Below are positions 1 through 32,376 of a DNA stretch of 32,376 bases, one piece after another. Made by a program: the position numbers and the translations under genes. Origin of the DNA: an uncultured Gammaproteobacteria bacterium (GTDB taxonomy: Bacteria > Patescibacteriota > Microgenomatia > UBA12405 > UBA6130); NCBI GenBank assembly GCA_964540975.1, contig CAZIOQ010000006.1, positions 1 through 32,376 on the forward strand, in the 5' to 3' direction. Within the stretch, counting starts at the first letter, position 1; each line of letters starts with the position of its first letter. The notes under the pieces were generated by a model, which worked only from the letters and a program-made list of their open reading frames with translations, did not search any database and was not told where the DNA came from.

Positions 1-125
1 GATATCAGTTATGACTCGGACAATTTCCAGCTCTTTTAATCCGTTTTTAAAATTATTTGCTTTTCTCTACCTTGTCTGTTCAATAATCATCTTAATCATC
101 ATCTGGCAAATCTTTTAAAACCAAT

Positions 126-2069
126 ATGAACCAACTGGTTACCTGCCAAATTGTTGGTAATTCTGATCAAAAAGGCTGGAGTCAAATTCATCATCTTGTT
201 CCTAGCAGGAAAAATCTTTGTTGGGGAGAGGCAATTATCCTGATCTCCACACCTTTGACTGATGAAGATGGTCTTAATCTCGGCCGAGAAATCATTTTGA
301 GATTTTATGAAGAATATTATTCCTCCCAACCTCAATCAAAACTTAAAAGATTAAAAGACATTTTAATAAAAATCAGTCAAGAAAAACTTGTCTATCTTGA
401 GAATCAAAATCCCAAACTAGATATTGTCGTAGGAATTTTTTATCAACAATTTGTTTGGTTGGCCACTTTAGGCAAAGGAGAAATTTTGCTTTTTAGAAAC
501 GGCCAACTTTTACCAATTATCAAAGGGGCTGAAAACCTAGTTAAAGTCGCCTCTGGAATAATCCAACCAAAAGACCTTCTGGTCATTGGCAGTCAAGAAT
601 TTTTCAAAACTATCCCTCAATTGACAATTGCTGGCTGCCTGAAAACTGCTAATTTTGACCAGATAAAAGAAATCATTTCTCCCTTGGTTTATAGCCAACC
701 AAAACAAGGTCGGCTGGCCGTAGCAATTATTGCTTCAAAACTCAAGATAGACCAAGCAACCGTTCAGCCAACAACCTTAAGAGGAGAAAAATCACCAACG
801 TCAGCTGGCAAAAACTTGAAAGCTTTTTATCAATCAGTTTTTTTTAAAACAAAAATTAAAAATTGGTTTTTAAGCTTAATTGCTTTTTCTCAAAAAATCT
901 TAAAACGGTTTTTCTCTTTTCCTCGGCAAATTAGAATCAGACCTCAATTTTTATCGTCAACTACTCTTACTCCACAAACAAGTCTTGGTCAAAATCGAAG
1001 CTTAACTTTTGCCGGCCTTGCTTTCTTAACCCTACTTTGTTTAAGCATTCTCCTCAGTTGGCAAAAAAAGAAGAATCAGGATAGGCAAAAATTTGTTCAA
1101 GAAAAAATTCACCAATCCCAAGAAACACTCAAAAACGCCTGGGCAATCAGAGAACTTGATTTAGACAAAAGCCTTACTTTAGCAAAACAGGCGCAACAAA
1201 ATATCCAAGAAGGACTAAAAGTAAATCCCAATCAGCCAACTTTAAAGCAATTATTAAACCAGGCCAATCATCTAATTGATTTGAGTGGCGGCGGAGAAAG
1301 AATTTCTCCAACATTGTTTTTTGATCTTAAAATAATTGCCGATAATGTTTCTGGCTCTTGTCTTAGGCTTAAGCAAGACAATCTTTGGATCTTGGATCCC
1401 CAAGGCCAAAGATTAATTAAACTGGGAATTGATAATAAAAAAACCGCGATCGTCGCTGGTGGAGAAGCTCTAAAAAACCAAAAAAAGATTATTATTACTG
1501 ACAAAAATGTTTATTTTTTTTCTGAAGAAGGGATCAAAAAATTAAAAAAAGAAAACCAACTTGAGCTTGTGATTAAAAATGAATGGCTAAAACCAATTGC
1601 TTTTTCCTCTTGGGGAGAAAATCTTTATCTAGTAGATCGCCAAGGGAAAAAAATCTTCAAATATGTTCCCCAAGAACCTGGTTTTGCCAAACCAATTTCT
1701 TGGCTAACAACAGCTCCCCCAATTGAATGGGAAAAGATTGTTGATCTGGCTATCGATGGCTCTTTATGGCTTTTAAACCAAGAAGGCCGGGTCTTGAAAT
1801 TTACTGCTGGTAGTCAGGAAGATATTAAAACCCCTGATTTTAAAGCTGAAGCCGAATTTTTAACTGTCGCTCAAAAAGCTCCTTTTTTAGCCTTTTGGGA
1901 CACAAAAGAAAAAACTGTTTTGGTTCTGAAGAAAAATGGTCAAATTGTGGCGAAAATTCCCCTTGGGCTTGAAGCTATCAATGGTCTTGCTTTAATCGAT
2001 GATGGCAAAAAAATCTTCATCTTGACTGGTGATAAAATTTATAATTTGGAATTGAATTTCTCGCCGTGA
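126..2069 (+). CDS. Membrane-anchored protein: degenerate PP2C-like N-terminal region, single TM helix, helical stalk, C-terminal beta-propeller (NHL-like)
   Basis: 647-aa ORF. One hydrophobic segment (FAGLAFLTLLCLSILLSW). C-terminal blade-like motifs (NLWILD, NLYLVD, DLAIDGSLWLL). N-terminus has PP2C-like strand motifs (LATLGKGEILLFRNG, DLLVIGS) but lacks the catalytic DG. Overlaps the smpB start (GTGA). Confidence 0.6.
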   Translation: MNQLVTCQIVGNSDQKGWSQIHHLVPSRKNLCWGEAIILISTPLTDEDGLNLGREIILRFYEEYYSSQPQSKLKRLKDILIKISQEKLVYLENQNPKLDIVVGIFYQQFVWLATLGKGEILLFRNGQLLPIIKGAENLVKVASGIIQPKDLLVIGSQEFFKTIPQLTIAGCLKTANFDQIKEIISPLVYSQPKQGRLAVAIIASKLKIDQATVQPTTLRGEKSPTSAGKNLKAFYQSVFFKTKIKNWFLSLIAFSQKILKRFFSFPRQIRIRPQFLSSTTLTPQTSLGQNRSLTFAGLAFLTLLCLSILLSWQKKKNQDRQKFVQEKIHQSQETLKNAWAIRELDLDKSLTLAKQAQQNIQEGLKVNPNQPTLKQLLNQANHLIDLSGGGERISPTLFFDLKIIADNVSGSCLRLKQDNLWILDPQGQRLIKLGIDNKKTAIVAGGEALKNQKKIIITDKNVYFFSEEGIKKLKKENQLELVIKNEWLKPIAFSSWGENLYLVDRQGKKIFKYVPQEPGFAKPISWLTTAPPIEWEKIVDLAIDGSLWLLNQEGRVLKFTAGSQEDIKTPDFKAEAEFLTVAQKAPFLAFWDTKEKTVLVLKKNGQIVAKIPLGLEAINGLALIDDGKKIFILTGDKIYNLELNFSP

Positions 2070-2515
2070 ACAAAAAAATCCATTATTCCAATCGAAGAGC
2101 GAAACGAGATTACTTCATTGTTAAAAAAATAGAGGCAGGGGTGGTCTTAACTGGGAGCGAAGTCAAGGCAATCAAAACCCAAGGAATTAATCTAGATCAG
2201 GCCTTAATCCAACTAAAAGACAACGAGCTTTATCTTGTTAATGCCTTTATTCCAGCTTATAAATTTGCTACTGATAGACCGTATGATCCAAGAGCCAAAA
2301 GAAAACTGCTTTTAAAAAAAAATCAGATCAAAACCTTAATTGCTGCCAAACAAAAAAAACTGGCAATTGTTCCTCTTTCCTGCTATAATAAAAATGGTTG
2401 GATTAAAATTCTTGTTGGTGTTGGCAGAAGAAAAAAGAAGTTTGAAAAAAAACAGGCGATTATTGAACGCACTTTGAAAAGAAAATTAAAAGAAGAGGAA
2501 AACAGATGGGGATGA
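2066..2515 (+). CDS. smpB: SsrA-binding protein SmpB
   Basis: Motifs NRRAKRDY, IEAGVVLTGSEVKAIK, YDPRAKRKLLLKK, IVPLSCY and a basic C-terminal tail; adjacent to tmRNA. Confidence 0.98.
   Translation: MNKKIHYSNRRAKRDYFIVKKIEAGVVLTGSEVKAIKTQGINLDQALIQLKDNELYLVNAFIPAYKFATDRPYDPRAKRKLLLKKNQIKTLIAAKQKKLAIVPLSCYNKNGWIKILVGVGRRKKKFEKKQAIIERTLKRKLKEEENRWG
2381..2389 (+). promoter_or_regulatory. Candidate extended -10 promoter (TGcTATAAT) inside smpB, possibly driving tmRNA
   Basis: Perfect TGnTATAAT about 120 nt upstream of the mature tmRNA 5' end. It also encodes C-Y-N of SmpB, so it could be coincidental. Confidence 0.45.
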
Positions 2516-2871
2516 GGCTGGCTCGACAGGAAACATATTTTGCTGGATGGCAAGCGTCCGTTGGCTCATCGGACTGAAACAAGGCCAAAAAATAATGCCA
2601 AAGAGAATTCTTCTGGCTCTTACGCCTTGGCTTATGCTTAAGGTGTAAGCATCGGCAAAGACTTTTGTCTGGTAAGGTCTTTGCTGGTGTCAACCATACC
2701 AGACTCCAGTTGATGTTTGATTATGGCATCAACAGGAACAAATTCATAATCAAATCCAAAAAGGATTTTGGACAACTTTTACCTTTTTGTGATTATTAAA
2801 GTTGTCTAAGCTTGTAGTAGTCTGGCAAAGTTGTTTTCTGGACCCCCGTTCACCACGGGGCATCTCCACCA
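2508..2871 (+). ncRNA. ssrA: tmRNA (SsrA); tag peptide (A)AKENSSGSYALAYA*
   Basis: 5' GGGGATG (2508-2514) pairs with CATCTCC (2861-2867), including the G3-U alanine wobble, followed by encoded ACCA. T-arm is CCCCG-TTCACCA-CGGGG with an atypical T-loop. Resume codon GCC at 2597 follows AATAAT; the frame reads AKENSSGSYALAYA to TAA at 2639-2641. Confidence 0.96.
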
Positions 2872-2906
2872 AATTTATGATCGCTAACTAGTTAATTAAA
2901 ACAATT

Positions 2907-4217
2907 TTAGCTTTCCCTAATTTCGATTGTAAATCCTTGCAAATCCCTTTTACCAATCAAAACCTTGGTTCGAAGATGAGACCTGTTGGTAACGTTGGCT
3001 GAGGTAATAATTTTTCGACCTCTGAGCCAAAAAACAATCCCAATTACTGGCCGGCGATGTCTTTTCCCCAAAGAAGACTTATAATGTCTATAATACAAGA
3101 TATTATCTTGTTTTAATAAACCTAAATCTTTTGCTGTTTGTTTATCAATTGAGGTTCGGTGAGCACCGGTATCTATTTTAGCAATAATATTAATTTTTTT
3201 ATTGCTCTCGGTCTTAATCTTGATTACCTCAAAAACAGAAAGGGCTTTTACTTTGGTTTTAAAATCAACCTTATCAACAAAACTACCCCCAAATAAAAAA
3301 CGACTAATATTGATCGCATGATCCTCATTTCTTACCTGGATTCCTTCGATTCTTTTCAATCTTTCCTGCAAGCCTGTTTGATTGCAAATTTGAATTGCTA
3401 GTCCTGGCCGCGCATTTAATTCTAAAATCAAAGGTCCTTTTTCTTTGTCTAAAACAATATCCACCCCAACAAAATTCAAACCAGAAACTGCTTTTTGGGC
3501 AGCAATTGCTGTTCTTAAAACCTGCTCCCACAAAGGAATCCTAATACCATTGACTTTAACCATTTTTTTTCTTTTAAGATCATAAATTTTCTCTAGCAGC
3601 TGGTCGCGATAAACTCCGTAGGTGGTAATTCCTGTTGCCATATCCAGACCCAAACCAATTGCTCCTTGATGAAGATTAGCTTTCCCTTTAGATTCTTCAG
3701 TAGGAATTCTTAACATAGCCATTACCGGCACTTGATTAAAAATAATTATCCTGATATCAGGAGCGCCAATTTTGGTAAATCTTAAGAATTGGCCAAAAAT
3801 TTTTACCCGCTCTTCAACTAAAACATAGTCAGGCAGATTATGGAGACTAAATTTTCCCTGAAGGATATCAAAACAATGATATCTTAAACCAGAAATGTTA
3901 ATTTTTGTTCCATCCATTAAAAACCATTCTCCCGCCCACTTAGCCCTTCTTCTGATAAGCAAAACTCCTTCACCGCCAAAGCCACTTCCTGGCTTGACGA
4001 CAAAACCTTCCTCAATTTCTTCCCAAGGAAATTCTAAAACCTCTTTTTCATTTTTTATGACGCCTAAAAGTTTTGGCACTGGTACTTCTGCTTTAGTCAG
4101 GATTTTTTTTGTCCTAATTTTTGAATCAGCAATTTTTTTCGCCAAAGAAGAATTTTGTCTTAAATAATACCAATTACGAGTGTTTTTGGTGAGGATAGCT
4201 TGACTGGTAAAGAACAT
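2907..4217 (-). CDS. Alpha-L-glutamate ligase-like ATP-grasp protein fused to a C-terminal RimK-associated retropepsin-like aspartyl protease
   Basis: ATP-grasp motifs FVVKPGSGFGGEG, DIRII, AMLRIPT..S.GKANLHQGA, GVDIVLD, ILELNARPGLAIQ. C-terminal AKIDTGAHRTSID ... VLIGKRDL pepsin-like motif. Confidence 0.88.
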   Translation of the reverse strand: MFFTSQAILTKNTRNWYYLRQNSSLAKKIADSKIRTKKILTKAEVPVPKLLGVIKNEKEVLEFPWEEIEEGFVVKPGSGFGGEGVLLIRRRAKWAGEWFLMDGTKINISGLRYHCFDILQGKFSLHNLPDYVLVEERVKIFGQFLRFTKIGAPDIRIIIFNQVPVMAMLRIPTEESKGKANLHQGAIGLGLDMATGITTYGVYRDQLLEKIYDLKRKKMVKVNGIRIPLWEQVLRTAIAAQKAVSGLNFVGVDIVLDKEKGPLILELNARPGLAIQICNQTGLQERLKRIEGIQVRNEDHAINISRFLFGGSFVDKVDFKTKVKALSVFEVIKIKTESNKKINIIAKIDTGAHRTSIDKQTAKDLGLLKQDNILYYRHYKSSLGKRHRRPVIGIVFWLRGRKIITSANVTNRSHLRTKVLIGKRDLQGFTIEIRES

Positions 4218-4218
4218 T

Positions 4219-5112
4219 TTAATATCTTTTTAGTAAAGAATAAAATCTTTTATACTCCAGCAATCTGAAGCCAGAATAGCGACCAACAATCCCATTGAAA
4301 ACGAGCACAAACAAAAATGAAAGTTCTGGGTTGAGCAAAACCAGTTTCTGTAAAGATTCCCAGCTCATTAAAATTGCTCCTAAAATAGCCAGAATAAGAG
4401 TCGCCAGGGTTAAACTGACAGCAGTTCTAAAATTTTTACCTGCCTGGGCCCGGCTAAATTCTTCGGATAAAAGGATAAAAAACAAAATAGGAAAAATTGA
4501 AACCTGATTAAGATCATAAATCCCTAAAAAAGGACTAGTCAGCAAAACCCCAAAAGTGGCTAAGGCAGTTATTGCCAAAACAATTGCCCTTTTCGGCCAG
4601 TAGTGCAATCTAATTGGTCTTAAAACCTCTCTCGTGATCACTCCAATCAAAACAATAATGCCAAAAAGCAACAAGCCACCGGTAATCCCGGTAGCTAAAA
4701 AGGCGACGGCTAACATCGCCGGAATAAACATTCCAAAGCCAGAAAGACCAACAAAGTATTGCAAAACTCCCACCAAAACACCAATCAAGGGTAAAAGAAA
4801 AACCAAAACAATAGTATTAGGAGAAACACCTCGATCAACTGCTAGTCGGACAAGATATTTTAAAAAATTCATTGGCGAAAGATTGCCTATTTTTTGACTC
4901 TTCAACGCTGCCTCCAGTTTGCCTTTTACCCTCGGGCTTTGCGGCTCGGCAATCGTCTCTCTTGGCTCACTCAGCAGCTTTGCCCCTTCGGTGGCCTGGG
5001 CTGATTCGGTCGAGATCTGTTCCCCAAATCCAGGAGAGATTTTAGGATTAATGGCAAAACTTGTTTTCGCTAACAAAAACAAAAACAAAATTAAAAATCC
5101 TGTTTTTCTCAT
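4219..5112 (-). CDS. 7TM_transglut-type membrane protein (partner of the ATP-grasp ligase)
   Basis: Signal peptide followed by about 7 hydrophobic helices. Family motifs LLPL, VGLSGFGMFIPAMLAVAF, SIFPILF, GRYSGFRLLEYKRF. Stop codon 1 nt before the ligase start. Confidence 0.85.
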   Translation of the reverse strand: MRKTGFLILFLFLLAKTSFAINPKISPGFGEQISTESAQATEGAKLLSEPRETIAEPQSPRVKGKLEAALKSQKIGNLSPMNFLKYLVRLAVDRGVSPNTIVLVFLLPLIGVLVGVLQYFVGLSGFGMFIPAMLAVAFLATGITGGLLLFGIIVLIGVITREVLRPIRLHYWPKRAIVLAITALATFGVLLTSPFLGIYDLNQVSIFPILFFILLSEEFSRAQAGKNFRTAVSLTLATLILAILGAILMSWESLQKLVLLNPELSFLFVLVFNGIVGRYSGFRLLEYKRFYSLLKRY

Positions 5113-5157
5113 ATGTCTTAATTTAAATAAATATTTAACCTTTTTGTCAAGTTAGTG

Positions 5158-5166
5158 ATTATACCA
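5158..5166 (-). promoter_or_regulatory. Candidate extended -10 promoter (TGgTATAAT) for the 7TM/ATP-grasp operon
   Basis: + strand attatacca, 45 nt upstream of the ATG at 5112. Confidence 0.5.
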
Positions 5167-5239
5167 AATTCAAACAAGTTTTAACAAAAACTAACAATAA
5201 TTTTGCTTTCGCGGTATTTCTTTGATAAAATGTGGCCAA

Positions 5240-7270
5240 ATGGGAGAAGAAATGCACGAACAAGAACCAATCAGTCAAACACCAGCAATCTCTATCGAAA
5301 CTAAGGAAGGCAAGAAAATAAAAGTTCCTGACTGGCTTGGCTTTCAAAACCAAGAAGAGGTGGATAAGATTACTAATCCAGAATTGAGAGAAACCATTAG
5401 TTTTTTTGCCGGATTACCAGAGGAAATGCTTGGCAGAGGAGGAGTAATTAGAGAACATTACTTGAAATTACATAACAAAATATTTAAAGGCAAAATCGAT
5501 GAAAACGAAGCAACTTTAATTATGTCAGCTTTGGCGAAAAAGCATGAGGAGCTGCAAACTAAAGGGAGAAAAAGAAAACAATCAGCTCCAGAAAAAGCCA
5601 AACTAGAGCCAGAAATTGAGGAACTAGTGAGAATTAGGACTGGGATCGAGCAAATGGCAACAGTGAGTGCTGAACAATTAGAGGCTTTAAGAGGAGGTTA
5701 CGATGCCCTAGTAAGTGCCGAATCCGCCCAAGCTGGCCTCAATACCGAGCTTTTTGATACTCAACCACCAGTCTGGTATAGACGTTTGAATCCAGAGTGG
5801 AAAGATGTAATTAGAAATAGACTTTATATCCTTTTAGGCTGTTATGTCAAGCGAAAAGTTGGCCATTTGGAACTTGATCCAGTTGCTGGCAATCAACAGA
5901 TAAGAATCGAAAGGGATGCTCTAGATAATATGTGGAAAGAAATGCCGGGGTTTAGAGTAGCTTTAACAACAATGTTTAATGATTTTTTTGAACTTAGAAG
6001 GTATATCCCACCGTTTGTTGAAAGAAAAAACGAAAATAAAATTTTACTTCTTAAAATTACCCCAGAGGGGGTAGAAAATTTACAAAATTTCGCCAACTAT
6101 AAACAAAAAATGATAATCGCCCTCGCAGATTATCTCCGAAATGAGGGCAAAGACCTCTTGGAAAAAAATCCTCTAACCAAAGATCCGAAAATTGCTGCCG
6201 AGGCAGCCTTTTCCGCCGCCTGGAATCTTATTTATGTTGGCAACGCAATTGAATCGGCAGATTTTGGAAAAATAAAAAGCAAAAGAACTTCTCCAGAGGA
6301 AGAAAAAAAAGAGAAATATGAAAGAGAACTAACAAATCCTATTATCTATGCTGAACAAATAAGAGCCAGTTTCCTTCCAGGAATGAAAGCGAGAGGGAAA
6401 TTTATTAGGAGAGAACCAGAAAAGATTGGGACTGATGAAGCTTGGCTCGGATCCCTCGGAGAATACATAGCAGAAAGAGCTAGACATAACGGTAAAGCAG
6501 GAAGAAATTTAGAAGAAAAATCGGAGGTTTTAGTTCCAGAAAGATTATTTGCTTCATTTTTTGACTTAATCCAATTTGAAGAAGAAGAAAAAGATGAAGA
6601 AGGAAATATAACCACAATAAAAACATCAATCGCCAAAAAGATAATGACTGCCGCCTGGCAAAGCGAAATTGTGGAAAAACACATCAAAAGATCCCAAGAG
6701 GAAGAAGAATCTAAAAAAGAAGGAAAAATAGAAAAAAAGTCAGAAGTCGTATATTTATGTGTTCCAGATAAAAATATGGTTGACTTCTCCCAACTAAAAC
6801 ATAGCGAACTTTGGGGCGGATATGCTGATACTTGGGACTCGGCGAAAAAAATTTATGATGCATTGTCCGGAAAAATTTCTCCAGAAAAACCAGATGTCTG
6901 GTCACAAATAGTAAGCAATGCCTTCTCAAAAATGAGAAATTCGGGACTAGCACCCATCTATAATACTGAAGAATTAATTGAGGCTTGTATCGCCGGATCA
7001 TTTGGTTTGACTCCTGGAACCGATGAGAAAATCCTTAATATACCAGAAGACTCTTATGACTCGATACTTTGGCATATTTTAAAAAACGATCGGTTTTATG
7101 CTGGTTTAAAGCCTGAGGCTCGGAAAAGGATTTTGCGTTATTTTATGGCTCAAGATTTTAGCAAGGCAATAGATGTTTTTTACTCTGTGTTACCTGGGAT
7201 AATGCACCAAAGAAAGCAAGAAAGGATGTTAGCGGCGAGAAGACTGGCTAAGTTAATAAGAAAAAAATGA
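5240..7270 (+). CDS. Hypothetical soluble, Glu/Lys-rich, largely helical protein
   Basis: Long uninterrupted ORF (track start 5222 TTG; ATG 5240 or 5252 more likely). No signal peptide, TM segment or recognisable motif. Confidence 0.8.
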   Translation: MGEEMHEQEPISQTPAISIETKEGKKIKVPDWLGFQNQEEVDKITNPELRETISFFAGLPEEMLGRGGVIREHYLKLHNKIFKGKIDENEATLIMSALAKKHEELQTKGRKRKQSAPEKAKLEPEIEELVRIRTGIEQMATVSAEQLEALRGGYDALVSAESAQAGLNTELFDTQPPVWYRRLNPEWKDVIRNRLYILLGCYVKRKVGHLELDPVAGNQQIRIERDALDNMWKEMPGFRVALTTMFNDFFELRRYIPPFVERKNENKILLLKITPEGVENLQNFANYKQKMIIALADYLRNEGKDLLEKNPLTKDPKIAAEAAFSAAWNLIYVGNAIESADFGKIKSKRTSPEEEKKEKYERELTNPIIYAEQIRASFLPGMKARGKFIRREPEKIGTDEAWLGSLGEYIAERARHNGKAGRNLEEKSEVLVPERLFASFFDLIQFEEEEKDEEGNITTIKTSIAKKIMTAAWQSEIVEKHIKRSQEEEESKKEGKIEKKSEVVYLCVPDKNMVDFSQLKHSELWGGYADTWDSAKKIYDALSGKISPEKPDVWSQIVSNAFSKMRNSGLAPIYNTEELIEACIAGSFGLTPGTDEKILNIPEDSYDSILWHILKNDRFYAGLKPEARKRILRYFMAQDFSKAIDVFYSVLPGIMHQRKQERMLAARRLAKLIRKK

Positions 7271-7319
7271 CCTCCTCCCTCGCAGAAGAGTATCGGCCGT
7301 CTTTTTCGGATCATAATTT

Positions 7320-8924
7320 TTATTTGATGATTCCTACACTCCTTAGAGCATTAACTATCCCCATCGCTCTAGTCGCCCCTGGAACACCTCCTCGATACCT
7401 CTTTTCTATTTCAACTCCGATATAACCACCGGCCATGCGGCCACCAATAATTATTGGCGCGATTATATTTTTAATTTCACCGAGATCAGCTGCTCTTTTA
7501 ACTCCCATTGCTGATCTGATTGTATCAGGAATTGTGGGCAAAAACCAAACAATACCAACTGCTAGCAAAAGCCCAACAATCCCTCCTCCTGTACCAATAT
7601 GAGGAAAAGCTAAAGCATCTAGTTGGGGACCAAGCTTGGCAAATTCAGCCGCTAGGGCCAGAAATAAAGTCACCGCTGGAAAAACCATTAAGTTGGCGAA
7701 TAAAGAACGTAGCCAAGAGCTAAACCCAAGTTGGGTATTGGGTAAAATTCCTGCAGCAATATAAAAAGGAGAAAAAATTATCAATAAAACAACTTGTAAA
7801 TAAGTCTTGAGCAATGCCCAAAAAGCTCTCCACCATAAAATTAAAAAGCAAATTACAAAAATCAATAAAAGAAGCACTGGGACCCACGCAAGTAAAGCAA
7901 GTAGTGTCGATGAAATTATCCCCGAAATAATAGCAATTATAGCGCCGCCGCCAACTCCATAAAAAGTAGCATCTTTGATTGTCCCCAGAACCCCCTGTTT
8001 AAAAACCATACCTAATTCAGAGGGCAAGCCCCATCTTGTCATTTCTCCAACTGATTTATCAGGAGGTAGGTAACCACCACCTATTCCCTGAGCTTGCAAC
8101 AGTTTTACTATTACCCCTAATATTACATACATAAGATCAAACATAAAACCAGCAATCGCGTAAGAAAAAACCACTAAGATTAATCCGCCTATAACTTTTG
8201 GCAAAATTGCTGTTACTGTTGCTGTAGTTTGAGGAGCAATTTTAACCCTAAACATTATAAACAAGCCTAGTATCACAAATAACAAAGAAAAAATAGTTAA
8301 AACTAAATCTCTAAACGCCTTCCAAATTTTTAGAATCCCCTCAAATCTTGTGGTGAAAAAAGTTCCTTGACCACCTTGAGCATAAGCCGTCTTTATACCA
8401 AGACTATCCCTCATTAAGTTTTGGGCGTAATATACTCCTGAAGCGGGCGGATTAGAAATTAAAGAAGCAACGACGTTGCTTGTAATCCCTAGCGCTCCGC
8501 CGGAAAAATACCAATCGCCTGGAGGCATAATAATCGCTCCAGAAGGAACCATATTAATAGTCTTAACTCCCTGCACCTCACTTCCTCCACCGCCTCCGCC
8601 AGCTTCTTCAGACTTTGGTAAATCCGGTATCTCTCCGGGAATGCCAATTAATTGGGTTAAAATCCCATAACAAATTGCTCCTAAGAAACCATGCTCATCT
8701 AAAACCTCTGCGCCTTCTGGCCCTATAGTTCCTCCTATCACCCATTTAAAAAGATTGCCTCCTGGATCCTTAAGAAAATTTTTAATGTCTCTCCATGCCT
8801 CTTTTATCCCCAAAACCTCTCCCTGCTGAGAATAAGGATAGGATTCGACTGCCAAAGCCAGGCGCAGATGGGAAAGAAAAAGAAAAGAAAGAGTGAAAAA
8901 AATGATAAAAAACAACTTTTTCAT
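7320..8924 (-). CDS. TrbL/VirB6-like polytopic membrane protein (CPR pilin-locus type)
   Basis: Start at ATG 8924 (MKKLFFIIFF). Multiple TM helices with the pattern IWKAFRD ... LPKVIGGLILVVFSYAIAGFMFDL ... LLIIFSPFYIAAGILP ... WLRSLFANLMVFP. Lies downstream of a pilin array. Confidence 0.65.
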   Translation of the reverse strand: MKKLFFIIFFTLSFLFLSHLRLALAVESYPYSQQGEVLGIKEAWRDIKNFLKDPGGNLFKWVIGGTIGPEGAEVLDEHGFLGAICYGILTQLIGIPGEIPDLPKSEEAGGGGGGSEVQGVKTINMVPSGAIIMPPGDWYFSGGALGITSNVVASLISNPPASGVYYAQNLMRDSLGIKTAYAQGGQGTFFTTRFEGILKIWKAFRDLVLTIFSLLFVILGLFIMFRVKIAPQTTATVTAILPKVIGGLILVVFSYAIAGFMFDLMYVILGVIVKLLQAQGIGGGYLPPDKSVGEMTRWGLPSELGMVFKQGVLGTIKDATFYGVGGGAIIAIISGIISSTLLALLAWVPVLLLLIFVICFLILWWRAFWALLKTYLQVVLLIIFSPFYIAAGILPNTQLGFSSWLRSLFANLMVFPAVTLFLALAAEFAKLGPQLDALAFPHIGTGGGIVGLLLAVGIVWFLPTIPDTIRSAMGVKRAADLGEIKNIIAPIIIGGRMAGGYIGVEIEKRYRGGVPGATRAMGIVNALRSVGIIK

Positions 8925-9011
8925 TATTTTTATTAAAACCCAAAATATTTTAAAAGTCAAACTTAAGATTAAATTGCCAATTTGACATTTTTGTTTTGAG
9001 ATTTTAGTTTT

Positions 9012-11258
9012 TTACGGTGGGCTGACCATCTTCACATCATATTCATAAGCTTCATTCCAACCATAAGAACCATAAATTGTCCCTATTTTTGATCCTGGCG
9101 GATTCTTATTACCAACCTCGTATTCAACCCTTGTCTGGGCATGTTCTAAATTATGGCCCTCTCCCGGCAAGGTAAAAGGCAAAGAAACCTCCTGGCGGAA
9201 TTTGATCTCCGAAGCTTTGGTATAGGGATGAGAAATATAAGGAAAGACAACATATTCTTTCAAGTCATATTCTCTCTCTTCCCATTTGTCTATTATTTTT
9301 CCCAACTCATCTTTAAGCTCTCGCCATATTTGCTTAATCAAAATACTCAAAACACCAGTGACATTGGCTATTCCTCTGGTGGGAACTGGTTCTTTGGCGA
9401 TCTCGCCCTTGCCACGATCATAGGCACCAATCTCACAAAGAGGCGGAGGAGGGGGGGTAATCGGCACCGCTCCCTCAAAGCTGCAACTACCACTCCCTTT
9501 TGAGCCAACAACCAAATCGCAAGAACTAACAATTGTCGGATGATCTTGAATATCAAGGTTTAAAGCTCTTACGGTAACCAGGCAATTCCCAGCAGGACAG
9601 GAAAAAGAAAAATGATAAGTATTTGGTGCCTCCTCTAGCCCAGGAACAGCATTGATCCCCACGAATTGGTCATTGACCCAAACCCACATATGGCCATAGC
9701 GCTCACTGCCTTTAATATTAATTTCACAATTGACATTGCCACCACTCGCCGTACAAGAAGAAGGGCTTAAAATGAATTTAAATCCTTGCTCGCTTTCGGC
9801 CAAAACACTCCCTTCGGTAATAATCACTCCTTGGTCTTTTCTTTCCTCGGCCAAAAACCCAGTTGGCTGGGGCAAATTAGCCAAAGGAGAGCGGGCAGCT
9901 CTTGTTTGACTAACAGTCATCATATCTCCATACTGATAAGTGGCTGTTGCTGCTTGTTTGTAATAACTAGGGGCATCAAACTCTATCGTGCCCCCAAACC
10001 TTGGCCATTCGGCCAGCCCTCGTTGACAATAATAAAAATCAACATAACCTTTTGAGCGATTTTTGCTCGTCAAATTGGGATTTTGGGGCAAATTAATTTT
10101 CTCAAAAGCAAAATCTACGGTTGAAGCAAGAAAATTTATTTTTGCCGTCTCGAAATAGGTTAAAATTATTCTTCTTATTTTTTCCTTTGCTTCTCTTAAT
10201 ACCCCTGCTTCATCTTCTTTTCCGATAACAACAAAAGGCTCACCCCTAGTCCAACCCCAATCAATTCCTTGCTCTTGATCTGGAGGTGGGGTGGGAGTAA
10301 TTGGGGTGAAATCAAATCTATCTAAAAACCCTTCAGGCAATTTTCCGCCAAAGATTGCTTCTAAAAAAGCGATCAATTCTTTTTTTGGTCTGCCGGAGGC
10401 ATCTACCAAACCAAAATTGTTTTTCATCGCATCGGACCAAGCATACCACATAATTGATTGTAATTTCTGTTTAAGGTTAGGGTCTTGGGCCAAATTGAAA
10501 ACCGCTTTTATCCAATCAGCTTGTTTTTGCTGATCTGGTGTCCCTAAACCAAATTCTGTAATCCAAACAGGCAAACCAGTGGTATTAGCCAAAGTTAAAA
10601 TGCCATTTCTCACCCCATTGATGTCATCAAGATAAGGGTGATAACTAATCCCATCAGCAGGCAACAAATTGTTCCTGCTTAAGGCCGTAAGTTGGGCAAT
10701 ATAATTTAAATCTCCCGAAACCAAACCAGCAGTGATGACTTCGGCATTAGTGGTGCCTTTGATTGCCTCGTAGGCACTGGCCAAAATTGTGTAATATTGG
10801 CTGGCAGTTAAAGGAATTGTCCCTGTTTGACCATCCGGCTCATTCCAGATCTGATAAATTGCCTGATTTTTGTATTCTTGGACTGCCGGTAAAACGACGT
10901 TGTTTTTGAATCTTTCTGAATAATTAGCGATGTCTTCCCTGCTGTCATACCAAGCTTGATCATTGGCCTCCCAATTTAAAACCAAAACTGGCGTTATTCC
11001 GGCAGTAATCAGATTAGCAATATAATTTTTGGTATTTTCATCGTCCCGATAGACAACCCTGACCATCCCAATGCCCATTTCGCTTAATTGTCTTGGTTCA
11101 GGCCGAGCATTGGGGTTAGTTGGATCAACGGAAACACCGGCAAAATTTTTTGGTTCTTGGGCAAAAACTGCTTTTTGAGGAAAAAACAAGAAAAGGAGCA
11201 AAAAAAAGCTCACCCTGGCTAAACAAACACTATTTTTTAAAAACCAAAAACATTTCAT
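9012..11258 (-). CDS. Secreted clan GH-A glycoside hydrolase (GH5/GH39-like TIM barrel) with Pro/Thr linker and long Cys-containing C-terminal region
   Basis: Signal peptide ending AVFA. IWNEPD (acid/base), ISYHPY, VWITEFG (nucleophile), MWYAW, FGLVD. TPITPTPPP linker. Confidence 0.8.
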   Translation of the reverse strand: MKCFWFLKNSVCLARVSFFLLLFLFFPQKAVFAQEPKNFAGVSVDPTNPNARPEPRQLSEMGIGMVRVVYRDDENTKNYIANLITAGITPVLVLNWEANDQAWYDSREDIANYSERFKNNVVLPAVQEYKNQAIYQIWNEPDGQTGTIPLTASQYYTILASAYEAIKGTTNAEVITAGLVSGDLNYIAQLTALSRNNLLPADGISYHPYLDDINGVRNGILTLANTTGLPVWITEFGLGTPDQQKQADWIKAVFNLAQDPNLKQKLQSIMWYAWSDAMKNNFGLVDASGRPKKELIAFLEAIFGGKLPEGFLDRFDFTPITPTPPPDQEQGIDWGWTRGEPFVVIGKEDEAGVLREAKEKIRRIILTYFETAKINFLASTVDFAFEKINLPQNPNLTSKNRSKGYVDFYYCQRGLAEWPRFGGTIEFDAPSYYKQAATATYQYGDMMTVSQTRAARSPLANLPQPTGFLAEERKDQGVIITEGSVLAESEQGFKFILSPSSCTASGGNVNCEINIKGSERYGHMWVWVNDQFVGINAVPGLEEAPNTYHFSFSCPAGNCLVTVRALNLDIQDHPTIVSSCDLVVGSKGSGSCSFEGAVPITPPPPPLCEIGAYDRGKGEIAKEPVPTRGIANVTGVLSILIKQIWRELKDELGKIIDKWEEREYDLKEYVVFPYISHPYTKASEIKFRQEVSLPFTLPGEGHNLEHAQTRVEYEVGNKNPPGSKIGTIYGSYGWNEAYEYDVKMVSPP

Positions 11259-11301
11259 CTTTTTTAAAATCCAATTTTGTCATTGAATTTCTCTTCCAAG
11301 C

Positions 11302-11649
11302 TTATGGGCCAATCTTAAATTCAGTTAGTTTAAATCCTGTCAGGTATTCTATAAATCTTAAGATCAGCCAAGAAAGGCTAGCTAAAACCAAACCAACAAC
11401 CGCATAAGTAGCGGTATTTTTTGCTTTTTTAATTTGTTCCCGCTCTCCGCCGGCAGTAATCAGCTGAAAACCAGCAACCACAACCATCGCCCCTACGGCT
11501 AAACCCAAAAGTGGCAAGGCCACCAAAAGGACATTTTGTAACAAACACTCAAAACCTTTTAGCGTTGCCACTCCTTGCTCAACACACTGATTTGGTCCTT
11601 CTGACCATGGTTGAGGCCCACCGGCAAAAACCAACAATTGCCAAAACAT
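11302..11649 (-). CDS. VirB2/TrbC-like pilin 6
   Basis: Two TM helices joined by AGFQLITAGGEREQIKKAKNTATYAVVGL. Confidence 0.85.
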   Translation of the reverse strand: MFWQLLVFAGGPQPWSEGPNQCVEQGVATLKGFECLLQNVLLVALPLLGLAVGAMVVVAGFQLITAGGEREQIKKAKNTATYAVVGLVLASLSWLILRFIEYLTGFKLTEFKIGP

Positions 11650-11659
11650 ATCTTATTAT

Positions 11660-12040
11660 TTATGATGATGACTGCTGAACAATCGAAGGGACAGTAAACT
11701 TTAATAAATCAATACCAAATATTGTTCCCAGCAAGTTAATCACTGCCCAAGCAGCAAAAACAATAACTAACCCAATCAAAGCATTGGTTATTTGAGCTTT
11801 GGCTGCCTTAACCTTGTTTTCATCGCCACCAGCAGTAATCCATTTAATCCCGCTGATTACCAAAATAAAAAAGAATACTAAAGAGGCAACAATCAAAACT
11901 GCTGTCACTAAAAAGCTAACCAGATTCGAAACATTTATCTTGCCTAATGACGCAAAAGCTGCTGGCGCTCCAAGCTCTATTTCTGACCCTGGAGTTTGCG
12001 CCGCCTCAACAAAAAAAGATTTTATTAATGGCAAATTCAT
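11660..12040 (-). CDS. VirB2/TrbC-like pilin 5
   Basis: Core GIKWITAGGDENKVKAAKAQITNALIGL. ATG 12040 follows an SD-like AAAGGGGGTG (track start GTG 12049). Confidence 0.87.
   Translation of the reverse strand: MNLPLIKSFFVEAAQTPGSEIELGAPAAFASLGKINVSNLVSFLVTAVLIVASLVFFFILVISGIKWITAGGDENKVKAAKAQITNALIGLVIVFAAWAVINLLGTIFGIDLLKFTVPSIVQQSSS
11772..11853. repeat. 82-bp exact direct repeat, copy 1 (pilin core)
   Basis: Identical base for base to 12180-12261; the flanks diverge immediately. Confidence 0.95.
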
Positions 12041-12076
12041 TATTTTCACCCCCTTTCTTGATTAATCTTATCAAAT

Positions 12077-12430
12077 TTATAAAGTTGGCACTTTAATCAA
12101 AAGTTCTTGCAAAGATTCAAGGCCAAAAAACAGGCCAATTAATTTTAAAATAGCAAAGAGACAAAAAACAACTAACAAGCCAATCAAAGCATTGGTTATT
12201 TGAGCTTTGGCTGCCTTAACCTTGTTTTCATCGCCACCAGCAGTAATCCATTTAATCCCGCCAAGAATAAAAACAAAAAAGAAAAAAAGAATTGCTATTA
12301 AAAATGCCCAACTTAAGGCGAATTGAATTAATTTATTGACAAAACCAACTTCTCCTTTGCTCCACTCCTCAGGCAAAATCGGATTTTCAATCTCCTGTGC
12401 CTTAACCGAGAAAAACAAAATCTTTTTCAT
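12077..12430 (-). CDS. VirB2/TrbC-like pilin 4
   Basis: Core GIKWITAGGDENKVKAAKAQITNALIGL; N-terminal IENP motif. Confidence 0.87.
   Translation of the reverse strand: MKKILFFSVKAQEIENPILPEEWSKGEVGFVNKLIQFALSWAFLIAILFFFFVFILGGIKWITAGGDENKVKAAKAQITNALIGLLVVFCLFAILKLIGLFFGLESLQELLIKVPTL
12180..12261. repeat. 82-bp exact direct repeat, copy 2 (pilin core)
   Basis: Identical to 11772-11853 (offset 408 bp). Confidence 0.95.
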
Positions 12431-12432
12431 TT

Positions 12433-12804
12433 TTAAAGATTTAATTTAGAAACCAAAGTATTTAAATTTAAAATATCAATTCCAAACAAAATATTCCCGA
12501 TTAAAGAAACAACAAAAACCGCTCCTAAAACAATTAGCAAGCCAACAAAACTCATTGTTAATTTTTGTTTAGCCACTTGGATTTTTTGGGCCTCTCCACC
12601 GGCGCTCATCAGTTGATAACCAGCAACAATAATTGAAAAAATAACCCGAATTATGGCGATAATTGCCAAAAAGCCAATTATTAAAGAGATGACTTTTGCC
12701 ACCCAATCAATTGGTTTGGCTAAAGTCGATCCCTCGCCTAATTTGCCTAACCCTTCAAGCTGTGGCCCCAAATTAATTGCTGCTGCATAAGCTTCTTTAA
12801 TCAT
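12433..12804 (-). CDS. VirB2/TrbC-like pilin 3
   Basis: AGYQLMSAGGEAQKIQVAKQKLTMSFVGL between two TM helices. Confidence 0.85.
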   Translation of the reverse strand: MIKEAYAAAINLGPQLEGLGKLGEGSTLAKPIDWVAKVISLIIGFLAIIAIIRVIFSIIVAGYQLMSAGGEAQKIQVAKQKLTMSFVGLLIVLGAVFVVSLIGNILFGIDILNLNTLVSKLNL

Positions 12805-12841
12805 TTTTAAATCATCCTCTAGGCTAAACTAATTAATAATA

Positions 12842-13219
12842 TCACGGTGTATAAATTTTTAATTGCAAAAATATCATTGGATCACCAAAAACTAACTGGC
12901 CAGCAAGGGCAGCTAACAAAAATGCCGCCGCAATAATCACCACCCCTAGCAAACTATGCCAAATTTTTGTCCACGCTTCTTCGACTTTTTTTGGATCTCC
13001 TCCCGAAGCCAGCAGTTGATAACCAGCGGTAATAAAATTGAAAACAGCAAACAAGCCAGCAGCAACAATTAAAATTTTTATTAAATTGTTAATCAAAACT
13101 ACTAATCCTCCTCCCGCTCCGCCGCCTTTAACAATAAGCGATCGTAACTCAGGAGGAGGAGTAATTTCGCCATAAAATGGTGTTTGTGCCCAAGCGGTAA
13201 TATTAAACCAGGATCTCAT
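12842..13219 (-). CDS. VirB2/TrbC-like pilin 2
   Basis: AGYQLLASGGDPKKVEEAWTKIWHSLLG; ATGA overlap with pilin 1. Confidence 0.85.
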   Translation of the reverse strand: MRSWFNITAWAQTPFYGEITPPPELRSLIVKGGGAGGGLVVLINNLIKILIVAAGLFAVFNFITAGYQLLASGGDPKKVEEAWTKIWHSLLGVVIIAAAFLLAALAGQLVFGDPMIFLQLKIYTP

Positions 13220-13554
13220 GCTGGTGGTCCTAAAATATTAACCTTAGTGATTACCTGAATTATTTGCATTATAAAATAAGCGCTGATCACAATCAAAAAA
13301 CCAATCAGCGCCCAAGTAATTGTTTTTTTGCTTTTTTCTAATTTTTCTGGATTTTGATTGCCTGCTCCAATAATAAAACTTAACGCACCGGCAATCAAGA
13401 GGATCAAAAACAAAAATCCAGCCAAGTAAAAGGCGTTGTTCAAAACTACGGTTACAAACTCACCCAGGGTTTTAAAAGGAGGATTAAAATATTGTTCCAG
13501 AGAAATACCGTCGTTACTGGCAAAAACTTCTTTAAAAAACTTAAATTTTTCCAT
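13216..13554 (-). CDS. VirB2/TrbC-like pilin 1
   Basis: GALSFIIGAGNQNPEKLEKSKKTITWALIGFLIV. Confidence 0.85.
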   Translation of the reverse strand: MEKFKFFKEVFASNDGISLEQYFNPPFKTLGEFVTVVLNNAFYLAGFLFLILLIAGALSFIIGAGNQNPEKLEKSKKTITWALIGFLIVISAYFIMQIIQVITKVNILGPPA

Positions 13555-13560
13555 TAAAAC

Positions 13561-13566
13561 ATTATA
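13561..13566 (-). promoter_or_regulatory. -10 box (TATAAT) for the pilin operon, positioned for a leaderless mRNA
   Basis: TATAAT-GTTTTA-ATG: 6 nt to the start codon and no SD. Confidence 0.6.
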
Positions 13567-13570
13567 CTAT

Positions 13571-13669
13571 AAATTCAAAATGTAAAATGAAAAATTTTTC
13601 TTTTATTCTTTTTTCTTCTTTTTCCCTCTCATTTTGACTTTTTGATATTTGATTTTTGCATCTTGATTT
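13571..13669. repeat. Heptamer-based (TCAAAAT / ATTTTGA) imperfect inverted repeat overlapping the trxB 3' end
   Basis: 13571-13597 matches 24348-24374 at 24/27 nt. 13640-13658 matches 24431-24449 at 17/19 nt. Confidence 0.55.
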
Positions 13670-14577
13670 CTTAAATATTCTACTGCTCTGACTCCGGCCA
13701 TACAGCCCAAACCAGTAGCCACGGAAAGCTGTTTGTAAAAAGGATCGACCACATCGCCAGCAGCAAAAACACCCTCAACCGAGGTAAAAACATTATTTTT
13801 GACTTTGATGAATCCCTCTTGGTCAAGTTGAACCTGATTGGCTAAAAATTCTGTATTAGGAAAACTGCCAATCGCCAAAAACAGACCATCAATAACTAAT
13901 TCTTTTCTGGTTCTTTCTAAAACATCAGTCAAAACAATCTTTTCTAATCTTTCCTGGCCAACAATTTTGACCACCACCTTGTTGTATAGAACCTGAATTT
14001 TAGGTTGAGAAAAAATCTTTTTTTGGATTGCCTGACTGGCTCTAAATTCATTGCGGCGATGAATAAGATAAACTTTTTTCGCCACTTGAGCTAGAGCTAA
14101 GGCATCAGTCAAAGCAGTATCACCGCCGCCGACCACAGCGACGGTTTTTCCCCGGTAAAAAGGCGCATCGCAAATGGCACAGGTAGAAATCCCTTTCCCA
14201 ATTAATTTTTTTTCCTCAGGTAAGCCCAAAGGCCTAGGCATTGTCCCGGTGGCGATAATGACGGACAAAGCCTCAAGCAGTTGATTATTATCCAAAAAGA
14301 TTTTTTTTGGTTTTGCTTTAAAATCAACTCTTACTGCTTCGCCAGTTAAAAACCTTGCTCTAAATTTTTTTGCTTGTTCTTTAATCTTGGCCACCAGTTG
14401 GGGACCATCAATCCCCTCAGGAAAACCAGGATAATTTTCTACCTTGGTGGTTAACATTGGCTGGCCACCAGGCAATCTGCCTTCTACCACTAAAGGAGCA
14501 AAGCCTGCTCTCCCGGCATAAATTGCCGCTGTTAATCCTGCCGGACCACTACCAAGAATAATTAATTTATAAACCAT
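13603..14577 (-). CDS. trxB: Thioredoxin-disulfide reductase
   Basis: GSGPAGLTAAIY, VENYPGF, CAICD active site, VGGGDTA, HRR, FAAGDV. Confidence 0.96.
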   Translation of the reverse strand: MVYKLIILGSGPAGLTAAIYAGRAGFAPLVVEGRLPGGQPMLTTKVENYPGFPEGIDGPQLVAKIKEQAKKFRARFLTGEAVRVDFKAKPKKIFLDNNQLLEALSVIIATGTMPRPLGLPEEKKLIGKGISTCAICDAPFYRGKTVAVVGGGDTALTDALALAQVAKKVYLIHRRNEFRASQAIQKKIFSQPKIQVLYNKVVVKIVGQERLEKIVLTDVLERTRKELVIDGLFLAIGSFPNTEFLANQVQLDQEGFIKVKNNVFTSVEGVFAAGDVVDPFYKQLSVATGLGCMAGVRAVEYLRNQDAKIKYQKVKMRGKKKKKE

Positions 14578-14616
14578 TTGATCAAAAATTCTTTTTAAGC
14601 CAACTAACTTTCCCTT

Positions 14617-15846
14617 TTATCCATTAAGAGTCTCTAAAAACTCCTTATTATCTTTTGTTTTTCTTAATCTTTCTAAAAAAGCATCGGTCCTTTCCTCTTT
14701 GTCTAAAAGGTCAATCATTCTTCTCATTCTCACAATTTTCTCATAAATTTTTGGCTCAAACAAAAGTTCTTCTTTTCTTGTTCCTGATCTTTGAATATCA
14801 ATTGCCGGAAAAATTCTTCTTTCCGCCAAACTCCGATCCAAATGAAGTTCCATATTGCCGGTGCCTTTAAATTCCTCATAAATCAAATCATCCATTTTGC
14901 TCCCCGTGTCAATTAAAGCAGTACCAACAATCGTTAACGAGCCTCCATCTTCAATATTGCGAGCTGCTCCAAAAAATCTTTTGGCCGGATACAAAGCGGC
15001 TGGGTCAAACCCACCACTTAAGGTTCTTCCTGAAGAAGGCATTGAAAGATTATAAGCCCGGGCTAATCTAGTAATAGAATCCAAAATAATAAAGACGTCT
15101 TTGCCCATTTCTACCAATCTTTTCGCTCTTTCAATCGCAATCTCTGCTGCTCGGGTTTGATATTCTGGTGGCTCATCAAAATTTGAGGCCACCACTTCTC
15201 CTTTCACGCTTCTGATGATATCAGTTACTTCTTCTGGTCTTTCGCCGATTAGAACCGCCATCAAGTGAATCTTAGGATAATTTTTGGCCACTCCGTGGGC
15301 AATGTCTTTTAATAACCAGGTTTTGCCTGCCTTAGGAGGAGAAACAACTAGTCCTCTTTGGCCAAAGCCAATCGGCGCCACCAAATCAATCACCCTGGCA
15401 GAAATTGCTTCTGATCCAGTTTCAAGCTTGATTTGAGGCTGAGGAAAAATTGGGGTTAGTTCTTGAAACCAAGGCCTCTGACTTAGTTTTTCTACCGCCA
15501 CCCCATTAATCTTTTCTATTCTTAAAATTCCATAATAACGCTCATTTTCCTTTGGTGCTCTCACCTGACCACCAACCATATCTCCTTCTCGGATTTTAAA
15601 TCTTCTTATTTGGGAAGCAGAAATATAAATGTCTTTGTTTGAAGGAGTAAATTTTGGCCGCAAAAAACCATGGCCTTCCGGGGCTAAATCCAAAACTCCC
15701 TCAACGTATTCCGTTGGCAAGTGAGCATCAGGAATCACCCGCCCATCAACTTCAAATGGTTTCCCTTCTCCTAAATTGTTCTCCCCTGACAAATTCTCTT
15801 TTTTCAAATCATCAGCAGTGATCAATTCGTCTTTTTTTGCCATCAT
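14617..15846 (-). CDS. rho: Transcription termination factor Rho
   Basis: [31 protein letters not shown] (Walker A), [23 protein letters not shown]; SD AAGGAGG upstream. Confidence 0.98.
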
Positions 15847-16083
15847 CGCCTCCTTTAAAAATTAAATAAATATTCTTGAAGTCCTCTAACTAAAAACTCT
15901 GGGAAAAGACTTTTTGTTTTGTTAAATAATAATGAAGCACAACTTAATTCCTATTGCTTTATTGAAACACATCTTCTTTGTTTTGTCAATGACAGTTCGA
16001 TGCCTTAAAAGCAGTTCTATCTTGAAATCCAAAATCGTCTGCTTATTGACTAATTTCTAATTAAGCTAAAAAATGGCCAAATC

Positions 16084-16758
16084 TTACTGCCAAACAATCT
16101 CATGAATTCCTGGGTCAACTCCTTTGTCTTGTATCCAGTCCAAAACCTCCTGCTTAATCCTGGTTTTGTCTTGACCTTTAATCTTCACTCCCAACTTCAA
16201 CGGCCCTAAATAATTGGCAGCAAAATCATTGTTTTCAAAAGGCAAATATTTGATCAAAGGATAATATCTGATTAACCGGTTAACTATTTCTTCCACTTCT
16301 CTTGGATTACCAGCACCGCTTAATGGCGTGGGTGAAATTTCTTGAAAAGGAGAAATTTTGGCTGTTGGTTGAGGTGAAATTATTTCTTCTTCTTCTTCTG
16401 GCAATTTATAAGACCAGGAATAAAGCTGTTTTTCTTGATACCAAATTTCAAAAAAATAACTTCCCTGCTCAAGAGGCGGCAAGAAATTTATTTTTAATTG
16501 ATCATCAGCAACAATTTTTTCAAAATTAACACTGGGGGTAATTTTGACCTGAATTCTGGCTAGTTGATCCGCAGTTGATTGGCTAAAAACTATTTTCACT
16601 TGAGAGACTGGTGAAGAAATTGCTCCTGGTAAAGGCTCAAGGCTGATTACTTTTGGGAAAATTGCCGGTGCTTGGCTGGTCCATTTGATAATTGCCAATA
16701 AACTGGCTAAAAAAGCCAAAAAGATCACCAGCCAATATTTTTTAACAAATTGTTTCAT
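16084..16758 (-). CDS. Membrane-anchored hypothetical protein with an Ig-like (Big-type) domain
   Basis: N-terminal TM helix, then PKVISLEP ... VKIVFSQ ... LKINFLPPL..GSY beta-sandwich pattern and S/P/T linker. TAATG coupling to the upstream gene. Confidence 0.55.
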   Translation of the reverse strand: MKQFVKKYWLVIFLAFLASLLAIIKWTSQAPAIFPKVISLEPLPGAISSPVSQVKIVFSQSTADQLARIQVKITPSVNFEKIVADDQLKINFLPPLEQGSYFFEIWYQEKQLYSWSYKLPEEEEEIISPQPTAKISPFQEISPTPLSGAGNPREVEEIVNRLIRYYPLIKYLPFENNDFAANYLGPLKLGVKIKGQDKTRIKQEVLDWIQDKGVDPGIHEIVWQ

Positions 16759-18278
16759 TATTTAAGAATAACATAACCTTTAAGTTCTATCTCCTGCGCA
16801 GTTAAAGGAACGGTGGCAACAACCCCGGTATAACCATCAGCGGCAGTAATCCAGATATTGGGAATCTCGCCCCTGACCGTTCCCCATTCTACCCTCGTCA
16901 CCACGGCAATATGACCATCTTTAGTGTTATGAACCACATTATCACCCACTTTTATTTCTTTAAAATTGGTGTGGTGAGGAAGAAGACTAACATATTCAGC
17001 TGCTCTAGCCACTGACGGCAAGTTTGGTTCCGCCACTCTTTTAAATCCAACACACTGCAGTTTACCGTAACTGGCAACCGAGCGCTTAATTTCTTCCCAG
17101 GCACCTGGCACCGATACTTCTAATTTTTCTTTCAAACAATTTTCTTGTTCTTGAAGAGTCCGAGAATTGACCACGCCGTTTTTTATGCACTCCCTAATAA
17201 TCTGCTCGGTCATTGCTGCCCGCCAAGCAGCTGACCCCCGAGTCAAGCCAGCGGGATCGAGATCCACCCTCACCTTTTCCAAATCAGTTAAAAACTGCTC
17301 TAAAGCCAAACTCTCACTTTGAGAAACCCAAAGACTGCTGCCAAGAATTCCTGCTCCAAAAATAATCAAAACTGCCAACAAAATCGGCAAACCAACAAAA
17401 ACTGCCACTAAAATCAACCAAAGACTTTTATCTGATTTCTCCTCTGCTTGAGCTTGAGCAAAAATAAGGTTGTTAAAAAAAGTAGTCAAACCAGAAAAGA
17501 TTCTGCTGGTCCCTTTTTTAATCAAACTAGTAGTCCAAACCGTAGCTGTCACCAACCATCCTGGCGGACCACCACCAATGCCTAAAGCCGAACCCAGGGT
17601 GCTCATCACCCCTTTACCTCCAGTAACCACTGCTGCCTTAGCACCAGTTTTTAAAAATTGTTTTGCGCCAATAAAAAGCGTTTTTTGGCCGACCAAACCA
17701 ACAAATCTTTTTCCTGCTGCTGGTAAAAAAAACCGTTTTTCTCTTCTTACTCCTTCTGGCTCTTTAAAAAAGCTGCCGGTCAATCTTTTTGCCAACCAGC
17801 CGATTTGATAAAAACTAGAATGAGTAACCTGCCGAATTGTTTTTTCTTGCTGTTTTAAAGGGGTCAGCCAAAAAGAATCAACTGTTTTTGCTAAGGAATT
17901 GATTGTCGCCACAATTTTTCTGTTTTCTTTTGGCGAGCGGAAAAAAGCTTTGGCCGCTTGAATCTTCTGCCAACTGGCTGATTCTTCTTTTTGCAAAAAA
18001 AATGCTTTGGCAAATTCAGGATTTGATTTTGCCTGGGAAATTTTTTCCTCCAAAGCAGCAATTGTTGGCGGCAAGGTTGGCAATTGTTCTTCTGACAAAT
18101 CTACTTGCTGATCACTAAGAAAAAGCCTTCTTAAGAGCATTGGCAAGGTTTTGATCGCCTCCGGAGTAATTCTTGTTTTTTGACTAAATTCTTGCCAATC
18201 AGGCGAAACTTTTTCTAAATCCTGCCAGATGTTAATCACTGATGCTGGTGGTAAATCAAGGTTTTCTTTCTTTGTCAT
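16758..18278 (-). CDS. Membrane protein with a C-terminal CHAP-like (Cys/His) amidase domain
   Basis: LQCVGF ... IKVGDNVV ... GHIAVV; TM helix LWLILVAVFVGLPILLAVLIIFGAG; Gly/Ala-rich middle region. ATG at 18278 preferred over track start 18299. Confidence 0.65.
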   Translation of the reverse strand: MTKKENLDLPPASVINIWQDLEKVSPDWQEFSQKTRITPEAIKTLPMLLRRLFLSDQQVDLSEEQLPTLPPTIAALEEKISQAKSNPEFAKAFFLQKEESASWQKIQAAKAFFRSPKENRKIVATINSLAKTVDSFWLTPLKQQEKTIRQVTHSSFYQIGWLAKRLTGSFFKEPEGVRREKRFFLPAAGKRFVGLVGQKTLFIGAKQFLKTGAKAAVVTGGKGVMSTLGSALGIGGGPPGWLVTATVWTTSLIKKGTSRIFSGLTTFFNNLIFAQAQAEEKSDKSLWLILVAVFVGLPILLAVLIIFGAGILGSSLWVSQSESLALEQFLTDLEKVRVDLDPAGLTRGSAAWRAAMTEQIIRECIKNGVVNSRTLQEQENCLKEKLEVSVPGAWEEIKRSVASYGKLQCVGFKRVAEPNLPSVARAAEYVSLLPHHTNFKEIKVGDNVVHNTKDGHIAVVTRVEWGTVRGEIPNIWITAADGYTGVVATVPLTAQEIELKGYVILK

Positions 18279-19284
18279 CTGAATTAAAAGATTGGTCAAA
18301 AGCTTGGAAAACTTTTTCTAATGCTTGGGGAAAGTTCTTCGCTTTAAAAATTGCTCCCGAGGCAGTTTGGTGGCCACCGCCGCCTAAGGTCATCGCCCAT
18401 TTTCTAACATCTTTTTTCAAATCTGAAGAGCGAAGGCTAACCCTAAATTCACTTTTGCCAATTTGAGAAAGCAAAAAATATCTCTCGGCTTCCGGTAATG
18501 TTTTCAAATGATTGACTAAAAAATCAAAAGCCGCTTTCCGACCAGATTTAAACAATTGCTGCCAATCTTGGGGAAAAATTTTTAACCAAACCAGTTTTCT
18601 TTTCCGGTCAAGTTCTGCTTGGGAAAGAATTTTGGCCAGAGCTTTTAATTGGTTAAACTTAAAAGCATTAAACAGCAAATTGTTAATTTTGGCAATGTCT
18701 GCTTTCTGTTCGATCAAAAAAGCAGCTGTTTTTAGGGTTTTTGCTGTCGTTGACGGAGTTTGAAAATTTAAGGTATCGCCAACAATCGCGGTCAGCAAAC
18801 AAAAACTTAGTCGTTGATCGAATTTTTGCCTTAGCAATTGAAAAAAATCAACCAAAAGCTCGCCCACAGAGCTTGCCTTAGGATCAACTAATTCTAAATC
18901 AGCCCAAGATCTCTCAAGATGATGATCAATCCTGATTTTTAAACCTTGAGGCAGGAGAAAATTTTTCTTTATCAAAGAAGGATTAGCCACATCAGGAAAA
19001 ATAAACAATTCTTGTTGAAAATTTGAGGGAAACATTTTAATTTTTTTAAACTCAGGCAAAAACTGAAAACTGCGGTCAACTTTTTGGGGGGAGAAAACCA
19101 CTGGTCTTTTGCCAATTTTCTTTAACCACCAAAATAAGGCAAGGCTGGAACCGACAGCATCGGCATCCGGGTCCCGATGAAGAAAAATGGCAATTTTGTT
19201 GGCTTTTTTAATTGCCTGAAACAAAGTTTTTGCTTTTTTAATAATGAACGGCGAATTACAAGCTTTGCTGACTTTGTTCTCCAT
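18256..19284 (-). CDS. nrnA: DHH/DHHA1 phosphoesterase (NrnA-like oligoribonuclease / pAp phosphatase)
   Basis: HRDPDADAVGS, IDHH, GDT..F, VSLRS, GGGGH..ASGA. Confidence 0.9.
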   Translation of the reverse strand: MENKVSKACNSPFIIKKAKTLFQAIKKANKIAIFLHRDPDADAVGSSLALFWWLKKIGKRPVVFSPQKVDRSFQFLPEFKKIKMFPSNFQQELFIFPDVANPSLIKKNFLLPQGLKIRIDHHLERSWADLELVDPKASSVGELLVDFFQLLRQKFDQRLSFCLLTAIVGDTLNFQTPSTTAKTLKTAAFLIEQKADIAKINNLLFNAFKFNQLKALAKILSQAELDRKRKLVWLKIFPQDWQQLFKSGRKAAFDFLVNHLKTLPEAERYFLLSQIGKSEFRVSLRSSDLKKDVRKWAMTLGGGGHQTASGAIFKAKNFPQALEKVFQAFDQSFNSDDKERKP

Positions 19285-19290
19285 TTTTGA

Positions 19291-19299
19291 ATTTTAACA
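19291..19299 (-). promoter_or_regulatory. Extended -10 (TGtTAAAAT) positioned for a leaderless DHH mRNA
   Basis: TGTTAAAAT-TCAAAA-ATG. Confidence 0.55.
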
Positions 19300-19505
19300 A
19301 ATTCTTGAAAAATTAAATAGTCGCTCTTTAATAGTTCTCAACCAGTCTTAAGCAGCCAACTTAATCCAAATTAAAATTGCACGAATTTCTAAATTAGCCT
19401 AATTACCTAAAATGGCGGGTGAGGAATTAGAAATTTAAAAGCTAGAACTGAAAATGCAGGACCGAGGTGGGTTTTCAGGCATGAAAATAAAAAAATCTTT
19501 AAAAA

Positions 19506-20651
19506 TTACTTATAAAGCAAAGGTTTGCCCATTAAAGCCAATTCTAGGCTTAAGCGTCGGTTTTGCTTGTCAATTCTTTCCACAAAACACTTGATTTTTT
19601 CCCCTTCTCTAATTACCATCTGGGGCGGTATTTTACTAATATGAACCAAGCCTTCAATTCCTGGTTCTAATTTAACTAGGGCACCAAAATTAGTCATCTG
19701 GGTCACTACCCCTTCAATTGGTGTATCTTTCGGATATTTCTCTTCGATTGTTTCCCAAGGATCTTTAAAAAGCCTTTTTAAAGAAAACTGCAATTTGCCA
19801 TCCTCTTTAGAAATCAACATTGCTTTTAGCTTGTCTCCTTTTTTATACATCGCCAGCAAATCACTAACTTTGTCCCAGGAGACTTCAGAAATATGAACCA
19901 AACCTTCTAATTGTAAAACGCTTTTGTTTTTTAAGGGCAGTTTAATTTTGACAAACAAGCCAAATGGCTCTACCCTAACCACCTCTGCCCTGAAAACATC
20001 GCCAATTTTTATTTTCTCCATAATCTCTTTTTCTTGATCAACAATCTCTGGTTCACTCGCCATTCTTTCACTAAAGACCAGTCTGTTTTTCTCCCGATCT
20101 ACCTCCAAAACCTTAACTGTAATCTTAAGACCAATTAATTTCTCTGGATTGTGTTGGTATTTAACCCCAATTTGTGAGCCAGGGATAAAACCAAATAAAC
20201 CAAAAGGGGCAATCACTACCACGCCACCAGAAGAGACTTCTTTACCCAAAACCTTGATGTTTTCTCTTGATTTAAATTTCTCTTCAAAAAATTGCCAAGC
20301 TTTTTCAAAAGCCGCTTTCCTGATCGAGAGCAAAATTTGTCCTCTTTCGCTTTCTGGCACCCTCACCTGAGCGGTAATTTCGTCACCAACCTTAAGCTGG
20401 GAAACAAAATCCCGCACTCTCGCCAATTCCTTGCTTAAAACCACTCCTTCTGTTTTAGCACCAATATCAATAAATAAAGCGTTTTTCCTAATTTCTGAGA
20501 CAACACCTTTGACAAACTCTCCCTTTTTCAATCCTTTTATTTTGTAATCCAAAACAGCCAAAAACTCCTCCATCGAGGCAAAAGAAGAGTCTTTTTTAGC
20601 CAATTTGACAGTTGGTTTTTTTAAAGTTAATGAATTTTTCTTTTGACTCAT
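19506..20651 (-). CDS. rpsA: 30S ribosomal protein S1 (four S1 domains)
   Basis: IDIGAKTEG, GFIPGSQI, EGLVHISEVSW, EGLVHISKI. Confidence 0.93.
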   Translation of the reverse strand: MSQKKNSLTLKKPTVKLAKKDSSFASMEEFLAVLDYKIKGLKKGEFVKGVVSEIRKNALFIDIGAKTEGVVLSKELARVRDFVSQLKVGDEITAQVRVPESERGQILLSIRKAAFEKAWQFFEEKFKSRENIKVLGKEVSSGGVVVIAPFGLFGFIPGSQIGVKYQHNPEKLIGLKITVKVLEVDREKNRLVFSERMASEPEIVDQEKEIMEKIKIGDVFRAEVVRVEPFGLFVKIKLPLKNKSVLQLEGLVHISEVSWDKVSDLLAMYKKGDKLKAMLISKEDGKLQFSLKRLFKDPWETIEEKYPKDTPIEGVVTQMTNFGALVKLEPGIEGLVHISKIPPQMVIREGEKIKCFVERIDKQNRRLSLELALMGKPLLYK

Positions 20652-20789
20652 TAACCTGATAAATCCTTTCTTCTAAGATTTGAAACTGGGACATAAGTCA
20701 ACGAACCAAAGCCAAATTATCGACAAATTTTCCCATATCCGACACTTTGGCAAAGGTAAATTAACAATTATCTCCCAGTGATAAGTGTC

Positions 20790-20908
20790 TCCCCGGCTAT
20801 GACCTATTTTCTCCTGACACAAGATCAAGATATCGTCAGCGCTGAAGCGTTTCACTATCCTGTTCGGAATGGGAAGGAGTGGTTCCACTTCGCTCAAATA
20901 ACCGGGGA
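20790..20908 (-). rRNA. rrf: 5S rRNA
   Basis: Helix I TCCCCGG/CCGGGGA; conserved CCCATTCCGAAC, GTGAAACG and AATAGG motifs; 119 nt. Confidence 0.95.
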
Positions 20909-21167
20909 ATTTAATCCAAAAACCAGGCGGTAAAATTTAAGTTTGCTTTTTTGACCGATAGGAATGGTTTGGCTAAAACTGTTACCAGTCTTACACCTAC
21001 CACCCATCACCCAGTAGTCTCCTGGGGGTCTTAACGATTCCTCATCTTGGGGACGGCTTCCCACTTTAGATGCTTTCAGTGGTTATCCGTTAGAAACATA
21101 GCTACCCGGCAGTGCCCTTGGCAGGACAACCGGTACACCAGAGGTTTCTCCAGGTAGGTCCTCTCGT

Positions 21168-21926
21168 CAACTTTTTCTTTTGTTACCAAAAGGTTAGACT
21201 ATACCTTCATCCCGATTTAATCTCGGGAGCTTGCCTTATTATGGAAGCGCTAATTTACCCCTCATCCTAGGAGTATAACTTCCATCTCGTCCGCCAAACA
21301 AATTGGCAAGACTCAGTCGTTAAAGGGGTATCAGGCCTTTCTTAATAAAACTTTGTCTCACAAATTCATAGTTATACTTTTTCCGTACTGTCGCATAGTT
21401 TAACGAAGAAATTTTGTCCGAGAGCTGACATAGTTTTAGAAACTCCTCCGGTCTGGGATTTTTCTCCAAGATAGAAATTGCCTCGAGCATGATCTCAACT
21501 TGCTTTTTCTTAAAGAGAATAGATGGAAACAGTTCTTTTAGAACAGACTTGACCGTCTGGTGACCTTCAATTCTCAACTCAGTAATCCTGTCCTTCCTTC
21601 TCGTTAAATATCCTCTCCCCAATTTTTCTTTGATCTAGAACAGTCCTTTTTCATAACGACTATCCTGATAAAAGCAAATTGTTGTCTTTGCCCTAAAGCC
21701 AAAACTAACTCTCTTTCTTGGTTTACACTGAAGCATTACGCTTCCGTCACCATCCAAAAATCCTGCAATATATGCTTTTTCTTCTTTCTTCATTAAGATC
21801 AGCCTTAACCTTCCCTTGGTGTGGCCCTCTAAGTTACAAGGACCAACAACTTCATTTATTATAGAGGGTTTCACCAATTTGAGCAAGTGTGACCTTGGCA
21901 GTTACCCACCAAGGCAGCATTTATTT
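21168..21926 (-). mobile_element. Group I intron (IA-type, with P7.1/P7.2) inserted after U2656 in the sarcin-ricin loop; 759 nt
   Basis: Exons rejoin as CAGT|ACGAGAGGACC. The 5' exon ends in U and the intron ends in G. Helices: P1 CAGU/GCUG with U-G, P2 CCTTGGTGG-GTAA-CTGCCAAGG, P3 CTTGCT/GGCAAG, P4 TTGGTG/CACCAA, P7 A(C)GACTG/TAGTCT, P8 TCCCGA/TCGGGA, J8/7 GAAGGTATAGTC, P9 CTTTTG-GTAA-CAAAAG. Confidence 0.93.
21320..21793 (-). pseudogene. Single-motif LAGLIDADG homing endonuclease (I-CreI-like) in the intron P6 loop, broken by an in-frame TAG
   Basis: YIAGFLDGDGS motif. Track ORFs 21635-21886 and 21320-21622 are in the same frame, separated only by TAG at 21635-21637 (KGLF*IKEKLGRGY). C-terminal PEEFLKLC..SDKISSLN resembles I-CreI. 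Confidence 0.9.
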
Positions 21927-23418
21927 ACTGTACCCGGATCCCCTCAAGAATCAAGCGGTTATTGTGGATAGAGTCCGAACTGTTTTGCAACGTTCTGAAC
22001 CCAGCTAACGCGGCGCTTTAATGGGCGAACAGACCAACCCTTCCCGGCTTCTTCACCAGGAGGATGCGCCAAGCCGACATCGAGGTCGCGATCCAGGCCG
22101 TCGATATGGACTCTCGGGCCTGACCACGCTGTTATCCCCGGGGTAACTTTTATCGTTTAAGTTCCCTCCCATACCATTTGGCAAGGGAAGATCACTAGGA
22201 CCTGCTTTCGCATCTGCTCGACCCATCGGTCTCGCAGTTAAGCCGGCTTCCGCCCTTACACTACCAGCTCGATTTCCATCCGAGCCTAGCCGACCTTTGT
22301 GAGCCCGCGTTACTCTTTAGCAGGCAACTGCCCCAGTTAAACTGGCAACCAAGCACTGTTCCTGTCCGAGTTTCCATCGAACATAGGTTAGGTTCAAGAA
22401 TGATGAAGAGTGGTATCTCACTGTCGTTCTAACTTAAGGTTAGAACTCCCACCTATTCTCAACAATCATCAAACCATCCCCAATGCTAAGTTCCAGTGAA
22501 GCTCCACGGGGTCTTTTTGTCCCACAATAACTAACCGGCATATTCACCGGTATTTCAATTTCGCCGGGTAGAGGGTCGGAGACAGTTGCTCGGTCGTGAA
22601 GTCGTTCATACCGGCCAGAACTTACCTGGCAATGGACTTCGCTACCTTTGGACAGTTATGGTTACTGCCGTCGTTCACCGGGGCTTCAGGCTGCAGCACT
22701 AGCGCTTTGCCAGCACCGCTCTCCTTAACCTTCCGGCACCGGACAGACCTCAGCCCCTATATCTCCCCTTACGGGTTTGCAGGGACCGGTGTTTTTGGTA
22801 AACAGTCGCCGAGCACTCTTTTGTTGCAGCCTACCTTACCACAGGATAAGGTAGGCAAGGCATCTTGCGAACTTACACCTAGCTTGTTTGCCGAGTTCCT
22901 TGACCCTCTTTTACCCGATTGCCTTGGTCTACTCGACCTGCCCACCAGTGTTGGTTTGTGGTACGAATGCCGTTAGTTTTTGTCCACCAATTGGCAGACC
23001 GAAGCGAAGTTTTTCTCGGCATCTTAGCTTAATCTGTTCTCCTAATCCTAAGATTAGGATCACTGCTAAGCTCGCCTCCAAATCAAGATGGCGGATTTGC
23101 CAACCATCTCTGACTTGCCAAGCAGACGCTCCGATTCCACTGGAACGCCAGATCTACCAAGATGCGTCACTCCCCTTCAAAAAAACTAACGACAGCGCCG
23201 GAATATTAACCGGCCATCCTTCGGCTACTCCCCTGAAGCCAGAGGACTGACCTTAGGATCGGCTAACCCTCAGTCGACGGCCGTTGCTGAGGAAACCTTA
23301 GGCTTTCGGCATTCCGGATTCTCACCGGAATCACGCTACTCATGCCGGCATTCACACTTCCCGACGCTCCACCCCGCCTTACAGCGAAGCTTCACTGCCT
23401 CGGGAACGCTCCCTTACC

Positions 23419-23610
23419 ATCCTCGCCCCCTGGACGAGGAAATCCTAAAAGATTAAATCCTAATCGCAATTCTAAACAAATTCTAGTTTGCCAATTTCTC
23501 CAATTCAAAACATTTTTGTTTGGAGCATTTGATTTTGGCATTTTGAGATTGTTTAGGGCTTAGGATTTAGAGATTCGTGCTTAGAATTTCCTTGTCCAAG
23601 AGGCAAGAAT
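23419..23610 (-). other. Intervening sequence (~190-nt hairpin) in 23S helix 45
   Basis: TGGACGAGGAAATCCTAA ... TTAGAATTTCCTTGTCCA arms with an AT-rich interior, between the conserved GAACGCTCCC.TACC and CTTCGG segments; no ORF. Confidence 0.8.
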
Positions 23611-24195
23611 CTTCGTCTTCGGCAATCTGCTTAAGCCTCGTTAAATTTTCGGCGCATCTTGCCCTTCCCAAAACAAATTTGGGAATCGAGTGGTGAGCTG
23701 TTACGCTTTCTTTAAAGGATGGCTGCCTCTAAGCCAACCTCCCACCTGTCTTGGGCAAAACACTACCTTTCCCACTGAGCAGATTTTAGAGGCCTTAGAC
23801 AGAAGTCTGGGATGTTTCCCTCTTGTCCAACCAGCTTAGCCCGGCTGGGCTGACTGCTTTATCAAACTTACCTGGTATTTGGAGTTTGATTGGATAGAGG
23901 ATCTTGCGATCCTTTACCCATTCAGTGCTCTACCACCAGGAAGGTTAAGATAAAACGCTATACCTAAATATATTTCAGGGAGAACCAGCTATCTCCGGGT
24001 TCGATTGGCATATTACCCCTAACCCCAGGTCATCCGATGGGGTTGCAGCCCCAACCGGTACGGGCCTCCTTCTGATTTTTATCAGAATTCACCCTGCCCA
24101 AGGTTAGCTCACCCGGTTTCGGGTCTTCCGTCAGCTGCTCAGGCCTTATTCAGACCCCGCCGAAAAAATTTCGGCATCGGTTTCCCTCTGCCTCC

Positions 24196-24269
24196 CCCCG
24201 CACCTTTGTCGTCGAAGCACATCGGTCATCCAAACCCTTCCAAACGCTTCGCCCCACAAAGGTGCGGGG
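24196..24269 (-). other. Expansion hairpin in 23S helix 28
   Basis: Perfect 14-bp stem CCCCGCACCTTTGT/ACAAAGGTGCGGGG replacing the short E. coli loop. Confidence 0.7.
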
Positions 24270-24325
24270 TTAGACTCGCAACTGACGAAAACTCGCCGGC
24301 TCATTCTTCAATAGGCACGGTATCA

Positions 24326-24475
24326 CACCTCGCTTCGCTCGGTGCTCAAATTCAAAATGCAAAATTCAAAATTTAATCTGTCCGCGACGCGTCTATATAA
24401 ATTATTGCCGAGCAATACCATAATTTTGATTTTTGATATTTAATCTTTGATTTAAGCATCGAGTGAAACGAGATG
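24326..24475 (-). other. Intervening sequence (~150-nt hairpin) in 23S helix 25
   Basis: About 26-bp basal stem (CATCTCGTTTCACTCGATGCTTAAAT / ATTTGAGCACCGAGCGAAGCGAGGTG) continued by heptamer repeats. Confidence 0.8.
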
Positions 24476-24540
24476 CTCTACCTGCTTGTTAGCAAGCGGT
24501 TTTAAGTTCTATTTCACTCCCCTTCCGGGGTTCTTTTCAT

Positions 24541-24573
<33 letters not shown>

Positions 24574-25115
24574 GCAAGAGTATTTAGCCTTTCCCGATGG
24601 TCCGGGAAGATTCCCACGGGGTTACACGTGGCCCGCGGTACTCAGGAATTCCGTGCTTGTCTACTAAGATTTTGCCTACGAGGCTTTCACTCTCTTTGGC
24701 CGCCCATTCCATGGCGTTCTGCTACCCTTTCGACAAGGGTGATACGGAATCCTCCAACCTCCAGCTGTTTCCAAAGAAACGGCTAGGTTTGGGCCTAACC
24801 GCTTTCGCTCACCGCTACTTACGGCATCACTACGTTGTCAAGCAACGTTTTTCGTTTTCTCCTCCTCTGGGTACTAAGATGTTTCAGTTCCCCAGGTTCC
24901 CTCACCGCGTTTAGACGCAGTGTATCCCGATTCAACATCGGGATGGGTTTCCCCATTCGGAAACCGCCGGATCAAAGGTTGCAGACACCTTCCCGACGAG
25001 TATCGCCGTCTGCCGCGTCCTTCTTCGGCTCTTGCCGCCAAGATATCCACCACTTGCTTCAGTAAAAACAAAGCTTAAATTTACCGCCTTGTTTCTGAAT
25101 TAAACTCCCAACTTT

Positions 25116-25128
25116 TTTTCAAAGTGCA
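25116..25128 (-). promoter_or_regulatory. boxA-like antitermination site upstream of 23S
   Basis: TGCACTTTGAAAA immediately after tRNA-Ala; consensus TGCTCTTTAACA. Confidence 0.55.
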
Positions 25129-25129
25129 G

Positions 25130-25203
25130 TGGAGCTGGGCGGGGTCGAACCGCCGACCTTCCCGCTGCAAACGGGGTGCTCTTGCCAGCTGAGCTACAGC
25201 CCC
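25130..25203 (-). tRNA. tRNA-Ala(TGC); CCA not encoded
   Basis: GGGGCTGTAGCTCAGCTGGCAAGAGCACCCCGTT-TGC-AGCGGGAAGGTCGGCGGTTCGACCCCGCCCAGCTCCA; G3-U70. Confidence 0.96.
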
Positions 25204-25209
25204 TTGATT

Positions 25210-25238
25210 AAAAAAACCGGGACCTTTGTCCCGGCTTT
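25210..25238 (-). terminator. Intrinsic terminator-like hairpin in the rRNA leader
   Basis: AAAG-CCGGGAC-AAAG-GTCCCGG-TTTTTTT, ending 6 nt before tRNA-Ala. Confidence 0.7.
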
Positions 25239-25338
25239 AACCTCTGAAACACCCCTTCTGTCTAAACAAGAATTGCCTGAATGAGTCTATTAAAAGTCAT
25301 TAATGGGACAAAGGCAAAGTTATTCTAACTGTGCTTTA

Positions 25339-25367
25339 ATTATATCGAGAGTCCAAGGGGTTGTCAA
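25339..25367 (-). promoter_or_regulatory. Consensus sigma70 promoter of the tRNA-Ala-23S-5S unit
   Basis: TTGACA-N17-TATAAT, a perfect match. Confidence 0.9.
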
Positions 25368-25542
25368 TAAGCCATTTCAGGTAAAATACCCAAGCGCATC
25401 AATCCGCTTTCTTACAAAAAATTTTAAACGAAAACAAAGTTAAGTTTTTCTCTTTTTTTCGTCCATTTCCCAAGCGATTGGCGTAACAACACCAAGATGG
25501 ATGCTTCATTAACAACCAGTATTTGGTGGTAAAATAGTCTTG

Positions 25543-27079
25543 ATGAATAAATTTTTAAAACAAAAACTTCTTATCGGCTTGCTTTTTTTCTTAATTAGTC
25601 TAGTTATTCTTTTTTTAAATTATTATCCCCACTACTATGGGTTAAGAAAAACACCCTCAGGTTCTTTCTATTCCGGACAAGCTTCTTGGTTTGACCCGTG
25701 GGACATTAATAATTATTTTGCCATAATCAGACGAGCCCAAGAAAAAAGAAGCTTACTGCTTGAAAATTTCAATACCAGTCAGCCGACTAAGCCAACCCTA
25801 ATTTATCCCTTCTATACTATTGCCGGTAATCTTTTCCCCAATATTAATTATATTATTTTGTTTCATGTTTTAACTATTGTTTGTGGATTTTTATTAATCC
25901 TAGCTATTTTTTACTCCTCCTTTCTTCTCCTGAAAAACACCGCCTATTCACTAGTCTCCCTTCTGTTTATTTCCTTGGGCGGAGGCTTTGGTTGGCTTTT
26001 TTCCTCGTCCGGGCAATCCGCCGATATTTATATCCCCGGACTCACTTTTTTATTTCCTTCCAAAAACCCCACCAAGCAATCGCCACCATTCTTTCCATTT
26101 TTTCTCTTGTTTTTTATTTTCTGGCGATCCAAAAGAAAAACTACTTTTTAAACCTAATCTCTCTTTTTTGCTTTTATTACTCATTCCTTTTTCTCCTTAT
26201 TATCCTTTAGTCTATTTTCTAATTTGCGGCTTGTTTGTTTTGATTTACTTTGACAAAACCCGACTCTATCCCCTTTCTTTCCTCGGATTAAATTTGATAA
26301 TTTTTCTCCCCATTGGGATTTTGTATCTCTCCCATTTCGCCTCCTCAGGATATTCCGTTCTTACTAGCTATCAACCCCAACCGCTTTCACTTTCTTCGCT
26401 TGCCTTAGGCTACGGCTTGTTTCTGCCGATTTTTATCTATCAACTCTTCCACTTAACCCCGAAGGATAAAACAATGGTTTTTTTAAATATCTGGTTTCTT
26501 GCCTCCTTTTTGCTCTCTTGCTTCCCTATTGGATTCGGCAGACTTTTTTTAAATGGACTTCTTTTTCCTCTGGTTTTAATCAATCTTCTTTCTTATAAAG
26601 ACGTTGCTCTAAAGTTTCAAACAAGCTCCTGGTTAATAATTTTAATTTTAGCAATTGCTTCTCCCTTATCTTCAATTCATATTTTCACTGCTAGGATAAA
26701 TGAAACAAAGAAACAAAATCCTTGGTATTATTTGCCTTTGGAGATAAAAGCTGGTTTTGAGTTTTTGGAAAAAGAAAAAAACAGCAATGGCGTTTTGGCT
26801 TTACCTTTGCTCTCAAGCTATATTCCTGCCTGGACAGGTAAAAACGTCTATTGCGGCCATAAGGATCAGACTCCGAATTTTGAGGAAAAATTAGCCAAAA
26901 TCATCAATTTTTACTCAGGAAAATTCTCTTTAAAAGAAGGAGAAAGGTTTTTGAAAGATAATAAGATAGATTTTGTCGCCTATTCTCAAGAAGAAAAACA
27001 ACTGGGCGTTCTCAACTATCCTTTTTTAAAAAGTAGTTACAAAAACGAAAAAATTGAAATTCTCAAAAAAAGATCATAA
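25543..27079 (+). pseudogene. GT-C-like polytopic membrane protein (~512 aa) split by two single-base frameshifts
   Basis: Adding one T to each T6 run (26046-26051, 26164-26169) joins the three track ORFs: ...IPGLTFFISFQKPHQAI...NLISLFLLLLLIPFSPYY.... Motifs D..NYFA.I, GGGFGW, IPAWTGKNVYCGH..QT, FLKDNKIDFV. Confidence 0.7.
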
Positions 27080-27199
27080 CGAACTTGCGAGTGGGTCGTT
27101 CTTGCACCTGTTTTATAAAAAATGAAACCTTCCCCAGCGCGGCCGCTGGCTAGTATCCCCCAGACAAAAACACTGCTTTGATATAATATTAGTTTAAAT

Positions 27200-27353
27200 A
27201 TGGAATTTCTTTTTGCCACCCCAGGACTAATAATCTTACTTCTTGTCCTTATTTTTGTCTTCAATAAAACAAGTTAATCGGTATGAACGAGGGGTGCGCT
27301 TCCGCTTTGGTAAATTTCGCGATGAGATGTTGCCTGGATGGCGGATTGTATAA
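27200..27353 (+). pseudogene. Relic of an SPFH/band-7 (slipin/stomatin-like) gene, N-terminus only
   Basis: MEFLFATPGLIILLLVL, then a frameshift in a T5 run, then LSSIKQVNRYERGVRFRFGKF....PGWRIV*. Extended -10 TGATATAAT at 27179-27187. Confidence 0.7.
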
Positions 27354-27527
27354 GTTACACGCATTTTAAGCATTCCTCCTTTCTTGGTAAGATAATCCGT
27401 GGCTGATTTTAAACCGATTTCATCCACTCGCTTAACTTAACCTCTAAAATGTATTGTAACTTGTTCATAAGATGAAAAAATTTTAAATTAAGGTATAATT
27501 AAACAATCAAAAAAATGAGGTTTAAGA

Positions 27528-28310
27528 ATGATTAAACTTTTGTGGCATTTAATTTTATATCAACCTTTGGCCAATGGCTTAATCGGCCTTTATCTTTTGT
27601 TTGGTAATCTGGGAATAGCCATCATTGGTTTAACCATCATTCTTCGTCTCCTTCTCTTCCCTCTCAGTCTTCCCTCAATGAAAGCAGCCAGCAAAATGAA
27701 ATCCATCGCCCCAAAATTGGCAAAATTAAAAAAACGTTATCAAGGCAACCCTCAAGGTTTAGCTAAAGCCCAAATGGAACTCTATCGCCAAGAAGGAATA
27801 AATCCTGCCAGTGGTTGTCTGCCCCAAATTCTCCAGGTTTTGATTTTATTTGCTCTTTATCAGGTTTTCCAGCAGGTTTTAGGCGCTTCTGATCACCAAG
27901 CAATTGAAAAAATAAACCAAATCCTTTATCCTTTTCTCCAACTTGATCCCGAAACCACTTTTAATCTTAGTTTTCTCTATCTTGATTTAAATCAGCCTGA
28001 TGTGATTAAAATTAGTAATTTACCGCTTTTGCCAGGGCCAATTTTACTCGCTGCAACCATAGTCCAGTTTATCTCTTCAAAAATAATGATGCCCGAAGTC
28101 AAACAAAAAGAAAAAATCAGTCAAAAAACTCCTCCTGTCGCTGATGATTTAGCGACAATGATGCAAAAACAATCTTTGTATCTTTTTCCTTTGATGACTT
28201 TGTTTATCGGCTTTCGTTTTCCTTCTGGCTTAGTTCTTTATTGGTTTGTTTTTTCTTTTTTTAATTTAGTCCAACAATTATTGGTTAATCAACAAATTGG
28301 CAAAACTTGA
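27528..28310 (+). CDS. yidC: Membrane protein insertase YidC/Oxa1 (short form)
   Basis: GIAIIGLTIILRLLLFPL, MELYRQEGINPASGCLP, PSGLVLYW. Confidence 0.95.
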   Translation: MIKLLWHLILYQPLANGLIGLYLLFGNLGIAIIGLTIILRLLLFPLSLPSMKAASKMKSIAPKLAKLKKRYQGNPQGLAKAQMELYRQEGINPASGCLPQILQVLILFALYQVFQQVLGASDHQAIEKINQILYPFLQLDPETTFNLSFLYLDLNQPDVIKISNLPLLPGPILLAATIVQFISSKIMMPEVKQKEKISQKTPPVADDLATMMQKQSLYLFPLMTLFIGFRFPSGLVLYWFVFSFFNLVQQLLVNQQIGKT

Positions 28311-28325
28311 TTGAAAATTAAGTTA

Positions 28326-28790
28326 ATGAATTCTAAAAATATTCTTGAATTTTTGGCAAAAGAGACCAAAAAATTGTTAGTCCTTCTTGATCAACCTTCA
28401 ACGGTCAAAATCGGTCAAGAAAAAGAGGTTTTTAAAATTCATCTCCAAACAGATCAGCCAGGGGTTTTGATTGGTTTTAAAGGCAAGACCCTAAATGCCT
28501 TACAAACTGTTTTGGGGCTGGCAGTTTTAAAAAGATTCGGGCCAGAAATCAAAATTTTGGTTGATGTTAATGATTATCGCCAAACCCAAGAAGAAAAACT
28601 TAAAAATCTAGCTCTTGAGGCAGCGGCCAGGGCAAAATCAGAAAAAAAATCAATTGCTTTACCACCAATGTCTGCTTTTGAACGAAGATTAATTCATCTT
28701 TTTCTTGCCGCTGATCCTGAAATCGAAACTGTCTCTGAAGATAAAGGCAACCAAAGACACGTGATCGTCAAACTTAAAAACCAAATTTAA
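28326..28790 (+). CDS. jag: Jag/EloR (KhpB) RNA-binding protein, KH + R3H domains
   Basis: LIGFKGKTLNALQ, VDVNDYR, LPPMSAFERRLIH; follows yidC (track start TTG 28311). Confidence 0.92.
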   Translation: MNSKNILEFLAKETKKLLVLLDQPSTVKIGQEKEVFKIHLQTDQPGVLIGFKGKTLNALQTVLGLAVLKRFGPEIKILVDVNDYRQTQEEKLKNLALEAAARAKSEKKSIALPPMSAFERRLIHLFLAADPEIETVSEDKGNQRHVIVKLKNQI

Positions 28791-28791
28791 G

Positions 28792-29769
28792 ATGAACAAA
28801 GTAGTTGTTATTGGCGGCGGTAGTGGGGCTTACACCGTATTAAGCGGACTTAAGTCTCTTCCCCAGATCAAATTAACGGCGATTGTTTCTATTGCTGACT
28901 CCGGTGGCAGTTCTGGCCAATTAAGAGACGAATTTGGCATTTTACCACCAGGAGACATTAGGCAAGCAATCTTAGCCCTGGCCGACCCGCCAATTGACTA
29001 TCTTGTTTTAAGGCAACTCTTTAATTTTAGATTCAGCAATGGCAGAGGATTAGATGGTCATTCTTTTGGCAATTTGATGTTTACTGCCCTAAAAGAAATT
29101 TTAGGCTCAGAAATCAAAGCGATTGGTGCCTTATCAAGAATGCTTCGTTTAAAAGGCAAAGTGCTGCCGATTTCTTTGGAAAAAACTCATTTGTGTGCTA
29201 GGCTGGAAGACGGAACAATTATTCGGGGGGAAAGCAATATTGATATTAGACTGATCAAGCCAGAATTAAAAATTTTGGATATTTTTCTTGATCCGTCAGC
29301 AAAGATTTATCACCGCGCTAAAAGAGCAATTTTAAAAGCTAATTGGCTCATTCTCGGCCCCGGCGATCTTTATACCAGCATCTTGCCCAATTTGATCGTC
29401 AAAGGCACCAACCAAGCTTTGGCCAAATCAAAAGCAAAAATAATTTATATCTGCAACCTAATGACTAAATATGGAGAAACAACTGGTTTTAGGGCTCAAG
29501 ATTTTGTCAATGAAATTATCAATTATCTAGGACCGGCCAAAAAGAATCTTGGTTATATCTTAATCAATAGCGACACCAAAATTCCTAACGAGATTGCTTC
29601 AAGATATCAAAAAGAGCGATCTTTTCCGGTCAAAATTGATCCCCAAAAAAAATTTCCTCCGAAAACAAAAATTATTAAAACGTCTTTAGCCGCCGCTGGT
29701 CAACTTTGGCGCCATGACCCAGAGAAGTTAAAAAAAACAATGGCAAAAATCATTTTTCATCAGCGTTAA
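28792..29769 (+). CDS. yvcK: YvcK/GlmR family (CofD-related) protein
   Basis: IGGGSG, DSGGSSG.LR..FG.LPPGDIR, GHSFGNL, GPGDLYTSILPNL, RHD. Confidence 0.92.
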   Translation: MNKVVVIGGGSGAYTVLSGLKSLPQIKLTAIVSIADSGGSSGQLRDEFGILPPGDIRQAILALADPPIDYLVLRQLFNFRFSNGRGLDGHSFGNLMFTALKEILGSEIKAIGALSRMLRLKGKVLPISLEKTHLCARLEDGTIIRGESNIDIRLIKPELKILDIFLDPSAKIYHRAKRAILKANWLILGPGDLYTSILPNLIVKGTNQALAKSKAKIIYICNLMTKYGETTGFRAQDFVNEIINYLGPAKKNLGYILINSDTKIPNEIASRYQKERSFPVKIDPQKKFPPKTKIIKTSLAAAGQLWRHDPEKLKKTMAKIIFHQR

Positions 29770-30812
29770 GACCAAACTCCGGCAATCTTTGCCTGACAAT
29801 ATTGACATTTCCCTTCTTTGATTCCCACCACATTGGCAACAAAAAATTCATTTCTTGAAATCAAGAGCTTGCCGCAAGAAGGGCAAAAAGTGGCTGAATG
29901 TTGGGGATCAAAAACATTACCGGTATAAACATATTTTAAACCAGCTTTTTTGCCAATTTGCCAAGCCTGTTTAAGTTTTGCCAACCCGGTTGGTTTTTTG
30001 TCAAGCATTTTAAAGTCCGGATGAAAAGCAGTTGTATGCCAAGGAATGTCTTGAGAAATTCCGGCGATGAACTTGGCAATTTGTTCTAATTCAAAAACAC
30101 TGTCGTTTAGACCAGGAATAACCAGGGTAGTTAACTCAATCCAAACTCCGGCCTGAAAATATCTTTTAATATTTTCCAAAACCGGCTCGATTTTGGCATG
30201 ACAAATTTTTTGATAAAAATCCGGCTTAAAGCTTTTTAAATCAATATTCGCCGCATCAAGATAATCTTTGGCCAATTCAAATGACTCTTTTGACTCAAAT
30301 CCATTAGTGACAAAAACATTTTTTAAACCCGCTTTTTTTGCTTCGGCCATTGTTGCTAAGGCATATTCAATAAATACCGCCGGTTCGTTATAGGTATAAG
30401 CGATTGAAAGACAATTTAAATCTTGAGCTAATTTTACGATCTGCTTCGGTGAAATATTTTCTGAATATTGAGAAATTAGCCTTAGCACCTCTTTTCTTGT
30501 TTTCCTTTTTGGAGACTGCGATTGAAACCAGTTTTGACAAAAATCACAGGCAAAATTACAACCTAAGGTACCAAAAGAAAGTGCTTTGCTCCCTGGTAAA
30601 AAATGGTAAAGAGGTTTTTTCTCCACTGGGTCAGGATGTAAACCAACTGCTTGATTCTCAACCATTAGATTTAATTTGCCGTTTAAATTTTCTCTCACTC
30701 CGCAAATGCCTATTTTTCCGGGAGGAATTCGGCAATACCAATGACAAGCCAAACATTGAATCCAATTGTGATCAAGTTTTTTAAAAAGTTTTTCTTTAAT
30801 CATTATCATCAT
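29766..30812 (-). CDS. amrS: AmmeMemoRadiSam system radical SAM enzyme
   Basis: CLAC...C.I..G..G.CGVR, DPVEKKPLYHFLPG, CNFACDFCQNW, YTYNEP, C-terminal CxxC pairs. Start may be 30803 or 30809. Confidence 0.92.
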   Translation of the reverse strand: MMIMIKEKLFKKLDHNWIQCLACHWYCRIPPGKIGICGVRENLNGKLNLMVENQAVGLHPDPVEKKPLYHFLPGSKALSFGTLGCNFACDFCQNWFQSQSPKRKTRKEVLRLISQYSENISPKQIVKLAQDLNCLSIAYTYNEPAVFIEYALATMAEAKKAGLKNVFVTNGFESKESFELAKDYLDAANIDLKSFKPDFYQKICHAKIEPVLENIKRYFQAGVWIELTTLVIPGLNDSVFELEQIAKFIAGISQDIPWHTTAFHPDFKMLDKKPTGLAKLKQAWQIGKKAGLKYVYTGNVFDPQHSATFCPSCGKLLISRNEFFVANVVGIKEGKCQYCQAKIAGVWS

Positions 30813-30952
30813 CAGTTTAACTTAAAATTTTGTTGCTAATCAAGTAAACAAAAATTAATCAGGATTGTCCCAAAACAATCTCAGCAAAAGAAAAAACGCC
30901 AATTAGTCTGGAAAAATTGCCAAAGACCCTAAAGCAATTTTAGGGAGCAAAT

Positions 30953-32212
30953 TTAAGGAGCAAAAAGAGCCCGATAAGCATTAACCAAACCAGAACCATA
31001 AAGATCATCCTTGCCTGTCGCTCCCAAATCTTCACTTGCCAACTCAAATCTCTGTTGAATTTCCGCCGGACTACAACTGCCATTGGCATCAAAATCGCAT
31101 TTTTCCGGCATTGACAAAAGCAAAGTAACCACGCCAGTAACGTGGGGAGTGGCCATCGAAGTTCCACTTAAAGTTTTATAACTTTTGTTTTTATAAGTAG
31201 AATAAATTTCTACCCCGGGCGCAGCCAAATCAACCTCAGGGCCGCGAGAAGACCAAGAAGCAATAGTTTTTGTTTTGTCAATTGCCGAAACGGCGATGAC
31301 TTCTGGATATTTAGCTGGATACAAAACTGAATTTGAATCAGGACCAGAATTACCGGCAGCAGCCACCACTGCTATCCCGGCCCTAACGGTTTTTTGAATT
31401 GCCTCATGAAAAGAAGCAACATCACTGGTTGTCCCCAAACTCAAATTAACCACCCCAACCTTGTTACTTACTGCCCAATCTAAAGCTTCAATTAGATCAG
31501 AAAGATAACCAGAACCATTTTTGTCCAAAACTTTAAGAGCATAAATTTTTGCCTGGGGAGCAACGCCGACAACACCAAAATTATTATTTTCTGCCCCAAT
31601 TATTCCTACCACATGAGTGCCATGACCATTGTCATCTTCACAGGTTTTTCGCGGGTTAATAAAATTAAGACAACCAACTAAATTGTCATCCAAATCAGGA
31701 TGGTTGCGATTCACGCCAGTATCCAAAACTGCTACCTTAATTCCCAAGCCGGCAGTTGCCGACCAAACTTTGTCCGCTTCAATCAGGGCCACTCCCCAAG
31801 GAAGAACTTGCGAGTTTTCTGCCACCGGGGTTGGAGTTGGTGTCGGAGAAGAAGTCGGTGTTGGTGTTGGTCGACACCAAGGAAGCCAAGGATAACGATC
31901 ACACAAGCTTAAGTTGGCAGGTTGCTTCGGCAAAGCAAAAACCTCAATATCAGGGTCTATCCTTAAAACTCGTGGATCAGCTGCTAATACTCCCGTTGTT
32001 TGCCTTGAAAGAAACACAGTTGCTCCGTTAATCAAACCAAGTCGTTTTTCCGGGGTCAAACGATAAGAGGTAAAAAGATTTTCCTTTTCCTGCTGAGAAA
32101 CTTCTGGTTTAAAAACAACAATTTTTCTTGCCAAAAATTCCCTGGCAAAAACCACTTTCTGGAGAAACAACAAGCTTAAACCAATTAAAAAATACCAAAA
32201 CCAGTTTTTCAT
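30953..32212 (-). CDS. Secreted S8 subtilisin-like serine protease with I9-like prodomain and Pro/Thr linker
   Basis: VAVLDTG, HGTHVVG, AAAGN, GTSMATPHV; signal peptide. Confidence 0.94.
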   Translation of the reverse strand: MKNWFWYFLIGLSLLFLQKVVFAREFLARKIVVFKPEVSQQEKENLFTSYRLTPEKRLGLINGATVFLSRQTTGVLAADPRVLRIDPDIEVFALPKQPANLSLCDRYPWLPWCRPTPTPTSSPTPTPTPVAENSQVLPWGVALIEADKVWSATAGLGIKVAVLDTGVNRNHPDLDDNLVGCLNFINPRKTCEDDNGHGTHVVGIIGAENNNFGVVGVAPQAKIYALKVLDKNGSGYLSDLIEALDWAVSNKVGVVNLSLGTTSDVASFHEAIQKTVRAGIAVVAAAGNSGPDSNSVLYPAKYPEVIAVSAIDKTKTIASWSSRGPEVDLAAPGVEIYSTYKNKSYKTLSGTSMATPHVTGVVTLLLSMPEKCDFDANGSCSPAEIQQRFELASEDLGATGKDDLYGSGLVNAYRALFAP

Positions 32213-32218
32213 TGTTTC

Positions 32219-32227
32219 ATTCTAACA
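32219..32227 (-). promoter_or_regulatory. Extended -10 (TGtTAGAAT) positioned for a leaderless S8 mRNA
   Basis: TGTTAGAAT-GAAACA-ATG. Confidence 0.55.
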
Positions 32228-32376
32228 CTAAAAGAAATTACTGTCAACTGCATCAATATGTTTGGGGAACTTTTCAGAGCGCAATATTTTCCTTTGAAAC
32301 GAGACAATTCAACATTTTTCCACCAATTGTGGACAATGTTTTTGATCTATTTGCTCTCTCTTCATACTATATATAC

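Follow-up and report, generated by a model that had tools for sequence, protein, structure and literature searches.

Trans-translation is the main ribosome-rescue pathway, and how cells match the amount of SmpB to that of tmRNA is poorly understood. The locus described here raises this question in an unusual form: the stop codon of smpB lies inside ssrA, the gene for the tmRNA itself, which led a preliminary description to propose that the two genes form a compact device for balancing SmpB against tmRNA. Is the overlap such a device, or is it a by-product of compaction? In the following, the window denotes the whole stretch of DNA that was analysed, 32,376 nt of contig CAZIOQ010000006.1 (assembly GCA_964540975.1).

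Anatomy of the smpB-ssrA junction

The smpB gene occupies positions 2066–2515 on the + strand and encodes 149 residues between a GTG start codon and a TGA stop codon at 2513–2515, as determined from the list of open reading frames (ORFs) and a Pfam search, in which residues 8–143 match the SmpB domain (PF01668) with 129.3 bits against a cut-off of 27 (E = 1.3e-37). The basic C-terminal tail of SmpB is needed for entry into stalled ribosomes. In the window this tail is full-length, with the same length as in the seven relatives to which it was aligned, and the protein can be aligned with solved SmpB chains up to residue 143 of 149 (155 of 161 in 7ljp_A). The gene is single-copy, no second smpB being found in the genome. 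It is preceded by a 647-aa ORF of no known family (126–2069, + strand; from the ORF list, with no Pfam match), whose TGA overlaps the GTG start codon of smpB by 4 nt (GTGA); the two genes therefore probably share a transcript.

The ssrA gene (2508–2871, + strand) encodes a one-piece tmRNA and is the only match in the genome above the tmRNA cut-off, the Rfam model RF00023 being covered in full (1–374) at 111 bits (gathering score 47, E = 5e-44). Its tRNA-Ala-like domain comprises a 7-bp acceptor stem with a G3-U wobble, in which GGGGAUG is paired with CAUCUCC, followed by ACCA, as well as a T-arm and an encoded 3′ CCA. In 73 of 73 relatives, the 5′ end given by acceptor pairing equals the HMM-based tmRNA 5′ end. 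According to the Rfam alignment and translation, the tag frame (2597–2641, + strand) runs from the resume codon GCC at 2597 to a stop codon of its own (TAA, 2639–2641) and encodes AKENSSGSYALAYA, with the hydrophobic/alanine ending typical of a tag. ARAGORN reported only a tRNA-Ala in the window and missed the tmRNA, for which Rfam was needed. A second lesson for annotation is that callers forbidding overlaps between coding sequences and RNA genes may truncate or mis-end smpB.

By these ORF and Rfam coordinates, the two genes share 8 nt on the + strand (2508–2515, GGGGATGA). The tmRNA sequence begins at the second base of codon 148 and takes in the rest of the last two codons of smpB together with its stop codon, the TGA corresponding to tmRNA nucleotides 6–8. 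The mature 5′ end of the tmRNA, and hence the expected RNase P cleavage site, is placed at 2507/2508 of the + strand by the Rfam alignment and the acceptor-stem pairing; codon 148 (TGG) begins at 2507, and the predicted cut would leave an smpB mRNA ending in ...AGA-U. The 8-nt same-strand overlap, the cut before G2508 and the tag peptide (A)AKENSSGSYALAYA all agree with the preliminary description. Its placement of the whole stop codon in the acceptor stem holds to the extent that all three bases belong to the tmRNA, but in the Rfam structure line only U6 and G7 are part of the 7-bp stem and A8 lies just past it.

Recurrence and probable origin of the overlap

We compared the junction in two sets of relatives. 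For set A, 195 tblastn-positive loci gave 169 unique coding sequences once short hits (under 110 residues), ORFs that continued beyond the locus, sequences containing N and duplicates had been removed. The spacer count left out three of the 107 loci with a same-strand tmRNA, namely L165, which was undetermined, and L104 and L128, which were ambiguous and in which Rfam puts the tmRNA well downstream of the smpB stop codon. Set B, an even sample of the phylum, consists of all 135 relatives with a tmRNA, in 64 of which smpB precedes the tmRNA on its strand at a distance of 700 nt or less; two secondary, partial matches to tmRNA, in G146 and G170, were left out.

Overlap is present in 9 of the 104 unique SmpB-similar loci of set A that have a same-strand downstream tmRNA with a fixed 5′ end: six at −8 (TGA, tmRNA nucleotides 6–8), two at −10 (TAG/TAA, nucleotides 8–10) and one at −13 (TGA, nucleotides 11–13). 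The tmRNA starts at these loci agree with Rfam. A further 11 of the 104 have spacers of 1–10 nt, and the distribution is continuous into the overlaps. In set B, two of the 135 genomes, or two of the 64 adjacent pairs, overlap (at −8 and −12), and five of the 64 pairs have spacers of 0–1 nt. The census suggested in the preliminary description thus shows that the overlap does recur in Patescibacteria, but that its register is not constant, 11 distinct junctions falling on four stop positions. The length of SmpB is unchanged in the overlapping genes. In one clade the overlap is kept in three of four members, across two genera, a persistence that also fits weak positive selection.

The SmpB tree requires seven changes between spacer and overlap, at least four of them forced by well-supported branches. 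Within this tree the window falls into a group (support 99) with relatives in which the spacer is +4 or +36. Its closest relatives, the first of them with 70% SmpB identity, therefore have stop codons 4 and 36 nt upstream of the tmRNA, a situation that the preliminary description had itself named as speaking against its proposal. Judged by these comparisons, the overlap is rare and evolutionarily labile, and bears little resemblance to a conserved regulatory device.

The reading that we consider probable is that of a compacted, nested smpB-ssrA cassette in this tiny Patescibacteria genome of the Microgenomates type, with a stop codon captured from the tmRNA, in which the overlap is a tolerated by-product of compaction. 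The usual short spacer has been lost, and smpB ends on a UGA that belongs to the conserved 5′ portion of the tmRNA (stop-codon capture), while SmpB has its normal length and tail. Pre-tmRNA is probably made mainly from a sigma-70-type promoter within smpB codons 99–108 and would be trimmed by RNase P at 2507/2508. Sequence and comparison show these two steps, whereas the next one is inferred. The smpB mRNA would start farther upstream and, as the + strand has no terminator-like site from 1310 to 3155 and hence none between smpB and ssrA, must read into the tmRNA. RNase P is represented in the same genome by both its RNA (127.8 bits) and the RnpA protein (82.3 bits). Given the same-strand overlap, RNase P and the lack of a terminator in between, processed read-through transcripts would lose the smpB stop codon, and their rescue by tmRNA-SmpB would yield tagged SmpB(1–147). 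Some self-tagging of SmpB is thus a logical consequence of the predicted anatomy. To this extent the logic of stop loss in the earlier interpretation is sound; the balancing device that it was meant to support is not borne out, given the lability of the overlap, its four registers and the smooth distribution of spacers.

The same consequence would follow if the junction were a selected autoregulatory loop, in which RNase P makes the smpB mRNA non-stop and trans-translation trims SmpB according to tmRNA-SmpB activity, keeping the partners in balance. We regard this as unlikely. Its logic follows from the anatomy and the presence of RNase P, and the overlap recurs in at least four lineages, lasting over two genera in one clade. 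The genomic setting would also suit it. Neither ArfA, a third RF-1-domain (ArfB-like) protein nor RNase R was found in the 93%-complete genome, so that trans-translation may have no backup here and its dosage may matter; moreover, smpB is single-copy and Lon, the only candidate protease found for the tagged protein (ClpP was not found in the genome), would be available to degrade it. Against this, the overlap is not conserved in the nearest relatives and is rare among the adjacent pairs of the even sample, and the spacers grade smoothly into overlaps at four registers, with no junction favoured beyond the availability of stop codons. The embedded promoter would uncouple the supply of tmRNA from the smpB mRNA. 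At low rescue activity, ribosomes would become trapped on non-stop smpB mRNA instead of making more SmpB, and the loop could only subtract. It is similarly doubtful that the mutually nested genes of several Patescibacteria lineages, with the candidate ssrA promoter in smpB and the smpB stop codon in the acceptor region of the tmRNA, constitute a working homeostatic loop in organisms where no alternative rescue route was detected, a loop in which every full-length smpB mRNA would be a pre-tmRNA, maturation by RNase P would destroy its own stop codon, and SmpB would limit itself through self-tagging and turnover by Lon, in an intact system rather than a decaying one such as that of Carsonella.

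A candidate ssrA promoter within smpB

The compaction reading leaves the tmRNA in need of a start site once the intergenic space is gone, and an embedded promoter would explain its production. The candidate, identified by a consensus scan, codon conservation and association with tmRNA, is a sigma-70-like promoter at 2360–2389 on the + strand, corresponding to smpB codons 99–108. It consists of CTGGCA (2360–2365), an 18-nt spacer and the extended −10 element TGCTATAAT (2381–2389), which had already been noted as a possible ssrA promoter element, a role that is well supported by comparative data. The window promoter has 10 of 12 consensus matches, with TATAAT accompanied by TG, its own −35 hexamer matching at only four of six positions. 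We infer a transcription start near 2396 and a leader of ~112 nt. A promoter scan of the region gave nine sites against 8.0 in shuffled sequences (sd 2.5), that is, no excess.

In the relatives, the element reads TTGACA, 18 nt, TATACT, with the 18-nt spacer in all 107 loci, and an excess of particular synonymous codons coincides with the codons of the hexamers: L99 is TTG in 101 of 127 genes (0.25 expected), T100 is ACA in 81 of 136 (0.22 expected), Y107 is TAT in 142 of 157 (0.67 expected) and T108 is ACT in 89 of 98 (0.33 expected). After thinning to 24 sequences with less than 55% identity, L99 and T108 are the top two of 116 columns. The presence of the element is also associated with the position of the tmRNA. 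In set A, both hexamers match at five or more of six positions in 90 of the 107 loci with a tmRNA downstream, compared to none of the 24 with the tmRNA on the other strand. By the same measure, set B gives 35 of 60 adjacent genes (the 10-residue segment had gaps in four of the 64, which were left unscored), one of 22 with the tmRNA 700–6000 nt away and none of 45 with it elsewhere, i.e., one of the 67 remaining genomes.

It is improbable, in our view, that this pattern reflects a constraint on the protein or its codons, or some other nucleic-acid signal, with tmRNA being made by read-through only. The L-T and Y residues in question also occur in SmpB from other phyla, as seen in PDB alignments, and codon bias is likewise found at K114 (AAG), at L82 (CTT) and at the GGC just 5′ of the −35 hexamer, where it has no obvious role. 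Yet the two most biased columns fall on the canonical −35 and −10 hexamers at an invariant spacing, and genes encoding the same L-T at 99–100 use different codons depending on gene arrangement, TTGACN occurring in 42 of 47 adjacent genes compared to two of 17 non-adjacent genes in the even sample. The two hexamers are also lost together, and weak −35 variants, that of the window included, are accompanied by a perfect TGnTATAAT.

Phylogeny is the main confounder here, gene arrangement being nearly fixed within families. Independent contrasts of promoter and arrangement yielded five well-supported pairs in set A and three in set B, with one to two pairs in the same direction and an average of 0.0 in the opposite one, though one set B pairing shows one such pair; the sign test is non-significant, as a tree built on 140 residues of SmpB lacks the resolution for it, and this outcome also fits the reading without a promoter. 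Counts by family were used instead and give 21 of 33 for adjacent genes compared to one of 34 for non-adjacent ones, a comparison in which deeper phylogenetic structure remains.

The ssrA gene of E. coli has a separate promoter in the smpB-ssrA intergenic region. The arrangement described here resembles that of such model bacteria in having smpB upstream on the same strand and, according to the comparative data, an ssrA promoter of its own; it differs in that the candidate promoter is within the smpB coding sequence, where it would constrain synonymous codons. It would thereby be a clear-cut case of a regulatory signal that restricts synonymous codon choice in an essential gene throughout a phylum.

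Remaining alternatives and relation to known systems

An assembly or sequencing artefact, in the form of a small indel by which the true smpB stop codon was lost or displaced, is very improbable. The genome is admittedly a 63-contig draft, and the passages of Hudson, Lau and Williams (2014) on smpB ends ascribe some odd ones to sequencing errors (PMC4131195), but the frame gives an SmpB tail of normal length that aligns well up to the junction, and the same kind of junction is present in ten independent assemblies besides the window. Least credible of all is that the TGA is sense or leaky and SmpB is extended through the tmRNA, where 42 further codons remain open up to the stop codon of the tag, giving a protein that would carry ...AKENSSGSYALAYA: RF2 is present (362 aa, with SPF and GGQ motifs), SmpB stops where its homologues do, TGA ends 104 of the 485 long ORFs in this genome and would, as a sense codon, imply an implausible ORF coverage of 99%, which together lead us to reject recoding, and the smpB and tag frames coincide in four of nine overlapping loci, near the expected one third, and are open throughout only in the window, which we read as chance.

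That smpB mRNA could become a substrate of its own product has been proposed before. In its passages on Carsonella ruddii, an insect symbiont, the survey by Hudson, Lau and Williams (Front Microbiol 5:421, PMC4131195) proposed a non-stop smpB mRNA made by RNase P and suggested the self-regulation that this would bring, credited the overlap to Mao et al. 2009, and stated that it occurs 'nowhere else' in ~2000 complete genomes. There, as in the window, the smpB coding sequence enters ssrA on the same strand, and as described in those passages the overlap is labile too, being present in some strains only. Unlike the decaying Carsonella system, the one described here has a full SmpB tail and an intact tmRNA, with only two codons and the stop codon common to both genes, and its kind of overlap recurs in several Patescibacteria lineages. 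What is new, on the basis of these comparisons, is the recurrence of the overlap in Patescibacteria, its lability, the full SmpB tail and the embedded, conserved candidate promoter. The overlap represents a natural case in which the mRNA of the rescue system is predicted to become the substrate of that system, and while the 2014 survey reported it from a degenerating endosymbiont only, its repeats in free-standing, intact Patescibacteria systems allow the idea to be tested in a healthier setting. In open-access papers and bioRxiv, we found no description of an smpB/ssrA overlap in Patescibacteria/CPR or of a promoter inside smpB.

For arfA, RNase III cleavage removes the stop codon, and trans-translation tags and destroys ArfA, a backup factor whose level rises when tmRNA fails. 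The predicted fate of smpB is alike in that an RNase would take the stop codon from the mRNA of a rescue factor, the product of which would be tagged and destroyed. The nucleases differ, RNase III being replaced by RNase P acting at the tRNA-like domain according to our prediction, and so does the logic: the backup role of ArfA makes for a sensible switch, whereas SmpB itself is needed for tagging, and the loop could therefore lower SmpB when working but could not raise it on failure. The regulation of E. coli arfA through non-stop mRNA is cited in the 2014 survey as Garza-Sanchez et al. 2011 (PMC4131195).

The survey also covers same-strand overlaps between coding sequences and tRNA genes, for example that of an FtsW/RodA-family gene with tRNA-Ile in Helicobacter (Table 4, PMC4131195), and estimates that ~1 in 15000 mRNAs become non-stop through t(m)RNA overlap. 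In these cases too, a coding sequence ends in a downstream t(m)RNA gene and the mRNA is predicted to lose its stop codon when the t(m)RNA matures; in the present case, by contrast, the overlapping genes are functional partners. The smpB-ssrA junction is the sole t(m)RNA overlap in this genome, no same-strand ORF of at least 100 codons ending inside any of the 32 tRNA genes found by ARAGORN. General compaction at RNA genes was rejected as the whole cause on this count, the overlap being specific to smpB-ssrA here, a point against the compaction reading. Only one such long ORF ends within 60 nt upstream of any of the 32 tRNAs.

The smpB–ssrA junction and its genomic setting

The window encodes a complete SmpB of 149 residues (Pfam PF01668, 129.3 bits) on the forward strand at 2066-2515, with a GTG start and a TGA stop at 2513-2515, and a full-length, one-piece tmRNA on the same strand at 2508-2871, which scores 111 bits in Rfam against a gathering score of 47. 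The ORF and Rfam coordinates overlap by 8 nt, GGGGATGA (2508-2515, forward strand), and the smpB stop codon does lie inside the tmRNA, as the preliminary description had claimed. Its more specific placement of the stop codon in the acceptor stem holds for U6 and G7 but not for A8, which falls just after the 7 bp stem annotated in the Rfam structure. If cleaved between 2507 and 2508, the smpB mRNA would end in ...AGA-U, as had been proposed and in agreement with the reading frame. The tag frame on the forward strand begins with GCC at 2597, ends with TAA at 2639-2641 and specifies AKENSSGSYALAYA.

Upstream, an ORF of 647 codons (126-2069), for which no Pfam family was found, overlaps the start of smpB by 4 nt. 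The next gene downstream of the tmRNA is convergent (2907-4217, minus strand, 436 residues); its product belongs to the ATP-grasp enzymes (ATPgrasp_ST, E 7.9e-59), and its C-terminus weakly matches a putative zinc-protease family (24 bits; cut-off 27). A site resembling a promoter (2933-2904, minus strand) would face into the tmRNA in antisense orientation. ARAGORN missed the tmRNA at 2508-2871 both in the window and in a genome run with -m (tRNA set only), and tmRNAs in such genomes may thus escape automated annotation.

The genome, of which the window is contig 6, comprises 638 kb in 63 contigs (93% complete, 36% G+C). TGA acts as a genuine stop here, because it terminates 104 of 485 long ORFs, because the genome encodes a 362-residue release factor with SPF and GGQ motifs, which we take to be RF2, and because the C-terminal end of SmpB is level with those of its relatives and of solved SmpB proteins in alignments; if TGA is taken as sense, ORF coverage swells to an implausible 99%. 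The genome encodes both the RNA (127.8 bits) and the protein (RnpA) of RNase P, and has one copy each of smpB and ssrA. Neither ArfA, RNase R (RNB domain) nor ClpP was found in this 93%-complete genome, nor was any third RF-1-domain (ArfB-like) protein, the two found being RF2 and a short one that resembles RF1. Trans-translation may therefore be the sole ribosome-rescue route, and tagged proteins may depend on Lon, the gene for which was found. The short RF1-like release factor (232 residues; locus L133 on contig C21 of this genome, 1420-2118, minus strand) has GGQ and an RF1-like P-x-T region, and apparently lacks the N-terminal domain; RF2, by contrast, is of full length.

Frequency and history of the overlap

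We counted the overlap in two sets. Set A, chosen by similarity to the window SmpB or by kinship, was drawn from 30 relatives plus an order-level sample, 80 metagenome loci and 80 species-representative loci; removal of hits shorter than 110 residues, ORFs running off the locus end, coding sequences containing N and identical coding sequences left 169 unique smpB genes. The tmRNA lies downstream on the same strand in 107 of these, on the opposite strand in 24, and was not seen in the locus in 38. Its 5' end could be fixed in 104 of the 107 same-strand loci, with HMM and acceptor pairing concordant in 73 of 73, and Rfam confirmed the tmRNA start in all overlapping loci. Nine of the 104 loci overlap, the window included, while spacers of 1-10, 11-50, 51-150 and more than 150 nt occur in 11, 23, 38 and 23, respectively. 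The stop is TGA at tmRNA nucleotides 6-8 in six of the nine overlaps, TAG or TAA at 8-10 in two, and TGA at 11-13 in one. Set B is an evenly drawn sample of 150 relatives across the phylum Patescibacteria; a tmRNA was present in 135, all of which were examined, and in 64 of them smpB lies on the tmRNA strand and ends no more than 700 nt before the tmRNA. Only two of these 64 adjacent pairs overlap, one by 8 nt and the other by 12 nt with TAG at tmRNA nucleotides 10-12, and five have a spacer of 0-1 nt. Both sets together thus contain 11 distinct overlapping junctions with four stop positions. Several records, among them loci L135, L137 and L139, are titled 'uncultured Gammaproteobacteria' or 'Bdellovibrionales', yet their SmpB and tmRNA group with Patescibacteria; they are probably mislabelled bins.

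A tree was built from the 104 SmpB proteins of set A, without their last six residues; on it the overlap requires seven changes, of which well-supported branches force at least four. With labels shuffled the average is 8.8, and the clustering of the overlap is therefore weak. The window groups (support 99) with two members of its family in which smpB stops short of the tmRNA, by 4 nt in one (TAA, 70% SmpB identity) and by 36 nt in the other. A stop just upstream of the tmRNA in close relatives is what the preliminary description had named as refuting its proposal. In three further members of the family, no smpB was found within 1500 nt upstream of the tmRNA. A second family contains three overlapping species in two genera, and two congeners differ in register, overlapping by 8 and 13 nt, respectively. 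Within their first 13 nt these tmRNAs offer a stop codon to two reading frames out of three, which makes it possible to survive loss of the spacer, and aligned SmpB proteins are equally long with and without overlap. The overlap is best read as a tolerated state, repeatedly gained and lost, in which a continuum of spacer lengths reaches its lower end, and its pattern does not bear the mark of a conserved device. A different family of this order (locus L076, 1346-1706, minus strand, and f5 loci, for example L037) has smpB and the tmRNA in convergent orientation and nearly abutting; the 3' end of the L076 tmRNA shares 3 nt, on opposite strands, with the smpB stop codon.

A probable promoter embedded in smpB

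On the forward strand, a consensus scan placed an extended -10 element, the TGCTATAAT of the preliminary description, at 2381-2389 (codons C106-Y107-N108) and a -35 element, CTGGCA, at 2360-2365, 18 nt before the -10. Such sites are overall no more numerous in the region than in shuffles. Transcription of ssrA would accordingly start near 2396, with a leader of about 112 nt. Among the 169 set-A genes, the strongest codon biases fall exactly on the promoter-hexamer codons: L99 is TTG in 101 of 127 (expected fraction 0.25), T100 is ACA in 81 of 136 (0.22), Y107 is TAT in 142 of 157 (0.67), and T108 is ACT in 89 of 98 (0.33), from which follows the consensus TTGACA, 18 nt, TATACT. When the set is thinned to 24 sequences with less than 55% identity, L99 (15/18, p 6e-8) and T108 (9/9) are still the top two of 116 columns. 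Weak -35 variants, that of the window included, pair with a perfect TGnTATAAT, and relatives lose the two hexamers jointly.

The promoter, called when each hexamer has at least five of six matches, accompanies a tmRNA directly downstream on the same strand in 90 of 107 set-A loci and 35 of the 60 set-B genes scored (four of the 64 adjacent genes, with gaps in the 10-residue segment, were left out). It occurs in 0/24 and 0/45, respectively, where the tmRNA is on the opposite strand or elsewhere, in 9/38 and 2/11 where the tmRNA was not seen or located, and in one of 22 set-B loci with smpB 700-6000 nt upstream (spacer about 760 nt), a class not distinguished in set A. Set-B genes encoding Leu-Thr at 99-100 use TTGACN in 42 of 47 adjacent as against two of 17 non-adjacent cases. 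Counted by family, the promoter is found in 21 of 33 adjacent and one of 34 non-adjacent cases; arrangement is almost invariant inside families, and tree-based independent contrasts, which were too few, were not significant. A sigma-70-type ssrA promoter embedded in smpB is thus strongly supported for many Patescibacteria, including the window, and the preliminary description's remark on an internal promoter gains strong backing from both the synonymous-codon bias and the tie to a directly downstream tmRNA. We found no description of a promoter inside smpB in open-access papers or bioRxiv. Synonymous excess is also seen at K114 (AAG, 124/169), at L82 (CTT), which ranks third once the set is thinned, and in a GGC glycine codon directly 5' of the -35, absent from the window; these may be promoter-flanking or leader signals.

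Predicted consequences for SmpB synthesis

The smpB mRNA would start upstream, probably jointly with the 647-residue ORF, and would have to enter ssrA; a scan of the forward strand found no terminator-like site between the two genes. RNase P could act only after the whole tRNA-like domain has been made, including its 3' strand 360 nt downstream, and because of this delay ribosomes close behind the polymerase could still terminate at UGA. The cleaved mRNA would be non-stop, and later ribosomes would be rescued by tmRNA-SmpB to yield SmpB(1-147) plus the tag, presumably destined for Lon. As SmpB is needed for its own tagging, such a loop could only lower SmpB in a working system. Self-tagging would follow logically from the anatomy, and the preliminary interpretation is partly supported, its internal promoter strongly so; its compact device for balancing SmpB against tmRNA finds no support in conservation of the overlap.

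The central idea of self-tagging is already in print: Hudson, Lau and Williams 2014 (PMC4131195) propose it for Carsonella ruddii, where, as in the window, the smpB coding sequence runs into ssrA, an overlap for which they credit Mao et al. 2009. For Patescibacteria/CPR, nothing on an smpB/ssrA overlap was found in open-access papers or bioRxiv.

In the window, the smpB frame also stays open past the TGA for 42 codons, to the tag's own stop (2516-2641), and read-through of the TGA would give SmpB with the tag peptide. This open frame is probably due to chance, since the smpB and tag frames coincide in only four of the nine overlapping loci and are open throughout in the window alone.

What the first reader, a model, noticed from the sequence alone, without database searches (positions are those of the whole stretch)
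21168..21926. Group I intron inserted in the sarcin-ricin loop (L2656)
Seen: the universally conserved AGUACGAGAGGAC is split AGU|ACGAGAGGAC by a 759-nt element with a complete IA-type ribozyme core. Numbering is colinear from A2602 (21981) to U2656 (21927). Established: the SRL is essential for EF-Tu/EF-G activation, and the familiar bacterial/plastid LSU intron sites are elsewhere (e.g. L1917, L1931, L1943, L2593). I do not recall an L2656 site but cannot search. Inference: ribosome function depends on exact splicing, and intact relatives of its endonuclease would cut a near-universal rDNA target.
Basis: partly seen in the sequence, partly recalled or inferred. Interest (0 to 1): 0.8.

Follow-up and report, generated by a model that had tools for sequence, protein, structure and literature searches.

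The report
Group I intron splitting sarcin-ricin loop

Summary
A 759-nt element (21926 to 21168, minus strand) lies between U2656 and A2657 of the only 23S rRNA gene. Removing it restores AGUACGAGAGGACC exactly.

It is a group I intron of IA-like architecture. It has a P1 helix with a U·G wobble at the 5' splice site, a terminal G, helices P2 to P9, a P3/P7 pseudoknot and two hairpins between P7 and P3'. In loop L6 it carries an I-CreI/I-MsoI-like LAGLIDADG_1 gene broken by one in-frame TAG, where relatives have Trp.

I collected 28 further complete introns at exactly this site. Across the 29, 24 of 46 tested pairs show compensatory changes. Exon base 2653 covaries with the internal guide sequence in all 29. 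The junction motif occurs in 20 of 401 sampled genomes of the phylum.

Rfam's Intron_gpI model is only marginal: 29.1 bits for the window against a cut-off of 50, with one of five ORF-less relatives above it. No RNA data exist for this organism, so splicing is inferred.

The novelty claim fails. Tsurumaki et al. 2024 (PMC11270868) list a frequent group-I/LAGLIDADG_1 insertion site, 23IS14, at position 2657 of CPR 23S genes. Their main text does not mention the sarcin-ricin loop.

The parts
20938..25073 (-). 23S rRNA gene, the only copy found in the genome, including the intron. The 3' end near 20938 is approximate.
   Evidence: Rfam LSU_rRNA_bacteria scores 2037.8 bits. There is one match in the whole genome. 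The 3' end comes from the alignment to E. coli. The Rfam match ends wrongly at 21786, inside the intron.
21927..21940 (-). End of the 5' exon: the helix 95 5' strand plus A2654-G2655-U2656. U2656 at 21927 is the 5' splice-site U.
21168..21926 (-). Group I intron, 759 nt, at L2656
21915..21919 (-). Internal guide sequence UGCUG. It forms P1 with exon CAGU plus the first intron A, with a U·G wobble at the splice site.
   Evidence: for coordinates. In one search, the pair of columns 12/106 is U·G in 29/29, and the pair 9/109 covaries (C-G in 3, U-A in 26).
21893..21914 (-). P2 hairpin
   Evidence: (7 of 8 pairs show changes on both sides)
21882..21887 (-). P3 5' strand
21872..21877 (-). P4 5' strand
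   Evidence: 100% paired. In the window the outer pair is U-A where the 28 others have C-G.
21825..21868 (-). P5 with its inner hairpin P5a
21816..21821 (-). P4 3' strand
21808..21815 (-). P6 5' strand (GGGAAGGU)
   Evidence: (invariant G-C pairs)
21320..21793 (-). LAGLIDADG_1 homing-endonuclease pseudogene in loop L6 (157 codons plus stop)
   Evidence: Translation. Pfam PF00961 scores 34.6 bits against a cut-off of 23.1. It matches I-MsoI and I-CreI at E about 1e-16 over residues 4-155.
21635..21637 (-). In-frame TAG at codon 53 of the endonuclease gene. Relatives have Trp here.
   Evidence: and the alignment. The DNA contig of run X1 shows no difference here.
21325..21329 (-). P6 3' strand (ACCCC). 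It overlaps the end of the ORF.
21313..21318 (-). P7 5' strand (GACUGA)
   Evidence: (4 invariant pairs)
21289..21312 (-). P7.1 hairpin
   Evidence: (-9.5 kcal/mol)
21241..21285 (-). P7.2 hairpin
   Evidence: (-14.8 kcal/mol)
21230..21235 (-). P3 3' strand
   Evidence: (after correcting a one-column misalignment of the window row)
21210..21228 (-). P8 hairpin
   Evidence: -8.5 kcal/mol. In one search this helix is loosely aligned (69% paired).
21197..21209 (-). J8/7 (UGAAGGUA) and P7 3' strand (UAGUC), the most conserved block of the core
   Evidence: It matches the Rfam Intron_gpI consensus. It is invariant in the alignment.
21177..21193 (-). P9 hairpin with a GUAA loop
   Evidence: (100% paired, 5 of 6 pairs with changes on both sides)
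21168..21168 (-). Terminal G of the intron (omega G)
21157..21167 (-). Start of the 3' exon, ACGAGAGGACC (A2657 onwards, including the GAGA tetraloop)

Best explanation
A mobile group I intron with an IA-like fold sits between U2656 and A2657 of the single 23S rRNA gene of a small (0.64 Mb), CPR/Patescibacteria-type genome. After transcription the intron folds. Its internal guide UGCUG pairs with the exon end CAGU plus the first intron A. An external guanosine attacks after U2656, and the freed exon then attacks after the terminal G at 21168. This ligates the exons into an intact sarcin-ricin loop. These splicing steps are inferred from the anatomy, not shown. The intron reached and keeps this site by homing. 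Relatives carry an intact single-domain I-CreI/I-MsoI-like LAGLIDADG enzyme in loop L6, presumed to cut the intron-less DNA that encodes the loop. In this genome that gene has one nonsense codon, so the element is probably immobile and persists only as a splicing ribozyme. It belongs to the family already catalogued as 23IS14 (position 2657) in CPR bacteria.
For: The position and the exact restoration of the loop are shown. There is only one 23S gene in a 93%-complete genome, so this copy must yield the functional rRNA. I found 28 further complete same-site introns of 268-861 nt. On their alignment the proposed P1-P9 structure pairs 92.9% of cells, against 81.7% in shuffles and 37-49% when partners are slid. 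24 of 46 pairs change on both sides, and 0 of 500 shuffles reach the observed covariation score. Exon base 2653 covaries with the guide sequence in 29/29, and the splice-site U·G is present in 29/29. The minimum-free-energy folds of the two intron halves reproduce P1, P2, P4, P5, P7, P7.1, P7.2, P8 and P9. Two hairpins lie between P7 and P3' in 28 of 29 introns. Rfam Intron_gpI gives 53.3 bits (cut-off 50) for the 268-nt ORF-less relative. It gives 44.0, 42.0 and 32.9 bits for three others and 29.1 bits, E 1.3e-4, for the window. The ORF matches Pfam LAGLIDADG_1 and I-MsoI/I-CreI. Among the 29 introns, 21 have motif-bearing open frames of 130-176 aa, 5 have no ORF and 3 (the window included) are degraded, the pattern expected from a homing cycle. 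PMC11270868 reports group-I-like, LAGLIDADG_1-encoding inserts at position 2657 of 23S genes across CPR.
Against: There is no RNA evidence. The only run that holds the intron is a DNA run, and the RNA runs hold only conserved rRNA parts of other organisms. The window and four of the five ORF-less relatives are below Rfam's gathering score, and one of those (L138) gives no match at E <= 0.01. I saw no P10 pairing between the 3' exon and the guide region (read). P8 is poorly supported in the alignment (69% paired). P6 and P7 never vary, so they neither support nor refute the model. 21 of the 29 introns were found with a pattern that already required the P7 strand and a G before the 3' exon, so those two features are true by construction in them.
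Confidence: 0.88

Rival explanations
1. The insert is an intervening sequence that is cut out (for example by RNase III) without ligation, leaving a fragmented 23S rRNA, as at the classical helix-25 and helix-45 sites.
For: Fragmenting intervening sequences are common in bacterial 23S genes and are proposed for CPR by PMC11270868. This same gene has a 137-nt hairpin insert at a classical place. No spliced RNA has been seen.
Against: The insert does not fold as one long hairpin. It folds as a covarying group I core with a guide sequence that tracks the exon base. A break between U2656 and A2657 would cut the 12-nt universally conserved loop itself. Sarcin cleavage five bonds away inactivates ribosomes (PMC2896532 abstract and passages).
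Confidence: 0.03
2. The locus is a dead or chimeric rRNA gene (an assembly or binning artefact, or a pseudogene), and the functional 23S lies elsewhere in the unassembled 7% of the genome.
For: The genome is a 63-contig draft, 93% complete. rRNA regions are often mis-assembled. One carrier contig (G304:C47) is under 2 kb and could be mis-binned.
Against: A DNA contig of run X1 covers 20940-22124, across both intron-exon junctions, with no difference. That run may be the source sample, so it is not independent. The 23S is full length with an adjacent 5S and tRNA-Ala on a 32-kb contig. The same arrangement is found in 28 other loci, some on contigs of several hundred kb. The exons keep every conserved base of the loop and a compensated helix 95 stem.
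Confidence: 0.03
3. It is a group I intron, but it is no longer self-sufficient. Splicing needs a protein helper (a maturase-type activity of the endonuclease, or a host factor). With the endonuclease gene broken, splicing here is impaired or host-dependent.
For: P1 is only 5 bp, no P10 was seen, and the Rfam score is low. Some LAGLIDADG proteins double as maturases (title of reference 39 in the reference list of PMC11270868, seen; otherwise recalled).
Against: Five relatives have no ORF at all yet keep the same core in what are presumably their only 23S genes, so the protein is dispensable. The core helices of the window's copy are all intact.
Confidence: 0.06

Closest known systems
CPR 23S rRNA insertion site 23IS14 (position 2657), Tsurumaki et al. 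2024, J Bacteriol, PMC11270868
   Same: It shares the same gene, the same place within one base, group-I-like flanks, a single-domain LAGLIDADG_1 ORF, a spread over many CPR lineages, and the coexistence of ORF-less and degenerate forms (and the passages). This is the family the window's intron belongs to.
   Different: The paper located inserts by alignment to E. coli and says the boundaries are not exact. Its main text never mentions the sarcin-ricin loop (0 hits) and describes the group I sites as clustering around the peptidyl transferase centre in domain V. It gives no structure or splice junction for this site in the text I could read. The enzyme it tested, I-ShaI, is from 23IS7, not this site.
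Chlamydomonas chloroplast LSU intron (L2593) with I-CreI, and the I-MsoI intron
   Same: Each is a group I intron in a highly conserved stretch of the 3' part of LSU rRNA that encodes a homodimer-type single-domain LAGLIDADG enzyme. The window's protein matches I-MsoI and I-CreI at E about 1e-16 over nearly its full length. That the I-CreI ORF also sits in L6, and that the intron is of subgroup IA3, is recalled and not tested.
   Different: The insertion site differs (2593 against 2656) and so does the DNA target. The hosts are organelles, not bacteria. The window's gene is broken.
Bacterial 23S group I introns at L1917, L1931 and L1951 (Coxiella, Simkania, Thermotoga, cyanobacteria)
   Same: These are self-splicing group I introns, often with LAGLIDADG genes, in conserved 23S sites of bacteria (site names from PMC11270868 section 5, and the search listing of PMC1995217 and PMC3984707; the organisms are recalled).
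   Different: All lie in domains IV and V. None is in helix 95.
RNase III-excised intervening sequences of bacterial 23S rRNA (helices 25 and 45)
   Same: They are extra sequence inside a 23S gene that is absent from the mature rRNA. This gene has such candidates too.
   Different: Those sit in variable hairpin tips, fold as a single long hairpin, and leave the rRNA in pieces. This element sits in an invariant loop and has a ribozyme core.

Membership tests
Group I intron (Rfam RF00028) | P1 helix between the exon end and an internal guide sequence, with a U·G wobble at the 5' splice site | tested here: met
   Exon CAGU plus the first intron A pairs with UGCUG at 21919-21915. The U·G wobble is present in 29/29. 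The neighbouring exon base covaries with the guide (C-G in 3, U-A in 26).
Group I intron (Rfam RF00028) | Intron ends in G (omega G) | tested here: met
   G at 21168. All 8 introns found by BLAST, which did not require this, end in G. In the 21 found by pattern it is true by construction.
Group I intron (Rfam RF00028) | Conserved core P3-P9 with the P3/P7 pseudoknot, supported by covariation | tested here: met
   P2, P3, P4, P5 and P9 have 7, 3, 2, 4 and 5 pairs with changes on both sides. P6 and P7 are invariant. P8 is weak (69% paired). For the whole structure, 0 of 500 shuffles reach the observed covariation score.
Group I intron (Rfam RF00028) | Covariance-model score at or above Rfam's gathering score (an operational test, not a biological definition) | tested here: inconclusive
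   The window scores 29.1 bits against 50, E 1.3e-4, and only the 3' part matches; a 474-nt ORF sits in L6. The ORF-less relatives score 53.3, 44.0, 42.0 and 32.9 bits, and one gives no match at E <= 0.01.
Group I intron (Rfam RF00028) | Guanosine-dependent self-splicing with exon ligation | not testable with these tools
   No RNA run holds this organism.
Subgroup IA (criterion recalled from Michel and Westhof 1990) | Two extra hairpins (P7.1 and P7.2) between the P7 5' strand and the P3 3' strand | tested here: met
   The window has hairpins at 21312-21289 and 21285-21241. Two hairpins are predicted in 28 of 29 family members. This rests on folding only; the region aligns too poorly for covariation. 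I did not test which IA subtype it is.
CPR 23IS14 insertion family (PMC11270868) | Insert at about position 2657 of the 23S gene | tested here: met
   The break is U2656|A2657. The paper's positions are alignment estimates.
CPR 23IS14 insertion family (PMC11270868) | Group-I-like insert encoding a LAGLIDADG_1 protein | tested here: met
CPR 23IS14 insertion family (PMC11270868) | Host is a CPR/Patescibacteria bacterium | tested here: inconclusive
   The genome is 0.64 Mb. Most sampled genomes of its phylum are 0.4-1.5 Mb, and a few reach about 2 Mb. Of the 14 intron carriers whose titles I saw, 12 are named as CPR lineages (Paceibacterota, Parcubacteria, Magasanikbacteria, Daviesbacteria, Saccharibacteria) and 2 only as bacterium. 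I did not place the window's own genome by a marker gene.
LAGLIDADG_1 homing endonuclease, I-CreI type (PF00961) | Pfam domain above cut-off with the acidic LAGLIDADG motif present | tested here: met
   34.6 bits against 23.1. The motif reads IAGFLDGDGS.
LAGLIDADG_1 homing endonuclease, I-CreI type (PF00961) | Uninterrupted reading frame | tested here: not met
   There is a TAG at codon 53 (21637-21635), where relatives have Trp. It is therefore a pseudogene of this family, not a working member.
LAGLIDADG_1 homing endonuclease, I-CreI type (PF00961) | Cleaves the intron-less target DNA | not testable with these tools
   No enzyme from this site has been assayed. I-ShaI in PMC11270868 is from the 1931 site.

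The most novel reading that the evidence does not exclude
Intact endonucleases of this intron family recognise the DNA encoding the sarcin-ricin loop, one of the longest universally conserved rRNA stretches. They could therefore home into the rDNA of essentially any bacterium. If so, the element's apparent confinement to CPR lineages would reflect host tolerance (single-copy rDNA, many rRNA introns) and not target availability. The family would also be the only known group I lineage in domain VI that makes a ribosome's ability to activate GTPases depend on RNA splicing. This last point is not discussed in the main text of the paper that catalogued the site.
Probability: 0.3. Interest if true: 0.45.

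Novelty: already known. Interest (0 to 1): 0.25.

Why it matters
The loop that switches on EF-Tu and EF-G cannot form until this intron is removed, so every working large subunit in this organism depends on accurate splicing. That illustrates how far rRNA introns have invaded essential sites in CPR bacteria. The site itself was published in 2024, so the finding is not a discovery. An intact enzyme of this family would be an ordinary but useful candidate for a meganuclease with a very widely conserved target.

Tried and rejected
Rfam at gathering threshold on the window found no intron. At the E-value threshold it gave only a 29.1-bit partial match, so I turned to comparative evidence.

The first MAFFT alignment to E. 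coli with the intron left in was scrambled downstream of the loop. I repeated it with the intron removed inside the script.

The wide pattern scan of genome contigs was too loose. 97 of them were chance matches and 22 were real. It therefore cannot show absence outside CPR, and no second scan was allowed.

My first idea of a P6 pairing GUUAA/UUAAC was dropped once the ORF-less relatives showed the GGG/CCC plus GGU/ACC pairing instead.

The window row of alignment A1 is shifted by one column in columns 912-928, which makes its P3 and P8 look unpaired. Shifting it in a script restores them. Row L100 is misaligned at its 5' end and produces the single non-pair in P1.

Sequencing runs: only one DNA run (X1, possibly the source sample) holds the stretch. 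The RNA runs hold 6-8% of the words. When laid, they cover only conserved exon parts and carry other organisms' intact loops in their loose ends. The three joints listed have sides of 20-21 letters and do not match the splice sites. I draw nothing from this about splicing, expression or habitat.

Literature: a full-text search for 'L2656' gave 34 papers, of which 20 were listed and none concerned introns. 'L2656' plus 'intron' gave 3 papers, all unrelated. 'rRNA, intron, Patescibacteria, sarcin-ricin' gave 0. 'group I intron, sarcin-ricin loop, 23S' gave 9 papers, with 8 listed; by title and abstract start none appears to report an intron in the loop, and I opened none of them. Nawrocki and Eddy 2018 (PMC6125680, passages only) list no 2656 or 2657 site. 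Brown et al. 2015 (Nature) is not held, so I do not know what it says about 23S sites. Supplements of PMC11270868 were closed; they may hold the counts and secondary-structure positions for 23IS14.

I did not run the large protein searches, structure prediction or complex prediction, because nothing in the verdict depended on them. I did not count how many of the 401 genomes have an assembled intact loop, so 20 of 401 is a lower bound on carriers among genomes with a 23S gene.

Full report
**What is there.** The window is contig C6 of a 638-kb, 63-contig genome estimated 93% complete. That genome holds a single match to the bacterial LSU rRNA model. The gene lies on the minus strand from 25073 to about 20938. 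It is preceded by tRNA-Ala(UGC) and followed by 5S rRNA. On that strand the sequence reads ...GGGUACAGU (ending at 21927), then 759 nt (21926 to 21168), then ACGAGAGGACC (starting at 21167). With those 759 nt removed, the gene aligns to an E. coli rrl gene without a gap across AGUACGAGAGGACC. Rfam's rRNA match ends wrongly at 21786 because the model cannot bridge the insert.

**Numbering.** PMC2896532 (passages) gives the E. coli numbers. The universally conserved stretch is 2654-2665, its first uridine is U2656, ricin depurinates A2660 and sarcin cuts G2661-A2662. The insert therefore lies between U2656 and A2657, which is L2656 in the usual naming. The helix 95 stem beside the loop is kept with compensating changes (GGGUA pairs with UACCU).

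**What it is.** The insert has the anatomy of a group I intron.
- The exon end CAGU plus the first intron A pairs with UGCUG (21919-21915), giving P1 with the U·G wobble at the splice site.
- P2 follows, then P3, P4, P5/P5a and P6.
- P6 carries a 474-nt reading frame in its loop.
- After P6 come a P7 strand, two hairpins (P7.1 and P7.2), the returning P3 strand, P8, the highly conserved J8/7-P7 block UGAAGGUAUAGUC, and P9 with a GUAA loop.
- The intron ends in a G at 21168 (coordinates).
- Minimum-free-energy folds of the two halves reproduce P1, P2, P4, P5, P7, P7.1, P7.2, P8 and P9.

Rfam's Intron_gpI model sees only the 3' part of the window's copy: 29.1 bits, E 1.3e-4, against a cut-off of 50.

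**Comparative evidence.**
- A BLAST search with the intron in 401 genomes of the same phylum (the window's own included) matched 23 of them. In 7 of these besides the window's own genome, the loop is split at exactly the same bond by a homologous insert. The other matches were to introns or endonuclease genes elsewhere in 23S genes whose loop is intact.
- A pattern scan of the species-level genome collection added 22 real cases among 119 stretches, the rest being chance matches.
- I extracted 29 complete introns of 268-861 nt. One further case (L032) was cut by the end of its locus and dropped. All 29 were aligned.
- On that alignment the proposed nine helices pair 92.9% of cells. Shuffles give 81.7%, and sliding the partners by 1-3 columns gives 37-49%.
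- 24 of 46 pairs change on both sides, and 0 of 500 shuffles reach the observed covariation score.
- By helix: P2, P3, P4, P5 and P9 covary; P6 and P7 never vary; P8 is loosely aligned (69% paired).
- Exon base 2653 is C in three introns and U in 26. The facing base of the guide sequence is G and A respectively, in all 29.
- The window row is shifted by one column over part of the alignment. Correcting that restores its P3 and P8.
- Two hairpins between P7 and P3' are predicted in 28 of 29. As I recall it, this is the hallmark of subgroup IA.

**Rfam on the family.** The model is marginal. The five ORF-less members give 53.3, 44.0, 42.0 and 32.9 bits and, for one, no match at E <= 0.01. 21 of the 29 introns were found with a pattern that required the P7 strand and a terminal G, so those two features are not independent evidence in them.

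**The reading frame.** The ORF (21793 to 21320) matches Pfam LAGLIDADG_1 at 34.6 bits against a cut-off of 23.1. It matches the homodimeric enzymes I-MsoI and I-CreI at E about 1e-16 over residues 4-155. It keeps the motif IAGFLDGDGS but has an in-frame TAG at codon 53 (21637-21635). Relatives have Trp there. The DNA contig of the one run that holds the stretch shows no difference. Otherwise the frame is intact, so this is a recent inactivation. Among the 29 introns, 21 have motif-bearing open frames of 130-176 aa, five have no ORF and three (the window's included) are degraded. This mix is what the gain-decay-loss cycle of homing-endonuclease genes predicts.

**How it most likely works.** Shown: the position, the fold supported by covariation, the family, and the broken endonuclease gene. 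Inferred: the precursor rRNA splices by the standard two-step guanosine-initiated pathway. Only spliced molecules can form the loop that activates EF-Tu and EF-G. Because this is the only 23S gene found, the organism depends on that splicing. Also inferred: intact relatives of the enzyme cut the intron-less DNA and drive homing, and this copy can no longer move by itself. No RNA data bear on this. RNA runs contain only conserved rRNA parts from other organisms.

**Distribution.** The junction motif (P7 strand, P9, terminal G, 3' exon) is present in 20 of 401 sampled genomes of the phylum, against one hit of the reversed control pattern. It is present in 1 of 24 sampled genomes of the window's class besides the window itself. 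I saw titles for 14 carriers. Twelve name Paceibacterota, the Parcubacteria group, Magasanikbacteria, Daviesbacteria or Saccharibacteria, and two say only bacterium. Titles of the other eight were not displayed.

**Comparison with what is known.** Tsurumaki et al. 2024 surveyed 348 CPR 23S genes (PMC11270868). I read the abstract, section 5 part 1, section 6, section 7 part 1 and further passages. They defined 14 frequent insertion sites. They state that LAGLIDADG_1 proteins are predominantly encoded in inserts at positions 1917, 1931, 1952, 2593, 2604 and 2657 (23IS6-8 and 12-14).

Their positions are alignment estimates. Their main text does not contain the word sarcin and describes the group I sites as clustering around the peptidyl transferase centre in domain V. 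The enzyme they assayed comes from the 1931 site. I could not open their supplements. Searches for 'L2656' and for the loop together with introns found nothing else. The archaeal survey PMC6125680 lists no such site.

**Verdict.** This is a real, well-supported group I intron in the sarcin-ricin loop. It belongs to a family published in 2024, carries a freshly broken I-CreI-like endonuclease gene, and has no direct evidence of splicing. Interest is modest. What remains open is the target range of the intact enzymes and a direct demonstration of splicing.

Noticed in passing
window 24333-24469 (-): A 137-nt insertion relative to E. coli lies near position 541 of the 23S. It folds as one long hairpin (-43 kcal/mol, z -4.4). 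This is the classical helix-25 place of RNase III-excised intervening sequences (that identification is recalled), and PMC11270868 mentions such sites as 23IS2 and 23IS4.
   Followed up: partly
window 23419-23610 (-): Two further insertions of 92 and 79 nt lie near E. coli positions 1157 and 1178. The first does not fold better than shuffles; the second folds weakly (z -2.0). Smaller inserts of 15-65 nt are listed.
   Followed up: partly
window 20791-25203 (-): The gene order is tRNA-Ala(UGC), 23S, 5S. There is no 16S rRNA in the 7 kb upstream or anywhere else in the window, so the 16S gene seems to be unlinked.
   Followed up: no
window 2508-2871 (+): A tmRNA gene (Rfam 111 bits).
   Followed up: no
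L011, L016, L024 (genomes G304, G272, G032): These three carriers have a second group-I-like intron 52 nt upstream of the loop intron, after GAGACAGU (about U2604, the paper's 23IS13). In L011 it scores 42.5 bits with Rfam. As I aligned the exons, the base before the 3' exon is C, A or G in the three genomes, not the expected constant G. I did not resolve its true boundaries.
   Followed up: partly
L052, L056, L063, L071, L093, L098, L108: Seven assemblies titled Candidatus Saccharibacteria carry the loop intron. Yet PMC11270868 reports that 64 of 66 Saccharibacteria rRNA inserts were short and had no intron or endonuclease. Either the labels are loose or the paper's sample missed them.
   Followed up: no
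G304:C47 compared with G032:C1 (L011, L024): The two genomes are placed in different classes, but their introns share an identical 45-nt P7-P9-3' end and nearly identical flanking exons. G304's copy is on a contig of under 2 kb, so this is either a transfer or a mis-binned contig.
   Followed up: no
window 21982-22132: A freshwater metatranscriptome run (X3) holds a 151-nt contig identical to this part of the 5' exon. It ends about 55 nt before the loop, so it says nothing about splicing. It does hint that a close relative is present and transcribed elsewhere.
   Followed up: no
L004-L008 and most other carriers, start of the endonuclease frame: In most relatives the open frame already runs through the P4/P6 junction of the ribozyme (the product starts ...TVGS), with a possible GTG start inside the core. 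The window instead uses an ATG further into L6. Overlap of the start with the core could couple translation to folding. This was not examined.
   Followed up: no

Follow-up and report, generated by a model that had tools for sequence, protein, structure and literature searches.

Matching rRNA synthesis to the need for ribosomes is an old question, and the known controls act either at promoters (via ppGpp/DksA or the initiating NTPs) or during elongation (Nus/boxA). The locus described here raises it in a particular form: how is a 23S rRNA gene expressed when what appears to be a canonical intrinsic terminator stands between it and its promoter? The DNA that we analyzed (hereafter, the window) is an entire contig of 32,376 nucleotides, belonging to a genome of 638,275 bases in 63 contigs with a completeness of 93%. 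The closest relatives of one of the proteins encoded in the window are assigned to taxa such as Candidatus Shapirobacteria, Microgenomates and the Patescibacteria group.

Anatomy of the 23S rRNA leader

The minus strand of the window carries, in this order, a promoter, a leader, a hairpin followed by a T7 run, and the genes for tRNA-Ala, 23S rRNA and 5S rRNA (Table 1). All these coordinates were checked, and a preliminary description of this DNA proved to be correct as to the strand, the perfect promoter, the hairpin, the U7 tract and the spacing to tRNA-Ala. Judging from its spacing to the promoter, transcription probably starts near position 25332; the leader extends over ~120 nt from promoter to terminator. 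In relatives, a promoter with 10–12 of the 12 consensus positions was found 5' of most leaders. The motif GCACTTTGAAAAA downstream of the tRNA resembles the consensus of the element named boxA, and similar motifs of the form GCAC(T/C)TTGACAA or GTTCTTTAAAA occur 3' of the hairpin in both the 23S and the 16S leaders of relatives.

Table 1 Features of the 23S rRNA leader and unit in the window (MFE, minimum free energy fold; predicted elements are named by their proposed role)
Feature	Coordinates	Strand	Remarks
-35 hexamer TTGACA	25362–25367	–	sigma-70 promoter with 12/12 consensus positions; 17-nt spacer
-10 hexamer TATAAT	25339–25344	–	part of the 12/12 promoter match
Putative antiterminator 5' strand (G)CCUUUGUCCC	25305–25315	–	4–14 nt 5' of AUG; in MFE fold
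Leader ORF MTFNRLIQAILV	25262–25300	–	ATG, 11 sense codons, TAG (25264–25262); stop 27 nt 5' of hairpin; presumably translated
Start-codon region UGACUUUU	25292–25299	–	second part of putative antiterminator 5' strand; pairs with 25245–25238 in MFE
AGGCAA, ORF codons 8–10	25273–25278	–	partner of UUGCCU (25317–25312); proposed anti-antiterminator
Pre-terminator segment AGAGGUUA	25238–25245	–	pairs with start-codon region (MFE)
Putative terminator hairpin CCGGGAC-AAAG-GUCCCGG	25217–25234	–	5' arm 25234–25228, loop AAAG, 3' arm 25223–25217
U7 tract	25210–25216	–	from sequence; followed by AATCAA
tRNA-Ala(UGC)	25129–25203	–	ARAGORN; Rfam tRNA, 58.5 bits; 6 nt after U tract
boxA-like motif GCACTTTGAAAAA	25115–25127	–	from sequence; 3' of terminator and of tRNA
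23S rRNA	21786–25073	–	Rfam LSU_rRNA_bacteria, 2037.8 bits, model positions 1–2925
5S rRNA	20791–20906	–	Rfam 5S_rRNA, 69.8 bits

A conserved putative terminator in the path of 23S rRNA synthesis

With its 7-bp stem (6 G-C pairs), 4-nt loop and U7 tract, the hairpin has the sequence attributes of an intrinsic terminator, and the transcript would be expected to end in the U tract. A search of sequencing runs for this DNA listed two DNA runs and no RNA run. A generic terminator scan did not return this hairpin and a purpose-written script detected it; we suspect that the generic scan omitted it because the stem was perhaps extended into the T run. Since the 6 nt between the U7 tract and the tRNA could not accommodate a second promoter, all synthesis of tRNA-Ala, 23S and 5S must pass a canonical terminator, and this obligatory passage argues for a built-in antitermination device.

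To evaluate how general this arrangement is, we examined 69 leaders from the order to which the genome belongs, in which 71 out of 132 genomes contained a 23S 5' end. A hairpin with a perfect stem, at least 6 T in the following 8 nt and a position 5' of tRNA-Ala (or of 23S if the tRNA was absent) was present in 63 of these leaders. Inspection by eye of the remaining six revealed a mismatched stem in L032, L038, L050, L057 and L072 and an AT-rich stem with T8 in L035; T runs also follow these hairpins. What is kept between genera is the T run and the CCG/CGG base of the stem, its top and the loop being variable, and a DNA search in 40 relatives gave matches that spanned the hairpin itself in several genera. 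Scanning of metagenomes for the pattern of hairpin plus tRNA-Ala start yielded six loci, three of them relevant (L115 and the duplicates L119 and L120); the other three (L116–L118) were unrelated GC-rich terminators before other tRNAs and were discarded. By these sequence criteria, the element is conserved in this uncultured order of Patescibacteria, in agreement with the earlier proposal of an attenuator in the path of 23S/5S synthesis, with the hairpin as the presumed site of termination.

An alternative partner for the terminator arm

The leader contains a second possibility of pairing for the terminator. As the preliminary description had pointed out, CCTTTGTCCC (25314–25305) is an exact 10-nt complement of GGGACAAAGG (25232–25223), which comprises bases of the terminator 5' arm and the loop. 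A contiguous complement of at least 10 nt between the 92-nt leader and the hairpin appeared in only 3 out of 5000 dinucleotide shuffles (P = 0.0006). The MFE of the leader, −37.2 kcal/mol, corresponds to a z-score of −3.1 and was matched by 1 of 200 shuffles. When the window leader was folded at full length, the MFE structure was the antiterminator form (−35.3 kcal/mol, versus −31.9 kcal/mol with the terminator enforced), with predicted equilibrium probabilities of 0.99 for the antiterminator and 0.009 for the terminator. The terminator was also missing from the MFE fold of most leaders in three families (4/5 in f1, the family of the window, 10/13 in f2 and 3/4 in f6) and was part of it in 35 of the 38 leaders of family f5. 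In the window's family, according to these folding predictions, the two forms are near each other in energy.

Comparison among genera provided the main evidence for this pairing. Apart from f5, the leaders of all five families have the best partner for the terminator 5' arm and loop in their 5' UTR, where it ends 4–30 nt before the ATG. We carried out a swap control on 26 leaders of these families, in which the pairing of each UTR with its own terminator was compared with its pairing with the terminators of other genera. Cognate duplexes between UTR and terminator arm had a mean energy of −11.75 kcal/mol, against −8.81 kcal/mol for non-cognate ones, and in 14 of 15 genera the cognate combination was the stronger one (permutation p = 5e-5). 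Formal pair counts, with 500 shuffles, were made on an alignment of the six alignable leaders of genus g5. There, the 10-bp long-range antiterminator had 96.7% of its cells paired, with two pairs and five cells changed on both sides (CG:3/UA:3 and GC:4/AU:2), a value reached in just 1 of the 500 shuffles; slid controls of the same helix were 28–57% paired. The g5 terminator was 97.9% paired, with one pair changed on both sides (152 of 500 shuffles as high), and the upstream hairpin H1 was 86.1% paired and devoid of both-side changes (500 of 500 shuffles as high). The earlier proposal of an antiterminator is thus backed by compensatory changes in relatives. That two mutually exclusive helices are both maintained is the signature of a switch.

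The support is uneven across the order. A per-leader shuffle test of the antiterminator gave p ≤ 0.05 in only 17 of 63 leaders, a count that used the wrong promoter placement for genus g5, and most f5 leaders failed it. Family f5 is the largest, with 38 leaders, and has a 5' UTR of only 5–10 nt, yet it possesses both the terminator and the short ORF described below. In this family we found no significant cognate antiterminator when the start region was confronted with either terminator arm (swap p = 0.13 and 0.77). Considering all these results, we regard a conserved terminator/antiterminator switch as very likely.

A third helix had been proposed as an anti-antiterminator that would trap the upstream strand. 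Its component pairings (TTGCCT with AGGCAA, extended by GTC/GAC and ATTAA/TTAAT) are all present in the window, and together they make up the predicted MFE structure of nascent RNA that extends no further than position 25240 (UUGCCU/AGGCAA, GUC/GAC and AUUAA/UUAAU; −10.9 to −14.3 kcal/mol). Outside the window leader the proposal fared less well, as the sister genus has a weak version of this hairpin (−4.1 to −8.7 kcal/mol) and its analogue in g5, H1, showed no covariation. As for what might set the switch, nothing was found in favor of the ligand or the pairing with the 16S unit suggested earlier. An Rfam scan of the whole window at the gathering cut-off gave no match in the leader, and a scan of positions 25050–25700 at E ≤ 10 returned the tRNA plus six sub-threshold chance hits. 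We recognized neither a curated riboswitch model nor a ligand core in the leader and, by eye, no core shared between families. The conserved TTAATGA was considered as a C/D-box or k-turn and dropped because, by eye, it was inconsistent between families.

A short ORF at a fixed distance from the terminator

The preliminary description had missed a short ORF that overlaps the antiterminator strand. In the window it has 12 codons (Table 1), and similar ORFs are present in nearly all leaders of the order. Using as criterion an ATG frame of 8–30 codons ending 12–40 nt before the hairpin, we found one in 62 of the 63 leaders, compared with 13.2 expected from dinucleotide shuffles. By genus, the count was 32 of 33 against 7.1 expected (Poisson-binomial P ~2e-21 treating genera as independent), a value to be read as an upper bound on the significance because the thresholds were set after viewing the data and genera are not independent. 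The sole miss, L063, has two hairpins and conforms when the distance is taken from the first. Among the six leaders with imperfect stems, five have the ORF; the sixth, L035, has the hairpin and T8 alone. The 62 ORFs have a median of 15 codons (range 9–26), and their stop codons lie at a median of 27 nt from the hairpin, with 60 of the 62 within 19–32 nt. Over the same 997 codons, the other two frames contain 112 and 68 stop triplets. The frame is preserved even where the peptides are fully divergent, as in the family of the window (MTFNRLIQAILV, MLDHFSNFLRDI, MTQKIINKNAHS, MTQKIFKNNKIIF and MAKRYLSDIQQRRR), and it also outlasts compensated internal frame shifts (L023 and L050).

Other signs of coding are more equivocal. 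Changes at the first, second and third codon positions total 52, 51 and 74 (p = 0.057). An excess at the third position is visible in f6 (6/4/11), g6 (2/2/8) and g28 (2/1/6), and also in g11, while groups g5, g8 and g17 exhibited no codon periodicity. That the ORF is not preceded by a Shine-Dalgarno sequence does not speak against it, given that this genome hardly uses such sequences: a 4-mer Shine-Dalgarno motif precedes 74 of 439 long ORFs versus 54 of 440 controls. The genuine starts of this genome have instead an A-rich context. The start of the window ORF has a position weight matrix score of −0.80. Among true starts kept out of the matrix this ranks at the 14th percentile, and it is equaled or exceeded by 36.6% of the internal ATGs used as decoys, so that the start context of the ORF is mediocre and we take it as neutral evidence. 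The leader ORFs end in TAG much more often than the long ORFs of the genome (38/62 and 59/440, respectively), and a purine-rich GGAGG-like motif occurs near the ORF stop in varying frames; these two observations suggest that what we call the ORF end may in part reflect a motif or constraint at the RNA level. We infer from the conserved frame and geometry that the leader ORF is probably translated.

These more equivocal signs bear on a first alternative, namely that the switch works at the RNA level without translation, being set by a small ligand, by the speed of transcription and temperature, or by a protein such as a Nus factor or an unbound ribosomal protein, with the ORF as a by-product of RNA-level constraints. 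The antiterminator helix is well supported irrespective of the ORF, and the mediocre start context, the non-conserved f1 peptides, the weak overall third-position bias, the TAG excess and the GGAGG-like motif in varying frames are all compatible with this alternative; attenuators operated by ribosomal proteins, L20 and L10(L12)4, are known in Bacillus subtilis (PMC1865079 and PMC4538822, each in part). Nevertheless, RNA-level constraints would have to produce an ATG frame with a fixed end in almost every leader, at several times the expected frequency, and to keep it open through sequence turnover and compensated frame shifts. The lack of a cross-family sequence core (by eye) and of any Rfam match also leaves no evident site for a ligand or protein. 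We consider a switch of this kind, independent of translation, rather unlikely.

Overlap of the start codon with the antiterminator

What points to the ribosome is the position of the ORF start. Four leaders of family f1 (L005, which is that of the window, L006, L007 and L008) are predicted to fold at full length into a single long interrupted duplex. In its 5' strand, the upstream strand is followed after a short spacer by the AUG and the first codons; its 3' strand is made up of the pre-terminator segment, the terminator 5' arm and the loop. The predicted energies of these duplexes are −19.6 (L005), −21.7 (L006), −26.8 (L007) and −24.2 kcal/mol (L008). Each genome has its own sequences for the pairing of the start region (AUGAC/GUCAU, GAUGACUC/GAGUUAUU, AAUGGCCAAAA/UUUUGGCCUUU and UGACUUUU/AGAGGUUA). 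A fifth f1 leader (L115/L033) has a weaker duplex (−13.3 kcal/mol), and the terminator stays in its MFE fold. We judged the f1 helices from per-sequence folds, as the MAFFT alignment of the five leaders was one base out of register. The remainder of the ORF forms a ~46-nt loop closed by the antiterminator helix. In f1, as in attenuators, a ribosome on the ORF would therefore overlap one of the switching strands.

The pairing of the start region with the pre-terminator segment was clearly seen in f1 only, and the swap control of this pairing across the order was not significant (p = 0.41, 0.74 and 0.57). Where it exists, the antiterminator strand coincides with the translation-initiation region, so that the antiterminator would be incompatible with a ribosome on the start site. 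Given that the start codon of the ORF lies inside the antiterminator strand, the ribosome appears to be the most likely effector. We accordingly favor, with a probability of roughly 0.55, the reading in which a ribosome translating or sitting on the 12-codon leader ORF is the input of the attenuator.

Unlinked 16S rRNA genes and distribution in the class

The only full 16S rRNA gene of the genome is on another contig, and 0 of 30 23S loci of relatives has 16S sequence within 1.5 kb, which means that the 23S unit is unlinked throughout and was rightly described as lacking a 16S gene. In 41 leaders of the 16S genes of the order, we observed by eye mostly a promoter, a short hairpin, in many cases lacking a strong T run, and a boxA. 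Most of them are devoid of the ~80-nt segment that contains the ORF in the 23S leaders and have no room for one. The 16S leader of the window genome is longer, with a two-codon ATGAGTTAA, a hairpin CCCGAC-GCTG-GTCGGG and then ATTTTT. The ORF-bearing segment thus appears, from these sequences, to be particular to 23S leaders.

The layout of the 16S leaders bears on another possible interpretation of the 23S hairpin as an unregulated structure: a boxB-like stem and/or a processing stem (for RNase III, or for RNase P acting on the 5' leader of tRNA-Ala), with the long helix serving processing or folding, an alternative that the preliminary description had mentioned as a relic processing stem. The promoter, short hairpin and boxA of the 16S leaders resemble the boxB, boxA and boxC elements of rrn antitermination leaders (PMC10250234, in part); in the 23S leaders, too, a promoter-proximal hairpin is followed by a boxA-like motif, and the genome encodes NusB. 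The 23S hairpin departs from the rrn pattern in carrying a U7 tract and a co-varying alternative partner, which makes it difficult to see it as a hairpin that is not a terminator. All of the 63 scanned 23S hairpins have six or more T within the 8 nt that follow (this was a selection criterion), whereas many 16S-leader hairpins, by eye, lack such a run. A competing helix maintained by compensatory changes is what a switch would show, and an ORF of fixed geometry is needless for processing. In addition, the boxA-like motif sits 3' of the terminator, and in the window's family even 3' of tRNA-Ala, and Nus/boxA antitermination acts mainly on Rho-dependent termination. We deem an unregulated boxB-like or processing stem improbable.

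We also looked beyond the order. In a class-wide sample, a 23S 5' end was matched in 117 out of 201 genomes, from which we took 40 leaders, one from each of 40 other families; none of our conclusions depends on the one genome of the sample that was marked as unpublished. A 16S 3' end lay within 700 nt in 2 of the 40. The automatic scan detected the hairpin and T-tract before tRNA-Ala in 20 of the 40 leaders, 19 of them with the ORF, and both features were seen by eye in several more (e.g., L125, L138 and L143). The element is thus spread across the order and probably across much of the class Microgenomatia.

Many of the peptides from these other families share an MRS...F(L/C)RG pattern, which we record as a lead only.

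The breadth of this distribution is relevant to the possibility that the leader is a separate small gene, encoding a ~120-nt small RNA or the mRNA of a micro-peptide, with the rRNA unit being fed by leakage through the terminator. A consensus promoter, a ~120-nt transcript and a canonical terminator do make up the classical layout of a small RNA, and the peptide pattern just mentioned would suit a micro-peptide. However, the tRNA follows after 6 nt with no room for a second promoter, the unit precedes tRNA-Ala/23S across the order and part of the class, and a co-varying alternative partner of the terminator 5' arm would be needless for a simple gene end. We find a separate gene very improbable.

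A candidate mechanism of ribosome-mediated attenuation

Under the reading that we favor, in which the ribosome is the input, RNA polymerase would start at the consensus promoter and meet the intrinsic terminator ~120 nt later. The terminator 5' arm and loop could pair instead with the upstream strand to form the antiterminator; in f1, this upstream strand would continue through the AUG and the first codons, pairing with the pre-terminator segment. The resulting long interrupted helix would permit read-through into tRNA-Ala, 23S and 5S. A ribosome on the start site would block the antiterminator, such that the terminator could form, and a ribosome parked in the helix-enclosed ORF at the moment when the terminator 5' arm emerges may likewise leave the terminator free. 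A leader free of ribosomes would adopt the antiterminator fold. The 19–32-nt gap between the ORF and the hairpin would place a ribosome at the stop codon too far away to melt the terminator and near enough to crowd the pre-terminator strand.

We infer that the switch operates in this direction, with translation of the leader leading to termination and a free leader to read-through, although our preference is slight. In the opposite direction, translation would melt the nascent anti-antiterminator hairpin, whose 3' strand lies inside the ORF, and thereby could free the upstream strand and favor read-through. We give this second possibility somewhat less weight because the sister genus forms the hairpin weakly. 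If the preferred direction is correct, the element could provide a negative feedback: free ribosomes would load onto the mini-ORF of the nascent pre-rRNA leader and cause termination before tRNA-Ala/23S/5S, and rRNA would be made when ribosomes are scarce. We advance this physiological role tentatively, as a possibility with the odds somewhat against it. The idea that the element substitutes for a missing stringent response was dropped, as the genome encodes domains of RelA/SpoT as well as of NusB and Rho.

Comparison with known attenuators and implications

Transcription attenuators based on leader peptides are known for amino-acid operons (trp, his, leu, thr, ilv and pheA). The 23S leader resembles them in having a short ORF, an intrinsic terminator, a mutually exclusive antiterminator and an ORF or initiation region that overlaps one of the strands, with the ORF stop a few tens of nucleotides before the terminator. 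It differs in that tRNA and rRNA are gated instead of protein genes, and in that the leader peptides contain no runs of codons for one amino acid that might act as clustered regulatory codons. In addition, the antiterminator strand is located here at and 5' of the start codon and not inside or after the ORF, which suggests that the signal would be ribosome loading or occupancy and not the supply of one charged tRNA.

Two other kinds of attenuator are also comparable. The uORF-dependent attenuator of Bacillus subtilis vmlR senses ribosome stalling (PMC9226507, in part). It shares with the 23S leader a short uORF followed by a terminator/antiterminator and, presumably, the principle that the state of the translating ribosome decides read-through; unlike the vmlR type, which controls antibiotic-resistance proteins and responds to drug-stalled ribosomes, the output here would be the ribosome's own RNA, and we identified no stalling motif. 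In the L20/infC and L10(L12)4/rplJL leaders of B. subtilis (PMC1865079 and PMC4538822, each in part), as would be the case here, transcription attenuation ties the synthesis of ribosome components to the state of assembly, but those systems regulate ribosomal-protein mRNAs by means of a free ribosomal protein that binds an rRNA mimic, whereas in the 23S leader it is the rRNA that would be gated.

Among the titles and abstracts returned by a full-text search of the published literature, none described a leader ORF or a regulated terminator in the rRNA leader of these bacteria. The proposed mechanism itself, ribosome-mediated attenuation, is of a known kind; what is new is the pre-rRNA as its target and the coincidence of the antiterminator strand with the start site. 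We know of no earlier case of a pre-rRNA leader read by ribosomes.

Since most 16S leaders of the order, as seen by eye, have no ORF segment, the synthesis of 23S/5S and that of 16S would be controlled differently when the genes are unlinked. The proposal that free ribosomes exert feedback on rRNA synthesis is decades old but came with no direct mechanism, and an attenuator governed by a leader ORF before the 23S gene would, if true, be such a mechanism. The element is short and modular, and it shows where unlinked 23S units really begin in a large radiation of uncultured bacteria.

Leader ORFs and hairpins of the 23S leaders

The short leader ORF of the 23S attenuator, the predicted terminator/antiterminator switch ahead of tRNA-Ala, 23S and 5S, ends in TAG in 38 of 62 leaders (loci L005-L074), compared with 59 of 440 long ORFs of the window's genome. 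Leaders of the largest family of the order (f5) carry a GGAGG-like motif, found in all three frames, at a distance of 8-17 nt ahead of the leader-ORF stop. Among 23S leaders sampled from 40 other, distant families of the class (L124-L163), many leader peptides share the pattern MRS(L/Q)...F(L/C)RG-stop, and a 5'-UTR hairpin, AGGAGUCAGUCCU, also recurs; its 5' arm is similar to the terminator 3' arm (GGAGCC).

Some relatives carry leaders of different construction. Three f5 leaders (L055, L056 and L063) have hairpins in tandem, CCGAAGGC...CTTTCGG followed by CCTGCC...GGCAGG, with a T run after the second only. In genome G090, a tRNA-Ile, a promoter of its own and an AT-rich hairpin with T8 stand immediately ahead of tRNA-Ala (L035); this leader has no leader ORF and, as a natural 'ORF-less' variant, would be of use for comparison.

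In the comparison of relatives of a window protein, many contigs (L167, L168 and others) are titled 'uncultured Gammaproteobacteria bacterium' and encode a Rho 65-80% identical to the Patescibacteria-type Rho of the window's genome. Such titles on contigs with a Patescibacteria-type Rho are probably default or wrong labels.

16S leaders and 16S fragments

The 16S leader of the window's genome contains a two-codon ATGAGTTAA and a hairpin, CCCGAC-GCTG-GTCGGG, followed by ATTTTT; an upstream segment, GACCAGCG, complements the loop and 3' arm of this hairpin, and a boxA-like GCACTTTGAAAAT comes after. This leader is perhaps a smaller relative of the attenuator ahead of 23S. The genome also holds a second 16S-like 5' fragment, which could represent bin contamination, or a second strain or organism. 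The 16S leader of genome G006 (L088) was unreadable because a long N run directly follows the first 16S-like start.

Features of the window and of its genome
Feature	Location	Strand	Details
Own 16S leader (L004)	G000:C24, upstream of 16S		promoter TTGACA-17-TATTAT
Second 16S-like 5' fragment	G000:C31:23-130		contig edge; 79% identity to own 16S start
tmRNA gene	window 2508-2871	+	Rfam, 111 bits
381-aa protein gene, four S1 RNA-binding domains	window 19506-20651	-	Pfam S1, E=1.5e-42
23S-5S spacer	window 20907-21785	-	879 nt
Mechanical ORF	window 21320-21622
Mechanical ORF	window 21635-21886		extends into 23S 3' end
23S match	window 21786-25073	-	3288 nt

The 23S rRNA unit and the gene downstream of 5S

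Since the 23S match compares with a model of 2925 positions, the gene contains ~360 nt of insertions. Neither mechanical ORF had a Pfam match above the cut-off. The tmRNA gene matched by Rfam was absent from the ARAGORN output.

Directly 3' of 5S, on the same strand, lies the gene with four S1 domains, whose product is probably ribosomal protein S1. Ribosomal protein S1 loads ribosomes onto mRNAs that lack a Shine-Dalgarno sequence. The gene downstream of 5S and the rRNA unit may share one transcript.
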